Origin: Naegleria gruberi
Lineage: Eukaryota
Reading direction: 5' to 3' (one strand)
Length of the DNA: 64,000 nucleotides
NCBI GenBank assembly: GCA_000004985.1
Contig: GG738871.1
Shown here: in pieces, positions 1 to 64,000 of the stretch
How the letters are laid out: every line of letters starts with the position of its first letter
Numbering within the stretch: position 1 is the first letter of the stretch
The notes under the pieces: model-generated
The model's database searches: none
Told to the model about the DNA's origin: nothing
What the model saw: the letters and a program-made list of their open reading frames with translations, nothing else
Program-made: the position numbers and the translations under genes

Positions 1-168
1 ATTGTTTCAATTTTCAAAAAGCCGGCATCATTTGAAGAAGCAGATACTTATGATCATGATGAGGAAATTATGAAACGACCACTCAGGGGAAGGTCCTACA
101 AAGAGTATGCCACATCTTCAACACGATCAAGTATGTCTTTAAACTCTTACAATGCCATCAACTAACAA
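1..168 (+). CDS. 3' end of an unknown protein-coding gene (partial, continues upstream of window)
   Basis: Open frame from position 1 (IVSIFKKPASFEEADTYDHDEEIMKRPLRGRSYKEYATSSTRSSMSLNSYNAIN*) ending at TAA at 166-168. No recognisable domain. Confidence 0.3.
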
Positions 169-334
169 AATAATTTATTAAAAAAGATTCTTCTACAACT
201 TTGGCTTAATACTATTTAATCTTCTAACTCGACTTATAACTCGATTTGATTACCTTACTAACTGATATTAAAATTTATTTATGCTTCCCCGTTGCAGCCT
301 TAGTGTTTTTTTTTAAAAGTAATACCTTGTTTAT

Positions 335-2974
335 TTAATTTGATTGTGTCACAATGGCAATGTCATCAAATTTCCAGATATTGTCATTCAAATCGACGTC
401 GAATCCCATTTCCAACTTCTTTCCTGCACTGGCAACTTCCCACTTTTCTGGGCAAACCAGACGAAGCATCAAGAGTTTGAATAGCTCACTAACTTCATTT
501 TCATTTCTAGTGGTAAAGTAAACAACGGTTGAATAAGTGCTACACACAATGTTCATCCTCTTTGTTCTCCACCTCTTTCTTTGATATTGGTAAATAGTTT
601 CCAAGTCTAGGAGACGAACTGGAACAGTATGATGATCATCTGGGCCTTCTGATTCAATACCGAGTTGATTGAATTCATTCAACCCAATTGAATAGACCTC
701 AACCTCTTGAGGTGACCTTTTGGATTTCTTTGTATAGACCAAGTGGCATTTTCCTACGTAAATATCGAGAATATTTGGATCGGAGAGAATTTCGGATCTG
801 GTTGGTGGAATGATATCCATAGCATAACCCACAGCAGCATGACCATATTGATTATCACCCATTACATAGAAACTTCCATTCACATCCCTCAGATAGGATG
901 TAAGGGAGTTGGAATAAATATCACAAATATTTGCATTAAATCTATGAATAATTTCTTTGAGAAGAGTAAAGTTTTCAACTGGACCTCCACTTCCAATTTC
1001 TCCATAATTATTTGAACCTGTAACGAAAACTTCGCCATTGGCTGTCAGCAACATGGTGTGATAGTCTCCGGCTTGTACTTTTACAATTCTGGATTTTGTA
1101 AACCTGCTTGTATCCAATTTAGTGAGCTCGTTAACAGTTGGAGGGAAGGAATTTCCAAGTTGGAAATCACTATTATCACCACACATATACACTTGATGGT
1201 CAAAAGTTAAAATTACTGTATGATCATAGCCACAAACAACTTGTTGGATTGGTCCAACTTGTTTTGATACTTTTGTGAGTTTGGTAATTTCTTGGTCAGG
1301 GCTTCCAATACCACATTGACCGAATCTATTACTTCCACAAGTGTACAGTGAGATATTGTCATGAGCCAAGAATAGAGTATGCTCGCCTCGAGAAATGATT
1401 TCCTTAATGTGTAAGAATTGAGCATCTGGAATTTCAGCCAAATCATTCCCAGGATGACCTAATTGTTGGCATGAATTTTCACCACATGACCAAATTCTAC
1501 CTGACTGACTCAAAAAGAAGGTATTATCAAAACCTGCAGCAACAAAAACAATCTCATCTGTAATGTGAGCATAATTGTTGACAAAATCGTGCTTGCTAGT
1601 AATCTTTGAAGTGGTTGGAATTTGTGTGGCATGGGATTGGGTTGGTAAAAATCTGGTAATATCAATAGGGTGAATGACTGTAGTTTCAATACCTTCTGCA
1701 AAACTGGTAGCTGAGCCAAAGAATGAGGTATTATGAGATCTACCTGTGAGTGATGAAGAGGAAGAGGATGAAGATGATTTGCTCTCAATAGTTGCAGAGC
1801 TTCCAAAATTCTTTTGTTGGTTATTCATATTATTATTATTATTATTTGGAGGCAAAAATGGTGAAAGGTAGTTCAAATTTACAGAGCTCCTATAGTATGG
1901 AGCGTTTGGAAGTGATTCAGGTTGAGTTGTTACTGGAGTTTTTTCGGTTTCTCCAGGAGTAATAATGATATCGAGTGATGATGGTTCATCGTTGCTATTG
2001 TACAATTGGTTGGAAAAACTAGTATCATTGTTGGAAAAGCTACTATTGAGCCCTGATGGAGGATTATATAATTGTTGTCCGATGGAGGTTGGAACTCTAT
2101 GGGCTGTTTCAATCAAGGATGATGAAACAGAGAATGAATTAGCTTGTTGGATATCATTGAATTCATCAAAATTATTTCTATTGGAAGGCACTGGGTTGAC
2201 ATTTTGTAAAATACAATCCTCATCATTGTTGAGGGAGAGATTGATTTCTGGAGCCTTTAAAAAGCAACTATTTTCTCGCTGGTTATAGGATTCAGCACTG
2301 ATCATGCTAATATTCGATCGTTGTTTTGTGACAGACATACTAGAGAGATTGAGTCTGTCAATAGGTGCAGATTTTCCAATCTTGTACATCCTAGTTGACT
2401 TAGATAAAACAAATTGATCAACAGCAATATCATGCAATAAATTATATCTGTTATCTCCACAATAGAATACCTTGTAGTGATGGTATGGTCTAATGAGAGA
2501 ACCACTTGGTAATCGTTTTCGTGAGTGGGCGTTAACTGGTGTTTGTGAAAGTCCTTTTGTCGTTTCCTCCGAAGAAACTGTCAGAAAATTATTCTGAGTA
2601 GTGGCACCATTCATAATGACATTATTGGTGTGAATATTTGTTGTTGATGGAGGAACATTAGAGGAGCAACTCATTCTATTCAACAAGTAATCAACACCAT
2701 CCAATTGACCTGATGAACCTTGACCGGACAAGAAGGCATCCTCTTCATCCTGTTTTGGAGAGGAAGTGGGCGATGAATTGTGACTGTACGAAGACGACGC
2801 ATTCGAACCTGTTCCAGCCTTTGTTTGTGGCGAAAGTGAATCGGATGATGTTCTATGAGTGAGTCCTGAAGGTTGACTAGCAGCCTTTGTTCGTAATCTT
2901 TGTGGTGGAACAAAATCGTCTCCTGCTGAAACACTCTCCTGTATACTAGCAAGTTTAAATATCTTGAACACCAT
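335..2974 (-). CDS. RCC1-repeat (regulator of chromosome condensation-like beta-propeller) protein with long S/N/T-rich low-complexity N-terminus
   Basis: 879-aa uninterrupted ORF. The C-terminal half contains repeated RCC1-type blades (e.g. SCGENSCQQLGHPGN, YTCGSNRFGQCGIG, YMCGDNSDFQLGNS, FVTGSNNYGEIGSG, YVMGDNQYGHAAVG). The N-terminal about 400 aa is Ser/Asn/Thr-rich low complexity. Confidence 0.7.
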   Translation of the reverse strand: MVFKIFKLASIQESVSAGDDFVPPQRLRTKAASQPSGLTHRTSSDSLSPQTKAGTGSNASSSYSHNSSPTSSPKQDEEDAFLSGQGSSGQLDGVDYLLNRMSCSSNVPPSTTNIHTNNVIMNGATTQNNFLTVSSEETTKGLSQTPVNAHSRKRLPSGSLIRPYHHYKVFYCGDNRYNLLHDIAVDQFVLSKSTRMYKIGKSAPIDRLNLSSMSVTKQRSNISMISAESYNQRENSCFLKAPEINLSLNNDEDCILQNVNPVPSNRNNFDEFNDIQQANSFSVSSSLIETAHRVPTSIGQQLYNPPSGLNSSFSNNDTSFSNQLYNSNDEPSSLDIIITPGETEKTPVTTQPESLPNAPYYRSSVNLNYLSPFLPPNNNNNNMNNQQKNFGSSATIESKSSSSSSSSSLTGRSHNTSFFGSATSFAEGIETTVIHPIDITRFLPTQSHATQIPTTSKITSKHDFVNNYAHITDEIVFVAAGFDNTFFLSQSGRIWSCGENSCQQLGHPGNDLAEIPDAQFLHIKEIISRGEHTLFLAHDNISLYTCGSNRFGQCGIGSPDQEITKLTKVSKQVGPIQQVVCGYDHTVILTFDHQVYMCGDNSDFQLGNSFPPTVNELTKLDTSRFTKSRIVKVQAGDYHTMLLTANGEVFVTGSNNYGEIGSGGPVENFTLLKEIIHRFNANICDIYSNSLTSYLRDVNGSFYVMGDNQYGHAAVGYAMDIIPPTRSEILSDPNILDIYVGKCHLVYTKKSKRSPQEVEVYSIGLNEFNQLGIESEGPDDHHTVPVRLLDLETIYQYQRKRWRTKRMNIVCSTYSTVVYFTTRNENEVSELFKLLMLRLVCPEKWEVASAGKKLEMGFDVDLNDNIWKFDDIAIVTQSN

Positions 2975-4508
2975 GATCTTGTTGTTTTCTCTTTAAAAAA
3001 GGCCTAGTTTAGTTCTACTGGAGTAGTAGTTTTGAGTGGTTCTGGTTGTTGTTGTTGTTGTAGTTTTGACAACGTTTTTCCAAATCAGCGTGCAGAGTTT
3101 GTAGTTGTGCTGGTTGTTGTAGTTTTGTTTTTTTGAAAGGTTGAGAAAAAAAGGTGTTGGAGGCAATTTTTTAAAGTTTTGTCAAGTTTGAAAAAGCCTT
3201 GTGGTTCTTCAAAGTGTTTCGTCCAAAATCAGCACCGAGTTACCCCACTGGGTTGTTCTTTTCTACTTTTCTTCAAATAAAAGTAGAATGGAAGTAGAGA
3301 GCAAAATATTAATATTATACAATAGTCAGCTCACACTACTGATTAAAACTCTTTGCAATACAACAACAATACTATCTTTTGATGTCCAATGATTTTACTG
3401 TAAATTAAGTTTGCCGCCAGAAATTTGTTTGTTGGCTCACTTAAACTTGTATTTTACTAGATTTAGTGTTTTGTTGTCTACTGATACAATGATGAAGATG
3501 ACACAATGAAAAAGGCACGATAATGGTAATTGGCCTTGCAGATGTTGGTTTGATTGGTGCGTTTTTTTCTCTTGTTCCTTCTCGAGTCAACCAAGAGTTT
3601 TAAAATTTGATTTTGCAATACAACAGCAACAATGCAACTTGTAATTTTACGACTCTTCGTTTTTTGGAATAATTTCTCCAAATGTGATGATTGAAAGAGA
3701 AGATGTTGAGTCGAATTGTTTATGGTTCAATGGTTTTGAATTGACTGTTTAGGAGTTTTAGTTGTGAAAAGGAATCGATAATTAACAAATTAAAAATGAA
3801 TCAGTGATTGATAAGATTTTGACCAAAGGTTTATTATTCGAAACAAAAAAAGAGAAAATGATAAACTATTTCATAAGACTTCAAATTCAGCATTGGCACT
3901 AACAAACCATGACTGTCGGACGACTTCCTTTCTTCAATGTTTCAACTCAAAGCAATTGTATTCGAATCTCGTTAATTTTATACAAAATTGAAGTTATTTC
4001 TAACTCTACAATAGTGGCAATTGACTTTCTTTAAAAATACATCAAATTGCCAACAGAATCCATCATCATCAAACAAATATTGCAAGTGGAAATGCAGAAA
4101 ACAGAAACAGAACGACGTCATATTATTCTTCTTGGTCGGAAGAATATCACTTAATATCTGCCATTAAGCATGCGCGTGAGGATTAATCTTATTGAAACCC
4201 TCCTTTTATTTATCAAGGTTTTTTATGTAGACGGCAGTTTGGCGCACAATACCTCAACATCTCTACAGTTGAAACGCACATTTTGAACGCATCTTACTTC
4301 AATTGTGCTTCTTCTAATTATTCATGCTATTATTTAACGTGCTTGTATTAAGAAACTACAGAAAAAACAAAAGGAAAAAGTGAGGGATAACTGATCAATT
4401 AATAATTAAGAGCGAAACAAGGGTATATTCGGAAGAAGAAAACAAACCTCAACACTAATTTCATGTGCAATTGTTATCAACAACATCAGAGTAAAACAAT
4501 TCATAAAG

Positions 4509-6725
4509 ATGAGTATAGAAATTAAAGTAAAACCCAAGATGAGTCATCAACAATCCAAACAGCATGATGAAATTGTCAATGATCATAAGGCTCACAATCA
4601 GAAGAATCATCATCAGAGACCTTCTGTTCTCTTGTCGTGGCACAATTTAGAGTTTAAAGTAAAGGTGGCTGCTAGTCAGGCTTCAAGAAGAATTGCACCA
4701 TCAAGTTCGGAAGAGCAATTGAATGGAGAATCACAACAAGAAAATGCATCATCACAAAAATCTTGGAATCCTGTCAATTACTTTAAACAGAAAATAGCAA
4801 AGGTTGAGAAACAAGTATTGCAACCAATGACTGGTTTTGTAGAGCCAGGCACAGTTTTGGCAATAATGGGCCCTAGGTAAGTTTTTGCATCTTGTTTATT
4901 TACAGTTGAATGCGGTTCAAATTTTTCAATCTACAATTTGATTCAGTGGTTCTGGCAAGACAAGTTTTCTCAATTTGCTAGCTCAAAGAGTTAAACCAAG
5001 TGGAGGAACAATTAAAATCAATGGAGAAAATGTATCAAATCATATGAGCTCATTCATGGCATGCAGTGCATTTGTGGAGCAGGATGATGTCTTGATGGGT
5101 TCACTCACGGTCAGAGAAACATTGAGATATGCGGCCTTATTGAAAATGCCATCAAGTAAATATACAATGAGAGAAAAGATGGAACGAGTTGACCATTTGT
5201 TGAAAGAATTGGGATTGGAAAAGAGTGCAGATACAATTGTAGGAGTTCCCGGACTTTCGAAAGGTATTTCAGGAGGTGAAAGAAAAAGACTCAGCATTGC
5301 TGTGGAAATTATCAATGATCCAGCTGTATTATTTTTGGATGGTAAGTGGTTTTATCTTTATATGTAAATTAATCATTCTTTGAATTTGTTTTGATATTAT
5401 TATCATTAGAGGTAACAACTGGATTGGATGCAAGAACAAGTTTAAATGTAATTCAAACAATTATGAAATTGGCAAGAAAGGGAACAACTATTGTATTAAC
5501 AATTCACCAACCTCGTTCAGATATTTTCCAAATGTTTGATAGGCTTATTCTTCTTGCACAGGGAAGAATTGCTTATTTTGGAGATGGTCAGCATGTTTCA
5601 CATTATTTTGAAAAACTTGGCTATCAATGTCCAGAAGACTACAATATTGCAGATTATTGTATCGATCTGATTAGTGAAAATCCGTCCTACACCAGTGATA
5701 ATCCAAAGAAGAAACTAGACGAAGCAAGAAGAATTACCTCAATATTGGATCACTATGAAAAACACACTTCACAATCAATGAAGACGCCAAAATACGATTC
5801 AGAAAGTCAAACAGATTTCAAAGCTTTGAAACTCACTAGAAACAATGCCTTCTCACAATTTATCATTCTATGTCTGAGAGGGTTACTTAATACTGTAAGA
5901 AATAAGCAATTAACAACTGTGAAAGTTTTCCAACAAATAGTAATGGCATTACTGGTTGGTTTGATTTTTATTCGATTGGGACATACCCAAACAGATGTAC
6001 AAAATAGAATTGGAGCATTATTTTTCATAATGGTAAGTTTTTGAACCCAATTTTAAATTATATTGATTTCATAATAGACCAATCAAATCATGTCTCCACT
6101 CTTTGGATCAGTTTCAAGTTTTCACAATGATAGACCTGTTTTATTCAGAGAAAGAGGGGCGAACCTTTACAATATTGGCAGTTTTTACTTTTCCAATCTG
6201 GTTGTTCAAATGCCTTTATCAATGTTTTTCCCAATATTCTTTGGATCAATGGTGTATTATTTAGTAGGTCTAAATGAAAATGTAGAACGATTCTTCATGT
6301 TTATACTCATACTGATAGTGGTAGCCATCTCTGCCAGTAGTATGGGTTCTCTGTTTGCAGTGCTGAGCCCATCGTTTGGTGTGGCCATGTCAGTCATTCC
6401 TCTCATCACAACCATGTTGATGCTCTTTGGAGGATTCTACAGAAATGTCTCAAATATTCCACCTTACTTTATTTGGATTTACTGGATATCGGTATACCAC
6501 TTTGGGTTTGAGGCATTAGTTCACAATGAGTTAGTTGGAGCTGTCTTTGAATGCCCTACATCCTTCTGTGCCTCACCAACTGGAGAAGCAGTTATTGAGG
6601 TTTTGGAAATGAATGGTCCTCTCTCCAACATTTGGATCAACTTGGGTTTCATGTTGGCTGTGGCACTCATTTGTCAAATTATCAGTTTTATTGTGTTGGC
6701 ACTTTTCGTCAAACCAAAACGATAA
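4509..6725 (+). CDS. ABC transporter, G subfamily (white/ABCG-type half transporter, NBD followed by TMD), 4 exons
   Basis: Exons are approximately 4509..4876, 4947..5341, 5410..6031 and 6078..6725 (within 2 nt). The introns are GTAAGT...AG (70, 68 and 46 nt) and all junctions keep the frame. Walker A (GPSGSGKTS) is rebuilt across intron 1, and the ABC signature/Walker B ([32 protein letters not shown]) is rebuilt across intron 2. The Q-loop and H-loop (TIHQP) are present, and the C-terminal exon encodes about 6 hydrophobic TM helices typical of ABCG. Confidence 0.85.
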
Positions 6726-6870
6726 ATAAATTTTTTATTAACACTATATTTATATTACATTATTTATACATGTAATTAATAAATTATTAAAGAGAAATTC
6801 TAAATTAATAAATGCTCATAAGATTGAACAAGATTCTCATCACAAATTAATTTTTTAAATTTTAAAAAAA

Positions 6871-9639
6871 ATGTACTGCAGTAGTACCTCATCGCCAACT
6901 GCTGATACTACTCTGAATAATAACAACAACAGTTCAGTGGAAGACGAAAGCACTAAGAGACGATATTTCAGAGATATACCGATCGTTAAATTTCCAACAG
7001 ATTATGTGCAACGGAATGATGTTTACATGTACACTGAAGATATATCCTACTTTTTGGGAGGTATAATTCCTGCTTCCGATATTGAAAGTTTATTTGAGGA
7101 ATTTAGAAAAATTTGTCCCAAGAAGATTAAACACGAGCAACAAGAAGTTGTAACTTTTAAATATAAAAAGCAGAGTAAAAAGAGGAAGAAAAAGATATTT
7201 GATACTATAAAGGAACGAATGTTGACTTTTCAAGAAGGACATACAAAGTCAACACCAAGAAGTGTCATAGAGGCAACGAGGAATGCTGAAAGATTCTGTT
7301 TTTTGAATGCAGAACGAGTTCATTCAATGTTTTTAAATGCACTTGTGGAATCTGAATCGGATTTACCTGTTGCTTTCATCTTGTTGAGATCGATTTTGGA
7401 CGAAAAGATAATCAAATCTCCATATAAATCATCAATAGGAATTCATGCAGATTATCCATCTATGGAGCAGAAACAAGAGGGAAAAATGGATATTGTCTTT
7501 CCTCCAGAATTTAAACGTTCGAAACATGCATTGTGGACTATTAGGAAAAAAAATACAAAGGAAATGGAATCGGAAAAGAAAAAGCCCTCAACAGAAGAAA
7601 AGAATTCCAAGTCTGCAACATCTTCAACATCCAAACCAGCTGAAGCACCATCGTCTTCTGGAAAATCGTCAGAAAAGGAGGAAAGGGAAGAATCTCTATT
7701 CCTTCCATTGGGTGGGCATGAAAGTTCCATAGACTCACCAAAAATTATAGAAAAAACGAGTAATAGCACCACTACCAATAATACTAAGAATATTTCTCAA
7801 CCAATAATTCCAACATTTACTCACAGTTTAATATCAATAGGAAAATCAGTGAGAGTTTTATATTCAATGGATACTAGTAAGAATAATTCAATCAATTTAA
7901 CGATATCAATTAAGGAATATGATGAAGCTATCAAGGCAACAGAGAAACAGACGAGAAACATCACTCTAACTGATAATAGAGTTAAGGAATTGTGGATTTT
8001 GGACTATGCATTTGGATTGAGCTATTCTGGAGGAATTGCGGGAATACCCTCGTCTCAGTACTTTAATTCTGGACTATCTGTGGTTTTGGATAAAAGTTTA
8101 CAGCCAATGTTGGAACAGATAAGGACTAAAATCAATATCCCTTGCGTACCCTTCTCAGAGAGTATTCTCAAGAAGGATGTCAAATCTCCTCAACAATTGT
8201 CCAGACTATGTGAGGAAATGGTCACCGACTCATCAGATGCACCATCGACCAATACCACAAGTGCAAGCAGTACAATGACTGATAACACGACAGATAATTG
8301 TCCACCTGTAAATAATATTGAATCCTCTTCCTCCTTCATTATTCCACCAACAACTAGTATTATCCCTCCTGTAAATAAGAGTAAATCAAGCGAAGAACAA
8401 CAACCTAAGACAAACTCTCAAGAGTTTACTAATCACTTCACACTTCCCGATGATGGCAAAATAGATTTGAATAAGTGTGATATTAGCATAACTTATGCTC
8501 CATGGGAAGAGGCATCTAGTCCAGTTGGTAGCAATAATGATGCATATTCTGATAGCCACTCTGTCTTTTTCGATGATGACGATCATGAATTATATATTAA
8601 TAGGAAGAGAAAGAATATGGAAGACCCTTCGAGCAGCGATGAGGAGGAGGAGGATGAGAATGATGAAACGTCAAAGAAAGGAAAAATTAATGAGCCAGAA
8701 GAAGAGTTAGAACCTCATCATATTACTGTACTTAAACGATTATTACAGTTCCAGTTGATTCGAGAAGAAGATTACGATAACAAACTCAAATTTTTCCAAG
8801 CCATCAATGAATATAGATCAGGATCTCTTCAATCCCTCCAAAAAATCATCAATTCCGAAATGGAGAGCCTGAACAATTTTACAGAGTATGAAAACTTTAT
8901 TTGTCCTCTGTCTAAGAAATTCATTTTGGATCCTGTTCTGGCTACAGATGGATTACTCTATGATAGAACGGCACTCTCTCAATGGATGATAACCTTCTCC
9001 TCTGTTTCATTGCTTGGTGGCTGTAGAGTGACATCCTTTACAAATATGCCATCTGCTGTTGAGGAAATTAATAGAATTCTCTCCAAAAAAATTGGACATT
9101 GTATTGAATTTATTGAGCAAATTGTCGAACAAAAAGTTTATTGCATTGATTTAATTCCTTTAATAGATCAAGTTGTATATTATGATTCTACCCTCAAACG
9201 GTATAGACGAAAATTGTTGGATTTTAAGGAAAAAATTATCTATCAAAATATTTCAACTATTGCAAATGGTCAGGATAGATATTTTGATTGTGGAAAGGAA
9301 ATTTTAGAGTTGGAAACTGAAAAGAATGTAAGAATTCAATATTCAATATCCATGTTGGAGAAGAACCCAAACCCTGACTATTACACATACTTCTCCCATG
9401 TTATTTATGAGTGTTGCAACCGTTCTATCAATGAATTGAAACAGGTTCCAAATTTGTCAACACAAATTCTCAACAATATTCTGACTGTTCTATTTCTCAA
9501 AAGAGAGTTTAATCATCCTCAATTCTTTAGTTCTGTAAATATTGATCTTTTCACTCAACCGACAGCTAATCATTGGATGCACATGCTAATACTCCTCTCT
9601 CAAACTGAGGCAGAGATTCTTGCATCAAATCATCAGTAA
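6871..9639 (+). CDS. Large (922 aa) U-box domain protein, putative E3 ubiquitin ligase; rest of protein uncharacterised, acidic/Ser-rich linker
   Basis: Single long ORF. The C-terminal region contains a U-box-like motif FICPLSKKFILDPVLATDGLLYDRTALSQWM (compare the canonical F-CPI-----DPV---G-TYER--I--W). There are poly-acidic stretches (SSSDEEEEDENDE). Confidence 0.55.
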   Translation: MYCSSTSSPTADTTLNNNNNSSVEDESTKRRYFRDIPIVKFPTDYVQRNDVYMYTEDISYFLGGIIPASDIESLFEEFRKICPKKIKHEQQEVVTFKYKKQSKKRKKKIFDTIKERMLTFQEGHTKSTPRSVIEATRNAERFCFLNAERVHSMFLNALVESESDLPVAFILLRSILDEKIIKSPYKSSIGIHADYPSMEQKQEGKMDIVFPPEFKRSKHALWTIRKKNTKEMESEKKKPSTEEKNSKSATSSTSKPAEAPSSSGKSSEKEEREESLFLPLGGHESSIDSPKIIEKTSNSTTTNNTKNISQPIIPTFTHSLISIGKSVRVLYSMDTSKNNSINLTISIKEYDEAIKATEKQTRNITLTDNRVKELWILDYAFGLSYSGGIAGIPSSQYFNSGLSVVLDKSLQPMLEQIRTKINIPCVPFSESILKKDVKSPQQLSRLCEEMVTDSSDAPSTNTTSASSTMTDNTTDNCPPVNNIESSSSFIIPPTTSIIPPVNKSKSSEEQQPKTNSQEFTNHFTLPDDGKIDLNKCDISITYAPWEEASSPVGSNNDAYSDSHSVFFDDDDHELYINRKRKNMEDPSSSDEEEEDENDETSKKGKINEPEEELEPHHITVLKRLLQFQLIREEDYDNKLKFFQAINEYRSGSLQSLQKIINSEMESLNNFTEYENFICPLSKKFILDPVLATDGLLYDRTALSQWMITFSSVSLLGGCRVTSFTNMPSAVEEINRILSKKIGHCIEFIEQIVEQKVYCIDLIPLIDQVVYYDSTLKRYRRKLLDFKEKIIYQNISTIANGQDRYFDCGKEILELETEKNVRIQYSISMLEKNPNPDYYTYFSHVIYECCNRSINELKQVPNLSTQILNNILTVLFLKREFNHPQFFSSVNIDLFTQPTANHWMHMLILLSQTEAEILASNHQ

Positions 9640-9817
9640 TTTATTATAAACATTTCTAATATGAACAATGACCAAGTGTATTAATATTTTCGGTAAAGTT
9701 AATAAGGATAAAATATGTTATTAATAAATATCTTATTGAACTGTATCTCTAAATTGTCATGATGATTTTAATTAAACACTTGAAGTCTGACAAGTTACCA
9801 TATCATCTCAAAAAAAA

Positions 9818-10421
9818 ATGTCATTCTCACTTCCAACAGAAAAACCAATCGTTCTCTCCTACTTTCAAAAATACGACAATAACAACTCTTCATCTATCGG
9901 ATTAAAAGAACTAACTCAACTCTTATCCGATTTGGGTTTTAAAATTGAACAAAAAAATAGTGAAAACAATGAACGTTCTTGGCGGGAATTGAAAAAGAAG
10001 GAAGTTAAGGCAATCGCAACCTTGATCGATAGAGATTGCTCCAAGTCGATTTGTTTTGAAGAGTTTTATATTTGGTGGATTAAATTGAGTGGATCGGGAT
10101 TTTCTACATTGACTAAGAAGGTTAAAATGTTGACTGCTGCTTATGATAGTTTTGTTGTATGTTGTTGTTATTTAATATTTAATATTTAATATATAATTAT
10201 TTTATCATCACAAATATTAAATGTTGATAAAGAATTTCGATAAAGATAAAAGTGGATTTTTGGATTTCCCTGAAGAATTTGATCAATTCTATCAAGCCTA
10301 TTTCCAAGATGCTGGTGATGCTACTCATTCTAAAGAACAAGTTGCTAAAGAACTTGACAAGGATGGAGATGGAAAAGTTTCATTCCAAGAATTGGTTCAA
10401 ATTTTAGGAATTTTAAACTAA
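9818..10421 (+). CDS. Small EF-hand calcium-binding protein, 2 exons
   Basis: Exon 1 is 9818..10156 with donor GTATGT, and exon 2 is 10233..10421 after acceptor AAAG; both junctions are phase 0. Exon 2 encodes two canonical EF-hand loops (DKDKSGFLDFPEF and DKDGDGKVSFQEL). Exon 1 contains an EF-hand-like loop (DRDCSKSICFEEF). Confidence 0.55.
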
Positions 10422-10576
10422 ACTCCAACTATTAGAAACATTTCAATTATTTCATTATCAAATTATGTATTTTAAAATTTAAAACTCAATAATATCACAT
10501 TTAAATTAAAATACTAAAATTTTTATTGATCTTTACCACCATCAAATGTCACCTGCCAAAAACATTATTAAAAAAA

Positions 10577-21052: not shown

Positions 21053-22249
21053 ATGTCAAAACATCAAATAATGATTAGTGTCACTTTGGCATGCTTGTTA
21101 TTGGTGACGACCGTTGCTTCTAAAGTAATAACACCATCATCACGATTAATTTCTGTAACAACTCCTTCCGATAGAGCAGCCATTTCTGTAAATAGTTTTA
21201 TTGACAAATTCCTTGATCCGAAATCGAATTATTTATTCGATACTTTTACCAATTCATCAAAAACTGTTTCACCTTTAACAGGTTATTGGACTTTCGCCCA
21301 AGGATTTCACTCCATTATTGATAATGCCTTTAGAATTTCACAACAAAAACAGAGTTTATTGGATAAACCATTTTCCTATTATGTCCAATTGATTTCACAA
21401 TTATACAGTGGACAAGATAAGATTGGATGGGATAGACCCTATGTGGATGACATGAATTGGATGGGAATTACATTGTTTTGGGCTTTTAAAGTTACAGGAA
21501 ATCAAACTTATTTGGATAAATGTCTGTATCTGTATCAGATTATTGAAGGAAATTGGGACGAAACTTGTTGTGGATCTGTAAAGGGAGGAATTTGGTGGGA
21601 TTATTCTCATTCACAGAAGGCTACTGCTTCCAATGCAGGTCCTGCAATTTTAGCTTCACTTTTATATCAAGAAATTGGAAATCTAAATTATTTGAGTTTC
21701 TCATTGAAAGTTTTCAATTTTTGGAATAATTTAATGGTAGATAAAAAGACAAGTGCTGTATGTGATCATATTTCAGCAAAGGGAGATATTGAATGCTCTT
21801 GGAGATTTACCTACAATGAAGGATTAATGATTGGAGCTGCCACCAATCTCTACAAAATTACAAATAATCAAACCTATCTCAATATTGCTTCTAATATTGC
21901 CAATTTTATGATTAGCAATGAAGTAACATTCTCAAAGATTGGAGGAACTGTTCTCTTCGATGGTACCAATTGTGTTGGAGATTGTGTTCAATTTAAGGGA
22001 ATTGCATTCAGATATTTACAATTTCTCTTCAATAATTTGAATGATAATTATCCAATCAAATCTAAAATTCAACAAGTTTTGAATTCTAGTGTGGAAAGTA
22101 TTTGGGAATTGGCCAGAAATCCTAACCTTGAATTATTTGGAGTCAATTGGGCAGGTCCTTCTCCATCCAATACTTTACAATATTATGAAGCTCAAGTGAA
22201 TAGTGTTGTAATGACTCTTTCACTTGCTGTTTCACAACAATTGAAATAA
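21053..22249 (+). CDS. Secreted glycoside hydrolase family 76-like (alpha-1,6-mannanase / Dfg5-like) protein
   Basis: 398-aa intronless ORF with a signal peptide (MSKHQIMISVTLACLLLVTTVAS). The GH76-like blocks are GYWTFAQGFHSIIDNAF, DDMNWMGITLFWAFKVTGNQTYLDKC, GGIWWDYSH and SWRFTYNEGLMIGAATNLYKITNNQTYL. This family is typically fungal or bacterial. Confidence 0.6.
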   Translation: MSKHQIMISVTLACLLLVTTVASKVITPSSRLISVTTPSDRAAISVNSFIDKFLDPKSNYLFDTFTNSSKTVSPLTGYWTFAQGFHSIIDNAFRISQQKQSLLDKPFSYYVQLISQLYSGQDKIGWDRPYVDDMNWMGITLFWAFKVTGNQTYLDKCLYLYQIIEGNWDETCCGSVKGGIWWDYSHSQKATASNAGPAILASLLYQEIGNLNYLSFSLKVFNFWNNLMVDKKTSAVCDHISAKGDIECSWRFTYNEGLMIGAATNLYKITNNQTYLNIASNIANFMISNEVTFSKIGGTVLFDGTNCVGDCVQFKGIAFRYLQFLFNNLNDNYPIKSKIQQVLNSSVESIWELARNPNLELFGVNWAGPSPSNTLQYYEAQVNSVVMTLSLAVSQQLK

Positions 22250-22689
22250 TAAAACATCACTTGTCAATAAATTTAAATATTAATAAATTTAAACCACATT
22301 CAAAGGAATGCAGAATGAACAACATTTTCTTATAGCGAGAATATCAATGATATATATAAGAAACATAACGGCAACCCAAACCAAAAACAAACACTGTTCC
22401 AACAAATCTGTTTCTGTTCTAAATATATTCTTTTATTTTTAATTACCTCAAATAATGACACCGCCAGTGAGCTTTCTATCTGTATAGTGATGTGGCTCGA
22501 TACTGATAATGCTTAACTTTTTAAATTGTGGCTTCCAAATGTTTTAACTTACGGCTGTTGGTTTATCATAGCAGGAGTATCTTCTGTTCCTGATGATGAG
22601 ACATTAGCTTCATTGAGAAGTTAATTTGTTTGTAGAGACATTTCTTTGTGTTGTTTATTAGCCGCCTTGATGAAAGTAAGTGTTTAAGT

Positions 22690-25123
22690 TTATTTCAATT
22701 TCTTTTTACATTTCTTAATCATCTTCTTGGTTGGTTTATCTTGTGGAAATTTAGAGAGATGATCCTGGAATATTGTAAGAGCTTGTTCATAGTCTTTCTT
22801 TGCAACTAGTTCAATTCCTTGATTGTAAATTGCCCATTCTTTTTTCTTCTTCTCCATTTCGTCCAATTCGTACATCCATTCTATATTTCCAAAAGTTTAG
22901 TTTCAAACTATAATCAAAATACATACCATCCATTTGAACTTTCAATTGATTTCCCATTTCAAACAGGTCACATTCCTTCGATTTAATCTTATCAGAAAGT
23001 GAGAAGAAGGAATCGGTATCTTTCACCAGCTCCTTTTCACATACAAATCTAAACTCAAAGCTTTGAGCATTTTCCTTATAAACGCTCTCACTCACTAAAT
23101 TTGGAATATTCAATTTGATCGCTTGTTGAATCATTCTATCAAGATTTGCATTGTAATTTCCAAAAATTGTAAAGTTTTTCATCTTTTCAGTTCCAATATT
23201 TCCAACTGAACATTTTTCAGTCAACATTGAAAATCTCAAATTGACCTTGCTATTAATCTTCTTTGTTCTTTCAATTAATTGTCTTGTTTGATCGGCTGCC
23301 TTCTTTGAATGATCTTTACAATCAAAACTGGAATTCCATGAAAATGTAATACATTGATTTTCAATATTACCCATGAAAGATCCGCTCTTATTGGACCAAG
23401 ATTGGAGCGTGGTGAATAATTCGGTAAGAGTATTCGAAACATCGTTCAAATTTCCAAATAATTCATTCAAATTCTCAATATACAATCTCATAAAGGTAAT
23501 ATCCTTATTGATTAGTCCTAACCTAAACATATTCGAATCTGTCTTAATGAAGAGAATCTTTCAGATTGTCGAGCCATTGAAGAGAATGATCTTCTCGACT
23601 CATATATTGAATTGATCTTAACTAATTTGTTAATTGGTTCAATATTTTGATTTTTGGTTTCTCCCTCAATGGAAGCTAACAAGTGAGCTGGAATGAAGGA
23701 TCTGTATTCGTTGATTCGTTTGGTCATTGATAAGAAGTGAGCTTGTAATTGGGATACTTCAGAAAATCTGGAAGGTTCTACATGGAGTGAATCCAATTCC
23801 ATATTCGAAACCATTTCGAATAGTGCGATTAAATTGTAAAATGGATGAGTAATTTTTATAGAACTGAACATTCCCAATCCAGAACCAAGCAGAAGAATCA
23901 CTAAATTTCCAATCAATGCACAAATAATGGCAATTATCATGTTTCCAATATAATTCCATTGAGGAACTGAAAAGACAATCACCCTTAATATTCTTCAATC
24001 AGAAATCTTATTAGAAACCAAGTGAACTTACCAATCTATATTAGAGGAGGTACATAATCTGAAAATTGCATTTCTTCTCGTTGCAGAATTAACCCCCAAC
24101 ATGACATTACAAGAAATATTCATAATTCCAGGATAGAGTTGACTAATTTCATTGTAAACATGTTTAACTTCTGTATTATTAATTGTGTTGATTGTGTCCA
24201 AATTTGCAGTTTCTACATCCCCTACGGGTGGTGGAGGGAAATTAGCTAATTTTTCATTAAACAATCTTTTCCAATTTAGGTAAATACTTACTTGCAACAA
24301 TTTTCTTCTCAACTTGACCTTCCAAAATAAAAGCAATTGCACCATCAATCGAATCAGTCGATTCTTTCAGAAACCACGAAAAGGTTGTCGTACTGAAATC
24401 CAAATAATGAATCCAATCAAAAACTCGAGTTGAATTTTCCAACCTGAACGAATTGACCAATGAAATTAAAATCACTGGAACTCCAGGACTACTGAATGTT
24501 TCGCTAAAGATTGGAGTATCTGGATATTTAGCAGCAATTTTCTTGACTTGTCCTGTTTCAAAAGTTGGAACTTGACTTAGTAAAATTGGACAAACGACAG
24601 AACTAGCTCCAAAATCACAAATATAATAAGTGTCAAAAATTGGTCGAGTTGTAATGAGGATGAATGGTCTGACATTCTCTTTGGGTGTAACAAACCCATT
24701 TCCATATCCCTCAAAATTATAGAGTTTTACAGCTTCAACAATTGGATGAAGTTTCGTCTCACTTTTTACGAATTGCAATAAATCCAAATTTAACTGATCG
24801 TAATCAGAAGTATTCTGACTGACATGTATTTTCATTTGGTTTTTGGAAGTTTCTGATGAGATGACCAATTCAGACAATGTATTATTAACCTGTTGCACGA
24901 GAAATGCAAATTGATGTTCAGTCAATTGTGTTGCCATCACTTCAACTGTCGAGGCAAAACTTGTTAACCAAATGATGGACGTTACCAATAGAGTAGCCAA
25001 AATCATCATGGATACCATCAAGACAAGGCATATTTTAATACTAATGATGGGTTTTCTTGTCAGAGATGATGCTTCCTCTCGAAGTAAGAGGTCTGTATCT
25101 TGTGAGGTTGGTTGTATTGACAT
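22690..25123 (-). CDS. Receptor-type (single-pass membrane) adenylate/guanylate cyclase-homology-domain protein with C-terminal TPR-like tail; multi-exon, several introns not fully resolved
   Basis: The N-terminal exon (24257..25123, ATG at 25123) encodes a short cytosolic N-terminus, a TM helix (ICLVLMVSMMILATLLVTSIIWL) and an extracellular domain of about 270 aa. Downstream ORF pieces (24028..24348, 23518..23982) encode a second TM helix and a linker. ORF 22811..23530 encodes a class III cyclase-homology domain (KDITFMRLYIENLNELF...MGNIENQ...RFSMLTEKCSVGNIGTEKMKNFTIFGNYNANLDRM). The last intron is resolved: donor GTATGT, 22876..22910, acceptor TATAG, phase 1. It joins to the exon 22690..22875, which encodes a TPR-like motif (EWAIYNQGIELVAKKDYEQALTIFQDHL). 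Confidence 0.55.
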
Positions 25124-25411
25124 TTTTTTGTGTTTTGATGCCAAAATCTCTACGATTAGTGAGGTAAGGGTAGCACAGATCTTGATTCTTCCATGCCATT
25201 TCCAATTTAAACTCCCATCAAAGATTGTCAATGAAATTTACAATAAAATTAAAGATGACAGAATCAATTGGATGGACGAGATTTTTTAAGTATGAAAGGT
25301 ATTGAATAAGTGAGCGATAACAGTGACTAAATATGACCATCTATTTCGATTTTGGTACCTCAATTCATATTACTAATTTGCTGAGGTGCAATTAAATTTG
25401 GTATTATTTAA

Positions 25412-27378
25412 TTAAATAATTTGAAATTCCTTTTCAATGGTTGATTGAGTGGCTACTCTAAATTCTAATGGTCCATTGTAGAGTGATAATCTGTCTGTGT
25501 CCCAATCGAAAAATGCAGGTCCACAATTATCTCCATAACTGTTTAGTTCAATAATCTTTACAATTTCCTTTTCTAGATCAATGACTACAAAGTCAATACA
25601 ACAATCATCGAGAGGTATCTTGTGTTTGACCTTTTCAAAATAATTCAAGATAATTCTCTTCATGGATTGATATTCTTCTATTGGAACATTTGGAAAGAAA
25701 GATGAACTGAAATATTGAGTCATGGCTGTCATTTTCTTGTTTCTGATAAAAGTTCTGACTTCTCTCCAAATAGGAATGTCAATCCACTCCCTTTGTTCAT
25801 AAAATATGATTGTACATGATTCATTTCTAATATATTCTTATCAATTACTTACCTGATCACAATTTGAATGGGCATTGATTCATTACTTTGATGTTGAACT
25901 GCATCACTTCCCAATGAAACTGATAAATCAACATGAGATCTATAACTAATAGTCATTAATTTGATAAAATCCTCTCCTGATTTGACTTTCATACATTTCT
26001 GAGCACATATTTGAGTTATGGCCGATTGATACTTTTCATGTTTGAGTGAAAGTCGATCTCCACTTGAATCTACCTCCAAGGAATATAGCTCACTCCATTG
26101 TTTGACCATCTCCTCTACCATGGCATCATATTGATTGACTTTGAAAGCAGCATCCTTTGGAGAACGATGTGAAAGTTTAACAAAGGCTTCTCTATTTGGA
26201 AATTCACTCATCACTTGATTGATTCTGTTGGCTAATCCTTTCAAAATTTCTTCCTCTTCACTCTGTGTTTGTGATCCAAAGAACCATCTTTCGTATTCCT
26301 TTACAATGGCTTGAGCTTCTCCATAAGAAATTGAAAGAAAACGTGTTTTGAAAGTTTCCTCACCCAACTTGTCCATCCAAGTATTGCAATCAGTGAGATC
26401 GACATATAAAGTCAAACTAGCATTAATTAATTGCTTCTCTGGGATTATTTTGAACCATTCCAAATCATTTTCCTTAATTTCCAATGTAGATCCATCTTGC
26501 AAACATGGGAAATCTGATAATTTCTTCAACAACTCGAATACAGCATCTCTTAATAGGTAATGATATGAAAAACAGAATAATAAAGTGATTGGAAGAAATT
26601 GTTCTACTTGGAAGAGAAGGAATTTCTTCAATGAGCATAAATCTAAATGTCTAATTCTGAAAACTTCATTGAAAAACTTGAAGAGATTTACAACTCTTGT
26701 CAATTTCTCCAATTGATTGTTATCAGATTGACAATAATAAATTTCCAAGCATTCTTCCATAATTTTGTGAAATAAAAGTGGTTTTTCAATCCTATTACAT
26801 CTGGATATACGGAAAATATGCTTAAATTCACTTTCTCCTTCATAAATATTAAATAAATCTTGCAATATTTCAATTAAACTATTTTCATCATGATTCGAAT
26901 TTTCAATCTTTTCAATTACTTGTTCCAAATTATCCAAACAATTTCCTAACTTGCTTTCGATCTTCCATCTTCTTTCAATAGGTATCTTTCTCATAATACT
27001 TTCATTCTTCATCTCAATTTCATCTTCAGCAAGATTCGAATCGTCATCATTACTAGTGAGTGATGGAAATAATTCAAAATCTGAATTTTCATTCCGATGA
27101 TCCAAATCTTGTTGATCATTTATCAATTTACGAAAATCATCAATTAATTCACTCCAAAATTGTGAATCTTCCGATACTTGTTTTCCCAACTTTTCATTCA
27201 ATGCTTGTTTACAATCTTGTGCAAGATTTGTAATTTTGTAATTGTTATTGCCATCATCATCGTCAGCATCTTTATCAGTGGAGAGAAGAAATACTTTTGA
27301 AAAGAGAGAGCACATTAAACTCTGAGAATTAGGACTCATACGCAAATAGTCCAATACGGTGAGTAGATTTTCAGACAT
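25412..27378 (-). CDS. CDC123: CDC123 / D123-family protein (eIF2 assembly factor) with about 350-aa N-terminal extension, 2 exons
   Basis: Exon 1 is 27378..25853 and exon 2 is 25790..25412. The intron is 25791..25852 (GTAAGT...CAAAG, phase 2). The spliced region IVIREWIDIPIWREVRTFIRNKKMTAMTQYF...DFVVIDLEKEIVKIIELNSYGDN aligns with human CDC123 (LVLRKWCELIPGAEFRCFVKENKLIGISQRDYTQYY...KVWLIDFNPFGE). The N-terminal D123 motif (FVKLSHRSPKDAAF) is in exon 1, preceded by about 350 aa with no recognised domain. Confidence 0.7.
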
Positions 27379-27547
27379 TTTTATTTTGTGCTTCAAATTC
27401 GAAAATGAAGTTGGAAAATTGAGATGCACTTGAAGGATCAATATTTTATGAAAGGAATATTAAGACTATACATTGAATATTTAAAGTATTTAAAATTAAA
27501 TATTGTTAAATTATTAAATTGTAAAATTGTAAAGAGTTTAAAAAAAA

Positions 27548-28771
27548 ATGAACAAGTACAAATCGATTCTTTCCTCCTCATCAACATTAAGCAATTCCAC
27601 ACCAATGATGATGATGACGAAACACCTCCCGAGAGCCACATTATTTTCCCTGAAAAAATCTTCTCCGAATCATGAAGAATTAAATTTCGGAATTTCAATG
27701 ATGATGATGAAGAAGAATACAAGACGATGCTTTTCCTCCTCATTAAACAATCAAAAAGAAACAAAATCCAATAGTGATGATGATTATAAAATTCAATATG
27801 AAAAATACACTAAAGATTTAGCCCAACGAGTGGTTGATATTTTCCATGCACAAAAGAGTTGTCAATTAACAAGTTTTGGAGGATCGGAGAGTACTAGTGT
27901 TGAACATTTGAAAACTTCAATCATTCCGATGGCTATTGTTAAAAAGACAGTCTCTGATATTTATTTATCGGAATTTAAGAAGAAACCAAAGAAGGAACAA
28001 GAAGAACATTTGGAAGGAATTAAATATTATGAGGATATTTCAGGATTTGAAGATGATGGATATAATCTTAAACATTTTGATATTTATATTTGCATGCCTG
28101 ATGGAAGTGATCATCTTGTTAATATTTCCAATGCTCCAGAGCCATTGCAAATCAGAAGAAAATTACTCCCAACAGAGACAGCCATTGTCAGTATTGCAAC
28201 TGGTCACAGCGATCAGATTATGAGCTCACTATTCCAGAGAGTGGGTAGAATGCCTCCACGTGCCACAATTTCTGCCACTCTTGAAACTATTCCAAAAGAG
28301 TCTGAGGGATTTCATCAAATTTGGACTGAACAATTTAGAATGCATCCAAATGTTTCGATTCAAATGAAGAAGAATAGTGCCAATATTTTCAGAGTGAGAG
28401 TTGTCAAGAGTGCCTTCTTTTTGGATGAAGGATCAGCCATGAAAGAAATTCAAGATATGGATCATTTGAGTAGGGAAGTTATTCCAGATTCACTTTCTGC
28501 ATCAGCCAATATCAAATCAATTATTAGAAGATTGAATGGAAATCCAGAGAGAGTTGCAGCCATTTTGGAGAAGGGTTTTGGAATTCATTTGAGTGACTTT
28601 TTCGTTTATGAACTCAATTCATATTGCATGAGAATTATGGGCAGAGATGTGAGCTATGGCAATGGAAAGAAGGAACCATCACAATTTTCAACCTATGAAT
28701 TGGACCATGGTTATAAAATTTCAACCGAGGCCATGTTTAATCAATACCTTACCAAATTCCATAATGCATAA
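27548..28771 (+). CDS. Hypothetical protein (407 aa), possible N-terminal organelle-targeting region; no recognised domain
   Basis: Clean ORF with ATG in an A-rich context. The N-terminus is basic and Ser-rich (MNKYKSILSSSS...KHLPRATLFSLKKSS). Confidence 0.4.
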   Translation: MNKYKSILSSSSTLSNSTPMMMMTKHLPRATLFSLKKSSPNHEELNFGISMMMMKKNTRRCFSSSLNNQKETKSNSDDDYKIQYEKYTKDLAQRVVDIFHAQKSCQLTSFGGSESTSVEHLKTSIIPMAIVKKTVSDIYLSEFKKKPKKEQEEHLEGIKYYEDISGFEDDGYNLKHFDIYICMPDGSDHLVNISNAPEPLQIRRKLLPTETAIVSIATGHSDQIMSSLFQRVGRMPPRATISATLETIPKESEGFHQIWTEQFRMHPNVSIQMKKNSANIFRVRVVKSAFFLDEGSAMKEIQDMDHLSREVIPDSLSASANIKSIIRRLNGNPERVAAILEKGFGIHLSDFFVYELNSYCMRIMGRDVSYGNGKKEPSQFSTYELDHGYKISTEAMFNQYLTKFHNA

Positions 28772-28958
28772 ATTATTAATTGATTTTGAAACTACAAGAA
28801 ACGTTTTATTATTAATTATGCATAAAAATGTTTTATTTATTATTTCAAGAAACTGTTGCAAATTGCAGGAAAGGATGAACGTTACCAAAGGAAAGGAACA
28901 GCTAAAGAACAATAACAAATACAAATTTAAATATTTTTGTTTTTATAAAAGAGAGAAT

Positions 28959-29390
28959 TTAGAATCTCAATGGGGAGAAGAATTCCTTCATAGCCTTACC
29001 ACCCTTCAAGTACTTAGCTTCAAACTTCTTCTTGATGGCCTTCTTGGCTTCCTTCTTTTGTGTAGCATCTTCAGAGGTCTTATCAGCAATCAAACCCTTG
29101 AAATCCATGTCCAAAGTGTGTCTAGTTGGCATCATATGTTGGTAGTTGACAGACTTGATGAAAACAGTGAGCTTGCTTCTTCTCTTCATGGCAGTCAATG
29201 ACATAGACTTGGTGACGGACTTTGGATATTGGTCAATACCGACAACAACAGCGTGTGGGAAGGACTTATCGTTGGCAGCATCATCGAAGTTCTTGGCAAT
29301 AACAGCCTTTCTGCCGGCATATCTACCTTGCAAGATGATGACGATTTTACCTGGCTTCAAAAACTTGGTTTGTTGGACTTCCTTTGCCAT
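28959..29390 (-). CDS. RPL27: 60S ribosomal protein L27 (eL27)
   Basis: Intronless 143-aa ORF. The segments KPGKIVIILQGRYAGRKAVIAKN and YNHMMPTRH...KFEAKY...FFSPLRF align along the full length of human RPL27 ([23 protein letters not shown]...YNYNHLMPTRY...KFEERY...FFQKLRF). Confidence 0.9.
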   Translation of the reverse strand: MAKEVQQTKFLKPGKIVIILQGRYAGRKAVIAKNFDDAANDKSFPHAVVVGIDQYPKSVTKSMSLTAMKRRSKLTVFIKSVNYQHMMPTRHTLDMDFKGLIADKTSEDATQKKEAKKAIKKKFEAKYLKGGKAMKEFFSPLRF

Positions 29391-29403
29391 TTCGTGTTTT
29401 GGA

Positions 29404-29421
29404 TTTTTTTTTCGAACAAAT
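29404..29421 (-). promoter_or_regulatory. Putative ribosomal-protein-gene promoter/TSS element (coding-strand TTGTTCGAAAAAAAAATC), 13 nt upstream of RPL27 ATG
   Basis: An identical 18-mer occurs upstream of RPL13A at 48622..48639, and I found no other copy in the window. Confidence 0.4.
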
Positions 29422-29658
29422 TTTTAGTTAACTAGCGATCCCCAACTTTACAACAAAGATAAAAATGAGCCATTTTTAACTCAATGCAAGGAAAACAACA
29501 AAACAAGCACCATGAAGTGACTTTGCTTCTTCTCCACCAACATTCCGAGAAGGTTTGACTCACCATAACATCTTCATCTTAACAAGTCTCTCACTACCAA
29601 TAGGTCTTCTTGTTGTTCTTGTTCATCTAATATTGATTGAAGGCAAAGAAAGAAAAAA

Positions 29659-30003
29659 ATGTTCAACCCTGGAAATCTTGGAAAATTCCTTCACTTGTTT
29701 GGATCAACTAGAATTGGAAAAATTGGTGATAAACTCTCTCTTCTTAAAGGACAAGGTGAAGCTGGTGGTTTGGTTCGTGTTACTATGAGTGGACTCGGAA
29801 AGATTGAAAAACTCGAACTTGACGACAAGCTCTCCGGAAAGAGTTTGGAAACAATTGAAGACCTTGTTGTGAGTGCTTGCAACTCTGCAAAGGAAGATTT
29901 GGAAAGAAAGACCAATGAAGAAATGATGAATTTGAGATCTGACCCAGAACTCCTTGCCGTCTTTGCTAGAATGTTCAACAAGGGACCAAATGAAACTAAT
30001 TAA
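29659..30003 (+). CDS. YbaB/EbfC-family nucleoid-associated DNA-binding protein homolog (bacterial-type), intronless
   Basis: 114-aa ORF starting MFNPGNLGKF. It aligns with E. coli YbaB along the whole length: GEAGGLVRVTMSGLGKIEKLELDDKL against [27 protein letters not shown], and LETIEDLVVSACNSAKEDLERKTNEEM against [26 protein letters not shown]. Confidence 0.8.
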   Translation: MFNPGNLGKFLHLFGSTRIGKIGDKLSLLKGQGEAGGLVRVTMSGLGKIEKLELDDKLSGKSLETIEDLVVSACNSAKEDLERKTNEEMMNLRSDPELLAVFARMFNKGPNETN

Positions 30004-31333
30004 ATTATTATTAACTTTGAAAGTCATCATTGTCATGCTCTCCGAGATTTTAGGATAATTCTCTCTCATACTCAACAACAACAATAATAGTACTCTACTC
30101 GTTGTGGATTTTCTACATTAATCAGCATTATTATTCAAATAATTAATTTGGATGTAATTTAATAAAACAACAAAAACTTTAAAATTCATTTGTTTTTATT
30201 GAATATAAATAAACATAATATTAAAAGTTTTTTCTCCCTTCCGATTCAAATCATTGAATACTAGTATTATATTATATAGGATGTATTCTTATACTCCCAA
30301 ATTGTTAATTAATTAACCAAACACCGAATGACTAAGAACAAGTGCAAAATCGACTTCTTTAAAGCACATCTTCTCCTAGATGAATATTCACTTCATCATT
30401 ATCGATGAAGTATCACCACCATCAAAATTTGTCTCTAATATTTTCACATTGTAAGCAATATTCTCTTTGGTTGGCTAGAAATATTCTTCAACCCTTTAAA
30501 ACTGCAAACACTTTGTTGAGGAAGAGAACAACAAAATCAAAAAAAATGTTTCCTCTTCCACTTCTCTATTCATAATAGAATTTGTTCATTAGCACAAAGT
30601 TGTATGTATTGTACTGTTTCGACGGGATGAAGGCTGGTTGCGCGAAGGTACTTGGTTGATGTTGCTCTCTTGGTTGAATGGTTATCAAAGGCTTGATATT
30701 GTTCTGTTATTGCTGGTTCTTTCAATGATGATCAACGTTTAAATGACGAGTCTGAAGATAATGCGAGGACAAAAAAACATTTGGCTTTTATATCTGATTA
30801 TGAACCAAACAGACAATGTCTAGTTGATGATGGTTATTTGATTAGAGTGTGCTCTACTCGATATCTTTAACAATCAGTCCATCCCGTCAAGAATTTCTCG
30901 AATACTAACTACATATTTTAGAATTGAACCTTTTTGAAAAGGTAAATAGTTCTTGCTTGAGAGGGATGGTGTGTTCAGAATACTTGTTTTGAATATCAAG
31001 TTTCGGCTTGTTTGAATTTTAATGATGATTAAACAATTGATGAGGCATTTATCCGACGCCCAAATAACTGGAGACAAACCTTTTGCTACCTTAACTTTCT
31101 GATGATTCAACAATTCAAAGCTTGTTGTTTGGACTTTTGTTCTGAATAGCCATCCCTGACAATATGTTTACTTACCATTTACTGTTTTTTAATTTAATAT
31201 TTAACAATTTTAGAATAAAGAAAATGAGTTGAAATGTAAATTTATATTGCTGTTATGTGTCTTAAAATCATTAATCTTGTGTTATTCAAACACTTAGAAA
31301 TGTACTATTTACATCTTATTGCAGGGGAACAAT

Positions 31334-33004
31334 TCAATTTACTAATTGGTTATTCTTCTTGACCTTACTCAAAGTGCATTTCAAAATGAAATCAGTATCA
31401 TTTCGCAAAGATTCATCGACAAATTCAATAGCATCCTCACATTGATGAATTGCCTCCCAAACCACATCTCTATCTTTTTTCAGTTCACCCCCTACATATC
31501 TCAATGCCATTCCATCTTGTTTTACAGCTACTAAGGCCAGCTCCTTATCATTCTGGAGAACATATCGAGCATATCGAATCATTGAACCATTTTGTTTAAC
31601 TCCTTCCATGAACACTTCCTTGTCTTCCAACATGTCTCTGAAGAGAAATCCCAAAGTGAGTGGATTTTTCCTTACCAATTTCAATACAATTTCTCTATCT
31701 TGTAAAATGTGATCCTTTCTATCTTCACGAATGCTCCCATTATAAGGAATACACCCCAAAGCATTGATATTCAAATCAATGGCTTCCTCAAGGAATGAAT
31801 AATCTTTGATAAGTTCAGGATCAGCAGACGAAATTGAGTAATAATCCAACCTCATTGCTGTCAACATGATTTGTGCATCAGCTTTAAATTCCTGTCCAAT
31901 GTAAAAACAGGATCCACGTACTTGACTAACCAGTTCCAGAATGAACTCCCTATTTTTCATCAATTCTTCATCAACCCTCAATAATGATTCAGGTTGAATT
32001 TTAGCCACTAAAAATATTACACTCTTATTCTTTTTCAAATCCTCATTCAAATATTCGATAGCATCCAATGATTCATTCAGAGCAGTCAGTGCCAATTCCA
32101 AATCATTTTTCAATTCTCCCCATGCATATTGAATGCAGAGTGGATTGGCACAAATGGCCTTCTTCATAAATTCCTTGTCAGATCGAATGGACATGTCCTC
32201 ATCGAGTAGACATTCAGGATCTTTTGATATTTTTGAAAGTAGCAACTCTTCTTCATATAGTGAATCATATCCTGATTGACCATATGCTACTTTCAATACT
32301 TCATCATCATCTTCAAATTCTTTAGCATATTCAATTGCATTTCCATTCTGTTTCACTGCTTCCAACACAATTTCCTTATCAATAAATTCGGCAAATTCCA
32401 AAGCAAATCCATTTTGTTTGACAGCTGCCAAAACGACTTGTTTATCCTCTTTGAGTGTGAAATGAACAAATTCCAAAGCATACCCATTTCTCTCTACAAT
32501 TTTCATTACAAATTCCTTATCAATATTCAATGGAGTAATTCTCAAATATTCCAAACTATGTCCAAGAGCAATATCCACAATTTCTTTATCAGATTTAAAT
32601 GCATTATCACAATAAACAAACGAATTCGGACTATTCCTAATAGCAGTCAATACAATTTCTCGATCCATTCTCAATTCCTCACTCAAATGTTTCAACAAAT
32701 TTCCATTTCTCTGCAGGGCGAATAATAAAACTCTCCTATTTGACTTGACATCTTCTGATATGAAAATCCTCTCAGGATCCATAAATCTAATAGCAGCCAT
32801 ATATAATTCCGGATCATTTCCAATCATGGCTGCTAATTCAGGTGAATGTTCAACACATTTCAAAATATTCCTCTCGTGTGTGAATTTTTGTGCAAGTAAT
32901 TGATGAAGATCGTGATGGGAACAATACGATAAAGGTGAATCATCACTCAAAATAATATTAACCCTGACTTGATGGTCGTGTGATTCAGCTTGTTGTTGAG
33001 ACAT
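31334..33004 (-). CDS. DUF4116-repeat protein (tandem about 30-aa helical repeats)
   Basis: 556-aa intronless ORF built from repeats of the type KEIVLTAIRNSPNSFVYCDNAFKSDKEIV, VVLAAVKQNGFALEFAEFIDKEIVLEAVKQNGNAIEYAKEF and KELALVAVKQDGMALRYVGGELKKDRDVVWEAI. These match the DUF4116 consensus (AL-YAS-EL--D-E-VL-AV-QNG-AL). Confidence 0.6.
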   Translation of the reverse strand: MSQQQAESHDHQVRVNIILSDDSPLSYCSHHDLHQLLAQKFTHERNILKCVEHSPELAAMIGNDPELYMAAIRFMDPERIFISEDVKSNRRVLLFALQRNGNLLKHLSEELRMDREIVLTAIRNSPNSFVYCDNAFKSDKEIVDIALGHSLEYLRITPLNIDKEFVMKIVERNGYALEFVHFTLKEDKQVVLAAVKQNGFALEFAEFIDKEIVLEAVKQNGNAIEYAKEFEDDDEVLKVAYGQSGYDSLYEEELLLSKISKDPECLLDEDMSIRSDKEFMKKAICANPLCIQYAWGELKNDLELALTALNESLDAIEYLNEDLKKNKSVIFLVAKIQPESLLRVDEELMKNREFILELVSQVRGSCFYIGQEFKADAQIMLTAMRLDYYSISSADPELIKDYSFLEEAIDLNINALGCIPYNGSIREDRKDHILQDREIVLKLVRKNPLTLGFLFRDMLEDKEVFMEGVKQNGSMIRYARYVLQNDKELALVAVKQDGMALRYVGGELKKDRDVVWEAIHQCEDAIEFVDESLRNDTDFILKCTLSKVKKNNQLVN

Positions 33005-33315
33005 TTTTTTTATGGAAACTATAAGAATTGTAATCTTCTGGATTTTTTCATCACCAACAGGTTTGCTCCAGTTTCTTATATGAAAGTCGTTCTCTTGTTT
33101 GTTGTTTTAACATTCTCAAAACAACTGTTAAGAATATGCGGCTTAATTTTCTCAATGTGAGGATTTTTTGAGTGTGGTTTTGTGTGGCGAATTAAAGTGG
33201 TGTCAAGGAACATTTTTGGAAAGGAGGGTGAGCTTGGAGTATTTTAGGAAAGGTGTCGAGTTCAATATGGAAGAAATTAACATTAAAATTCAAGTTAATT
33301 TACAATTTATTTACA

Positions 33316-35583
33316 TTATTCCAGAATTGAGAGTGAGATTATCATTTTAGTATTAGGATCTCTCTTCAAGTCGTACTTGTTCATTTCAATCATTCCAAGA
33401 TCGTATCCCTTCATACTACTCAAATCTTTAACAATTTGATCAGTTCCGAAATATGGATGGCTCACAACAGAATTATCAGTAAATCCATGTCCAAGAGTAA
33501 TACACTCAACTCCATTAATTGAAACAACATGTCCTTGATCAACTACCAAATTATAGACATAATCACAGGCAACATCTTGAGGTGATTTGATATCGATTGG
33601 GAATTTCCATTCACCCTTAACTCTTACAGGGTGATATGGGGTAATGTACATTCCATTCATTTCACACAATTTGACAATAGGGGAAGGAGTCTTGCTCTTC
33701 AAGACGCATAAAATAGTGGCATATGAATCACCATTCATGTTCTTAACTCTGTCTCCTTTCTTAATTTCAGAAACCTTCTTGACAGAGTTGTCATACATTG
33801 TGATTAATGAATTACCATCGAAGCAAGAACCACCTGCATTGTAGTATGAGCTCATGTTTGTTGGGGTGTTATAGCTGCCACCACCATAGGAATAGACATT
33901 TGATGGTTTTGGAGGAGGAAGTTTACAAAAGATGTCATCTGCAACAGATTGCAAAGCTTCAAACAAGCTTCCACCAAAGATTTGAACACTTGGGTCTTTG
34001 AAATTGTGGCATTGTTGCATCCAGTTAGCACGAAGGAGAGAAGGCAAATAGTGATAACCCCACTTATTCATGAACTCTTGTTTGGAGAAGGCAATAGATA
34101 CTTGACCTTCGTTTGTATTGTCACTCTTAATATCTCTAACTAGAGCACTGACACGTTCATCTGTAAAGGATGGTAATTTGGCAATAGTTTGCAAGAAGGA
34201 TTCTAATTGATGTTTGCATTCCTTACTACTGTCATCTCTGCTACTGTTACCATTTCTGTAGGTTTGAATACATTTTTCAACACATTCAATGAACATTAAT
34301 CTTGTCAAGTTGGCATCCATATCAGTAGCTTGTTCTGAGGAGAGTGATTGATTAACAGGTTCAACTTTTTCAATAGAATGGTGATTGTAAGTGAGATCAA
34401 CCTTAATGGCAGGCAAATTATTGGCATGCATATCGACATCAATAATATAATCTCTTGATTGTTGGAATTGAACTCCTCCCATTGAAATTGTGAATTGTTT
34501 TTCATTGGTACTGTTATTTCCATTTTGACTGGAACCGTAAACGTGTGAAATCTTGGCACCGTTCATTGAGGAAATGACCAACTCGGCTCTTCTAACAGCA
34601 GTACATAAAATATTACTCATCATGTTAACAAATGTTGTTCCAACCATGGAACAATCAGGAATATAAGAGTAAGCTCCACTTCCATTCATTGCAATATCTT
34701 TCAATAAGGCACTATCCAAACTGTATCCAAATCCAAAGCTGTGAATTGTGGAATTCAATGGATGTTCCTTAATGTACTTTTCAAGAGTTGGGACAATACC
34801 TCTTGGAGGATTAATGTTAGGTTCACCATCTGTGAATAGAATCAAACAAGTATTGGTCTTTGCACAGAGAGGATTATTAAGACTGGATTCCATTCCCAAT
34901 CTCAAACCATCCCATACATTGGTAGATCCTTCAGGTCCTAAATGTTCCAACTTTTCAATGGCCTTCTTCTTACCAACTGCATCCATTTTAGTGAGAGGAA
35001 GTTCCATTCTTGCAGAATCACTGAATGGAATGAGAGAAATTTGATCCTTTTCATTCATTAATTCAATAAGAGTTCTAACAGAGTGCTTGACCAAATCCAA
35101 TCTTGAAAATCCAGTATTTTCATTGGAAGAACTCAAATCTTCAGCACTAGATCCCATACTTCCACTCACATCGAGAATGCATACCAAATTACATGGTTGA
35201 CGTTGACCTCCAGTAGGTGGTGATACCTTAACATGAATTCTTCTCTTTGATTCACTCACTTGCTTTGAAACAATTGTCAAATTCAAAGAATGATCTTCAA
35301 TATCTTGCTCAACCAATGGTGTGACTCTATTCACAACAATAGGAGTATTTCCATGAACCAATTGTTCAATAGTATTTCTCAAAGCAATATTCGATACCAA
35401 CAACTCCTTGCTCATGGCTTCTCTTGTCAATGGTGAAGTAGCATGAATAGTCAACCAATGTTCAATTGCTTCTCTTTCATAGGTTTGACCATCGGTACCA
35501 ATAACAGGATCTTTCATAATTTCCTGTGTGATTGGACAATAAAATTCATTTGGATAATTTCTTTGAGTTGATGATGATGACAT
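33316..35583 (-). CDS. U-box - von Willebrand factor A - Hint/Vint-domain protein (putative self-processing E3 ligase)
   Basis: 755-aa intronless ORF. There is an N-terminal U-box (FYCPITQEIMKDPVIGTDGQTYEREAIEHWL). A vWA domain follows with the MIDAS motif (CILDVSGSMGSS...TDGEPN). The C-terminal Hint-like domain begins with a nucleophilic Cys (SCFDGNSLITMYDNSVKKVSEIKKGDRV) and has a TxxH block (ITPYHPVRV). Confidence 0.7.
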   Translation of the reverse strand: MSSSSTQRNYPNEFYCPITQEIMKDPVIGTDGQTYEREAIEHWLTIHATSPLTREAMSKELLVSNIALRNTIEQLVHGNTPIVVNRVTPLVEQDIEDHSLNLTIVSKQVSESKRRIHVKVSPPTGGQRQPCNLVCILDVSGSMGSSAEDLSSSNENTGFSRLDLVKHSVRTLIELMNEKDQISLIPFSDSARMELPLTKMDAVGKKKAIEKLEHLGPEGSTNVWDGLRLGMESSLNNPLCAKTNTCLILFTDGEPNINPPRGIVPTLEKYIKEHPLNSTIHSFGFGYSLDSALLKDIAMNGSGAYSYIPDCSMVGTTFVNMMSNILCTAVRRAELVISSMNGAKISHVYGSSQNGNNSTNEKQFTISMGGVQFQQSRDYIIDVDMHANNLPAIKVDLTYNHHSIEKVEPVNQSLSSEQATDMDANLTRLMFIECVEKCIQTYRNGNSSRDDSSKECKHQLESFLQTIAKLPSFTDERVSALVRDIKSDNTNEGQVSIAFSKQEFMNKWGYHYLPSLLRANWMQQCHNFKDPSVQIFGGSLFEALQSVADDIFCKLPPPKPSNVYSYGGGSYNTPTNMSSYYNAGGSCFDGNSLITMYDNSVKKVSEIKKGDRVKNMNGDSYATILCVLKSKTPSPIVKLCEMNGMYITPYHPVRVKGEWKFPIDIKSPQDVACDYVYNLVVDQGHVVSINGVECITLGHGFTDNSVVSHPYFGTDQIVKDLSSMKGYDLGMIEMNKYDLKRDPNTKMIISLSILE

Positions 35584-35999
35584 GATCAGCTGATGTATAT
35601 TATTATATGTACAATAGTATGTCTTGGTGTTGTTCTTTTTTTCTTATTGAAAAAGTTCTTCTCAGATTTTAAGAGTTCCTTTTAAAGGCCATTGCTAAAT
35701 TACTATCGGAGAGTTGAGAATTTGATTGATCTTCAATTTGTAAATTGTTCTCTCTTCATTGAAAGCGCTGTGAACTTTGATAATTATCAACAAATTCTCT
35801 TCTCTGTCTTCTCATCATCAAATGATAATTCTAAATTTATGCAAATTCTCGGCGGGTAATGAGAAGAAGAAGTAAATGAAGTAAATGTGTTATTTTGTAT
35901 ATATACAAAAGGTATTCTCTCTCATATGGATGTGTTTTTAATTGGTAATATTAAAGTTGCTGATTCGATCGAATGAAAAGCGCTGCAAGTCTTTAATTT

Positions 36000-36606
36000 T
36001 TATTTAATAATTAATAAACAGTAATATTTAAATATTGATGATGTTTGTTGCTCTGTTCTTATTAATCGTTTGAATAATTCTTCCTGAATCAAATCATTGG
36101 ACTTTTTCAGAGCATTTTGTAATTCTTGTAATTGTTTAACACTCGAAAGGGATGAAATTTCATCTGCTGAAATGGTTGCTCTCTTTACAAGATCAGATTT
36201 CAATTGATTATTCTTTGAATTTTCCATTTCTAATAGGTTACATTGATTCTTGAATGAGGTAAGCAACATTGTTATCATTTCAAATCTTTCATTCATTGGT
36301 GTTTGCATCAATTTGTTTTTCATTTCTGTATTAATTTCTGGTGCCTCAATGCCCTGGTTGTAATATTCCAAGTTTCGTTTGTGTAGTTTCTTATAACCTT
36401 CTTTAGTTTCCTCGGTAGCTACCTTCCACATATTGGCCAATTCTCTTTGGATTTCCTTTTCGGAATAGGTCTCACCAAGACGAGCCCTAACTTTTGCTCT
36501 GTTATCTAAATTTCAGTTTACCAAAATTAATTCAGAGTTTGAATTAATAAACTGCTTACCATTACAAAAGAGAATATATGAAGAACAGGGTTTTTTCATA
36601 TTCATG
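36000..36606 (-). CDS. HMG-box DNA-binding protein, 2 exons
   Basis: Exon 1 is 36606..36561 (MNMKKPCSSYILFCN) with donor GTAAGC. The intron is 36507..36560, and exon 2 is 36506..36000 after acceptor ATTTAG (phase 1). The spliced N-terminus KPCSSYILFCNDNRAKVRARLGETYSEKEIQRELANMWKVATEETKEGYKKL fits an HMG box. The C-terminal tail is a coiled coil. Confidence 0.6.
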
Positions 36607-36733
36607 AACATCTCAAGTTGTTTTTTTTTTGATTTTGTAAATTATCTATAAATAGTCTCCACCCGAACTGTGGAGGAAATAACAAAAGGATTTAAATTCA
36701 AGATCATTAATTTTTGACAAGAATTAGTTTGTA

Positions 36734-37976
36734 TTAATTATTGAAATTCAAAGTATCAAAGAAGGATTTCACTTGATTTTCCATATCTTGAATGTACTTT
36801 TCCTGTTCTTCCTCTTTGCCAATGAACCAACTTTGATAACAAGTCAAACACATGGCAAACGAAACTGCATTGAAATATTTCCTCCGTTCTTGATATCCTT
36901 TCCAGAAGGTTTCTGGATTCATATTTAGAGAAGGAAGAAGGTGTTTGTTCATTGATTCAATCATGAATTCTCGTTCTTCATCGTTGGTTGCATAATTATA
37001 AAGCATTTCTGAAATATCTTCATCAATGATTGAGAAGGAAGACCATTCCCAGTCAATTATGCCAGTAATGACTTTTGTTTGAGGATCTACAAGTGTATTA
37101 TTTGGAGTAATATCAATATGGCAAATTGACATTAAATTATACGGAAACTCTATTGTTGTTTCTAACATGTTCAATAAATCGTTGGAATTTAGTAACAAAG
37201 TAAGATAAGGAACCATTCTTGATAATTTTCATATCTTCCAATCGAAAATCAATTAAGGAAATGATGTAATCATTGAAAGAACGGAATGGACCTTTTAAGG
37301 TATCACAATTAGGACCAATGAGGGCAAGTACTTGACCATTTTTCATTTCAATACCTTGATAACATCCAAATAAGGGATTTGGCCCAGCTTGATCGTTATC
37401 ACAAGTTCTTGTGAGGAATTTTAAATCACTCAATTTGGATCTTTCCTTAACTATTTGATTCAAGTAATGTTTTCTTTCGTCAGTGGTCATGTCACCATAA
37501 ATTGTGTTCAATGTTATTCCTTCACACTTTGACATGAAAATGTATTCGTTTCCAATTAAATCACCTTCACAATCGTATCCATAAATGGTTGGCACTGGAA
37601 AATCTTTAACATTCTCACTAAGGAATTGGATCACCAACACTTCATTGAGAGTTTTCAATCTTTTCCAATTTGGGGGCAAAATTTTTACAATGCTCTTCAA
37701 TTCCTTATCATTTAATTTAATGGTCAAACAATAGACAGCATTGACAACTCCATTATCAATTTGTTGCACATCTATTGCTAATACACAAGTATCCGCATTG
37801 GTGCCATATTCGAAACCAATTCTTTCAGAAAGATCTCTTCGAAAGTCAGCACATTCCACCGCCGATTTGTTAATAATCTTGAATGCCTTTTCATTATCCA
37901 ATTGAATATCATAACGAGTGGATTCTCTCATTTTTTCTAGTGAATGAATTTCAACTTTGAATATTAACCACTTCAA
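36734..37976 (-). CDS. Aminoglycoside-phosphotransferase-like / choline-ethanolamine-kinase-like (APH fold) protein
   Basis: Two overlapping ORFs (37137..37976 and 36734..37216) in different frames. The downstream one carries the Brenner catalytic motif HIDITPNNTLVD and the metal-binding ITGIIDWEWS (compare HGDLHPGNIL...IDWE). They can be joined by a 52-nt intron with a weak donor (G|GTTCCT...TGTTAG|AA, phase 1), or there is a frameshift. Confidence 0.55.
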
Positions 37977-38290
37977 ATATTAAAATCTTCATTTCAAACT
38001 CGAAATTGAAATCAAAAACCTTAATATTTCTGAAGCAATTATCTTTCCAATTCGATTCCAGAGAGTTATTAAAGGTGTTATGCTCAATCATTGATCATAC
38101 ACTTTGGTAACACTATAAAATTCGAGTAATTGAGATGTTTTCTATTCCCTTACAACGACTTCTTCTATTTTTAAAGGTCATTACATAAAAATTCAGATGA
38201 TGAACTCTGTAAAACAACGCCAAGATAAAAACCCGCCAAAATTTTTAGCCTAGAACTATAAATTTCAAAAAAACAAATCAAATTATAGAA

Positions 38291-39376
38291 ATGATTAGCA
38301 ACACTGTTAATAACAGCAACAATAACGCACCTAATGCTTCCGAACCAATTGAAATTAAATTAAATTATTTGATGAAGAAGCATGATGATGATCAAATTAT
38401 TGAACAAAGTTTGCCTTCCTTCTCTCCTTTGGAAAATCTTCAAGATTTGAAAGATTATATTGCAAATCAATTTAATTCAAATTTGATGAATGATGATGAA
38501 GAACCAAAATCTGTCAAGATTGTTAAAGTTAAGGATTTCAAGGCAAAATCTGGTAAAAAGTTTAGAGCCCTTCATACTGATGAAGATTGGACCAATTCTA
38601 TCAATTCCATTCTTCAACATCGTCTTGATTCCTCTACCACAACTTCTGTTGAACCATTCATTGTTGATTTCAAGATTAGAATGAAAAAGTCCAAGAAGGA
38701 TAAAGTTTCTAATGATAAGAGTGAAAGAAAAGCTGAAAGAGAGCTCAAGAAACAAGAACGTCAAGAAAAACGTCGTTTCCAAAAGGAAGAATCTCAAAAG
38801 GTTCATGCTGATGATTTAATTCTCGTAGATGAAAGTACTGGAATTGCATCCAAGATGAATCCAGAAATTAGTAGAATTATCATTGATGGTAATAATCTCT
38901 TCTTCCAAACCAATACTTTGAGAGGTTTAATTCTCAAGAGTAAGAAGAAACACCAAGTTGAAGAATTACTTGTCCACATGGCTAAAAAGTATTCTCAATT
39001 CTCTGAAACAACTTTCAATCAAAAATTGAATTTAATGCATGTTGTTTTTGATGCTTCAAGCAATCAAGTTAATGGTACTTCCAATGATGGAACATTTGTT
39101 GTTTCATCTGCCAAGAAGGAAGGATTCACCATTGCTGATGATATGCTTGTTGAATTGGCAAATCGACAAAATATTGCTGGCACTTTGGATTCTTGTCTAT
39201 TTGTTACATCTGACAGAGGATTGAGAGAACGTTTGAAGTCCATTGGAGCTAAATGTATCAAGTCTGGAAGATGGATGGCATTTGCTCATGCTCATCTTTG
39301 TCCAAATGCAGCCACCACTTCAATTGATGAATGGACTGCTCAATTATGGAGTCAAGTTACTAATGAAAGTAACTAA
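38291..39376 (+). CDS. NYN/PIN-like (LabA-like) nuclease-domain protein with K/E-rich N-terminal region
   Basis: 361-aa intronless ORF. The C-terminal domain has an acidic-residue pattern consistent with NYN (IIIDGNNLFF, HVVFDAS, FTIADDMLVELA, LFVTSDRGLRERLKSIGAKCI). The middle is a charged K/E/R-rich segment. Confidence 0.45.
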   Translation: MISNTVNNSNNNAPNASEPIEIKLNYLMKKHDDDQIIEQSLPSFSPLENLQDLKDYIANQFNSNLMNDDEEPKSVKIVKVKDFKAKSGKKFRALHTDEDWTNSINSILQHRLDSSTTTSVEPFIVDFKIRMKKSKKDKVSNDKSERKAERELKKQERQEKRRFQKEESQKVHADDLILVDESTGIASKMNPEISRIIIDGNNLFFQTNTLRGLILKSKKKHQVEELLVHMAKKYSQFSETTFNQKLNLMHVVFDASSNQVNGTSNDGTFVVSSAKKEGFTIADDMLVELANRQNIAGTLDSCLFVTSDRGLRERLKSIGAKCIKSGRWMAFAHAHLCPNAATTSIDEWTAQLWSQVTNESN

Positions 39377-39702
39377 ATTAAGATACCACTCAAAGATTAC
39401 TCTTAATAAAAGAAGTCTTTTCTTAAATTATGATGCAAATTAATGAAATGTTCATAAAGGACAGTGGTGTAATAGTTTACAAAATATTGAGAAATGAAAT
39501 TAAAAAAGGAAACTTTCTAAATTCTGATAAATTATTATGCAAATTGATGGATTTTATTATCATTTTCATCAATAATAAGGTGATTTACAATCCAATATCA
39601 CAAACTTCTTTTCACAAACCTCATTATTCCCTAACCAAACCTACTTGTCAATTATAAACAAACAACTGTCACTTTTCAAACATTAAAATCAACACAAAAA
39701 AA

Positions 39703-40630
39703 ATGGGCAACAAACTCTCCCAAGCTGAAAAGCTCATCAAATCTGGTCAAAATTGCGACCTCGACTTGGATGAAAAGGAAATCAACAACAAGGAATTAGC
39801 ACAACTTTCCGATCTTCTCAGAAATAACAATACTTGTTATGCTCTCCATTTGAAGGCAAATAATTTTGATGAGAAGGGATTGGAAGCACTTGGAGAGGCG
39901 TTGCAGACTAATAGATTTTTGAAAAGATTGTATTTGAATAATAATAGAATTGGTGATGTAGGTTTACAACAATATTAAATAGTATTTAATATTTAAATGA
40001 TGATCAATGTTAATTAATATATTTAATTAAAATAATGATAATAATAATAATAATGGATGATATTCACTTTAGGTTGGATGTAAACATTTAGCTGATGCAA
40101 TTAAACGTGTGACAGCTCTTGGTATGATTGACATGTCAATGTCTGGTATTGGAACACAAGGAGCTAAATTCTTGGGAGTTTCTCTCGTTCTTAACAATTC
40201 CATTCACACAATTTACTTGACTGATAACACAATTGGTGCTGAAGGAACCAAAGCTTTGGCTGAAGGTTTGAAGGACAATAAGAAACTCAAAGTTTTGGAC
40301 ATTTCAAGAAATGATATTGGAAATGATGGAGCTGTTGCTTTGGCAGAAATGTTAAAAGTCAATTCAGTGTTGGAACAATTGTATATTGTCAAGAATAATA
40401 TTGGCACAACTGGATCCATTGCTTTGGCTGAAGCTTTGGTTGTAAATAAGGGAATGAGAAGTTTGAATATGGATTTTAATCCGATTGGTGATGATGGTGC
40501 AACTCCTTTCATGAAGGTTCTTCGTGAAAATGACAAGATTGAAAAGATTGAATTTGATGATAAGAGTATTTCTGAAGATTGGAAGAATGAATTTAGAATG
40601 AGATTACAAAGAAAGCAAGAAGTTCGTTAA
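39703..40630 (+). CDS. RNI-like leucine-rich-repeat protein with N-myristoylation-type N-terminus (MGNKLS), 2 exons
   Basis: Exon 1 is 39703..39957 with donor GTAGGT. The intron is 39958..40072, and exon 2 is 40073..40630 after acceptor CTTTAG, phase 0. The junction rebuilds a perfect RI-type LRR (LYLNNNRIGD|VGCKHLADAIK). Exon 2 has further repeats (LTDNTIGAEGTKALAEGLKDN, ISRNDIGNDGAVALAEMLK, VKNNIGTTGSIALAEAL, FNPIGDDGA). Confidence 0.7.
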
Positions 40631-40811
40631 TTATTTCTACTTTGTAATGACTATTGCGTGTTAATTGAATTATTGAACTATTTTGATGTTGTATTACCAT
40701 AAATACACAACAAATTTGCAAATCTAATTTGGATGTTAGTGTGTTGTCAAGTTGAAATCATACCACTAAGTTGTTGTTTCATAATTGTTTTTTGAATTGA
40801 GAAATTAAGAT

Positions 40812-43418
40812 TTACTTGTTTACAACAAATTCATCATCACCAAAAGTCACAATTATCTTGGCCTGTTGGTTAGTGAATGAGTCAGTTAGAAAATATGTAG
40901 ATTCTGGAAATATTTTAGTAACATCTTCCAGAGATTTGCAATTAGAAAGTTGTTGTTTAGCTGTTTTCATTTCCATTTTGGTTACAACTTTGTTAAAAAG
41001 TAGTGTTACTATACTATCATCACAATTCTTTAAATTGACAATTTTTGGAAGGGAAAGGTTGAACATTGCATGATAAATAGGTTTTCCATAATAAACTTTT
41101 AGAGAAGTCCAATTCAATACCATAAAAGGTAATTTGAAGAAATTTTCACCCAATGTTGACAATATCTCTTGATTTGTTAATTGCAAATATTTTTCCAATT
41201 TAGATATCATCTTCCAACCAAAATATATTACAATAGCTGATGGATGTTGAAATGGTAAACCATTTTTGTCAATTAGAGTATTCCATTCTATTATGTCTTT
41301 ATCAACTTCGTCTTGATATAAAAGTTTAGTTTTTGAGATGGTACCATCAGGATACTGAATAGTTGTCACACACATTCTATCAGCCCCTTTCTTATTCTTT
41401 GTTTTTTGGTAGATGTAATGAATTCCATCTTCACTAGTATCACCATTTAATGCAATTACTTTTGTTTCAACATTAAACTCCTCTAATAAAATAACAGATT
41501 CTTTCCATAACAATGATTCTAGCAATGCATTTGTTGGTACCATATTTGAGAAATATTCTTTAAACAAAATATTATTATTCCCCAATATTCTATGAGCATG
41601 GCATTTGGCTACTTCAAAACTTGCATTAAACTGTTCAAACTCAAGCCCATGGAGATTTTGAACACCCTTATTCCGAATACAACTACTTAACTTGTCAATA
41701 AAATCGCTAAAAACAGTATCTCTTGTTGGAATGGAAATATCGAGTGGTAAATTTGGTTGTACGACTATAAAATCAGTATCTACAGTATCCAAAGTAATAC
41801 ATCCATTTACTTCTAAAGATTCAATTGAAAACTTTTGCAACATAATATTTCTTCTAACTCTTCTGTTAATTAAGTGATAAGAAAAAATGGAATCAACTAT
41901 TTCTGAATATTCATAGAATCAAGGATTACCTCTTTCAATGTTATTAAATATGGATTGCCAGTTAGATCCAGAGAAAGCCATTGCGTTTAACATGTATTCT
42001 ATTAATCTTGGAACACCACAACATCTATTTAAACACTTTGATAATTCTGGATGTGTCAATAAATTTGAATAACTCAATCCCAAGTTTGTAGCTTGTTTTG
42101 TACATCTTATTAAGTAGTTACGTAGAAATTGTAAAATATCTACCATAGACATACGTAGTCTAATAGGTTGGATATGGAGAATTGGATGAGTTGATTGTTT
42201 AATAGCTCTATTAATAGGTGTAAATGATAATCCAGAAAATATTGGAACAAAGAGTATATCTGTTAGACATTTAGTACAAACCTCTCCAAAAGTATTAATT
42301 GTCACATCTAAACCAGATCTAATTGTGTCGTCCACAACTTCTTCCAAATACTTATACTCATTCTCATTCAATTTTTGAAATTCATCAATAACCACAACAA
42401 TTGTAATCTTTGAAGAGGCAAAATATTCATCTTTAAGCCAAGAACAAAAATTAGCAACACTATCCAAGACCCAGTCGTTTTCATTAAATTCAGATTGCAA
42501 GTAATAAGTGGAAAATAAATAACACAATCTAATAGCAAAAAATCTATTTGCATAATTTGGAGTCTTAATGTAATCACTTTTGTATCTACCATAACCCATT
42601 CCATTTCTTCCCATTGGCAAGTACAATTCAATTCTGATATCTAAATATTCTTGTAAACTCTTATCTTCACAAACTTGTTTTGCACAATTAATTACTTCCA
42701 TTGCATTTCTAGTTTTTCCTGTACCTGGTGAAGTTGCAAATACAATGATTGGTACTTGGGTTTTATCAAGAGTGGATTGTAATGTATTATTTGAAAATCT
42801 TGTAAGTAAAGTCTTTGATATAGTTTTTCCTAATTCTTCTACTCCAATAAATTCCATAAAAGTACTGGCATTATTGAGAGCAGATATCTGTTGTATTCTG
42901 CCTTTGTTGATATCAATAATTGATTTTTTCTCTTTTAAATTACCAGAAATTAATAAACCACCAATCCATAATATAACAACCATAATACTATTTTGATCAA
43001 CATTTGGGAACTTTTGGGATATGGTGGTAATTGCTTCGGATAGGTTGATAGGTTGGTTTCTAATAATACTACCAATACTTTCACCACAGAAATCACCTTC
43101 ACAAAATAAACCTGAAACCTCCTTGCTCAAACCAACACCACCCTTATTTCTCTCAGTACATAACAAATAAAAAACTTCATCCTTTGTCCAATCCAAGTAC
43201 GGTGTATCCAATAGTTTTTTAATATAATCATCCGAATGTTTTATGATACCACTTTCAACCTTTGCCTTTTTGTTATAATCTTCCGATGCATTAATTTTTC
43301 TTTTTTTATCTTTTTCATCCAACAACTCCTGTGTAATAATATTAATATCCGACCGTTCTTTGTTGATTAGGTTTTCAATATCTTCAGACAAAGTTTCGAT
43401 CATGTGTTTTTCCTCCAT
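40812..43418 (-). CDS. Uncharacterised P-loop NTPase (Walker A/B) with large C-terminal domain of unknown function; possibly two exons joined by about 72-nt intron
   Basis: ORF 41919..43418 has Walker A (IIVFATSPGTGKTRNAMEV) and Walker B (ITIVVVIDEFQKL). ORF 40812..41843 follows on the same strand. A GTAATC...AAGAG|TT intron (phase 1) would join them in frame. Otherwise they are two adjacent genes. Confidence 0.45.
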
Positions 43419-43771
43419 CCTATTTTTTAAATTTTTGTTTTTTTAATTTTTAAAAATTGGTTAAAGTTTTCAACCTGTTCTTGTTTCTGACCTCATTGTT
43501 TGAATTTTAGAAGATCAGGCGAAAACACTTCTGGTGAGAGATTCTTCTTCTGAACGATCCTATACATTACTAATCGTTTCATTGTTCTTGAATTGAATAT
43601 ATTTCTCGGAATCAGTGAACTGGCATTAATAGAGGAGGTTGTGTTTCAATTTCTCATTACTTGTCTGACTTGTTTCTTTGAAACCACTCTGTGTAACACA
43701 CCATCAAGCAGATTAAATTAAAATTTTGAAAATTTAAATTTTATAAAACCTAAAACGAGTTGTGTGAAATC

Positions 43772-44659
43772 TTATTCTTCCTTATTGGTATTCGACAACT
43801 TTTCTTTTGACTTTTCCTTAAGTTTCATCATGTTGGATTTTCTTTCTCCGGTAATCTTGTGTAATTTCTTTCTTCTCCACAAAATCTTGAATTCATTTCC
43901 GAACCATTCAGAACATCCTCCTCTATAGTTCAAAGTGTTTTGGAATCCCATTTCTTGCAAAATCATACAAGCAGCTTCACTTTCAGCAGGAGAATCACTG
44001 TAACAAATAATATTGGAATAAGCTTCTGGTAATGGTGCACCATATCTCTTGTTAAAAGCTTCAGCCTTCAATCCGACAGCACCTTCTTTAATATCAGTGA
44101 AAGGAATGTTGACTGCTCCTGGTATCATATAGTCCAAAGCACGGAAAGCAGAACGAACGTCTACTACCATATAATTGTAAACATCCTTAGGTTTTTTCAA
44201 CAATTCTTCCAATTCAGCCTTGGTAATAACTGGTGAAATTCTATCGGCAAGTTGTGGAACCATATCAAAAACACATGGTATATCGGCAATCTTCTTTCCT
44301 TGAACTGAGTTTTTAAAGTATTGTGGTTCTCTTTCATCTTCCCACAAAAGATCGTATTCTCTTCTATATGTACGTTTGTTGGCTTCTTCTTGTGCGGCAC
44401 GTTGAGATTCATCAAGGTCTACATCAATAGCAACATCTTCAGTGAGTTGGTTATATTGTTTTAATTTGTTCAAAATACGTTCGGTAACTTGATCTTCAGT
44501 AAAAGTCTTTCCACTCAAAACTGGTACATCGACAGGTTCGGATGATGTTGTAGCAGTTTTATCCAAAATTCTAATATTTGTATAATAATTATTGAAAGAA
44601 CAAATTGATGATGGCAAGAAATTCTTCTTTGCTGTTAATGTTACTAAACGTCTCATCAT
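43772..44659 (-). CDS. Rhodanese-like domain protein with mitochondrial-type presequence
   Basis: 295-aa ORF. The N-terminus MMRRLVTLTAKKNF is basic and amphipathic. The C-terminal rhodanese-like fold (YMVVDVRSAFRALDYMIPGAVNIP...IICYSDSPAESEAACMILQEMGFQNTLNYRGG) lacks an obvious CRxGxR active-site loop, so it may be non-catalytic. Confidence 0.5.
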   Translation of the reverse strand: MMRRLVTLTAKKNFLPSSICSFNNYYTNIRILDKTATTSSEPVDVPVLSGKTFTEDQVTERILNKLKQYNQLTEDVAIDVDLDESQRAAQEEANKRTYRREYDLLWEDEREPQYFKNSVQGKKIADIPCVFDMVPQLADRISPVITKAELEELLKKPKDVYNYMVVDVRSAFRALDYMIPGAVNIPFTDIKEGAVGLKAEAFNKRYGAPLPEAYSNIICYSDSPAESEAACMILQEMGFQNTLNYRGGCSEWFGNEFKILWRRKKLHKITGERKSNMMKLKEKSKEKLSNTNKEE

Positions 44660-44783
44660 GATGAAAATTTTTTAATATTTTTTTCTGATGCAAAAAAAAT
44701 TTTATTTTTAATTGAATTATTAATTTTCTCTTTTCAAAACCATCACTGCTACGAGAAGTGTAAAGATAATTCTTATAAAACTC

Positions 44784-44979
44784 GATTATGAGAATGAATA
44801 GAATGCATTGATCCAACTCATTACATTGAAAAAAAAGAGGTGAAAAACTTTATTAATTACCATCAATTATAAAATTTACGATTATGAGAATGAATAGAAT
44901 GCATTGATCCAACTCATTACATTGAAAAAAAAGAGGTGAAAAAGCTTATCAATTACCATCAATTATAAAATTTACGATT
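44784..44979. repeat. Tandem direct repeat, 96-bp unit x about 2.04 copies (about 97% identical)
   Basis: The unit GATTATGAGAATGAATAGAATGCATTGATCCAACTCATTACATTGAAAAAAAAGAGGTGAAAAACTTTATTAATTACCATCAATTATAAAATTTAC occurs at 44784..44879 and again at 44880..44975 with 3 mismatches, followed by a partial third start (GATT). It lies in the divergent intergenic region between the rhodanese-like gene and the 45009 gene. Confidence 0.85.
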
Positions 44980-45008
44980 CCGCGCCTAAAAAACACAACA
45001 AAAAAGAA

Positions 45009-45593
45009 ATGAGAAACATCCTCAATCATCATACTTTTGAAGAGAATACAGTGCCACGACCACACGATCAGACAAAGAAAGCCCTAGATCCCTTTCTGAG
45101 GGAGGCAATGGAAGCACTCTCTATAAATTTACAAACTTTTATGAAGTATACTGATTTTCATGAGAGTAAGGAGGGAAGATCGTTAATATTTGGTGTCTCG
45201 GCTCCAACAATTAGTTTTAGTTGCTCGACGAATAATAGTGTTTCCATGTCTACTTCCATGATGAGGCAATCAATTATTGGAACTAGTTTGTTGCAATTTG
45301 ATCCTGATTGTGTTGAGGAAGAAGAAATTATTCTCACTGAATCGGAATACAAACAATTGGAGGAAATTTACTTTAATCCCCTCAAGTACTTGGCAGAAAC
45401 TCTGAAGATTTTGAATGAAAACAAGCCAACACAAATTGAAGAGGATAAGTATGGTCTTGAGGAACTTCATTATGATGATGAATTGGATCAAGATTCTAGT
45501 ATTATAACAATTCAGAAGGAAACACCAGAACAAGCTCCTCCACCAGCCAAACCATTAATAATTAGAGGAAGAGCTAAAAGAAAATTTTACTAG
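45009..45593 (+). CDS. Hypothetical protein (194 aa), acidic C-terminal half
   Basis: Clean ORF with no recognised domain. Confidence 0.35.
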   Translation: MRNILNHHTFEENTVPRPHDQTKKALDPFLREAMEALSINLQTFMKYTDFHESKEGRSLIFGVSAPTISFSCSTNNSVSMSTSMMRQSIIGTSLLQFDPDCVEEEEIILTESEYKQLEEIYFNPLKYLAETLKILNENKPTQIEEDKYGLEELHYDDELDQDSSIITIQKETPEQAPPPAKPLIIRGRAKRKFY

Positions 45594-45912
45594 TAATTGA
45601 AATTGTCATGAATTTAAATTGCCTGTTTTATTTTGAAATGCAACAGTAATGTCAGTTCATTGTTATTGGTTCTAATATTTGAGGAGTAAAATTAACTCTC
45701 CAAAGACAAGTAATATATGAGCAGTGAGGAATGAATAATAGAGTTCTAACGAAAAGTTATTTGAAAGAATGATCCATTTATCATCATTTGAATTTTATTA
45801 TTCCACATTCCAACGAACTAATAAAACCATTGAATCAACTCCTTACCTTAATGTTTAAATCAACCGGTCATCACGTCAATTAATATTCGAATTATTTAAT
45901 GTTCAATTAAAA

Positions 45913-46386
45913 ATGAGAGTACTCTTAAAGTTCAGAACCACTGCCAGATTATTCAACTCTTCCAAATCAACAACAAACACCTCGCCAGTTACCTCTGCTG
46001 TAGCTTCCGAAACCAAGTTTGAACCAATTTGTGCACAAAAAGGACCGTACGTTGTTACTTTGGAGGAAGGAAAGAAATATGGTTGGTGTACATGTGGACT
46101 CTCTGAGAAACAACCATTTTGTGATGGAAAGTAAGTTTGTGATAAATATTATCGGAACATCGGAATTGATTCTTGAAAATTTTGATAACATAGACATAAA
46201 GGAACTGGAATGAAGGTATGTTTAAATTATTTAACAATTTCAATTAATTGAGGTGTCATCTTTAATTAGTCCCTTAAATTTGAAGCTACACCAGAGTTGT
46301 GTGATAAGGAAGTTTATCTTTGTGGATGTAAACAATCCAAAAATCCACCATTCTGCGATGGTAGTCATTCCAATTTGTCCGAATAA
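45913..46386 (+). CDS. CISD3/MiNT-like protein with two CDGSH iron-sulfur domains and mitochondrial presequence; 3 exons including a 22-nt microexon
   Basis: Exon 1 is 45913..46130 and ends ...CTCGLSEKQPFCDGK(phase 2). The microexon is 46194..46215 (ACATAAAGGAACTGGAATGAAG). Exon 3 is 46270..46386 and encodes LCDKEVYLCGCKQSKNPPFCDGSHSNLSE*. Both introns are GTAAGT/GTATGT...AG. The spliced product FCDGKHKGTGMKSLKFEATPELCDKEVYLCGCK parallels human CISD3 (FCDGSHFFQRTGLSPLKFKAQETRMVALCTCK). Confidence 0.7.
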
Positions 46387-46490
46387 ATTGTTTCAATTTG
46401 TAATTCAATTCTATTTGAAAATCCATTGTAAACTCGAAATATCATTGCAAATAATCTTATGGAAATATTTCAAATAAAAGAGTCTTCAAT

Positions 46491-47243
46491 CTAATCTTGA
46501 TACCAAAATACGACTGAAAATCTTTCTGCATGATCTGGATGATTTTTCTTCTGTATTTCATTTCTAATTCCATGCACATATTTATATCTGATATCATCAG
46601 CCAGAATAACTAAAGATCCATTTGGTAGTAAAACTCTAAACTCATCTGGACATTCCTGCACTTGTTCAATTGTAAAATTGGAAGGAGGATCAATCATGAA
46701 ACTCATTGTAGCATCATTTCCGAAAGATAACATTCCAATTGTTGGACCCAATCCTCTACTATCAATATGAAGAGGACATCCACTTTTTTCAATATCTTGA
46801 TAATGATTAATTTGAATAGTATTCGGAACAATGTTTGGATAGTCTGAATTCTCCAAACTGGACAGGGACATTACTGATGGACAAGGTCTCTTTCTCTTGT
46901 AGAAGAATGGTTTCAATGTTTGAATGTAGGCGAAGAGAGTTGGAAAGTACAAATCGGCACACTTTTCAACTTGACTCTCCGAGTGTACATTAAAGATGGA
47001 TCGTTTTAATTGTGGATTGGCAAGGAAGGGTTCATGTTTTTGCAAGTTTTTCAATTCATTCCAAATGGTTTGAGAGTCTTTTGGAGAGATGAAAGTAGGA
47101 TGATAGAGTGCTGTTGGTGGTGTTTGTTCTAAATCGGATTTTAATATTTGAACAGCAGGATTATTGGCAAGAAGAGGAGCAATAAAGTTGGTTGACGAAG
47201 CTGCTGATGTTTGCTTATTAATGAGTCCTTTGAGAAAATTCAT
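46491..47243 (-). CDS. AlkB-like 2-oxoglutarate/Fe(II)-dependent dioxygenase
   Basis: 250-aa ORF. The HxD...H iron-binding motif (CPLHIDSRGLGPTIGMLSFGNDATMSF ... LLPNGSLVILADDIRYKYVHGI) is typical of the AlkB/ALKBH double-stranded beta-helix fold. Confidence 0.55.
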   Translation of the reverse strand: MNFLKGLINKQTSAASSTNFIAPLLANNPAVQILKSDLEQTPPTALYHPTFISPKDSQTIWNELKNLQKHEPFLANPQLKRSIFNVHSESQVEKCADLYFPTLFAYIQTLKPFFYKRKRPCPSVMSLSSLENSDYPNIVPNTIQINHYQDIEKSGCPLHIDSRGLGPTIGMLSFGNDATMSFMIDPPSNFTIEQVQECPDEFRVLLPNGSLVILADDIRYKYVHGIRNEIQKKNHPDHAERFSVVFWYQD

Positions 47244-47289
47244 TTTTTTGAATTGTTAATCTTGGGCAATTGGATGAAAAGAACATAAG

Positions 47290-47770
47290 TAGGCAATTTG
47301 AAAATATCCCTTCCAAAATCGCTGGAGACTTTTTGTCCACTTTTCACCATCAGAATTTTTTCCACCGGCTAGCTGGCAAAGTGGGAGGACAGCTTCCATT
47401 TCAACTTCTAATTCGATCATCACAACAATAAAAAATATTCGTGATGGTGGTAGTAAGCAAGAAAACAATTTAGAGCAATAACTTATTATTACTTCATGAA
47501 AACAAAAACTAACAATAAATTGCTTTATCACAACATCATTGGATAATATTGAGTTTTTTTCTTCTGTTTATTGTTCAAGTTTGCTATTGAAAAAGGTTTG
47601 TAGCTGGTGGACAAGCGTAAGACTGGGGCATCGAAATAGAAAGTAAATTAGAAGCCGTCCTCTCACTTTGCAAGCTCGGGGCTGGAAAAAAATCAAGCGA
47701 AAATTTTATCGTTTTTCGTCACAAAAATGAAGCTTGAAAATGGAAGGGATATTTGAAAACCATCTTGGTT
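47290..47770. repeat. Large imperfect inverted repeat (about 110-bp arms, about 80% identity, about 240-bp spacer)
   Basis: The reverse complement of 47300..47400 (GAAGCTGTCCTCCCACTTTGCCAGCTAGCCGGTGGAAAAA...GATTTTGGAAGGGATATTTTCAAATTG) matches 47640..47760 (GAAGCCGTCCTCTCACTTTGCAAGCTCGGGGCTGGAAAAA...GAAAATGGAAGGGATATTTGAAAACC). Confidence 0.5.
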
Positions 47771-47886
47771 GTGTTGACATGAAGTTTATGTTAAATATCA
47801 ACAGTATTCAAAGTCCGCATTGGATTAAAAAGAAGTTAAAATGTAAATTTTGAATTTTTGAATTTATATGGTGTGTTTTAATTTAT

Positions 47887-48501
47887 TTAATAGCCTAATT
47901 CAGCCAACTTCTTGACAACAGTTTGGAATTCAGTGTTACCACTCAATTGTTCAGTAGCTTCACTCTTGAGATTTTGCAAAGTCTTGACTTCAGCAACGTA
48001 AGCTTGATTTTGTTGCTTTCTTTGTTCTTCGTATTTAACAACAACATCGTGATACTTCCAACCCATTCTCTTCAACAAGTCACCGACTCTAGTAACAGGT
48101 GAGCTTGGCTTCAAGATGGTAACAGCGAGAGCAGATGGACAGACGAATCTCTTAACTTGGTTGTATTGAGCTGGGACACCGTCGAAGAGTTCCAATCTAG
48201 CCAAAGCTTGTCTACCCTTTTCAGTCTTTCTGGAGACCATAGCTCTGATGATCTTGTAGAGATGTTGAGATGGAGCTCTGTGATGGAATGGACCCTTTCT
48301 TGGATTGGTGTTCATTCTCTTTCTCAAGTATGATTCGTAAGCTTCCTTGTTTCTCTTCATCTTACCTTGGATAAGGAGTTCTTCACATCTGACGACGACG
48401 ACCTTCTTTCCGCTCAAAGCTTCCTTGGCAACGTGGGCAGCGAGACGACCCAAGATGTGACCCTTACCATCGAGAACAACAGTACGATTGAATGTAGACA
48501 T
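47887..48501 (-). CDS. RPL13A: 60S ribosomal protein L13a (uL13)
   Basis: Intronless 204-aa ORF. The segment VVLDGKGHILGRLAAHVAKEALSGKKVVVVRCEELLIQG...PFHHRAPSQHLYKIIRAMVSRKT fits RPL13A along its length. A 5'-UTR intron is possible (GTACGT about 112 nt upstream of the ATG, acceptor ATTAAAG|ATG). Confidence 0.9.
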   Translation of the reverse strand: MSTFNRTVVLDGKGHILGRLAAHVAKEALSGKKVVVVRCEELLIQGKMKRNKEAYESYLRKRMNTNPRKGPFHHRAPSQHLYKIIRAMVSRKTEKGRQALARLELFDGVPAQYNQVKRFVCPSALAVTILKPSSPVTRVGDLLKRMGWKYHDVVVKYEEQRKQQNQAYVAEVKTLQNLKSEATEQLSGNTEFQTVVKKLAELGY

Positions 48502-48621
48502 CTTTAATGAATAATGATAATAACAATAATTGTTGTGAAGAGATTCAAATAGTACATCATCACAATAGGGGAAGTAAGTATGAGGTGAGTTTGACAGAAT
48601 AAAATGCTACGTACTTTTTGC

Positions 48622-48639
48622 GATTTTTTTTTCGAACAA
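48622..48639 (-). promoter_or_regulatory. Putative ribosomal-protein-gene promoter/TSS element, identical to the 18-mer upstream of RPL27
   Basis: This is the same 18-mer as at 29404..29421 (plus-strand GATTTTTTTTTCGAACAA). It lies about 120 nt upstream of the RPL13A ATG, or about 10 nt if the proposed 5'-UTR intron is removed. Confidence 0.4.
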
Positions 48640-49447
48640 GTTTTATAAAATATAGTGGGGTTGGAGTTTTACAATGAAAACATTTGTGAGCCAAAATTTG
48701 CTTGCCAAAAAAACTCTCTTCGGCAAACAAGAAAGAAGAGGCTCCTATGCAATAATAACAATTAGCTAATGTTGGACCAGAGGATATTGTAGGAATTATC
48801 AAACATGGGAAGTATGATCAACAACAAAGTATCATTTCATCAATCTTGCATAGTGATGAGAGAAAATTAATATTCATGTGTTTTGATCATCAAACAAGAG
48901 CCATACATGGCACGGAAATCTATTGAATATAATTTTTGGATAAATTAACAGGAACACAAATACAAAACAATTAGGTATTGCCATCATCATGGAGTTCTTC
49001 CTGGTCATTTGTGAATTATTCATAGAGCTGCAACATCCGTGTCTTCTGAAAATTTTCTATTTTCAAAATCATTCTTGAATTTGAAAGTTCTTGTGAATGA
49101 TGAAAAACTCTTCATTCCTTAGAAATAGGCACATTTCACCTTAAACAATGATATTGACCAATAAGAGTGGTAATGTTGATTGTTAGGATACTTTGCTTCT
49201 CACATATTCATAATAATAGACAAACCATTGGTTGTTTTCATTGACATGTGGTAATCTTCAATCCTATGACGAAGCAACCTCCTCAACACTCGACACTGGA
49301 TAAGAAGCTCTCTATAGCTTAATGAAAAGAGAAGGTATTGGTGTTGATAGAATAGCATAAGAATGTCATGACGCATTGGGTAGAGAAACTCAATTACCTA
49401 GATTACTTTATCAAGCACAAATTTTGCGACATTTGATTTCAGTGTGC

Positions 49448-49520
49448 AGCCCCGCTAGCTCAGTCGGTAGAGCGTTGGACTTTTAATCCAACGGTCGTGG
49501 GTTCGAGCCCCACGTGGGGC
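49448..49520 (+). tRNA. tRNA-Lys (anticodon UUU)
   Basis: GCCCCGCTAGCTCAGTCGGTAGAGCGTTGGACTTTTAATCCAACGGTCGTGGGTTCGAGCCCCACGTGGGGCG forms a canonical cloverleaf with anticodon loop CTTTTAA. There is no intron. Confidence 0.9.
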
Positions 49521-49634
49521 GGTTGCTTTTAGCTTTTTCAAAACTCCGATTGTAAAGATTTTTTAAAAGAGGAGACATCTTTGCTGGATGAGTTTCGATA
49601 TTGCATCAGGATCCACAAAAAGAATAAGAAAAAA

Positions 49635-50504
49635 ATGATTGAATTGATTCTATCTGCTTGCATTGGTGCTGTGTTATGTTTGGCTTTTGTTTATTTTAAA
49701 CAGTATAACAGGACTGACAATGTAAAAGAGTTCAACAACATTCAAAAGTACTCTTTATACACTCCTAAGCACTACAAAGTTGAACTAGATCAAGATTCCA
49801 TTCAATTAATGAAAGATAACTCCTTTGGCATTCTCCTCACCTGGAAAGGATCTGAATTACACACTTCTCATGTTCCCTTCTTGGTAGACGAAACGAATCC
49901 AAACTCTCTCAAGTTGCATTTCCATTTAGCCAAGCAAAATCCTCATTGCATGGCTTTGGAAGAATTTGCTAAAAAATCCTCAACTTCTAATGGATGGAAT
50001 TGCAAGGTTATCTTTGTGGGACCACATTTCTATATTTCACCAAAATGGTTTTTGGGAGGATTGGAAGGTCAAAAGAAGAAAGTCCCAACTTGGAATTTCA
50101 CAGCAGTTCATGCCCATTGTGATTCATGCCAAGTTTATGATTCACCAGATGAAAAGCATAAGATTGTTAGTGATTTGACAGTTTTCAATGAGGATTGGTT
50201 GATGGAGCATTTCAGAAATCCAGTGAAGGAATTGGACGATTACAAGTATGATTTCTCAAAGACTGATGAGAAATATGCTGAACAAAAATTGAAGGCAATT
50301 GTTGGATTCACACTGATTGTTAAGGAATTGAAGGGAAAGTTCAAACTCTCTCAAAACTTATCAAAGGAAGAGAGAATTTCAATTATTGATGGATTGAATA
50401 GACAAGGATATGATCTTGCAATTGATACTGGAGTACATATGAAAAGAACAATCACAGTTGCATCTAAATTTAATAATCTTGACAGAATAAATTATATTAG
50501 ATAA
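49635..50504 (+). CDS. PaiB-family FMN-binding protein (bacterial 'protease synthase and sporulation negative regulator PAI 2'-like) with N-terminal hydrophobic anchor
   Basis: Intronless. Matches to B. subtilis PaiB: YTPKHY, GPHFYISPKWF (GPHSYISPAWY), KKVPTWNFTAVHAHC (AVPTWNYMAVHV), IVGFTLIVKELKGKFKLSQNLSKEE (IVGIEINVTRFEGKCKLSQNRS). The first ATG gives a predicted TM segment (MIELILSACIGAVLCLAFVYF). Confidence 0.7.
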   Translation: MIELILSACIGAVLCLAFVYFKQYNRTDNVKEFNNIQKYSLYTPKHYKVELDQDSIQLMKDNSFGILLTWKGSELHTSHVPFLVDETNPNSLKLHFHLAKQNPHCMALEEFAKKSSTSNGWNCKVIFVGPHFYISPKWFLGGLEGQKKKVPTWNFTAVHAHCDSCQVYDSPDEKHKIVSDLTVFNEDWLMEHFRNPVKELDDYKYDFSKTDEKYAEQKLKAIVGFTLIVKELKGKFKLSQNLSKEERISIIDGLNRQGYDLAIDTGVHMKRTITVASKFNNLDRINYIR

Positions 50505-50619
50505 TGAATTGCAAGATAAGGAAAGATGGAAATATGGTTATGAAAGAGTCCTTGATTGCTCTTTAGAGTTATTATTATTCAAAAACATATGTGCCACCAC
50601 TTTAGTTTAACAAAAGAAA

Positions 50620-52839
50620 ATGCTCAATCATCTACCGGATGAAGTTCTTCATCTTATTGGTCAATTTATCATCAGTACAGACCAAGACCTTCTGGAATCC
50701 CTCTACGAAAGACAAATACAACCCTCTTCCTCAACTCTTGCACAATTTCCCTTCCGATCTATTGTCAAGCACTCTATCACAGCTTGCCATTACTACTTTT
50801 TTCTTCTCGGAATGTTGAACAAGGAGTTTCATCATCGAGTCAACAATAATCCATACTTTTGGAAGAGGAACTTATTCTATTTGGATCAATTAACTAGAGT
50901 TAATCAGATTGGACATTTCTCAGCAGACAATGATGAGGATTTATATGAGGAGGAATATGATGAAGAAACGGATGAAATTATTCAAGTATTGGTTAGGGAG
51001 AGAGAACCAGCTAGAGTTATTAATTATAAACAAATTAGAGAAATGATGGAGAAGTGTGAATTGAGCAGAGTGTTTTTAAAAGTGGAAAACAAATTGATTC
51101 AAACAATGGTGGATGAATTTTCAAATTCTTATCATGTTAGGGAGTTGATAATTGATTGTAGGAATGTGGATATGTTTTCAGTGTTTGATTTAATTGTTCA
51201 TCATTGTCCTTTCATTGTGAAGGTGAGAATTTTGGTGGAGACATTAAGAACTGATTGCGTTGTGAAACGAATTTATCAGCAAGACTCTTTAAAAGTTAAA
51301 TGTCCACTGAAACAATTGAGAATTATAAATCCACAAACGAATAATTTAACTGATTCTACTAGGAGAGTATTTGATCAGTTGATGGAAAATTATCTTCCCG
51401 AAATGAGTGATATTGAGGAAATTGCACTACCATTTTGGACACCATCCATACTCGATTCTATATCTTTGAATTGTAGACATGTGAAAAAGTTAATTCTATT
51501 AGGAGAGTTGGCTCCAGGTGAATACAACCAAAGTTTTGAGAATATTTGTAACAATATAGAGGCATTGGAATCTTTTATAATTTCCAAATCTGTAGTGAGG
51601 GGATTTTATGTGGATATTGGACAAGCTCATTTCATGAGAATTCTAACCAAATTTTCAAAAACCTTGAAAGAGTTTGTGATGGGAACCAATCTCTCAAGAT
51701 TTTCATCACCTCGTCCTGAAGAATCTGTTCAATTTGAAGAGGAATTGGCTGCAAACCTACCAACACAATTGGAAACACTCATCATTGAAAATATTCCAGA
51801 TCACTATTATAATTCCAGCACTCCTCTTGCATTTATTAACATTCTTACTAGTTTATTCAATAGGAATCAGACCAATAATTTTCAATTCCATTTCAAGAAT
51901 TTAATAATTGATTTGAATAATTTTCATTTGGATAATTTTAATTCCATCTCTATGAGACATGTTCAAAATTTATATTTGAGATTATCCAACAGTGAGGAAA
52001 TTTTTTTGTATTTATCAAAGAGAGAATATGCTTCAAACATTAAAACTCTGACACTGGATTTGTTTCTCTCCACTATAAGTGAAGCATCAAACATGTTGAG
52101 ACAACCATTCTTCTCTAATGTAGAAAATTTGATACTTGTTAATTATGGAAATTCCTTGACTGATTTGACACCCCTGTCTATTATTCCAAATATAAGGAGT
52201 TTGAAATTAATGTCATATTTAAATCAACCTTATGAATCACTCTACAGTGAAGATATACCTATGAGGAACACATTATCTAATCCAGGAACTTGTTTCATGT
52301 TCAACACTTCACCATCTTTGGAAGAGATTGGGGTATCAATTGATGAAGATTTGGATTTATTTGAGTTGGATATATTTACAAATATCAAATCCATGACAAT
52401 TGATTCACAGTACTTTTATTCAGATATTTTGAGAGTTTTGTCTCCTCTGACAAGAAAATTTTCCAAATTGGAAAGTTTTGATATTTCTATTCACTCTGAT
52501 TTGATAATTGATTGCACTGTTTCAGAAAAATTGAGAATTATGAAGAATATCAAGTATGCAAGTTTATCTATTGAAGGTGATGAAGATTGCAATAATGGAT
52601 TGGAATTGTTAATTTTATTTTATATTATCACATTTGGAGCATTTGTTTCGGATTTCAAATGTCACTCGTTGAAAGAACCTAGTGAGGATATTATTTCAAT
52701 ATTTGATGATATATTTTACAAATTCATCTCAGAGGACGATCATTCAATGCATGAAGAAATTAACCAATCTTTTACAAGACAAATAATTGAACGTTTGAAT
52801 TTTAGAAATTCATCTGATTCAATGGAGGAAGAAGAATAA
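50620..52839 (+). CDS. F-box protein with degenerate LRR-like C-terminal region
   Basis: 739-aa intronless ORF. There is an N-terminal F-box (MLNHLPDEVLHLIGQFI...LLESLY). It starts only 116 nt after the PaiB stop on the same strand. Confidence 0.5.
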   Translation: MLNHLPDEVLHLIGQFIISTDQDLLESLYERQIQPSSSTLAQFPFRSIVKHSITACHYYFFLLGMLNKEFHHRVNNNPYFWKRNLFYLDQLTRVNQIGHFSADNDEDLYEEEYDEETDEIIQVLVREREPARVINYKQIREMMEKCELSRVFLKVENKLIQTMVDEFSNSYHVRELIIDCRNVDMFSVFDLIVHHCPFIVKVRILVETLRTDCVVKRIYQQDSLKVKCPLKQLRIINPQTNNLTDSTRRVFDQLMENYLPEMSDIEEIALPFWTPSILDSISLNCRHVKKLILLGELAPGEYNQSFENICNNIEALESFIISKSVVRGFYVDIGQAHFMRILTKFSKTLKEFVMGTNLSRFSSPRPEESVQFEEELAANLPTQLETLIIENIPDHYYNSSTPLAFINILTSLFNRNQTNNFQFHFKNLIIDLNNFHLDNFNSISMRHVQNLYLRLSNSEEIFLYLSKREYASNIKTLTLDLFLSTISEASNMLRQPFFSNVENLILVNYGNSLTDLTPLSIIPNIRSLKLMSYLNQPYESLYSEDIPMRNTLSNPGTCFMFNTSPSLEEIGVSIDEDLDLFELDIFTNIKSMTIDSQYFYSDILRVLSPLTRKFSKLESFDISIHSDLIIDCTVSEKLRIMKNIKYASLSIEGDEDCNNGLELLILFYIITFGAFVSDFKCHSLKEPSEDIISIFDDIFYKFISEDDHSMHEEINQSFTRQIIERLNFRNSSDSMEEEE

Positions 52840-52894
52840 GACTGAACAATACAAAAAACATTAAGCAAGTGATGAGAAAAATTGTGATACATAT

Positions 52895-53992
52895 TTATCT
52901 AATATACACATCCAATTCTTGGATCTTCTCATTTGGTTTGAAGTCAAACTTGTTAAATATATTCTTATCATTACACAAGTTGGCTACTTCAGTGCTACCA
53001 CCTGGGAAGTTGGTACCAATCAAACAATAGTCATTTCCAACTAAATTACATCCAGCTGTTTCCTTGTGGAAGATTACTCTATTGGACAAATCATTAGTTA
53101 ATCCACTACAGACACCAACCTTACTAATAGTAAGAGAAGCAATATTGAAAGTTGCGTATTTACCCTTTCCGTTTGTTATCATGATTATAGAGCTAATTTC
53201 CTTCAATCCTACCCATCTTTCAATATTGACAGATTCTCCCTTAAAGCTCAATGGTAAAACTATATTTTCGCTATTGATCGGTTCAAATTTACTACTTCTA
53301 GAGGAGACTAAAGTCCAACCTCCTCTCAAAGTGGTCATATCACAATAGGCAATGAATCTATCTGTCTTGTTTTTGATCCAATACTTGCCTGATTTGAGGC
53401 CAGCAACAGTTGCATTGTACAATCTACAAGATCTCAAACCTTCTCCAACAGTGTAAGCTCCATCTACGACTCTCAATCCAATATCATATTCTCTTTCGGA
53501 AACTTCTCCTGTACTTGATTTTTCTTCATCATCACTATCTGTTTGACCTTCTGTATTAACAGTTGGTACAAATTGTGTATTGGATGGTGCTGAAGTTGTT
53601 GTAGAAGCAATCTTAATATTATTGGATGCTGAGGAAGCAGTCTTCATTGATGATGATACTTGACTCAAACCAGGTTCCTTCTTACATAAAACACTCAATG
53701 AATCAACTTGCATCTGCAATGTTTTATCCAATCTTTTATATTCCTTCAAGTTGGCTTCAAAATTCATAGTTTGTTCTCTCAATTCATCCTTCTTGTAGGA
53801 AAACGCTCCCGATCTTCCCATCTCATCAAAGGCTCTCATTAAGATGTTACTCTCCTCTGCGCTTCTCTTAACATCTGATAATTCTTGTTGTTTTTGTTGA
53901 AGGAGATCACAAGGAGTGAGTGCGATGGTCAAAAGAGTGTGAAGTACCAACACGATGGACAAAGCCAACAAGGCCCTATGCAGTGGTTTCAT
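52895..53992 (-). CDS. Secreted fibrinogen-related-domain (FReD; ficolin/angiopoietin-like) protein with N-terminal coiled coil
   Basis: Signal peptide (MKPLHRALLALSIVLVLHTLLTIALT) followed by a coiled coil. The C-terminal domain carries the FReD hallmark (SGKYWIKNKTDRFIAYCDMTTLRGGWTLVSSR...WVGLKEISS). Confidence 0.65.
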   Translation of the reverse strand: MKPLHRALLALSIVLVLHTLLTIALTPCDLLQQKQQELSDVKRSAEESNILMRAFDEMGRSGAFSYKKDELREQTMNFEANLKEYKRLDKTLQMQVDSLSVLCKKEPGLSQVSSSMKTASSASNNIKIASTTTSAPSNTQFVPTVNTEGQTDSDDEEKSSTGEVSEREYDIGLRVVDGAYTVGEGLRSCRLYNATVAGLKSGKYWIKNKTDRFIAYCDMTTLRGGWTLVSSRSSKFEPINSENIVLPLSFKGESVNIERWVGLKEISSIIMITNGKGKYATFNIASLTISKVGVCSGLTNDLSNRVIFHKETAGCNLVGNDYCLIGTNFPGGSTEVANLCNDKNIFNKFDFKPNEKIQELDVYIR

Positions 53993-54665
53993 TTTTTTCT
54001 TAGAGATGATATTAAAATAGGTGAGCAGTAATAGAATTCCTTTTAAAGATAAATCATTACTTAATATATTAAGGTCACGATTCGGTCAATTGTCCAAGGC
54101 AACCTTTTTATTTCGAATATCAACCATCTGACATTCTATTTTATAGCAAGTGTTTATTTGCAATTTTGAGGAAAAAGTCCCTTCTTTTTTTTATCACGAG
54201 GATATCTCATAATTCTGGAAGGACGAGGTTCAATGAAGGATCCAAGCACATGTATAATTTGAAGTTTTTTCAACAATTTACTGTTGGGGAGGGAAATACG
54301 TTGTTGATTAATTTCGAAATCTTCGTCATGAACAGCTTCATTTTCGAAAGACGAAACAAAAATAATAAAGATAAAGAGAAGGGAAAGGAAAGAGATTGTG
54401 ATTAGTTTCATGAATCTAAACGGATTTTTTCTTTTCGTGTTGGTATCATTTGGAGTGTGCATTGAGTCAAGACAAATTTGGACTCCAAAATAAGATTATT
54501 CCCTTAAATGTAAGTTTGAGCTTTACAATTTGGCTCTATATTGAGCTTTTCCACAACTTTGAATGTTCTGAACTGTTGGTCATTCTTTCCAATGCAATTT
54601 GCATATTCAAGATCCTCCAGCCAAACTCGTTTGTTGATACAGAATTATTGGAACAATTTTTGAAT

Positions 54666-55760
54666 ATGCAACGTGATGGAGTTGACGAAAAGTTTATTGA
54701 AATATATGATAGTAGTATGAACTGGTTTGTAAACTTTTTCAAAAAAAAAATGTCATCACTTGATAGCTCTTCCTCCCTTTCGGAAAGAAAATTGAACAAA
54801 CAAGAAGACTGCTCTAAAATTATTCTCTTTGATTTTGTGTGCAATAGTCAATCAAGTTTACATTCCGATAAAGCTCGAAATGATCATCACCAATTATTAT
54901 CACTCCTAAAGAAGAAGATTAGCACGCCTAAAGGCGTGAGCTTTCCACTCGCTACCTATTCATCAATTGATGCTGTTCAAAGTTTGCCAACTGATTTCTT
55001 TTCCTATGAAGTTAAAATTCTCTACAAGTACAATGCCATTCTTTTGGGTGGGAATAACAAGACATTCTATTTATTAGATATTGATACTAGAAAAGTGAAA
55101 CAGATTATTGCTGTGGAGGGATTGAGAGGGAATTGTTTTCATGTGGAGGAGTGTGCTATTGATGGACAGGATTATATTTATGTGACTAGTTGTAATTTAA
55201 TCAAATATAATTTGACCATGTTGATTCAGGGTAAATCATCTCACGAGTGCTTGGTGTGGAGGTCGGATTATCAATTACCTAATTCGTGGGGAGTGGCAAA
55301 TTTCAAGAATGATGTGTATGTGTGTGATTTTGAGAAGGGATTATTGAGATTTGAGAAGAGTAACGGCAAGTTCATTTCTTTAAATCGTGGAAATGGTATG
55401 TATGGTGTTGCCTTCACTCCAGAAGATGAAATGATATTGAGTCATGCAGATCATTTTGAGCAACGATTGGAAATTCATACTATGAATCAGAATGGAGAGT
55501 GGATTTTAAGAAATGTCAAGAAAAATTCAGAAACGAACATCTTTATGGATCCATATAGTATTTTCTATGAACCCATTACACAATACATTTATGTGAGCGA
55601 TTGTACAAATGGAAAGATTGTCGTTTTAGATAAATTATCACTCAATGTGGTGAAAAATATTGAGGGTTTGAGTATGAATTATGCAATTGGTGTAGATAAA
55701 AGGAATGGAAACTTGTATGTTTGTACTGGAAATGGTGGAACATTACATTGGATACATTAA
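54666..55760 (+). CDS. NHL-repeat beta-propeller protein (start uncertain; the open frame extends upstream to 54450 without an ATG)
   Basis: NHL-type blades (DVYVCDFEKGLLRF, GMYGVAFTPEDEMILSHADHFEQRLEIH, YIYVSDCTNGKIVVLD, NLYVCTGNGGTLHWI). An upstream exon may exist. Confidence 0.5.
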   Translation: MQRDGVDEKFIEIYDSSMNWFVNFFKKKMSSLDSSSSLSERKLNKQEDCSKIILFDFVCNSQSSLHSDKARNDHHQLLSLLKKKISTPKGVSFPLATYSSIDAVQSLPTDFFSYEVKILYKYNAILLGGNNKTFYLLDIDTRKVKQIIAVEGLRGNCFHVEECAIDGQDYIYVTSCNLIKYNLTMLIQGKSSHECLVWRSDYQLPNSWGVANFKNDVYVCDFEKGLLRFEKSNGKFISLNRGNGMYGVAFTPEDEMILSHADHFEQRLEIHTMNQNGEWILRNVKKNSETNIFMDPYSIFYEPITQYIYVSDCTNGKIVVLDKLSLNVVKNIEGLSMNYAIGVDKRNGNLYVCTGNGGTLHWIH

Positions 55761-56080
55761 TAGAAAGAAAACTGGACTGTCATAGAACTCGTTCAAATGT
55801 TAAATTATTACTTGTAATATCTTATATGATGTATAGTGTCAAGATGTGAGATTGTTGGATTAATACTATTGAACTATTTTCAGTGGTGGCAAGGCAGTTT
55901 GCAAGTTCCAAACGTGCTTTCCTTCTTAATAGAGTACAGCTAAGGACATTATAATGTATATAGTTGTTAAGGATGAAATAACATCATTCCATCCATCACA
56001 TTTTACAATACTGTCTTTCACATCCTGAATAAATACATCAATTTTTCATTCAAAATTAAAACAAAAAAAATTATTAATCA

Positions 56081-56632
56081 ATGAATTCAGAATCAACTTT
56101 AAGAATGTATGACAGCAATACAGGCACTTATCATTCACAACAAGAACCTTATTTAAAGAAGAAACCCAACTATCTTTATCAATATTTCAATTATTACTCA
56201 ACTAATATTATGCCACAACTAAAATTTGATGGTTCACATCTTTGCCATCCAAATAGATGTTGTAAATGTGCATTTGTTGAATATTTAAATTATGGTATGG
56301 GGAAGGCACAATTGTTATGGAATCCAATAAGAAAATTCCATCAATTATTATTCCATCTACCACTTTACCTTTTGCCATTTATAGGTCTGTTACAGACTTA
56401 TAAAATCCCAAACATTGGCAATGTAGAATTACTTGACAATAGGTTGTTTAAGGACATATTATTTCTCCATTTTGATAATAACTACCAGTTTTGGGAATTG
56501 AAAGTGGTTTTTTGTTGTTTAATCCTAATGCAAAAAATCATTCTTCAACCAAGCCACATTCTTCACATTACATCAATTCTGATTGAGGGTCCAAATAACT
56601 TTTCCAAATTCATAATATTTTCCCAAGAATAA
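56081..56632 (+). CDS. Hypothetical ORF (183 aa), weak support
   Basis: ATG-initiated ORF in an otherwise ORF-poor 1-kb interval. It has no recognisable domain and has hydrophobic segments. Confidence 0.25.
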   Translation: MNSESTLRMYDSNTGTYHSQQEPYLKKKPNYLYQYFNYYSTNIMPQLKFDGSHLCHPNRCCKCAFVEYLNYGMGKAQLLWNPIRKFHQLLFHLPLYLLPFIGLLQTYKIPNIGNVELLDNRLFKDILFLHFDNNYQFWELKVVFCCLILMQKIILQPSHILHITSILIEGPNNFSKFIIFSQE

Positions 56633-56849
56633 TTATTCTTGTTCAAACTGACTTCGAAGTCCACAGTTAAATCAATGAATATCAATTCATGATCAACTCT
56701 ACCAAAGTTAATTACTTACATTAATTCCAAGGATTTTTGAAAAATAAAATTTGAATTTGATAATAATTTATTATATAGATTAGAATAACAAAATGGAAAT
56801 TAATTTAGAAGTAAACTTCTTTTATTTTGAAAGAGATTTTCATGACCTC

Positions 56850-57644
56850 TTACTTGGAATTTCTCCATTTATTTACATTCAAACCAACATTAAAAAGATT
56901 CAAAGCTAAACCTCTGTAAATTGGTGGAACGAGAAGAAAATTGAAAAATGTGGAGAATGGTTGGATTTTCAAGTTATTCATGTGATATTCCTTGTATTCT
57001 GAAGTGAGTCGTGACTTGATTGTTGTTGCCCATGCATTAATTCTTTCACCAATTGATTGATTGAGTAGTGACTTGTCAAATATGAAATCTAATGTTGTGG
57101 AACTAATGAAATAGACGCCTGTCATTAGAAGTGCATAGCTTGATTGTTCGATGAGTACTCGTTTGGCACTCCAGACCAAACGTTGTGGAGAAAATTTGGT
57201 CAACCATTGCAAGTTGATTGTATGTGGCGAGTATTGAACTATTGAGTTGGTAATTCCCCTTGTCAACCCATTATTTGATAAGAGAAGTTGATTATTTGTT
57301 GATTTTCTAAAGAATGGTGATGGAACCTTATCAATATGAATCTTTGGAAGTGGCAGTGAGTTGCCTTTGACATTTGGCACAATCTTATCCAAAGCTCTAA
57401 ACCAATAATGAAGAGTTGGTCCCAACACACATACTCCATATATAAAAGACTTTACAGAACGACTATAATCATGTTGATATTGACCCTTCTCTGTTGAATT
57501 ATTTTGCAAATAATTTGCATGTTGAATAAAAGCATCACTGACAGTATAACATGTGGCAGCTGTTAACCCCTTTGTTATGAGTGGTCTTTTAATGAGGTTT
57601 TGAGAATACAAAGACCATCCCTTACTAAACACATTGTGAAACAT
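56850..57644 (-). CDS. Mpv17/PMP22-family peroxisomal/mitochondrial membrane protein
   Basis: 264-aa ORF. The N-terminal YSQNLIKRPLITKGLTAATCYTVSDAFIQ and the C-terminal FNFLLVPPIYRGLALNLFNVGLNVNKW match the Mpv17/PMP22 signature. Confidence 0.6.
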   Translation of the reverse strand: MFHNVFSKGWSLYSQNLIKRPLITKGLTAATCYTVSDAFIQHANYLQNNSTEKGQYQHDYSRSVKSFIYGVCVLGPTLHYWFRALDKIVPNVKGNSLPLPKIHIDKVPSPFFRKSTNNQLLLSNNGLTRGITNSIVQYSPHTINLQWLTKFSPQRLVWSAKRVLIEQSSYALLMTGVYFISSTTLDFIFDKSLLNQSIGERINAWATTIKSRLTSEYKEYHMNNLKIQPFSTFFNFLLVPPIYRGLALNLFNVGLNVNKWRNSK

Positions 57645-58043
57645 TTAGTTTTCCAATTCGAATTTATCAGAATTAATCAAACTCTCAAAGTCAGCCCACT
57701 GAGTTGTTGTTTTCTTGTTTTTTTCTAGTTGAATTTGTGTCGAGTCTAGTGAAAGGAAATGGTATTTAAGAGAGTACGGAGAACGGACAAGGTACGTAAA
57801 TACGTTCTTGAATTTTACTTTCTGCGTGTCCATAGCTGCTTTTCACTGTTATGGCTTCCTATCCTTTTTTGAAAAATGCGAGGAAGTGGAATCTGCACAG
57901 TACTCAAGTGAGCGTATTATTAATAGAATGCGCCATCATTGAGGAAGTTTACGAATTGAGGAGGGTGTACAATTATGAAATGGTGATTGGAAATTTCTAA
58001 CATGTGTTTACGCCACTTATTGAAAGTCAACAGTCAAAGTGAA

Positions 58044-59375
58044 TTATTGTTTATTTGCTGATGATGATGGTGCAACACTACCCGATCTACAGTACGATCC
58101 AAAATTGAAAATGAGCATGAATGATAAAGCCAATAGATCAGCAACCTTGTTAGGTTTGCAGTCTGGATCACTGGTCATGATTAAAATTCGGGAAATGAGT
58201 GCAGAATATTCCATTGAGGCTCCCATTATGTTAAAATGAGTAGAATTGGTCTGAGTACTTCCATCTTGGAATGACAAATCAGATACTGGAACACACTTAA
58301 TTTCTTGCAAGTAGACAGAGAGGAGAGACATACAAAGTGATCCCATCATGGTCTTATCTTTGGCAGTCACCAATGAATGAATAAATTGGTGAGCTAGCTC
58401 CCTATCGTCCAATCTATCGAGAACATATCTTGTAAAACCTAACTTCTTCTCTAAATATTGGGCAATTATTGGTCTTCTCTTGCAATAGTCTTCATCTGAT
58501 TCGAATTGTTTTGGTTTGGTAGCCAAGGATTCAGAAGAAGAGGAAGAAGTAGCACCTCCTTGGCTAGTGGTTGGTGCAAACTGAGGAACACCCATCATTT
58601 GAGGATATGAATAGTAATCGTATGATTGAAATACAGGAGGTGCAAAGTAAACTGAAGGTGTATATGCTTGAGGAGTGCCACTAGTACTCTCTTCCTCTTG
58701 AAAATATGAATTCATATCTGGAGAAATATTCTCAGCCTTTCTCTTCTTATTCCTCTTCTTACTTGAATCAATGTCTACTGAGAGAGCAGAATCACTGGAA
58801 AGCCTTGTAGTTTGCTCCACTCTTTTTGGAGGCGAAGTTTTCACACTTTGAGAATTTGGTGAAGGCTTTTTGGTGGCTGCTGATGAGGAAGAAGCAGAAA
58901 CAGGTGTTGGAGGAGGTGATCTTCTTACTGGTTGCTTGCTTGTTTTGATTGGTTGTTGAGTTGTCTTTTCAATTGAACTATTACCATTATTCACTAATTG
59001 AATTAATGTTGATCCAGCACTGTTTGAACTAATTGTGGCTACTCTTGCATTATTTGTATTACTAGTATTATTGGTAGTAGCAGCAGTATTATGAGAACTA
59101 GTTATAGTACCATTTGATAGAGTAGTATTGGTGCAATTCTCCATTCCGCCACTTCCTTGAAGGAGGCTAGTGAATGATGTTGTAGATGAGGCAATAGTGG
59201 TAGAATTACTTGCACCACTACTTGAACTCGCATTGGATGATCGTTGAATAGTAGCATTGCTATTGGTGCTGTTTGGAGGATAAGTCAAAAGTTTAGTATA
59301 TTGTTTAGGCTTGGCATCATTTGAGCTGAGTGCTGTAGTTGTTGAAGGGAATGGAAGCATGTTGCTTTTTTTCAA
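58044..59375 (-). CDS. Ser/Thr/Asn-rich low-complexity protein with about 150-aa structured C-terminal domain of unknown function
   Basis: 443-aa ORF, mucin-like or disordered for about 290 aa, then RRPIIAQYLEKKLGFTRYVLDRLDDRELAHQFIHSLV.... Confidence 0.4.
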   Translation of the reverse strand: MKKSNMLPFPSTTTALSSNDAKPKQYTKLLTYPPNSTNSNATIQRSSNASSSSGASNSTTIASSTTSFTSLLQGSGGMENCTNTTLSNGTITSSHNTAATTNNTSNTNNARVATISSNSAGSTLIQLVNNGNSSIEKTTQQPIKTSKQPVRRSPPPTPVSASSSSAATKKPSPNSQSVKTSPPKRVEQTTRLSSDSALSVDIDSSKKRNKKRKAENISPDMNSYFQEEESTSGTPQAYTPSVYFAPPVFQSYDYYSYPQMMGVPQFAPTTSQGGATSSSSSESLATKPKQFESDEDYCKRRPIIAQYLEKKLGFTRYVLDRLDDRELAHQFIHSLVTAKDKTMMGSLCMSLLSVYLQEIKCVPVSDLSFQDGSTQTNSTHFNIMGASMEYSALISRILIMTSDPDCKPNKVADLLALSFMLIFNFGSYCRSGSVAPSSSANKQ

Positions 59376-59622
59376 TTTGAAAAATTCAATAGTGTGAAAA
59401 GGCTAACTATATGAATGTCGTAGGCTGGTTGTTTCAAGGCTAAAGTTCAACAGTCTAGCCTTTGATAATCACATTTCACAAACAATCATTCAGTCTAAAA
59501 TAGTCCAAATTGGGAAGTATTGAATTAGATACAAGAATGAATAGGGAGATTTTCCAAATTGGTTGCAATGATGATGATGTTTCTTCTTCATACACTCAGT
59601 TTGTTCAGCTATTCGAAACAAA

Positions 59623-60228
59623 ATGGTAGAACATCCACAAGTAGTAGAATTCAGTTTTGATGGAATAAGATACCTCATCAAGGACCATGAGAAAGTCAAA
59701 AGCCTTTTCAATGAATACTTGAATGGAACCAACACTTCACAAACTCACAAACGCCAACTCGTCAAACAATTCACCACAGAAATTGTCAAGCATGCTTCAA
59801 GTGAGGAAAGATATCTCTATCCAATCCTTTTAGAAAAGATGGGAAATGAACAAGCCAAACTCTTGTACAATAAGAATTTGCTAGATGATTTGATTACAAA
59901 GGAAATGTTACGTTTCTTCGAGACGAGTGTAATTCGTAATGACTTTGATTGGCACGTGTTTGATAAGGCTGTTAGGAAATTCATCGAGATGGAACTTCAT
60001 CACATTGAAGAGGAGGAAAAGGATGTTTTTCCGATTATTAGACAATCACTTAATGAGGAAGAATTAGCAACACTAGAAGATGCAATTAAATGGGCAAAAG
60101 ATCACGGGCCAACTCACCCTCATCCGATGGAGAGTATGACAAATCCACAAGCTGCAATAACTCATCCAGTTACAGGACGTTTGGATCGCTTACGTGATGA
60201 GAGAGAACAAAATGCAATGAAGGATTAA
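59623..60228 (+). CDS. Hemerythrin-like (HHE cation-binding) domain protein
   Basis: 201-aa intronless ORF with the His/Glu ligand pattern of hemerythrin-like domains (IKDHEKVKSLF, HASSEERYLYP, ELHHIEEEEKDVFP). Confidence 0.6.
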   Translation: MVEHPQVVEFSFDGIRYLIKDHEKVKSLFNEYLNGTNTSQTHKRQLVKQFTTEIVKHASSEERYLYPILLEKMGNEQAKLLYNKNLLDDLITKEMLRFFETSVIRNDFDWHVFDKAVRKFIEMELHHIEEEEKDVFPIIRQSLNEEELATLEDAIKWAKDHGPTHPHPMESMTNPQAAITHPVTGRLDRLRDEREQNAMKD

Positions 60229-60637
60229 ATCTGTACATTTTTTTATATTTTTTTCTAATTTTTCAATTCATCAAAAATCTCACACCAAAATCTTTCATTA
60301 AGCAAGTCGAAAACAAGAACCAACAACCTGAAGAAGAATAACATTTGAGTTGTCTTTATTGGAGTGATGATGCACTTTGGCAATGCTTGAAAATCGATTT
60401 TCATTAAACAGAATCCTCAATCAAAATCAATATATAATGTCTACTAATAAGTTTTTAAAAAGAGCACTTACGAACAAATATTTCATCCAACAAAACACAA
60501 GATAAAAACAATAACAACAACATTGCAAATTTTCTTCTTTACTAGACCGGAATATCATCCTCTCCTCTGTGACTACCTATAAGTGGTAGAAAAAGTAATC
60601 AACAAGAACGAGATCAAATTCTATTGCTGATTAAAAA

Positions 60638-61824
60638 ATGTATCAAAATGGCTCTAATCAACCCAGTCCAACAACCAACAATAATAATATGGGTTTTCGG
60701 CAGCCACGAAATATGAATAACACTAGCAGCAATAGCAATAATCAGTATATTGGTGATATACCATATGGAATGACGGAACAAATGATGATGATGCAACAAC
60801 AACAACAACAAAATAATCAATTACCTCCCTCACAACAACAACACTATTCACCGAGAAGTCCCTCATCTCCAATTCTCTATGTTCATCATTCACAACAAGT
60901 ACAATCACCACCACCACAACAGCAATTATATAATAATATGGCAATGCAACAAGGTTCATTCATGGGTAGTGGAGGAGGAATTGTATATAACCAACCTCAT
61001 CCATCACAACAACAAACTAATAATTACATTGATGATGGAAATTTATCGGCAACAGGAAGTGTTGGTTCAATGAGAATGGCTCCTAGTATAGGTATTCGTC
61101 CATCATCTAATACTTCATCTTATTATGCGGAATTGCAAATGGAATCACAAGCCCTTTCTCAACAATTTGAAAAACTCAAAGATCAACGAGTAAGTTTTTA
61201 ATAATAATAATAGGAAATTAAATTGAATATATTTAAATATTTAGAATCAAGTGAGAAATGAATTGGGACATTTGGAGGAATTAATTTTCAAATATCAAGA
61301 AAGAAAGAGCATGATGGAAGATAAGGAAAGGAGATTGGATAAACTACAACAAACAATACGACAGAAATGTAGGTTTTTGTTCATGATTTGAAATTATTCA
61401 TACAATTCATGATCTGGTAAATTTGAAAATTAATCAATGAATTCCGATATAATTTCATATTGTATTATCATATTATCATGATTGAAAAACAATTTTAGTG
61501 AAAGGTGTACAGGAAAAGATTTTCAAACTAGATGAGAAAACTAACAAGGGTGAAGAAATCAAGTACAAGGCTCAATTTAATGGAAAGATTAATAATAATA
61601 ATGGAAGAGGGGATGAAACAAATAATAATCAGGGATCATCCCCTGCAACAATACCCGAGGAGGAAATTACTAACAACTTGACTAACAATAATCAAATTTT
61701 GGAATCAATTACCATTTCAGATGTTCAATCTGAAGATGATAATGAATCACAAAATTTAGATGATATCATTAACGAGGATATAGACGATGATGCTTGGAGT
61801 ATACGAGTGGAGGAAGTGATTTGA
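60638..61824 (+). CDS. Q/N-rich prion-like protein with coiled-coil and acidic C-terminus, 3 exons
   Basis: Exon 1 is 60638..61189 (donor GTAAGT). Exon 2 is 61245..61368 (acceptor TATTTAG, donor GTAGGT, phase 1). Exon 3 is 61499..61824 (acceptor TTTTAG), with the frame maintained. The N-terminus carries a Q/N-rich region with a Q6 run (MMMMQQQQQQNNQ). Confidence 0.55.
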
Positions 61825-61868
61825 CTAGTGTTTCTAGAGTTTCACTTCCAGCCAACATTTATCATCAA

Positions 61869-63101
61869 ATGAGTAATAATAATAGAACTCAAATTAGTCA
61901 CAATGTTTACCGACCTCAATTATCAACTAGGAATAAGCACAGAGCTTTTCAACATCACACCTTGGACGATGTCGTTTTCAGTACTCAATTTAGAACTCGT
62001 TCAGCATCATTTAATTTTCAACAATCTACTTCTGGCCAAATGACACCCAGAACCTATAGAAAGAAGGTTTTGAAAGAATTGGCTGACTCTGATACACCCT
62101 TTGATCTTTCTGAATGTACATTAAGAGGACATACCAAGAGTATTACATCCCTACACATGATTGGCTCTCGATTTGTCATTTCAGGATCAGCTGACTGCAG
62201 TGTACGTGTCTGGGATTTACAATCAAAGAAGTGTCTTCAAACTCTTTTCGGTCACTCTGGTTGGGTTCGTTCAGTAACCTCCGATTTTGTTGATGTAACA
62301 GAAGGTGAGGAATACGAAAGACTCATTGACGATTTAAAGTTTGTAGTGAGTGGCTCTGGAGATGGTACAATCAGATTGTGGGATGTGAGTAATCCAGACC
62401 TTGAAGAAAAATGTCTGAGAATTCTGAAAGGACATGAAGGAGGTGTCACCTGTGTGAAGAGTGATATCAATGGTGTTATCATCAGTGGTAGTGTTGATAA
62501 GACTGTCAAAGTTTGGGATAAGAATCAGAGTGAATGTGTACAGACTCTAATTGGACATGAAAGATATGTCAAGACACTCCAATTCAAATCTCAATTCCTA
62601 GTGACAGGAGGTGGTGATAAGTGTATGCGTTTGTGGGATTTGCGTTCAGGAAAATGTAATAAGAGAATTAACACTCACGATGCAATTAATGTATTGCAAT
62701 TTACCGATGATAGAATTATTGTTGGTTGCCAGAGTGGACAAATCTTGGACTATGATCTTAAAGCTGGAAAACTTTTGGATTCTCTTGCAAGTCATGGAGG
62801 CCCAATATCTGGATTGAAATTCCTTGGGTCAAGGCTCATATTTTCATCAACTGTACCAATAACTTCAGCATTTAAGAATGGTACAAATGAAACTGCTGCA
62901 TACTCCTCAACAAGAAATTCAACAAGCAAGATGAATGGTAGATCATTCCTCTGCCTTAATCCGATTGAATATAATTTGGAAACAAAGAAAACAACGAGAG
63001 AATTTTTTGGACACATAGGTTCTGTAAATAGTTTAGATTTCAGTTCCACAAAATTGGTGACAGGTTCAACGGACCACACCATTAAATCATGGACACTGTA
63101 A
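61869..63101 (+). CDS. WD40-repeat beta-propeller protein
   Basis: Multiple WD repeats (GHTKSITSLH...GSADCSVRVWDL, GHSGWVRSV...GSGDGTIRLWDV, GHEGGVTCV...GSVDKTVKVWD, GHERYVKTL...GGDKCMRLWDL, GHIGSVNSL...GSTDHTIKSWTL). The frame is open from 61791, and the first ATG is at 61869, 45 nt after the upstream gene's stop. Confidence 0.65.
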   Translation: MSNNNRTQISHNVYRPQLSTRNKHRAFQHHTLDDVVFSTQFRTRSASFNFQQSTSGQMTPRTYRKKVLKELADSDTPFDLSECTLRGHTKSITSLHMIGSRFVISGSADCSVRVWDLQSKKCLQTLFGHSGWVRSVTSDFVDVTEGEEYERLIDDLKFVVSGSGDGTIRLWDVSNPDLEEKCLRILKGHEGGVTCVKSDINGVIISGSVDKTVKVWDKNQSECVQTLIGHERYVKTLQFKSQFLVTGGGDKCMRLWDLRSGKCNKRINTHDAINVLQFTDDRIIVGCQSGQILDYDLKAGKLLDSLASHGGPISGLKFLGSRLIFSSTVPITSAFKNGTNETAAYSSTRNSTSKMNGRSFLCLNPIEYNLETKKTTREFFGHIGSVNSLDFSSTKLVTGSTDHTIKSWTL

Positions 63102-63129
63102 AGACAGGGAATTTTAAGTCAAAATAAAA

Positions 63130-64000
63130 TTTAATAGGACACTTGTATTACTAAAATGATTACAAACACAATTGAGTACAAGAGTGATGGATTGTGGTGA
63201 GTGGAGAGTGGACTTGCATTTTCTGTATCATTGTTCTTTCTCAATAATTCCAAATCAGATTCATTGAAAACCTTCAACTTAACAATTTGATCAATCCATC
63301 CTTTGAAATATGGAACTGATGTGTAGACTCCTCTATTTCTAATAGCATTTCTTGAACATGCAAGTCCTTTTAATTAAAATATTAGCATTTTCAATAAAAT
63401 TAAGAGTTGTACATAAATATTAACACCAATTCAATGTAAAAAAACTCACCATAAGAAACTAATCCAGCTATGGAATAACAATAAAATTCTTCAGATTCTT
63501 CACACGAACCCTTATTCTGAAACAAGGCACTTCCAGAGTCACCACTGCAAGCATCAGAGCCATCCTTACCTGCACATATTTGCCCTCGGTTCCTTGATAT
63601 AGAGAGTCCAATATTTCCACAAGCACGCTCATTCAAGAGTGGAAAATTAGCTTCTTTCAGTAAATAGGTCGATTTCTTATCGTTTGGATCACTGCCCCAA
63701 CCAGCAAGTGTTAAATCAGTTCCTTCTTCGGGATTATCATCTGGAATTTCAATGGGTCTTATGCTTGTTGAAAATTCAACAGCATCTTTCAGCTCAATTA
63801 GAGCAATGTCATTCACAACCTCACTCGAATCATACAATGGATGTGGAATGAGCTGATTGACCTTCTTTCTAATACATCCATTTCGTTTCACATTCATTCT
63901 ACTACTACACTTTCTAAGATTTGAATTTCCCAACACAACACTCAAAGTACTCGCATCTAATTTCCCACCATTATCATCAAAGCAACAGTGACTAGCAGTG
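63130..64000 (-). CDS. Trypsin-like (S1 family) serine protease, partial (5' part beyond window end); hydrophobic C-terminal tail; at least 2 exons
   Basis: Upstream exon runs from at least 64000 down to 63450 and contains the His-site motif TASHCCF (TAAHC), the Asp site DIALIEL, and the Ser site CAGKDGSDACSGDSGSALF. The intron is 63367..63449 (GTGAGT...AAAG, phase 1). The last exon, 63366..63130, encodes GVYTSVPYFKGWIDQ followed by a hydrophobic tail (LLYSIVFVIILVIQVSY*). Confidence 0.7.

What the first reader, a model, noticed from the sequence alone, without database searches (positions are those of the whole stretch)
22690..25123. Receptor-type cyclase-homology protein with apparently degenerate catalytic residues and a TPR-like C-terminal exon
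The gene encodes a signal-anchor, an extracellular domain of about 270 aa, a second TM helix, and a class III cyclase-homology domain. The positions that normally carry the metal-binding Asp and the substrate-binding residues (FSDIVGFT, IGDAY, FGDTVN) read FMRLYIENL, FMGNIEN and FGNYNANL. This suggests a pseudo-cyclase, used as a regulatory or scaffolding receptor rather than an enzyme. The final exon, verified by a phase-1 GTATGT...TATAG intron, adds a TPR-like motif.
Basis: inference. Interest (0 to 1): 0.5.

Follow-up and report, generated by a model that had tools for sequence, protein, structure and literature searches.

The report
Dead-cyclase dCache receptor gene in Naegleria
This Naegleria gruberi gene encodes a bacterial-style membrane sensor whose cyclase domain keeps its fold but has lost the residues needed to make cAMP or cGMP; the loss is shared by a large uncharacterised family, and this copy also has a reading-frame break.

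Summary
The window is Naegleria gruberi. The protein reads: N-terminal tail, TM1, about 290 aa ectodomain, TM2, HAMP-like segment, 'YRSFIPAHLL' motif, Ser-rich linker, class III cyclase-homology domain (CHD), 'DEWMYEL' plus one TPR-like motif.

Pfam PF00211 does not detect the CHD. A three-sequence family profile hits solved class III cyclases (CyaB 3r5g, E=6e-10). The AlphaFold model matches only class III cyclases (Foldseek E about 1e-10).

At the six canonical positions D/K/D/T/N/R, the window reads Y/N/Q/T/N/M. In 53 close family representatives, the first Asp, the Lys and the Arg are never present. All six positions lie in one uninterrupted exon, so re-splicing cannot restore them. The pseudo-cyclase reading therefore holds, and it is family-wide.

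New here:
- The ectodomain has a double-Cache (dCache) fold.
- The TPR-like tail is supported at profile level.
- The public gene model is a chimera that skips TM2.
- Two extra bases at 23544-23543 break the frame between linker and CHD.
- This copy is the most divergent CHD of its family, so it may be a decaying paralog or carry an assembly error.

How the protein signals is inferred, not shown.

The parts
22690..25123 (-). Whole gene, from start ATG 25123 to stop 22692-22690. There are 5 coding segments, 3 homology-supported introns and one unresolved frame break.
24292..25123 (-). Exon 1. It encodes the cytosolic N-terminal tail, TM1 and most of the ectodomain.
   Evidence: ORF and splice model. 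The N-terminus 'MSIQP..' aligns with 'MTIKIQP' of N. lovaniensis P0005.
24965..25045 (-). TM1 / signal anchor, ISIKICLVLMVSMMILATLLVTSIIWL, residues 27-53.
   Evidence: Kyte-Doolittle maximum 2.62; translation checked.
24032..24958 (-). Extracellular double-Cache (dCache, tandem PDC) sensor domain, residues about 56-341. It spans exon 1, intron 1 and exon 2, and has 4 family-invariant Cys and 5 N-x-S/T sequons.
   Evidence: AF2 model: pLDDT 83.6, pTM 0.84. Foldseek top 50 PDB hits are almost all dCache ligand-binding domains of bacterial chemoreceptors, histidine kinases and a diguanylate cyclase; best is PctD 7prq, E=1e-5. There is no sequence-level Pfam or PDB hit.
24222..24291 (-). Intron 1, GTAAGT..CCGTAG, 70 nt, phase 1.
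   Evidence: The junction 'KKIVA|RDVETA' aligns with homologs and is the junction used in P0001.
23984..24031 (-). Intron 2, GTAAGT..TATTAAG, 48 nt, phase 2.
   Evidence: The junction 'NIDW|VIVFSVPQWNYIG' matches 'IDWLIVFSVPQWNYIG' of P0002. The alternative TTTCAG acceptor gives the wrong frame, as the sequence shows directly.
23857..23955 (-). TM2, NYIGNMIIAIICALIGNLVILLLGSGLGMFSSI, residues 351-383. It is preceded by the family-invariant motif P-x-W-N-Y-I.
23698..23856 (-). HAMP-like segment, KITHPFYNLI...FLSMTKRINEYRS.
   Evidence: A profile of 16 family members aligns to the HAMP region of NarQ (residues 175-228), but only at E=0.38. The P-x-x-L ... E-[VI]-x-x-L-x-x-x-F-x-x-M pattern is seen directly. 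This is weak evidence.
23665..23706 (-). Near-invariant 'YRSFIPAHLLASIE' motif. It sits where cyclase-transducer-type helices ('LP..va..L') sit upstream of canonical CHDs.
   Evidence: Invariant Y, R, F, I, P, H, L, L. The canonical bacterial relative P0138 has 'KKYVPSDLV' at the same place. The equivalence to the cyclase-transducer element is from my own knowledge and is an inference.
23543..23544 (-). Frame break: two extra bases 'AG' between frame A (..ERFSSL) and frame B (TDSNMFRLGL..). Frame A runs on to a stop at 23520-23518.
   Evidence: Homology to P0003 and P0006 continues on both sides of the break.
23543..23622 (-). The only splice solution that bridges the break: a candidate 80-nt intron, GTTAAG..TTCATTAAG, phase 0. 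It has a non-consensus donor, and it would remove sequence that is Ser-rich, like the linker that is coding in homologs.
   Evidence: The judgement that the donor is poor is an inference.
22927..23542 (-). Exon holding the degenerate class III (IIIb-like) cyclase-homology domain.
   Evidence: Profile vs PDB: CyaB 3r5g E=6e-10, Cya2 2w01 1e-4, CyaC 1wc1 1e-3. AF2: pLDDT 79.5, pTM 0.78. Foldseek: E=8e-11, TM 0.6-0.7 to class III cyclases. PF00211 gives no hit.
23480..23482 (-). Y17, at the position of the first metal-binding Asp.
23354..23368 (-). Hairpin N55-I-E57-N58-Q59. N55 is at the purine-specifying Lys/Glu position and Q59 is at the second metal-binding Asp. E57-N58 is a family-specific conserved pair.
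23132..23170 (-). T121 (Thr as in class IIIb cyclases), N129 (retained catalytic Asn) and M133 (at the transition-state Arg position).
   Evidence: A gapless MAFFT alignment shifts this register by one residue. The hydrophobic pattern favours the HMMER register.
22881..22926 (-). Last intron, GTATGT..ATATAG, 46 nt, phase 1.
   Evidence: The junction 'QMD|EWMYEL' matches 'DEWMYEL' in homologs.
22690..22880 (-). Final exon: the 'EWMYEL' helix, a basic stretch, one TPR-like motif (W-x2-Y-N-x-G..Y-x2-A-x3-F..P-x-D) and a Cys-containing capping helix.
   Evidence: A profile of 22 tails hits TPR proteins: SRP72 TPR E=4e-8 in a single stretch, consensus TPR 8bu0 4e-10, CDC27 5e-5, CTPR3 6.5e-6. The window tail alone has no Pfam hit. 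The tail is found in 72 of 161 family sequences.

Best explanation
The locus is one member of a large multigene family of single-pass-in/single-pass-out sensor proteins. The named members are from Naegleria; other members come from unnamed assemblies and metagenomes.

The architecture is bacterial in type: TM1, extracellular dCache ligand-binding domain, TM2, HAMP-like segment, conserved 'YRxFIPxHLL' helix, Ser-rich linker, class IIIb-derived cyclase-homology domain, and a 'DEWMYEL' plus single-TPR tail.

The cyclase-homology domain keeps the fold but cannot act as a nucleotide cyclase in the canonical way:
- The first metal-binding Asp is Y.
- The second metal-binding Asp is Q.
- The purine-specifying Lys is N.
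- The transition-state Arg is M.
- Only the IIIb-type Thr and the Asn remain.

Both the 'Asp side' and the 'Lys/Arg side' of the shared active site are defective. Neither a homodimer nor a heterodimer with an intact paralog would therefore form a complete catalytic site.

The most likely mechanism is inferred, not shown. A small extracellular ligand binds the dCache module. The signal passes through TM2 and the HAMP-like segment to a dimeric pseudo-cyclase domain. That domain acts as a conformational switch or binding platform rather than as an enzyme. Output would go through partners recruited by the conserved TPR-like tail, or through the remodelled former active-site loops. This is comparable in logic to LapD or to receptor pseudokinases.

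For this particular copy, a frame break between linker and CHD, a 17-20-residue deletion and the lowest retention of family-conserved residues mean it may be a recently decaying paralog. The alternatives are an assembly error or use of the unusual 80-nt intron.
For: Organism and family:
- P0001 is 100% identical and named N. gruberi.
- Paralogs P0002, P0008 and P0011, plus N. fowleri and N. lovaniensis homologs, share the full architecture.
- An exhaustive HMMER search found 4356 representatives at E<=1e-3, 412 at <=1e-10 and 60 at <=1e-30.

CHD homology:
- Profile hits to solved class III cyclases at E=6e-10.
- AF2 model with pLDDT 79.5.
- Foldseek hits only class III AC/GC, at E about 1e-10.

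Degeneracy:
- The window reads Y/N/Q/T/N/M against D/K/D/T/N/R.
- Among 53 close representatives, Asp1 is never D, Lys is never K, and Arg is never R (always L/M/I/V). Asp2 is D in 26 and Asn is N in 48.
- All six positions lie in one ORF.

The domain is conserved rather than decayed across the family. It has invariant or near-invariant G-N-x-G-T, K-x-F-T, N-L, N66 and H74. It also has E/D-N just before the Asp2 position in 48/53 and 44/53 representatives.

A canonical relative (P0138; its origin was not looked up, and I judge it bacterial-type) has intact DKDTNR. It shares a TM segment, a 'KKYVPSDLV' helix before the CHD, and the 'FWNAP' and 'GNVGTEDRMSYTALG' motifs.

Other domains:
- dCache fold; distant relatives have weak MCP-like_PDC_1 and dCache_1 Pfam hits.
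- TPR-like tail.

Frame break and divergence of this copy.
Against: - There is no biochemical evidence. Inactivity is inferred from residue loss alone.
- Half of the family keeps the second Asp. Acidic residues are conserved two positions after Asp1 (31/53) and two before Asp2 (48/53), so an altered metal or nucleotide site cannot be excluded.
- The register around Asn/Arg differs by one residue between HMMER and MAFFT. With the MAFFT register the window would keep the Arg and lose the Asn.
- HAMP is only weakly supported (E=0.38).
- The output mechanism through the TPR tail is speculation.
- The AF2 alignments were shallow (6 and 10 sequences).
- This locus may not produce a full-length protein at all.
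Confidence: 0.6

Rival explanations
1. This locus is a pseudogene, or a recently inactivated paralog, of the pseudo-cyclase receptor family. The frameshift is real. Translation would stop at 23520-23518, after the linker, so no CHD or TPR tail would be made.
For: - Two extra bases at 23544-23543 break the frame, and homology continues on both sides of the break.
- The only splice rescue needs a non-consensus GTTAAG donor.
- The CHD keeps 18 of 30 family-conserved positions. The 53 representatives keep a minimum of 20 and a median of 26.
- A 17-20-residue segment, including the conserved K-L..K-W, is deleted.
- The public gene model had to skip exon 3 to stay in frame.
Against: - The downstream CHD frame stays open for 239 codons in 32% GC DNA, and the last intron and tail are intact.
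- G-N-x-G-T, K-x-F-T, N-L, H74 and N66 are kept.
- A single-base assembly error would give the same picture.
- The deletion is in-frame and leaves a loop of ordinary length for CHDs in general (alignment).
Confidence: 0.3
2. The degenerate CHD works as the non-catalytic half of a heterodimer with a catalytically competent Naegleria cyclase. This would resemble C2 of mammalian adenylyl cyclase or one subunit of soluble guanylyl cyclase, and would tune or inhibit cNMP synthesis in response to the dCache ligand.
For: - Class III cyclases are obligate dimers with active sites shared between subunits (established knowledge).
- Naegleria encodes at least 81 cyclases (PMC9928731).
- Thr and Asn on the 'C2 side' are retained.
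Against: - A productive C2-like partner must supply Lys/Glu and Arg. Both are absent in all 53 close representatives.
- The Asp side is also dead. A heterodimer with a canonical subunit would therefore have no complete site and could only be inhibitory.
- No partner has been identified, and no cyclase gene lies nearby: tblastn of the window with this gene's own product finds only this gene.
Confidence: 0.15
3. The domain is still an enzyme, or a nucleotide-binding sensor, that uses relocated residues. The conserved acidic residues at Asp1+2 (E19) and Asp2-2 (E57), with N58, N66 and H74, would form a new metal or nucleotide site.
For: - Family-specific conservation sits exactly on the former active-site loops: E/D at Asp2-2 in 48/53, N at Asp2-1 in 44/53, E/D at Asp1+2 in 31/53, and N66 in 53/53.
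- Asn is retained in 48/53.
Against: - There is no precedent that I know of for a class III cyclase working without the first Asp and the Arg.
- The Arg position is uniformly hydrophobic.
- E19 is replaced by G, Q or K in many members.
Confidence: 0.08
4. The resemblance to a cyclase-homology domain is a chance or low-complexity artefact.
For: PF00211 gives no hit at E<=1 for the window protein or for P0002 and P0003.
Against: - Profile hits to three independent solved class III cyclases cover about 160 residues with consistent register.
- All of the top 50 Foldseek hits are class III cyclases.
- More distant family members do reach PF00211 (P0075 36.8 bits, P0077 29.7, P0072 28.3; cut-off 21.9).
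- UniRef names the orthologs 'Guanylate cyclase domain-containing protein'.
Confidence: 0.01

Closest known systems
Bacterial class IIIb membrane adenylyl cyclases with a periplasmic Cache-type sensor and HAMP. The catalytic domains compared were P. aeruginosa CyaB 3r5g, Synechocystis Cya2 2w01 and Spirulina CyaC 1wc1. The nearest whole-architecture relative found here is P0138.
   Same: - Same order of modules: a TM segment, a linker and a conserved helix ('KKYVPSDLV') before the CHD. I read a Cache-type sensor and HAMP in P0138 from its sequence only; I did not test them.
- Same CHD fold.
- Shared IIIb-type motifs: Thr at the specificity position, G-N-[VI]-G-[ST]...[KR]-x-[FY]-T-x-x-G, and 'WNA' after beta3.
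   Different: - Both metal-binding Asp, the Lys and the Arg are replaced.
- A Ser-rich insert of 40-90 aa separates the helix from the CHD in most members.
- A C-terminal DEWMYEL plus TPR-like tail is added.
- The ectodomain has conserved Cys pairs and glycosylation sequons, as expected for a eukaryotic surface protein.
The pseudosymmetric, degenerate half-sites of heterodimeric class III cyclases: mammalian AC C1/C2 (1cjk, the forskolin site) and soluble guanylyl cyclase alpha/beta (3uvj, 4ni2).
   Same: A class III domain that has lost part of the catalytic set and serves regulation rather than catalysis. These structures are among the fold matches.
   Different: In those enzymes each subunit keeps the complementary half, so one site is active. 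Here both halves are defective in the same polypeptide, family-wide.
LapD-type receptors with degenerate GGDEF/EAL domains: TM, periplasmic sensor, HAMP, then dead nucleotide-cyclase-fold output.
   Same: The logic is the same: membrane sensor, HAMP, then a catalytically dead domain of the cyclase/palm fold used for binding or conformational signalling. This comparison is from established knowledge (see PMC6050961, listed) and is an analogy only.
   Different: It is a different domain family (GGDEF/EAL, not CHD), it is bacterial, and its signalling is inside-out and driven by c-di-GMP. No homology was tested here.
Alveolate ion-channel/adenylyl cyclase fusions with a C-terminal TPR-like region (Paramecium, Plasmodium ACalpha). 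Recalled from my own knowledge and not tested here.
   Same: A eukaryotic membrane protein with a class III CHD followed by a TPR-like C-terminus.
   Different: Those CHDs are catalytically active and are joined to a K+-channel-like module, not to dCache/HAMP.

Membership tests
Class III nucleotide cyclase (cyclase-homology domain, PF00211) | CHD fold and detectable sequence homology to solved class III cyclases | tested here: met
   Family profile vs PDB: 3r5g E=6e-10, 2w01 1e-4, 1wc1 1e-3. AF2 model plus Foldseek: E=8e-11, TM 0.6-0.7, and all top 50 hits are class III AC/GC.
Class III nucleotide cyclase (cyclase-homology domain, PF00211) | Reaches the Pfam PF00211 gathering score | tested here: not met
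   No PF00211 hit at E<=1 for the window protein, nor for P0002 and P0003 at E<=10. Only more distant relatives reach it.
Class III nucleotide cyclase (cyclase-homology domain, PF00211) | Two metal-binding Asp (beta1 end and beta2-beta3 hairpin) | tested here: not met
   The window has Y17 and Q59. Asp1 is absent in 53/53 close representatives, and Asp2 is present in 26/53.
Class III nucleotide cyclase (cyclase-homology domain, PF00211) | Purine-specifying pair (Lys + Asp/Thr for ATP, Glu + Cys/Gly etc. for GTP) | tested here: not met
   The Lys/Glu position is N55 and is never K in 53 representatives. The Thr of IIIb type is retained (T121; T in 30/53 and S in 11/53).
Class III nucleotide cyclase (cyclase-homology domain, PF00211) | Transition-state Asn and Arg on helix alpha4 | tested here: not met
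   With the HMMER register, Asn is kept (N129; 48/53) and the Arg position is M133 (L/M/I/V in 53/53). With the MAFFT register it would be A128 and R132. In neither register are both present.
Class III nucleotide cyclase (cyclase-homology domain, PF00211) | Cyclase activity (ATP to cAMP or GTP to cGMP) | not testable with these tools
   This needs an enzyme assay.
dCache (double Cache / tandem PDC) extracellular sensor domains | Long N-terminal helix followed by two PDC (alpha/beta) modules between two TM helices | tested here: met
   The AF2 model (pLDDT 83.6) has a 46-residue N-terminal helix followed by two alpha/beta modules. The Foldseek top hits are dCache ligand-binding domains: PctD 7prq E=1e-5, TlpA, TlpC 5wbf, PscC, TlpQ, Tlp3, PctA/B/C.
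dCache (double Cache / tandem PDC) extracellular sensor domains | Match to Pfam dCache_1 or MCP-like PDC models | tested here: not met
   No such hit for the window or for 9 close homologs at E<=1, and no PDB sequence hit. Distant family members give sub-threshold hits to MCP-like_PDC_1 (6.6e-5) and dCache_1 (1.9e-6).
HAMP domain | About 50-residue two-helix module after TM2, with a conserved Pro and heptad pattern | tested here: inconclusive
   A 16-sequence profile aligns to the NarQ HAMP region 175-228 at E=0.38. Pfam gives no HAMP hit.
TPR (tetratricopeptide repeat) | 34-residue helix-turn-helix motif with the G8, Y/L11, A20, F24, P32 pattern | tested here: met
   A family tail profile hits TPR proteins: SRP72 E=4e-8, consensus TPR 4e-10, CDC27 5e-5, CTPR3 6.5e-6. 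Distant relatives give sub-threshold Fis1_TPR_C hits (E 2.4e-4 and 5e-3, below the 25.3-bit cut-off). The window tail alone has no Pfam hit. There is a single motif, not an array.
Processed or unitary pseudogene | Disabling lesion (frameshift or stop) in otherwise homologous coding sequence | tested here: inconclusive
   One frame break at 23544-23543. It could be real, an assembly error, or bypassed by an 80-nt intron with a GTTAAG donor. No independent sequence of the locus was found.

The most novel reading that the evidence does not exclude
The dCache / HAMP-like / dead-CHD / TPR proteins would be a large, previously unrecognised eukaryotic receptor family. There are tens of paralogs per Naegleria genome and hundreds of 50%-identity clusters in environmental data.

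In this reading, a bacterial-type class IIIb cyclase was converted into a non-catalytic signalling module. The module has a new conserved polar site (E-N hairpin, invariant Asn and His). It acts as a nucleotide or ligand sensor, or as a partner-binding switch, with output through the TPR tail.

It would also mean that Cache-type extracellular sensing is far more common in Naegleria than the single protein reported from sequence models (PMC4822843).
Probability: 0.3. Interest if true: 0.65.

Novelty: new variant of a known kind. Interest (0 to 1): 0.45.

Why it matters
Naegleria is credited with about 80-100 membrane cyclases as its main environmental sensors. If a sizeable subfamily of these is catalytically dead, counts of 'cyclases' overstate cAMP/cGMP-generating capacity, and a different, unknown output mechanism exists downstream of bacterial-type dCache sensors in a eukaryote.

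The family would be a clean natural example of a pseudoenzyme receptor derived from a class III cyclase. It includes homologs in the pathogen N. fowleri. It also shows that structure-based searches find Cache domains in eukaryotes that sequence models miss.

For this particular locus the practical value is smaller. The public gene model is chimeric and needs correcting, and the copy may be decaying.

Tried and rejected
1. Pfam on the spliced protein and on paralogs gave no PF00211, HAMP, Cache or TPR hit. I therefore moved to family profiles and structure prediction.

2. I submitted my spliced protein to the search of protein representatives and structure prediction. I worked around this with contiguous ORF pieces and a substring of P0001.

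3. Model A is an intron from 23622 to 23504, which gives canonical spacing between the 'IPAHLL' helix and beta1. I rejected it because it deletes 'SNMFRLGLINK', which is conserved in homologs and aligns with the start of CyaB's CHD.

4. The TTTCAG acceptor for intron 2 gives the wrong frame and loses TM2.

5. The public model P0001 is rejected as chimeric. It fuses the upstream D123-domain gene to this gene and skips exon 3 with TM2 and the HAMP-like segment, although that exon is the most conserved part of the family.

6. I searched for paralogs inside the window by tblastn; none was found. Only my spliced product served as query, because the P0002 and P0003 files were not yet available.

7. 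I searched for an independent copy of the frame-break region in metagenome contigs; there were 0 hits. No near-identical transcript-derived proteins were found.

8. The MAFFT-based tabulation of the Asn/Arg columns was set aside in favour of hmmalign. The MAFFT register would place an invariant polar Asn on a canonical hydrophobic position.

9. Literature searches for pseudo-cyclase or Naegleria cyclase degeneracy found nothing relevant in the held library.

10. A PDB sequence search with the ectodomain profile gave nothing.
Full report
**What is there**

The window is AT-rich (about 33% GC) eukaryotic DNA with short introns. A search with the spliced product returned a 100% identical 'predicted protein [Naegleria gruberi]' (P0001).

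The gene lies on the minus strand, from the ATG at 25123 to the stop at 22692-22690. I rebuilt the exons from the sequence and checked every junction against homologs.

- Exon 1 is 25123-24292.
- Intron 1 is GTAAGT..CCGTAG, 70 nt, phase 1.
- Exon 2 is 24221-24032.
- Intron 2 is GTAAGT..TATTAAG, 48 nt. Its junction 'IDW|VIVFSVPQWNYIG' is exactly what the paralog P0002 reads.
- Exon 3 runs from 23983.
- The CHD exon ends at 22927.
- The last intron is GTATGT..ATATAG, 46 nt, phase 1.
- The final exon is 22880-22690. Homologs read 'DEWMYEL' across its junction.

**The frame break**

The linker at the end of exon 3 is in frame A and reads '..ESRRSFSSMARQSERFSSL', running on to a stop at 23520-23518. 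The cyclase-like exon is in frame B and reads 'TDSNMFRLGLINKDITFMRL..'. No consensus intron lies between them.

Homologs read straight through. N. fowleri-type P0003 has '..STFSSKLATNSMFKIGFEKRKIS' and P0006 has '..SSSMKPVSKSLFRLGLEKRALT'. The window therefore carries two surplus bases, equivalent to a one-base deletion, at 23544-23543.

There are three readings:
- a real frameshift, making this a pseudogene or truncated product;
- an assembly error;
- an 80-nt intron, 23622..23543, GTTAAG..TTCATTAAG.

The intron is the only splice that bridges the frames. Its donor is non-consensus, and it would remove sequence that is Ser-rich, like the coding linker of homologs.

I found no independent sequence of the locus. 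The public model P0001 avoids the problem by skipping exon 3 altogether, so it loses TM2 and the HAMP-like segment. It is also fused to the upstream D123-domain gene. It is a chimera.

**Is it a cyclase-homology domain?**

Pfam says no. PF00211 does not appear even at E<=1 for the window protein, nor at E<=10 for P0002 and P0003.

Three other lines of evidence say yes.
- A profile of just three family CHDs hits solved class III cyclases over about 160 residues, in one consistent register. The hits are P. aeruginosa CyaB 3r5g (E=6.2e-10), Cya2 2w01 (1.1e-4), CyaC 1wc1 (1.4e-3) and the photoactivated cyclases.
- An AlphaFold2 model of the window's own exon (201 aa, pLDDT 79.5, pTM 0.78) has a beta-alpha-beta-beta-alpha-beta order that I judge typical of CHDs. 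Its top 50 PDB matches are all class III adenylyl or guanylyl cyclases (best E=7.8e-11, TM 0.6-0.7).
- More distant family members do reach PF00211, and UniRef names the orthologs 'Guanylate cyclase domain-containing protein'.

**Are the catalytic residues gone?**

I aligned the window, 128 family representatives and three solved cyclases to the family HMM. The canonical set in CyaB and CyaC is D, K, D, T, N, R. These are metal Asp 1, purine Lys, metal Asp 2, the IIIb Thr, the Asn and the Arg.

The window reads Y17, N55, Q59, T121, N129, M133. The codons were verified.

Among the 53 close representatives (each standing for a 50%-identity cluster):

| Position | State in 53 close representatives |
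|---|---|
| Asp1 | never Asp (Y/H/L/K/R/F) |
| Lys | never Lys |
| Arg | always L/M/I/V |
| Asp2 | Asp in 26 |
| Asn | Asn in 48 |
| Thr/Ser | 41 |

A gapless MAFFT alignment shifts the alpha4 register by one, giving A128 and R132. The HMMER register is better, because it keeps the canonical hydrophobic positions +1 and +5 and the downstream Ala. Neither register gives both Asn and Arg.

All six positions lie in one uninterrupted exon, so no re-splicing can restore them.

The first Asp corresponds to Y in 'RLYIE', not to R. The second corresponds to Q in 'NIENQC', not to N in 'FMGN'.

**Family context**

An exhaustive HMMER scan of 1.84 billion cluster representatives found 4356 proteins at E<=1e-3, 412 at <=1e-10 and 60 at <=1e-30.

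Named members are N. gruberi paralogs (P0002, P0008, P0011) and N. fowleri and N. lovaniensis proteins (P0004-P0006, P0159). Others come from metagenomes and unnamed assemblies.

The domain is not decaying at family level. G-N-x-G-T, K-x-F-T, N-L, N66 (53/53) and H74 (50/53) are conserved. So are an E/D-N pair just before the Asp2 position (48/53 and 44/53) and an acidic residue two after Asp1 (31/53). The former active-site loops are thus under selection for a different set of polar residues.

One hit, P0138, is a canonical cyclase that I judge bacterial-type. It has intact DKDTNR, a TM segment and a 'KKYVPSDLV' helix before the CHD, and the shared motifs 'FWNAP' and 'GNVGTEDRMSYTALG'. It points to a class IIIb sensor-linked membrane cyclase as the ancestral type.

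**The other modules**

- Ectodomain. It has no sequence-level match. Its AF2 model (pLDDT 83.6, pTM 0.84) has a 46-residue helix followed by two alpha/beta modules. Its PDB matches are almost all double-Cache ligand-binding domains of bacterial chemoreceptors and sensor kinases, including PctD, TlpA, TlpC, PscC, TlpQ, Tlp3 and PctA-C. Distant relatives give sub-threshold dCache_1 and MCP-like_PDC_1 hits. Four invariant Cys and five sequons fit an extracellular location.
- Segment after TM2. It looks like HAMP but is only weakly supported (NarQ HAMP, E=0.38).
- Tail. A 22-sequence tail profile hits TPR proteins: SRP72 4e-8 in a single stretch, consensus TPR 4e-10, CDC27 5e-5, CTPR3 6.5e-6. 'DEWMYEL' plus this motif recurs in 72 of 161 collected sequences. 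It is a single motif with a capping helix.

**How it most likely works**

Shown:
- a bacterial-type sensor architecture;
- a conserved but catalytically stripped CHD;
- a conserved TPR-like tail.

Inferred:
- A ligand binding to dCache is relayed through TM2 and the HAMP-like segment to a dimeric pseudo-CHD.
- The pseudo-CHD acts as a conformational switch or binding platform, with output through the tail or the remodelled loops.

The Asp side and the Lys/Arg side are both defective. A heterodimer with an intact paralog would therefore have no complete site, so at most it could inhibit. I rank the C2-like partner idea below the stand-alone pseudo-enzyme idea for that reason. A relocated metal or nucleotide site cannot be excluded.

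**This copy**

Three things raise the chance that this locus is a decaying paralog. I put it at about 0.3.
- It has the frame break.
- Its CHD lacks a 17-20-residue segment present in all compared homologs.
- It keeps 18 of 30 family-conserved positions, below the minimum (20) and the median (26) of the 53 representatives.

Against that, 239 codons stay open downstream in AT-rich DNA, and the last intron and the tail are intact.

**Novelty**

Degenerate class III domains are known as halves of heterodimeric cyclases. Dead cyclase-fold outputs behind HAMP are known for GGDEF/EAL proteins such as LapD.

I found no description of a eukaryotic dCache / HAMP / fully degenerate CHD / TPR family. A 2016 survey reported Cache in only one Naegleria protein (PMC4822843).

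I rate this a new variant of a known kind. Interest is moderate for the family and lower for this possibly defective copy.

Noticed in passing
window 25412-27441 (minus strand), and protein P0001: The public N. gruberi model P0001 (1006 aa) is chimeric. Its first 530 or so residues come from the upstream ORF 25849-27441. That ORF contains a 'KLSHRSPKDA' motif, which I recall as D123/CDC123-like. The adjacent ORF 25412-25732 matches Pfam D123 (E=8e-5, 22.4 bits, just below the 24-bit cut-off). The model then jumps into the receptor gene downstream of TM1 and skips exon 3.
   Followed up: partly
window 21053-22249 (+): The convergent downstream neighbour is an intron-less 398-aa ORF with a hydrophobic N-terminus that looks like a signal peptide, and a clear glycosyl hydrolase family 76 domain (PF03663, E=7e-32).
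   Followed up: partly
family-wide (P0002-P0031); window 24032-24958: The ectodomains of this family are dCache by fold but invisible to Pfam Cache models. A 2016 survey (PMC4822843) counted only one Cache protein in Naegleria, so Cache sensors in this genus are probably much more numerous than reported.
   Followed up: partly
L001:884-4789 (GCA_037189345.1 contig JBBCKJ010003955.1), protein P0077: A distant relative carries a long N-terminal ankyrin-repeat region in front of the same sensor / degenerate CHD / 'DEWVEDL'-TPR module. Several other representatives of about 1150-1300 aa do the same (P0083 and P0091 were scanned). In P0077 the gene is a single uninterrupted ORF, next to an isochorismatase gene. 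The organism was not identified.
   Followed up: no
window 23543-23650: The two surplus bases at the frame break are 'AG' and sit exactly where an acceptor would be. They could mark either a one-base deletion or a newly exploited splice acceptor that rescues the frame, at the cost of the Ser-rich linker.
   Followed up: partly
CHD alignment, columns around Asp2 (window 23354-23368): Family-specific conserved polar residues sit on the former active-site loops or at former Gly positions: E/D-N before the Asp2 position, invariant N66 replacing a canonical Gly, and H74. This suggests a new functional site, not simple decay.
   Followed up: partly

What the first reader, a model, noticed from the sequence alone, without database searches (positions are those of the whole stretch)
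29404..29421. Identical 18-mer GATTTTTTTTTCGAACAA (coding-strand TTGTTCGAAAAAAAAATC) upstream of both ribosomal-protein genes
The only two ribosomal-protein genes in the window (RPL27 and RPL13A, about 19 kb apart, both on the minus strand) share a perfectly identical 18-nt element just upstream of the ATG. It is 13 nt upstream for RPL27. For RPL13A it is about 120 nt upstream, but only about 10 nt if a plausible GTACGT...AG 5'-UTR intron is removed. I did not see the element elsewhere in the window. It looks like a dedicated RP-gene core promoter/TSS element (a TOP-like A-run following a TTCGAA palindrome), or a site of co-regulation.
Basis: seen in the sequence. Interest (0 to 1): 0.55.

Follow-up and report, generated by a model that had tools for sequence, protein, structure and literature searches.

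The report
Shared promoter box of Naegleria ribosomal-protein genes
The identical 18-base sequence in front of the two ribosomal-protein genes is real and is one block of a three-block promoter module kept in front of the same two genes in five amoeba taxa, so it looks like this lineage's own switch for making ribosomal proteins together, although that is shown here for only two genes.

Summary
TTGTTCGAAAAAAAAATC (coding strand) lies at 29402-29419, not 29404-29421, and again at 48622-48639. It ends 11 nt before the RPL27 ATG and 120 nt before the RPL13A ATG.

The window is Naegleria gruberi. The 18-mer is the N. gruberi form of a conserved A-run box, TTGTT(C)|G-A8-9-T-[A/C]. This box is the third block of an oriented module: (A)TG(G)C(T)CAT plus a T-run, then TTC[A/G]TTGTAAA, then 32-35 nt, then the A-run box, then a C/A-rich leader.

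All eight orthologous promoters examined carry the TTGTAA[A/T] box and the A-run box (RPL27 and RPL13A; N. gruberi, N. fowleri, two unnamed Naegleria lineages, Willaertia magna). In about 140 kb of heterolobosean DNA the composite occurs only there. Neighbouring non-RP promoters show no conserved blocks.

The proposed RPL13A 5'UTR intron (48614-48502) is supported by comparison: the other species lack it and keep the box 19-30 nt from the ATG.

The TTCGAA palindrome is specific to N. gruberi, and the element is not TOP-like.

Best reading: a lineage-specific RP-gene core promoter or 5'-leader element. Genome-wide enrichment and transcript 5' ends could not be tested.

The parts
29402..29419 (-). 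A-run box (block 3) of the RPL27 promoter: TTGTTCGAAAAAAAAATC. This is the reported 18-mer.
   Evidence: Exact match. Aligned with T(C)GAAAAAAAAT[A/C] in three other taxa.
29447..29453 (-). TTGTAAA box (block 2) of the RPL27 promoter, 33 nt upstream of the G of the A-run.
   Evidence: Invariant [A/G]TTGTAAA column in alignment A2. Spacing.
29466..29472 (-). TGGCTCA (block 1, followed by a T-run) of the RPL27 promoter.
   Evidence: Shared with RPL13A at the same offset, 53/54 nt before the 18-mer. Related GCCAT/CTCAT plus T-run in seven of the eight promoters.
29391..29401 (-). C/A-rich leader CAAAACACGAA between the A-run box and the RPL27 ATG.
   Evidence: The leaders of all eight promoters are C/A-rich.
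28959..29390 (-). RPL27 (eL27) coding sequence, 143 codons plus stop, no intron.
   Evidence: Pfam Ribosomal_L27e, E = 8.6e-25. 99% identical to the N. gruberi protein P0001.
48622..48639 (-). A-run box (block 3) of the RPL13A promoter: an identical copy of the 18-mer.
   Evidence: Exact match. The equivalent box is present in N. fowleri, a Naegleria sp. and W. magna.
48668..48676 (-). CATTGTAAA box (block 2) of the RPL13A promoter, 34 nt upstream of the G of the A-run.
   Evidence: TTTTCATTGTAAA is shared with non-orthologous RP promoters of other species.
48687..48693 (-). TGGCTCA (block 1) of the RPL13A promoter.
48615..48621 (-). GCAAAAA, the rest of the inferred first (non-coding) exon.
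   Evidence: After intron removal it is joined directly to the ATG.
48502..48614 (-). Candidate 113-nt 5'UTR intron, GTACGT...TTCATTAAAG.
   Evidence: Absent from the N. fowleri, Naegleria sp. and W. magna orthologues, where the box lies 19-30 nt from the ATG. Its splice signals resemble real introns of the window, GTAAGT...ATCATTAG. It contains upstream ATGs. It carries a 3-nt indel between two N. gruberi strains.
47887..48501 (-). RPL13A (uL13) coding sequence, 204 codons plus stop.
   Evidence: Pfam Ribosomal_L13. 100% identical to the N. gruberi protein P0121.

Best explanation
The 18-mer is the Naegleria gruberi version of the gene-proximal block of a three-block, strictly oriented promoter module that cytosolic ribosomal-protein genes share in Naegleria and Willaertia (Heterolobosea).

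The module reads 5' to 3' on the coding strand:
- block 1: (A)TG(G)C(T)CAT followed by a T-run
- block 2: TTC[A/G]TTGTAAA
- a spacer of 32-35 nt in Naegleria (40-47 nt in Willaertia)
- block 3: TTGTT(C)|G-A8-9-T-[A/C]-[C/G]
- a short C/A-rich leader, then the ATG

Proposed mechanism: block 2 acts as the TATA-like positioning element. Block 3 spans or immediately follows the transcription start. The invariant pyrimidine-G junction fits the pyrimidine/purine rule of initiators. The A-run box would then form the 5' end of every RP mRNA. A dedicated factor that recognises the box would give the RP genes a common output, at the DNA level and possibly also on the mRNA.

Shown: the sequence, its conservation, its orientation, its position, its restriction to the RP genes in the sample, and the comparative support for the intron.

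Inferred: the position of the start site, the roles assigned to the blocks, the existence of a factor, and extension to the other roughly 77 RP families.
For: 1. Organism and orthology. The window is N. gruberi (P0001 99%, P0121 100% identical). Neighbour genes are syntenic: YbaB-like next to RPL27 and a 2OG-Fe(II) oxygenase after RPL13A.

2. Conservation. All eight species-by-gene promoters carry TTGTAA[A/T], then 32-47 nt, then [C/T]GAAAAAAAA, in the same orientation, 14-33 nt before the ATG. The two exceptions have a probable 5'UTR intron.

3. Motif-level sharing. The longest common substrings between non-orthologous RP promoters of different species are block 2 or block 3. Examples are TGTTTTCATTGTAAAA (16 nt), GAAAAAAAATACGTC (15 nt) and, between orthologues, AAATTTGTTGAAAAAAAATA (20 nt), against a shuffle maximum of 10-14. 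Orthologous upstream regions of neighbouring non-RP genes give only 7-13 nt once overlap with coding sequence is set aside.

4. Specificity. The composite pattern hits only RP upstreams in 139.5 kb on both strands, which holds about 35 non-RP genes in the window and about 50 called genes in the other loci, including a mitochondrial L24. The window's non-RP upstreams lack the module.

5. Position follows the promoter, not the ATG. In N. gruberi RPL13A the module sits 113 nt further upstream but keeps its internal spacing. Excising GTACGT...AG restores a short leader. A first exon needs the start site to lie at or before the box.

6. The predicted leaders fold no better than shuffles, so no RNA structure is involved.

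7. A second N. gruberi strain has no change in the module.

8. Lineage-specific RP promoter motifs are the rule in eukaryotes (PMC8047918; PMC10253590 and PMC5737516).
Against: - Only two RP families could be examined. I found no way to reach other Naegleria RP genes with these tools.
- There are no transcript 5' ends, so the start site is inferred.
- A-runs just before the ATG are common in N. gruberi genes in general. Part of the signal could therefore be ordinary leader composition.
- The spacing from block 2 to block 3 is 40-47 nt in Willaertia, which fits poorly with a strict TATA-to-start distance.
- TTGTAAA is a poor match to TATAWAW.
- A more distant eL27 gene of unknown taxon (L169) shows TTGGCTCAC and CGAAAAAAC but no clear module.
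- The sample of non-RP genes contains no known highly expressed gene as a control.
Confidence: 0.6

Rival explanations
1. The module is a general strong or housekeeping core promoter of Naegleria, used by many highly expressed genes. Under this reading the two RP genes are simply the only such genes in the window.
For: TTGTAAA occurs 54 times in the window, and I estimate about 28 from base composition. It lies within 30-120 nt upstream of a few non-RP ORFs (21053, 24257, 27548, 49581). A-rich leaders are general. None of the non-RP genes sampled is known to be highly expressed.
Against: No non-RP gene among about 85 sampled has the box and the A-run box together. The few TTGTAAA copies near other genes have no fixed position and no block 3. 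Neighbouring genes' promoters show no conserved blocks across species.
Confidence: 0.17
2. The box works mainly on the mRNA. As an unstructured A-rich 5' leader element it would co-regulate RP mRNA translation or stability, a functional counterpart of the metazoan TOP/LARP1 system. It would not be a transcriptional element. This rival overlaps with the best explanation.
For: The box is always on the coding strand, close to the ATG in the mature mRNA, upstream of the 5'UTR intron, and followed by a C/A-rich unstructured leader. The first exon of RPL13A requires it to be transcribed if the intron is real.
Against: The fixed 32-35 nt distance to the TTGTAAA box in Naegleria points to a DNA-level geometry. 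The T/G-rich 5' half, TTGTT(C), is conserved as well, which is not needed for an A-tract leader. No RNA data are available.
Confidence: 0.15
3. Blocks 2 and 3 are binding sites for an upstream sequence-specific activator rather than core-promoter or initiator elements. CATTGTA and TTTGTT resemble HMG-box/Sox-type sites, and TGTAAAC resembles a forkhead-type site. These resemblances are from my memory and were not tested.
For: Both blocks contain [A/T]TTGT[A/T], and the motif is about 22 nt long, which is long for a single site. Forkhead-like and HMG proteins act at RP promoters in yeasts (PMC10253590, for S. pombe Fhl1).
Against: Orientation and distance to the ATG are fixed in all eight promoters, which is atypical for activator sites. 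No factor could be examined. No canonical TATA lies between the blocks and the ATG, except in N. gruberi RPL13A.
Confidence: 0.06
4. The identity of the two copies is a chance low-complexity coincidence, or reflects a recent duplication, gene conversion or mobile-element insertion.
For: The sequence is of low complexity (A9). The 18/18 identity within N. gruberi is higher than the identity between orthologous sites across species.
Against: About 4e-6 copies are expected per window. The sites are ancestral, being present at orthologous positions in five taxa. The flanks between the blocks are not alike. No repeat family is involved.
Confidence: 0.02

Closest known systems
HomolD/HomolE promoter of fission-yeast ribosomal-protein genes (PMC10253590)
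   Same: A lineage-specific, RP-gene-restricted module with a TATA-replacing core element at a fixed distance from the start and a second conserved box upstream. Most of the regulon shares the same short sequences.
   Different: The sequences are unrelated. CAGTCACA and ACCCTACCCT are absent from all eight promoters. The roles of the Naegleria blocks are inferred, not demonstrated, and only two genes have been seen.
TCT initiator / 5'-terminal oligopyrimidine (TOP) motif of metazoan RP genes, with TRF2/M1BP in Drosophila (PMC5737516, PMC8047918)
   Same: A dedicated element at or next to the start site that would give all RP mRNAs a common 5' end. It could allow both specialised transcription initiation and translational co-regulation.
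   Different: The composition is the opposite, G plus 8-9 A rather than C plus pyrimidines. No start-site data exist. There is no evidence for LARP1-type control.
Plant telo-box (AAACCCTAA) with site II motifs, and Toxoplasma TRP motifs in RP promoters (telo-box from my own knowledge; Toxoplasma: PMC2688925)
   Same: Short, position-biased, gene-proximal motifs enriched in RP and translation genes of one lineage, often inside or near the 5'UTR and combined with a second upstream motif.
   Different: The sequences differ. In those systems enrichment was shown genome-wide and by reporter assays. Here it rests on two gene families in five taxa.
Poly(dA:dT) tracts and T-rich elements of budding-yeast RP promoters (own knowledge)
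   Same: Homopolymeric A/T runs of 8-9 bp close to the start, together with a T-run between blocks 1 and 2. These could exclude nucleosomes.
   Different: Nucleosome-excluding tracts work in either orientation and tolerate flank changes. Here the orientation is fixed in 8 of 8 promoters and the flanks TTGTT(C) and T[A/C][C/G] are conserved.

Membership tests
TOP / TCT initiator | Start-site C followed by an uninterrupted run of 4-15 pyrimidines on the coding strand | tested here: not met
   The coding strand reads TTGTT(C)GAAAAAAAA(A)T. The conserved run is adenines and the short pyrimidine stretch is broken by G. C-plus-pyrimidine runs in the eight upstreams have no common position.
TOP / TCT initiator | The element coincides with the mRNA 5' end | not testable with these tools
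   No transcript data could be reached. The contigs found for the proteins were genomic or metagenomic.
Lineage-specific RP-gene promoter motif (RP regulon element) | Present upstream of most RP genes and rare upstream of other genes | tested here: inconclusive
   Present at 2 of 2 RP families and in 8 of 8 species-by-gene promoters. Absent from about 85 non-RP genes in 139.5 kb. The other roughly 77 RP families could not be reached.
Lineage-specific RP-gene promoter motif (RP regulon element) | Conserved across related species while the surrounding non-coding DNA has diverged | tested here: met
   Blocks of 12-20 nt are shared across Naegleria and Willaertia, including between non-orthologous promoters. 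Control promoters give 7-13 nt.
Lineage-specific RP-gene promoter motif (RP regulon element) | Fixed orientation and position relative to the gene start | tested here: met
   Same strand in 8 of 8. The box lies 14-33 nt from the ATG, or the equivalent after removal of a 5'UTR intron. Block 2 to block 3 is 32-35 nt in six Naegleria promoters.
TATA box plus initiator core promoter | TATAWAW about 25-35 nt upstream of a pyrimidine/purine start | tested here: inconclusive
   TTGTAAA is not TATAWAW. A canonical TATA is found only in N. gruberi RPL13A. The junction before the A-run is pyrimidine-G in 8 of 8, 39-42 nt after the first T of the box. The start site is unknown.
S. pombe HomolD/HomolE | CAGTCACA (HomolD) and ACCCTACCCT (HomolE) sequences | tested here: not met
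   No match on either strand in any of the eight upstream regions.
Spliceosomal 5'UTR intron (RPL13A, 48614-48502) | GT...AG borders with the host's splice-site context | tested here: met
   GTACGT...TTCATTAAAG, compared with the window's ABC-transporter introns GTAAGT...ATCATTAG and GTAAGT...CATAATAG.
Spliceosomal 5'UTR intron (RPL13A, 48614-48502) | Removal restores the arrangement seen in intron-less orthologues and removes upstream ATGs | tested here: met
   The distance from box to ATG goes from 120 nt to 7 nt, against 19-30 nt in the three other species. The segment holds ATGATG, which opens a 19-codon upstream ORF.
Spliceosomal 5'UTR intron (RPL13A, 48614-48502) | Spliced junction observed in RNA | not testable with these tools
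   No RNA-derived contigs were available.
Structured RNA element or known RNA family | A fold more stable than shuffles, or an Rfam match | tested here: not met
   Leader z-scores were -0.05, +1.23 and +0.14. Rfam found only 5S rRNA and two tRNAs elsewhere in the window.

The most novel reading that the evidence does not exclude
Ribosomal-protein mRNAs of Naegleria and Willaertia all begin with an invariant G-A8-9 'terminal oligo-adenine' leader. Transcription would start at the pyrimidine|G junction of the box, possibly with polymerase slippage on the T-tract of the template lengthening the A-run. This 5' end would be read by a dedicated factor to couple RP synthesis to growth, encystment or the amoeba-to-flagellate switch. 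That would be an independently evolved purine counterpart of the metazoan TOP system.
Probability: 0.12. Interest if true: 0.75.

Novelty: new member of a known kind. Interest (0 to 1): 0.45.

Why it matters
Almost nothing is known about promoters in Heterolobosea, a deep eukaryotic branch that includes the brain-eating amoeba N. fowleri. I found no paper describing an RP-gene or core-promoter motif for Naegleria.

A compact module of about 75 bp that marks RP genes would be useful in several ways:
- It would give a first handle on the RP regulon and on the growth control of translation capacity in this lineage.
- It would be a ready-made strong promoter and leader for the still difficult transfection of Naegleria.
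- It would add another independent solution to the general problem of co-expressing about 80 RP genes.
- It would help correct gene models by marking true 5' ends and 5'UTR introns.

Tried and rejected
1. Metagenome scan with CATTGTAAAN{31,36}YGAAAAAAAA. These were chance hits in bacterial, phage and other DNA with no RP gene downstream.

2. The 18-mer in IMG/VR gave one chance hit in a 48% GC contig. In 596 Gb of prokaryote genomes it gave 37 chance hits and no eukaryotic contaminant. These are useful only as a background rate.

3. I looked for RNA-derived contigs of RPL13A to see the 5' end and the splice junction. Only genomic metagenome contigs exist.

4. I checked the PDB for a Naegleria ribosome as a source of other Naegleria RP sequences. 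There is none; the best hit is S. pombe.

5. I tried to extend the window by 10 kb at each end through the end genes. Neither protein is on record exactly.

6. The third protein search was not spent. A query from another organism would list its own relatives first, because Naegleria RPs are only about 50-55% identical to others. No further Naegleria RP family could therefore be reached.

7. The more distant eL27 locus L169, of unknown taxon, has partial resemblances only.

8. Known RP-promoter motifs (HomolD/E, telo-box, site II, Rap1, Tbf1, Cbf1, DRE, IFHL) show no recurrent match: most are absent, and site II and CACGTG each occur once, in a single promoter.

9. RNA structure in the leader: none.

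10. A snoRNA in the intron: there is a C-box-like GTGATGA but no D box and no Rfam hit.

11. The polyubiquitin-like gene in L008 cannot serve as a highly expressed control, because it is not a true polyubiquitin.

Full report
**Observation**

The 18-mer GATTTTTTTTTCGAACAA occurs exactly twice in the window, at 29402-29419 and 48622-48639. The only other site within 3 mismatches is an unrelated T-run at 54735.

On the minus (coding) strand both copies read TTGTTCGAAAAAAAAATC. They lie upstream of ORFs that Pfam assigns to Ribosomal_L27e and Ribosomal_L13.
- The RPL27 copy ends 11 nt before the ATG at 29390.
- The RPL13A copy ends 120 nt before the ATG at 48501.

No other RP gene was found among the 36 other ORFs of at least 150 aa or among the 34 smaller intergenic ORFs.

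Chance can be dismissed. The same 18-mer was found only 37 times in 596 Gb of prokaryote genomes and once in IMG/VR. That rate gives about 4e-6 expected copies per 64 kb.

**Organism**

The two proteins are 99% and 100% identical to predicted proteins of Naegleria gruberi, on a 417,575-bp scaffold. Closely related genomic copies occur in an ENA/Logan metagenome (L001, L009, L010).

**The 18-mer is part of a larger module**

Aligning the two N. gruberi upstream regions shows two further shared blocks at the same offsets: TGGCTCA 53/54 nt and TTGTAAA 34/35 nt before the 18-mer.

I then fetched the orthologues:
- RPL27 from two unnamed Naegleria lineages (L002; L003/L004) and from Willaertia magna (L005).
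- RPL13A from N. fowleri (L006), from the unnamed lineage of L003 (L007) and from W. magna (L008).

Synteny confirms orthology. A YbaB-like gene is divergent from RPL27, and a 2OG-Fe(II) oxygenase follows RPL13A.

All eight promoters carry TTC[A/G]TTGTAA[A/T], then a spacer, then T(C)|GAAAAAAAA(A)T[A/C][C/G]. The spacer is 32-35 nt in the six Naegleria promoters and 40-47 nt in the two Willaertia promoters. Seven of the eight also have GCCAT/GCTCA/CTCAT followed by a T-run about 10-20 nt before the TTGTAAA box.

The base before the G of the A-run is always a pyrimidine. The sequence from the A-run to the ATG is C/A-rich, for example CCAAAACATACCCAAACC.

N. fowleri and W. magna RPL13A read TTTGTTGAAAAAAAATA.

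**Constraint and specificity**

- Between promoters of different genes in different species, the longest common substrings are almost always block 2 or block 3: 12-16 nt, and 20 nt between the N. fowleri and W. magna RPL13A promoters. Shuffle maxima were 10-14.
- Orthologous upstream regions of the neighbouring non-RP genes share only 7-13 nt, apart from one case that overlaps coding sequence.
- The pattern TTGTAA[AT].{28,50}GAAAAAAAA, searched on both strands of 139.5 kb (the window plus L001-L010), matched only the RP upstreams. That sequence holds roughly 35 non-RP genes in the window and about 50 called genes elsewhere, including a mitochondrial L24.
- The window's other upstream regions lack the module. 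Many do have an A-run directly abutting the ATG, so A-richness alone is not special.
- A second N. gruberi strain shows no change within the module.

**The intron**

In N. gruberi RPL13A the whole module keeps its internal spacing but sits 113 nt further from the ATG than in the other three species. The extra segment, 48614-48502, has these properties:
- It starts GTACGT and ends TTCATTAAAG directly before the ATG.
- It resembles the window's clear coding introns, GTAAGT...ATCATTAG and GTAAGT...CATAATAG.
- It contains upstream ATGs.
- It carries a 3-nt indel between strains.

Removing it leaves 7 nt between box and ATG. The unnamed Naegleria RPL27 (L003) has a comparable GTTCGT...CACAG segment.

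If the intron is real, transcription must start at or before the box. Otherwise the first exon would be shorter than about 10 nt.

**Mechanism**

The fixed orientation, the fixed distance to the TTGTAAA box, the pyrimidine|G junction, the unstructured C/A-rich leader and the way the module stays with the promoter rather than with the ATG all point the same way. They fit a core-promoter arrangement in which block 2 positions initiation and block 3 lies at the start of the transcript.

A dedicated DNA-binding or RNA-binding factor would then give the RP genes common control. These steps are inference.

The rivals are:
- a general strong-promoter architecture
- a purely post-transcriptional leader element
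- activator binding sites of HMG or forkhead type (a resemblance I recall, not one I tested)

None of these is excluded. Chance, duplication and mobile-element explanations are excluded by the orthologous conservation.

**Comparison with known systems**

None of the RP-promoter motifs I know from other lineages recurs in the eight promoters: HomolD/E, telo-box, Rap1, Tbf1, DRE and IFHL are absent, and site II and the Cbf1 site CACGTG each occur once, in a single promoter. The element is not a TOP or TCT motif, because the conserved run is adenines.

In kind it matches what is known elsewhere. RP genes carry lineage-specific shared promoter motifs with no pan-eukaryotic consensus (PMC8047918). 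Examples are the HomolD core element with the Fhl1-bound HomolE box in fission yeast (PMC10253590) and the TCT/TRF2/M1BP system in flies (PMC5737516).

I found no description of such a motif for Naegleria or Heterolobosea. I therefore rate it a new member of a known kind.

**Limits**

- Only two RP families could be examined.
- No RNA-derived sequence was available.
- No Naegleria ribosome is in the PDB to supply further RP sequences.
- Attempts to extend the window failed.
- Genome-wide enrichment and 5'-end mapping remain the decisive tests.

Noticed in passing
window 28959-29020 (RPL27 3' end); protein P0001: The public N. gruberi gene model for RPL27 (P0001, 136 aa) ends ...AKYLKGAVPFLW. 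The uninterrupted ORF ends ...AKYLKGGKAMKEFFSPLRF, as in the two other Naegleria lineages and W. magna. The model seems to have spliced at GG|TAAGG into the 3'UTR, which would make its C-terminus a false intron call.
   Followed up: partly
window 47304-47759: About 455 bp between RPL13A and the 2OG-Fe(II) oxygenase gene are present in the window but absent from the otherwise near-identical N. gruberi-like contig L009. The segment is bounded by inverted repeats of about 17 bp (TTGAAAATATCCCTTCCA / TGGAAGGGATATTTGAAAA) and has no other copy in the window. It looks like a polymorphic MITE-like insertion.
   Followed up: partly
window 44783-44979: A 96-bp unit is repeated 2.1 times in tandem (97% matches) just upstream of the ORF that starts at 45009. 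Each unit contains TTGAAAAAAAAGAGG.
   Followed up: partly
window 20373-20491 (+), 20879-20949 (-), 49449-49521 (+): There is a 5S rRNA gene with a tRNA-Gly(GCC) about 400 bp away. A tRNA-Lys(UUU) lies in the divergent intergenic region between RPL13A and the FMN-binding-domain gene, about 750 bp upstream of the RP module.
   Followed up: no
window, upstream of most ORFs (for example 6871, 10577, 27548, 29659, 33004, 49635, 53992): Most N. gruberi genes in the window have a run of 5-9 A directly abutting the ATG (AAAAAAAATG). This looks like a general start-codon context. It differs from the RP box, which is set back from the ATG and followed by T[A/C].
   Followed up: partly
L003 1983-2078 (unnamed Naegleria sp., RPL27 upstream): The distance from A-run box to ATG is 96 nt here, and the region contains GTTCGT...CATCACAG. 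This is probably a second, independent 5'UTR intron in an RP gene of another Naegleria lineage.
   Followed up: partly
window about 48527-48540 (inside the RPL13A intron) and L007 upstream of RPL13A: The 14-mer TCTCTTCACAACAA is shared between the N. gruberi intron and a position upstream of the TTGTAAA box in the unnamed Naegleria sp. (shuffle maximum 11). It is unexplained and may be chance.
   Followed up: no
window 33316-35583 (-): This ORF combines U-box, VWA, Vwaint and Vint (Hint-like) domains, a Hedgehog/intein-type module in a heterolobosean protein.
   Followed up: no
L169 860-955 (eL27 gene of unknown taxon, 54% identical): The upstream region contains TTGGCTCAC, identical to the N. 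gruberi RPL13A block 1 with its flanks, and CGAAAAAAC, but no TTGTAAA box. Block 1 may be older than the rest of the module.
   Followed up: no

What the first reader, a model, noticed from the sequence alone, without database searches (positions are those of the whole stretch)
33316..35583. U-box + vWA + Hint (Vint-type) single-polypeptide architecture
The 755-aa protein combines an N-terminal U-box E3-ligase domain, a vWA domain with an intact MIDAS motif, and a C-terminal Hint-like autoprocessing domain that begins with a nucleophilic Cys (CFDG...) and contains a TxxH block. vWA-Hint (Vint) proteins are known, but fusing a U-box to them would be unusual. It suggests a ubiquitin ligase whose vWA-bound cargo or C-terminal module can be released by Hint-mediated self-cleavage. 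A second, unrelated large U-box protein lies at 6871..9639.
Basis: partly seen in the sequence, partly recalled or inferred. Interest (0 to 1): 0.55.

Follow-up and report, generated by a model that had tools for sequence, protein, structure and literature searches.

The report
Known U-box–vWA–Vint self-cleaving ligase family

Summary

The claim that the U-box fusion is unusual is not. Bürglin (2008), who defined Vint and Vwaint, already reported a U-box in front of the vWA domain. About 112 of the best 120 database hits share all four domains. Orthologues in Naegleria lovaniensis and N. fowleri are 60-61% identical. A query without the U-box finds about 4,000 clusters, and roughly 43-48% of the closest ones carry a U-box.

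The most likely function is a cytosolic U-box E3 ligase. Its vWA module would bind a partner, and its C-terminal Vint domain would cut itself off at S586|C587. Neither activity has been tested. Interest is low.

The parts
33316..35583 (-). Complete CDS of the 755-aa U-box-vWA-Vwaint-Vint protein, stop codon included
   Evidence: ORF list. Full-length homologues align end to end. The AF2 full-length model has mean pLDDT 87.2.
35356..35553 (-). U-box domain, residues 11-76; putative E2-binding E3 module
   Evidence: Pfam PF04564, 2.4e-18. phmmer against the PDB finds plant PUB U-boxes at 1e-13 and CHIP at about 1e-5. C16, P17, I18, P26, V27, D31, G32, Y35, E36, W43, P51 and N65 are at least 90% conserved. 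pLDDT is 91-96.
35221..35283 (-). Two beta strands, residues 101-121, preceding the vWA fold
   Evidence: AF2 secondary structure, E101-108 and E113-121. That they belong to the beta-sandwich is my inference; coordinates were not inspected.
34606..35193 (-). vWA domain, residues 131-326, with a complete MIDAS (D138-x-S140-x-S142, T221, D252)
35158..35172 (-). MIDAS DxSxS motif (DVSGS, residues 138-142)
   Evidence: Translation; conservation.
34363..34602 (-). Beta-sandwich following the vWA domain, residues 328-407
33922..34338 (-). Helical bundle, residues 416-554, containing the Vwaint domain (475-549; window 33937..34161) with the invariant W508-G509 and N527-F-K-D530 motifs
33826..33921 (-). 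Flexible linker, residues 555-586, ending in the conserved M577-x-Y-Y-N-x-G-G-S586 stretch just before the predicted cleavage site
   Evidence: Low pLDDT at 565-570 and 582-585. M577 is invariant.
33319..33825 (-). Vint-type Hint domain, residues 587-755
33823..33825 (-). Codon of C587, the predicted Hint nucleophile; the scissile bond is S586|C587
   Evidence: Invariant in alignments of 25, 62, 75 and 150 sequences and in 80 of 80 viral loci. It aligns with position 1 of the Vint model and with the alanine at the corresponding position of 8r2c.
33631..33642 (-). T648-P-Y-H651, Hint motif B (TxxH)
   Evidence: T648 and H651 are invariant. In viral loci T is kept in 79 of 80 and H in 80 of 80.

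Best explanation
This is the orthologue, in a Naegleria-like heterolobosean amoeba, of the known eukaryotic and giant-virus 'Vint protein' family, in its U-box-bearing form. It has no signal peptide and no membrane segment, so it should act in the cytosol or nucleus. The likely mechanism has three steps, all inferred. (1) The N-terminal U-box recruits a ubiquitin-charged E2, making the protein an E3 ligase. (2) The vWA module, with an intact metal-ion site, together with its beta-sandwich and the Vwaint helical bundle, binds the substrate or a partner. This parallels the plant RING-vWA(-Vwaint) WAV3/SOR1 ligases. (3) The C-terminal Vint domain makes an N-to-S acyl shift at S586|C587, assisted by T648 and H651. 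The thioester is then resolved by water or by an unknown nucleophile. This releases a 65-kDa U-box-vWA-Vwaint fragment from a 19-kDa Vint fragment. The cut happens only once per molecule, so it would serve maturation or regulation rather than repeated catalysis. What is shown here: the domains, the fold, the catalytic residues and strong purifying selection on them. What is inferred: ligase activity, cleavage, and whether any adduct or ligand is involved.
Against: No experiment on any U-box-Vint protein was found in the searchable literature. Neither ligase activity nor cleavage is demonstrated for this protein. The residue before the Cys is Ser here but Gly in most relatives (62 of 80 viral loci) and Pro in 15; the effect on cleavage rate is unknown. 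Bürglin notes that only Hint motifs A and B are well conserved, while J, K and L are missing, so the chemistry after thioester formation is unclear.
Confidence: 0.7

Rival explanations
1. The Vint domain is a non-cleaving 'pseudo-Hint' that stays attached and serves as a binding or autoinhibitory module. The protein would then be simply a multi-domain U-box ligase.
For: Hint motifs beyond A and B are not recognisable (PMC2362128). No cleavage data were found. The linker before C587 varies at position -1, including Pro in 15 viral loci.
Against: The nucleophile Cys and the TxxH His are invariant in every alignment, including 80 of 80 viral loci and 150 diverse representatives. That degree of conservation is what one expects of catalytic residues. 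The whole Hint fold is retained.
Confidence: 0.15
2. The gene is a recent acquisition from a giant virus, or part of an endogenous giant-virus element, and not a native amoeba gene.
For: 88 loci in IMG/VR giant-virus bins encode full-length relatives. 14 of them sit next to a family-B DNA polymerase and an ERCC4 nuclease. Most window ORFs tested have no Pfam match, and the neighbouring gene is a DUF4116 repeat protein.
Against: The best viral identity is 39-40%, against 60-61% to Naegleria and 50% to Willaertia. A rough NJ tree follows heterolobosean taxonomy: window, then the other Naegleria, then Willaertia. None of the 20 window ORFs scanned is a giant-virus hallmark gene. ORF coverage of the window (0.75) resembles the N. 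lovaniensis locus (0.69), not the viral loci (median 0.89).
Confidence: 0.05
3. It works like Hedgehog: a secreted precursor whose Hint domain transfers a sterol onto the N-terminal fragment.
Against: There is no signal peptide. PF01079 is below its cut-off and covers only 40 residues. The domain ends 6 residues before the C-terminus and matches Vint over its full length, so there is no separate sterol-recognition region. Bürglin classifies Vint as distinct from Hog.
Confidence: 0.03
4. It is an intein that splices itself out.
Against: There is nothing to splice onto: the Hint domain runs to the C-terminus (...SLSILE*), and there is no terminal His-Asn followed by Cys, Ser or Thr. It is not inserted in a host protein.
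Confidence: 0.01

Closest known systems
VWA-Vwaint-Vint ('Vint') proteins of protists, as defined by Bürglin 2008 (PMC2362128), including the U-box-bearing subset; Pfam PF14623 and PF14624
   Same: Identical domain order (U-box, vWA, Vwaint, Vint), no signal peptide, and conserved Hint motifs A (Cys) and B (TxxH). The window protein is 60-61% identical to annotated N. lovaniensis and N. fowleri proteins and 50% identical to a Willaertia magna protein.
   Different: Nothing architectural. Only lineage-specific details differ, for example Ser instead of Gly at position -1.
Tetrahymena thermophila Vint domain, crystal structure 8r2c (released 2024)
   Different: The crystallised construct is the isolated Hint domain and has Ala at the position aligned with C587. 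Whether its parent protein has a U-box was not checked. From memory only, and not verifiable here: the accompanying FEBS Letters paper proposes ligand-regulated cleavage through a C-terminal adduct-recognition region.
Plant WAV3/WAVH/EDA40/SOR1 RING-vWA(-Vwaint) E3 ligases
   Same: An N-terminal RING-class E2-binding domain is followed by vWA and a Vwaint-like region (PMC2362128; PMC8169666). They are experimentally confirmed E3 ligases (PMC11047095).
   Different: They have a zinc-binding RING instead of a U-box and no Vint domain, hence no self-cleavage.
Hedgehog C-terminal autoprocessing (Hog) domain, bacterial BIL domains and inteins
   Different: There is no sterol-recognition region, no secretion signal and no C-extein or terminal Asn. 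PF01079 is below its threshold.
vWA + beta-sandwich cores: 4fx5 (Catenulispora), archaeal ArnB/VWA2, Sec23/24 trunk, ITIH heavy chains
   Different: These relatives have no U-box and no Hint domain. The similarity is structural only (15-19% identity).

Membership tests
Vint-type Hint domain (PF14623) | Significant full-length match to the family profile | tested here: met
   165.1 bits against a cut-off of 27, E 1.6e-48, model positions 1-165 of 166.
Vint-type Hint domain (PF14623) | Hint motif A: nucleophilic Cys as the first residue of the domain | tested here: met
   C587 is invariant in all alignments and in 80 of 80 viral loci.
Vint-type Hint domain (PF14623) | Hint motif B: TxxH | tested here: met
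   T648-P-Y-H651. Invariant; kept in 79 and 80 of 80 viral loci.
Vint-type Hint domain (PF14623) | Hint fold matching a solved Vint structure | tested here: met
   [not shown]
Vint-type Hint domain (PF14623) | Autocatalytic cleavage at the X|Cys bond | not testable with these tools
   Needs protein expression with C587A and H651A controls.
VWA-Vwaint-Vint protein architecture (Bürglin 2008) | vWA, then the Vwaint domain, then a C-terminal Vint, in that order, with no signal peptide | tested here: met
   Domain order from Pfam. Vwaint scores 78.6 bits against a cut-off of 23.5. No hydrophobic N-terminus or membrane segment.
vWA domain with functional MIDAS | DxSxS, a downstream Thr and a downstream Asp | tested here: met
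   D138, S140, S142, T221 and D252 are present and conserved. Metal binding itself was not tested.
U-box E3 ligases (PF04564) | Profile match above the cut-off with a conserved core | tested here: met
   66.5 bits against 21.4. Matches plant PUB U-boxes at 1e-13. Core residues are at least 90% conserved.
U-box E3 ligases (PF04564) | E2-dependent ubiquitin ligase activity | not testable with these tools
   Requires an in vitro ubiquitination assay.
Hedgehog/Hog proteins | Signal peptide, a Hog domain reaching the PF01079 threshold, and a C-terminal sterol-recognition region | tested here: not met
   PF01079 scores 24.9 bits, below 29.7, over 40 residues. No signal peptide. There is no extension beyond the Vint domain.
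Inteins | Insertion within a host protein, with a C-terminal Asn and a downstream Cys, Ser or Thr extein residue | tested here: not met
   The domain is C-terminal; the protein ends ...SLSILE*.

The most novel reading that the evidence does not exclude
U-box-vWA-Vint proteins could be single-use, ligand-gated E3 ligases. The Hint thioester at residue 586 would not simply be hydrolysed. It would either be triggered by a small or polymeric ligand bound by the Vint domain, or be used to attach the ligase covalently, through its new C-terminus, to a cellular nucleophile. Giant viruses encode this family widely (88 loci in IMG/VR bins, some next to the viral DNA polymerase) and may use the same switch to rewire host ubiquitination. 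Nothing here excludes this, and nothing here supports it beyond conservation of the catalytic residues and co-conservation of the U-box.
Probability: 0.12. Interest if true: 0.55.

Novelty: already known. Interest (0 to 1): 0.15.

Why it matters
For this window it matters little. The gene can be annotated with confidence as a U-box/vWA/Vwaint/Vint protein, orthologous to annotated Naegleria genes. The family as a whole is large: about 4,000 clusters at 50% identity. It is ancient, and giant viruses share it. As far as the searchable literature shows, no function has been demonstrated for it, and no cleavage product, adduct, E2 partner or substrate is known. It therefore remains a reasonable target for biochemistry, but this particular copy adds nothing new.

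Tried and rejected
- **Exact protein look-up.** Nothing is on record for the window protein. The 99%-identical P0001 lies on a 3,998-nt ENA metagenome contig, which gives no context.
- **Synteny.** The N. lovaniensis orthologue locus (L081) shares no neighbours with the window.
- **Vint structure paper.** Searches for the 2024 paper and for any U-box-Vint experiment returned only Bürglin 2008. A DOI recalled from memory is not held.
- **Aravind-lab polymorphic-toxin paper and a Phaeocystis genome paper.** Neither mentions this architecture.
- **AFDB50 fold search.** The library was unavailable.
- **BFVD.** Only one viral UniProt entry, R4TII5 (797 aa), aligns over the full length. The other hits are vWA-only.
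- **First regex census of viral motifs.** It was too crude and was replaced by an alignment-based count.
- **Conserved neighbours in viral loci.** No ubiquitin or E2 gene recurs. Only replication genes do: PolB, ERCC4 and topoisomerase.
- **Pfam scan of all 150 representatives.** It exceeded the size limit, so every second one was scanned instead.
- **Rejected readings.** Intein and Hedgehog-type readings fail their membership tests. The endogenous giant-virus reading is not favoured by identity levels, the rough NJ tree or gene content.

Full report

Yes. Window 33316..35583 on the minus strand is a single 755-aa ORF starting with ATG. At the window's base composition, a 755-codon open frame has a chance probability of about 1e-25.

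Four Pfam domains score above their curated cut-offs:
- U-box PF04564, residues 11-76, E 2.4e-18.
- vWA (VWA_2, VWA, VWA_3), residues 132-307, E down to 3e-14.
- Vwaint PF14624, residues 475-549, E 4.2e-22.
- Vint PF14623, residues 586-749, covering 1-165 of 166 model positions, E 1.6e-48.

Two corrections apply. Second, the 'second U-box protein' at 6871..9639 has only a sub-threshold half U-box (20.2 bits against 21.4, model positions 3-35 of 73). It shares 36% identity over 39 aa with the target's U-box.

**2. Anatomy**

The full-length AlphaFold model was built from a 62-sequence alignment (mean pLDDT 87.2, pTM 0.69). It gives this layout:

| Residues | Element |
|---|---|
| 11-76 | U-box |
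| 79-87 | Disordered linker |
| 101-121 | Two beta strands |
| 131-326 | vWA |
| 328-407 | Beta-sandwich |
| 416-554 | Helical bundle containing Vwaint |
| 555-586 | Flexible linker |
| 587-755 | Vint domain |

- phmmer against PDB sequences agrees: 8r2c at 3.6e-30, plant PUB U-boxes at 1e-13.
- There is no signal peptide or membrane segment: the maximum 19-residue hydropathy is 1.19.

**3. Conservation**

In alignments of 25 and 62 homologues, C587, T648, H651, P652, H699 and H709 are invariant. The MIDAS residues T221 and D252 are also invariant, and D138, S140 and S142 are at least 90% conserved. The Vwaint motifs W508-G509 and N527-F-K-D530 are invariant, and the U-box core residues are at least 90% conserved. 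Across 150 diverse cluster representatives, the Cys and the three His remain invariant.

**4. How common is the architecture?**

- The homologue search found 663 hits. About 112 of the best 120 carry the identical Pfam set, U-box included.
- The closest named proteins are from Naegleria lovaniensis (61% identity), N. fowleri (60%) and Willaertia magna (50%). One database source already names a member 'Hint-domain/U-box domain/VWA / Hh protein intein-like/von Willebrand factor type A domain'.
- To avoid bias from the U-box in the query, I searched 1.84 billion cluster representatives with residues 470-755 only. This gave 4,018 clusters at E up to 1e-3, 2,905 at E up to 1e-10 and 1,205 at E up to 1e-30.
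- Of the best 150, home-made HMMs classify 59 as U-box+vWA+Vwaint+Vint, 65 as vWA+Vwaint+Vint, and 26 as fragments.
- A Pfam scan of every second one finds Vint in 75 of 75, Vwaint in 75 of 75, VWA in 51 of 75 and U-box in 32 of 75.
[quoted passage not shown] It also points out the RING-vWA plant relative At5g60710 (PMC2362128).

The fusion is therefore neither unusual nor new.

**5. Origin of the window and of the gene**

- The window has about 34% GC and moderate ORF coverage (0.75, against 0.69 for the N. lovaniensis locus and a median of 0.89 for viral loci).
- Its genes include RCC1, DUF4116, GH76 and rhodanese families, and many ORFs have no Pfam match.
- In a rough neighbour-joining tree, the window protein (with its 99%-identical metagenomic twin P0001) is sister to N. 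lovaniensis plus N. fowleri. Willaertia comes next, then other cellular eukaryotes.
- I conclude that the gene is a vertically inherited heterolobosean gene. The species is not identified: the exact protein is not on record.

**6. Giant viruses (side finding)**

- A scan of IMG/VR found 88 loci encoding relatives, most of them full length.
- Among the 80 loci fetched, 74 keep the U-box. All 80 keep the Cys and the His, and 79 keep the Thr.
- Fourteen loci place the gene next to a family-B DNA polymerase and an ERCC4 nuclease. Others lie near a type IA topoisomerase. This supports a genuine giant-virus context.
- No ubiquitin or E2 gene recurs as a neighbour.
- In BFVD only one entry, R4TII5, aligns over its full length.

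**7. Mechanism (inferred)**

The protein most likely acts as a cytosolic U-box E3 ligase.
- The vWA/MIDAS, beta-sandwich and Vwaint module would bind the partner or substrate. The nearest functionally studied relatives are the plant RING-vWA WAV3/SOR1 ligases, which are confirmed E3s (PMC11047095; PMC8169666).
- The C-terminal Vint domain would undergo an N-to-S acyl shift at S586|C587, followed by hydrolysis or transfer to an unknown nucleophile. The products would be fragments of 65.0 and 19.0 kDa.
- Protein splicing is excluded because there is no C-extein: the protein ends ...SLSILE*.
- Hedgehog-type sterol transfer is unlikely. There is no secretion signal, no extension beyond the Vint domain, and PF01079 is below threshold.
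- From memory only, and not verifiable with the held library: the 2024 paper that accompanies 8r2c proposes ligand-regulated cleavage through a C-terminal adduct-recognition region.

**8. Verdict**

The architecture has been published since 2008, is modelled in Pfam, has been partly solved structurally, is annotated in the same genus, and is abundant in metagenomes and giant-virus bins. It counts as already known, and interest is low. The only open question is what the whole family does, and this copy does not make that question more tractable.

Noticed in passing
L001-L080 (IMG/VR loci); e.g. L046:1211-5182 (+) PolB, L046:5177-5914 (-) ERCC4, gene at about L046:5956-8115: Giant-virus metagenome bins widely encode full-length U-box-vWA-Vwaint-Vint proteins: 88 loci, with 74 of 80 keeping the U-box and the catalytic Cys and His kept in all 80. 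In 14 loci the gene sits next to the viral family-B DNA polymerase and an ERCC4 nuclease. I found no discussion of this in the searchable literature.
   Followed up: partly
window 6871..9639 (+): A 922-aa ORF with a low-complexity, Ser/Asn/Glu-rich N-terminal part. At residues 674-714 it has a half U-box (FICPLSKKFILDPVLATDGLLYDRTALSQWM). This is below the Pfam cut-off, and the C-terminal half of the U-box is not recognisable.
   Followed up: partly
window 31334..33004 (-): The immediate downstream neighbour is a 556-aa protein made of about 10 DUF4116 repeats (Pfam E 4e-99). Its function is unknown.
   Followed up: no
window 36734..37216 and 37137..37976 (-): Two overlapping ORFs lie in different frames. 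The second has a weak APH (phosphotransferase) match. This looks like one gene interrupted by a frameshift or a short intron.
   Followed up: no
window, 20 ORFs scanned: 13 of the 20 large ORFs scanned have no Pfam match at E up to 1e-3. They include a 1,478-aa ORF at 10526..14962 and a 739-aa ORF at 50620..52839.
   Followed up: no
P0094 (Paratrimastix pyriformis, 1086 aa): This homologue carries an N-terminal protein-arginine methyltransferase region in front of the U-box-vWA-Vint body. It may be a real fusion or a merged gene model.
   Followed up: no
window 33826..33828 (codon of S586) and the aligned column in L001-L080: The residue just before the nucleophilic Cys is Ser in the Naegleria and Willaertia proteins. 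Among viral relatives it is Gly in 62 of 80 and Pro in 15 of 80. A Pro at position -1 would be unusual for a Hint cleavage site.
   Followed up: no
[not shown]
   Followed up: partly
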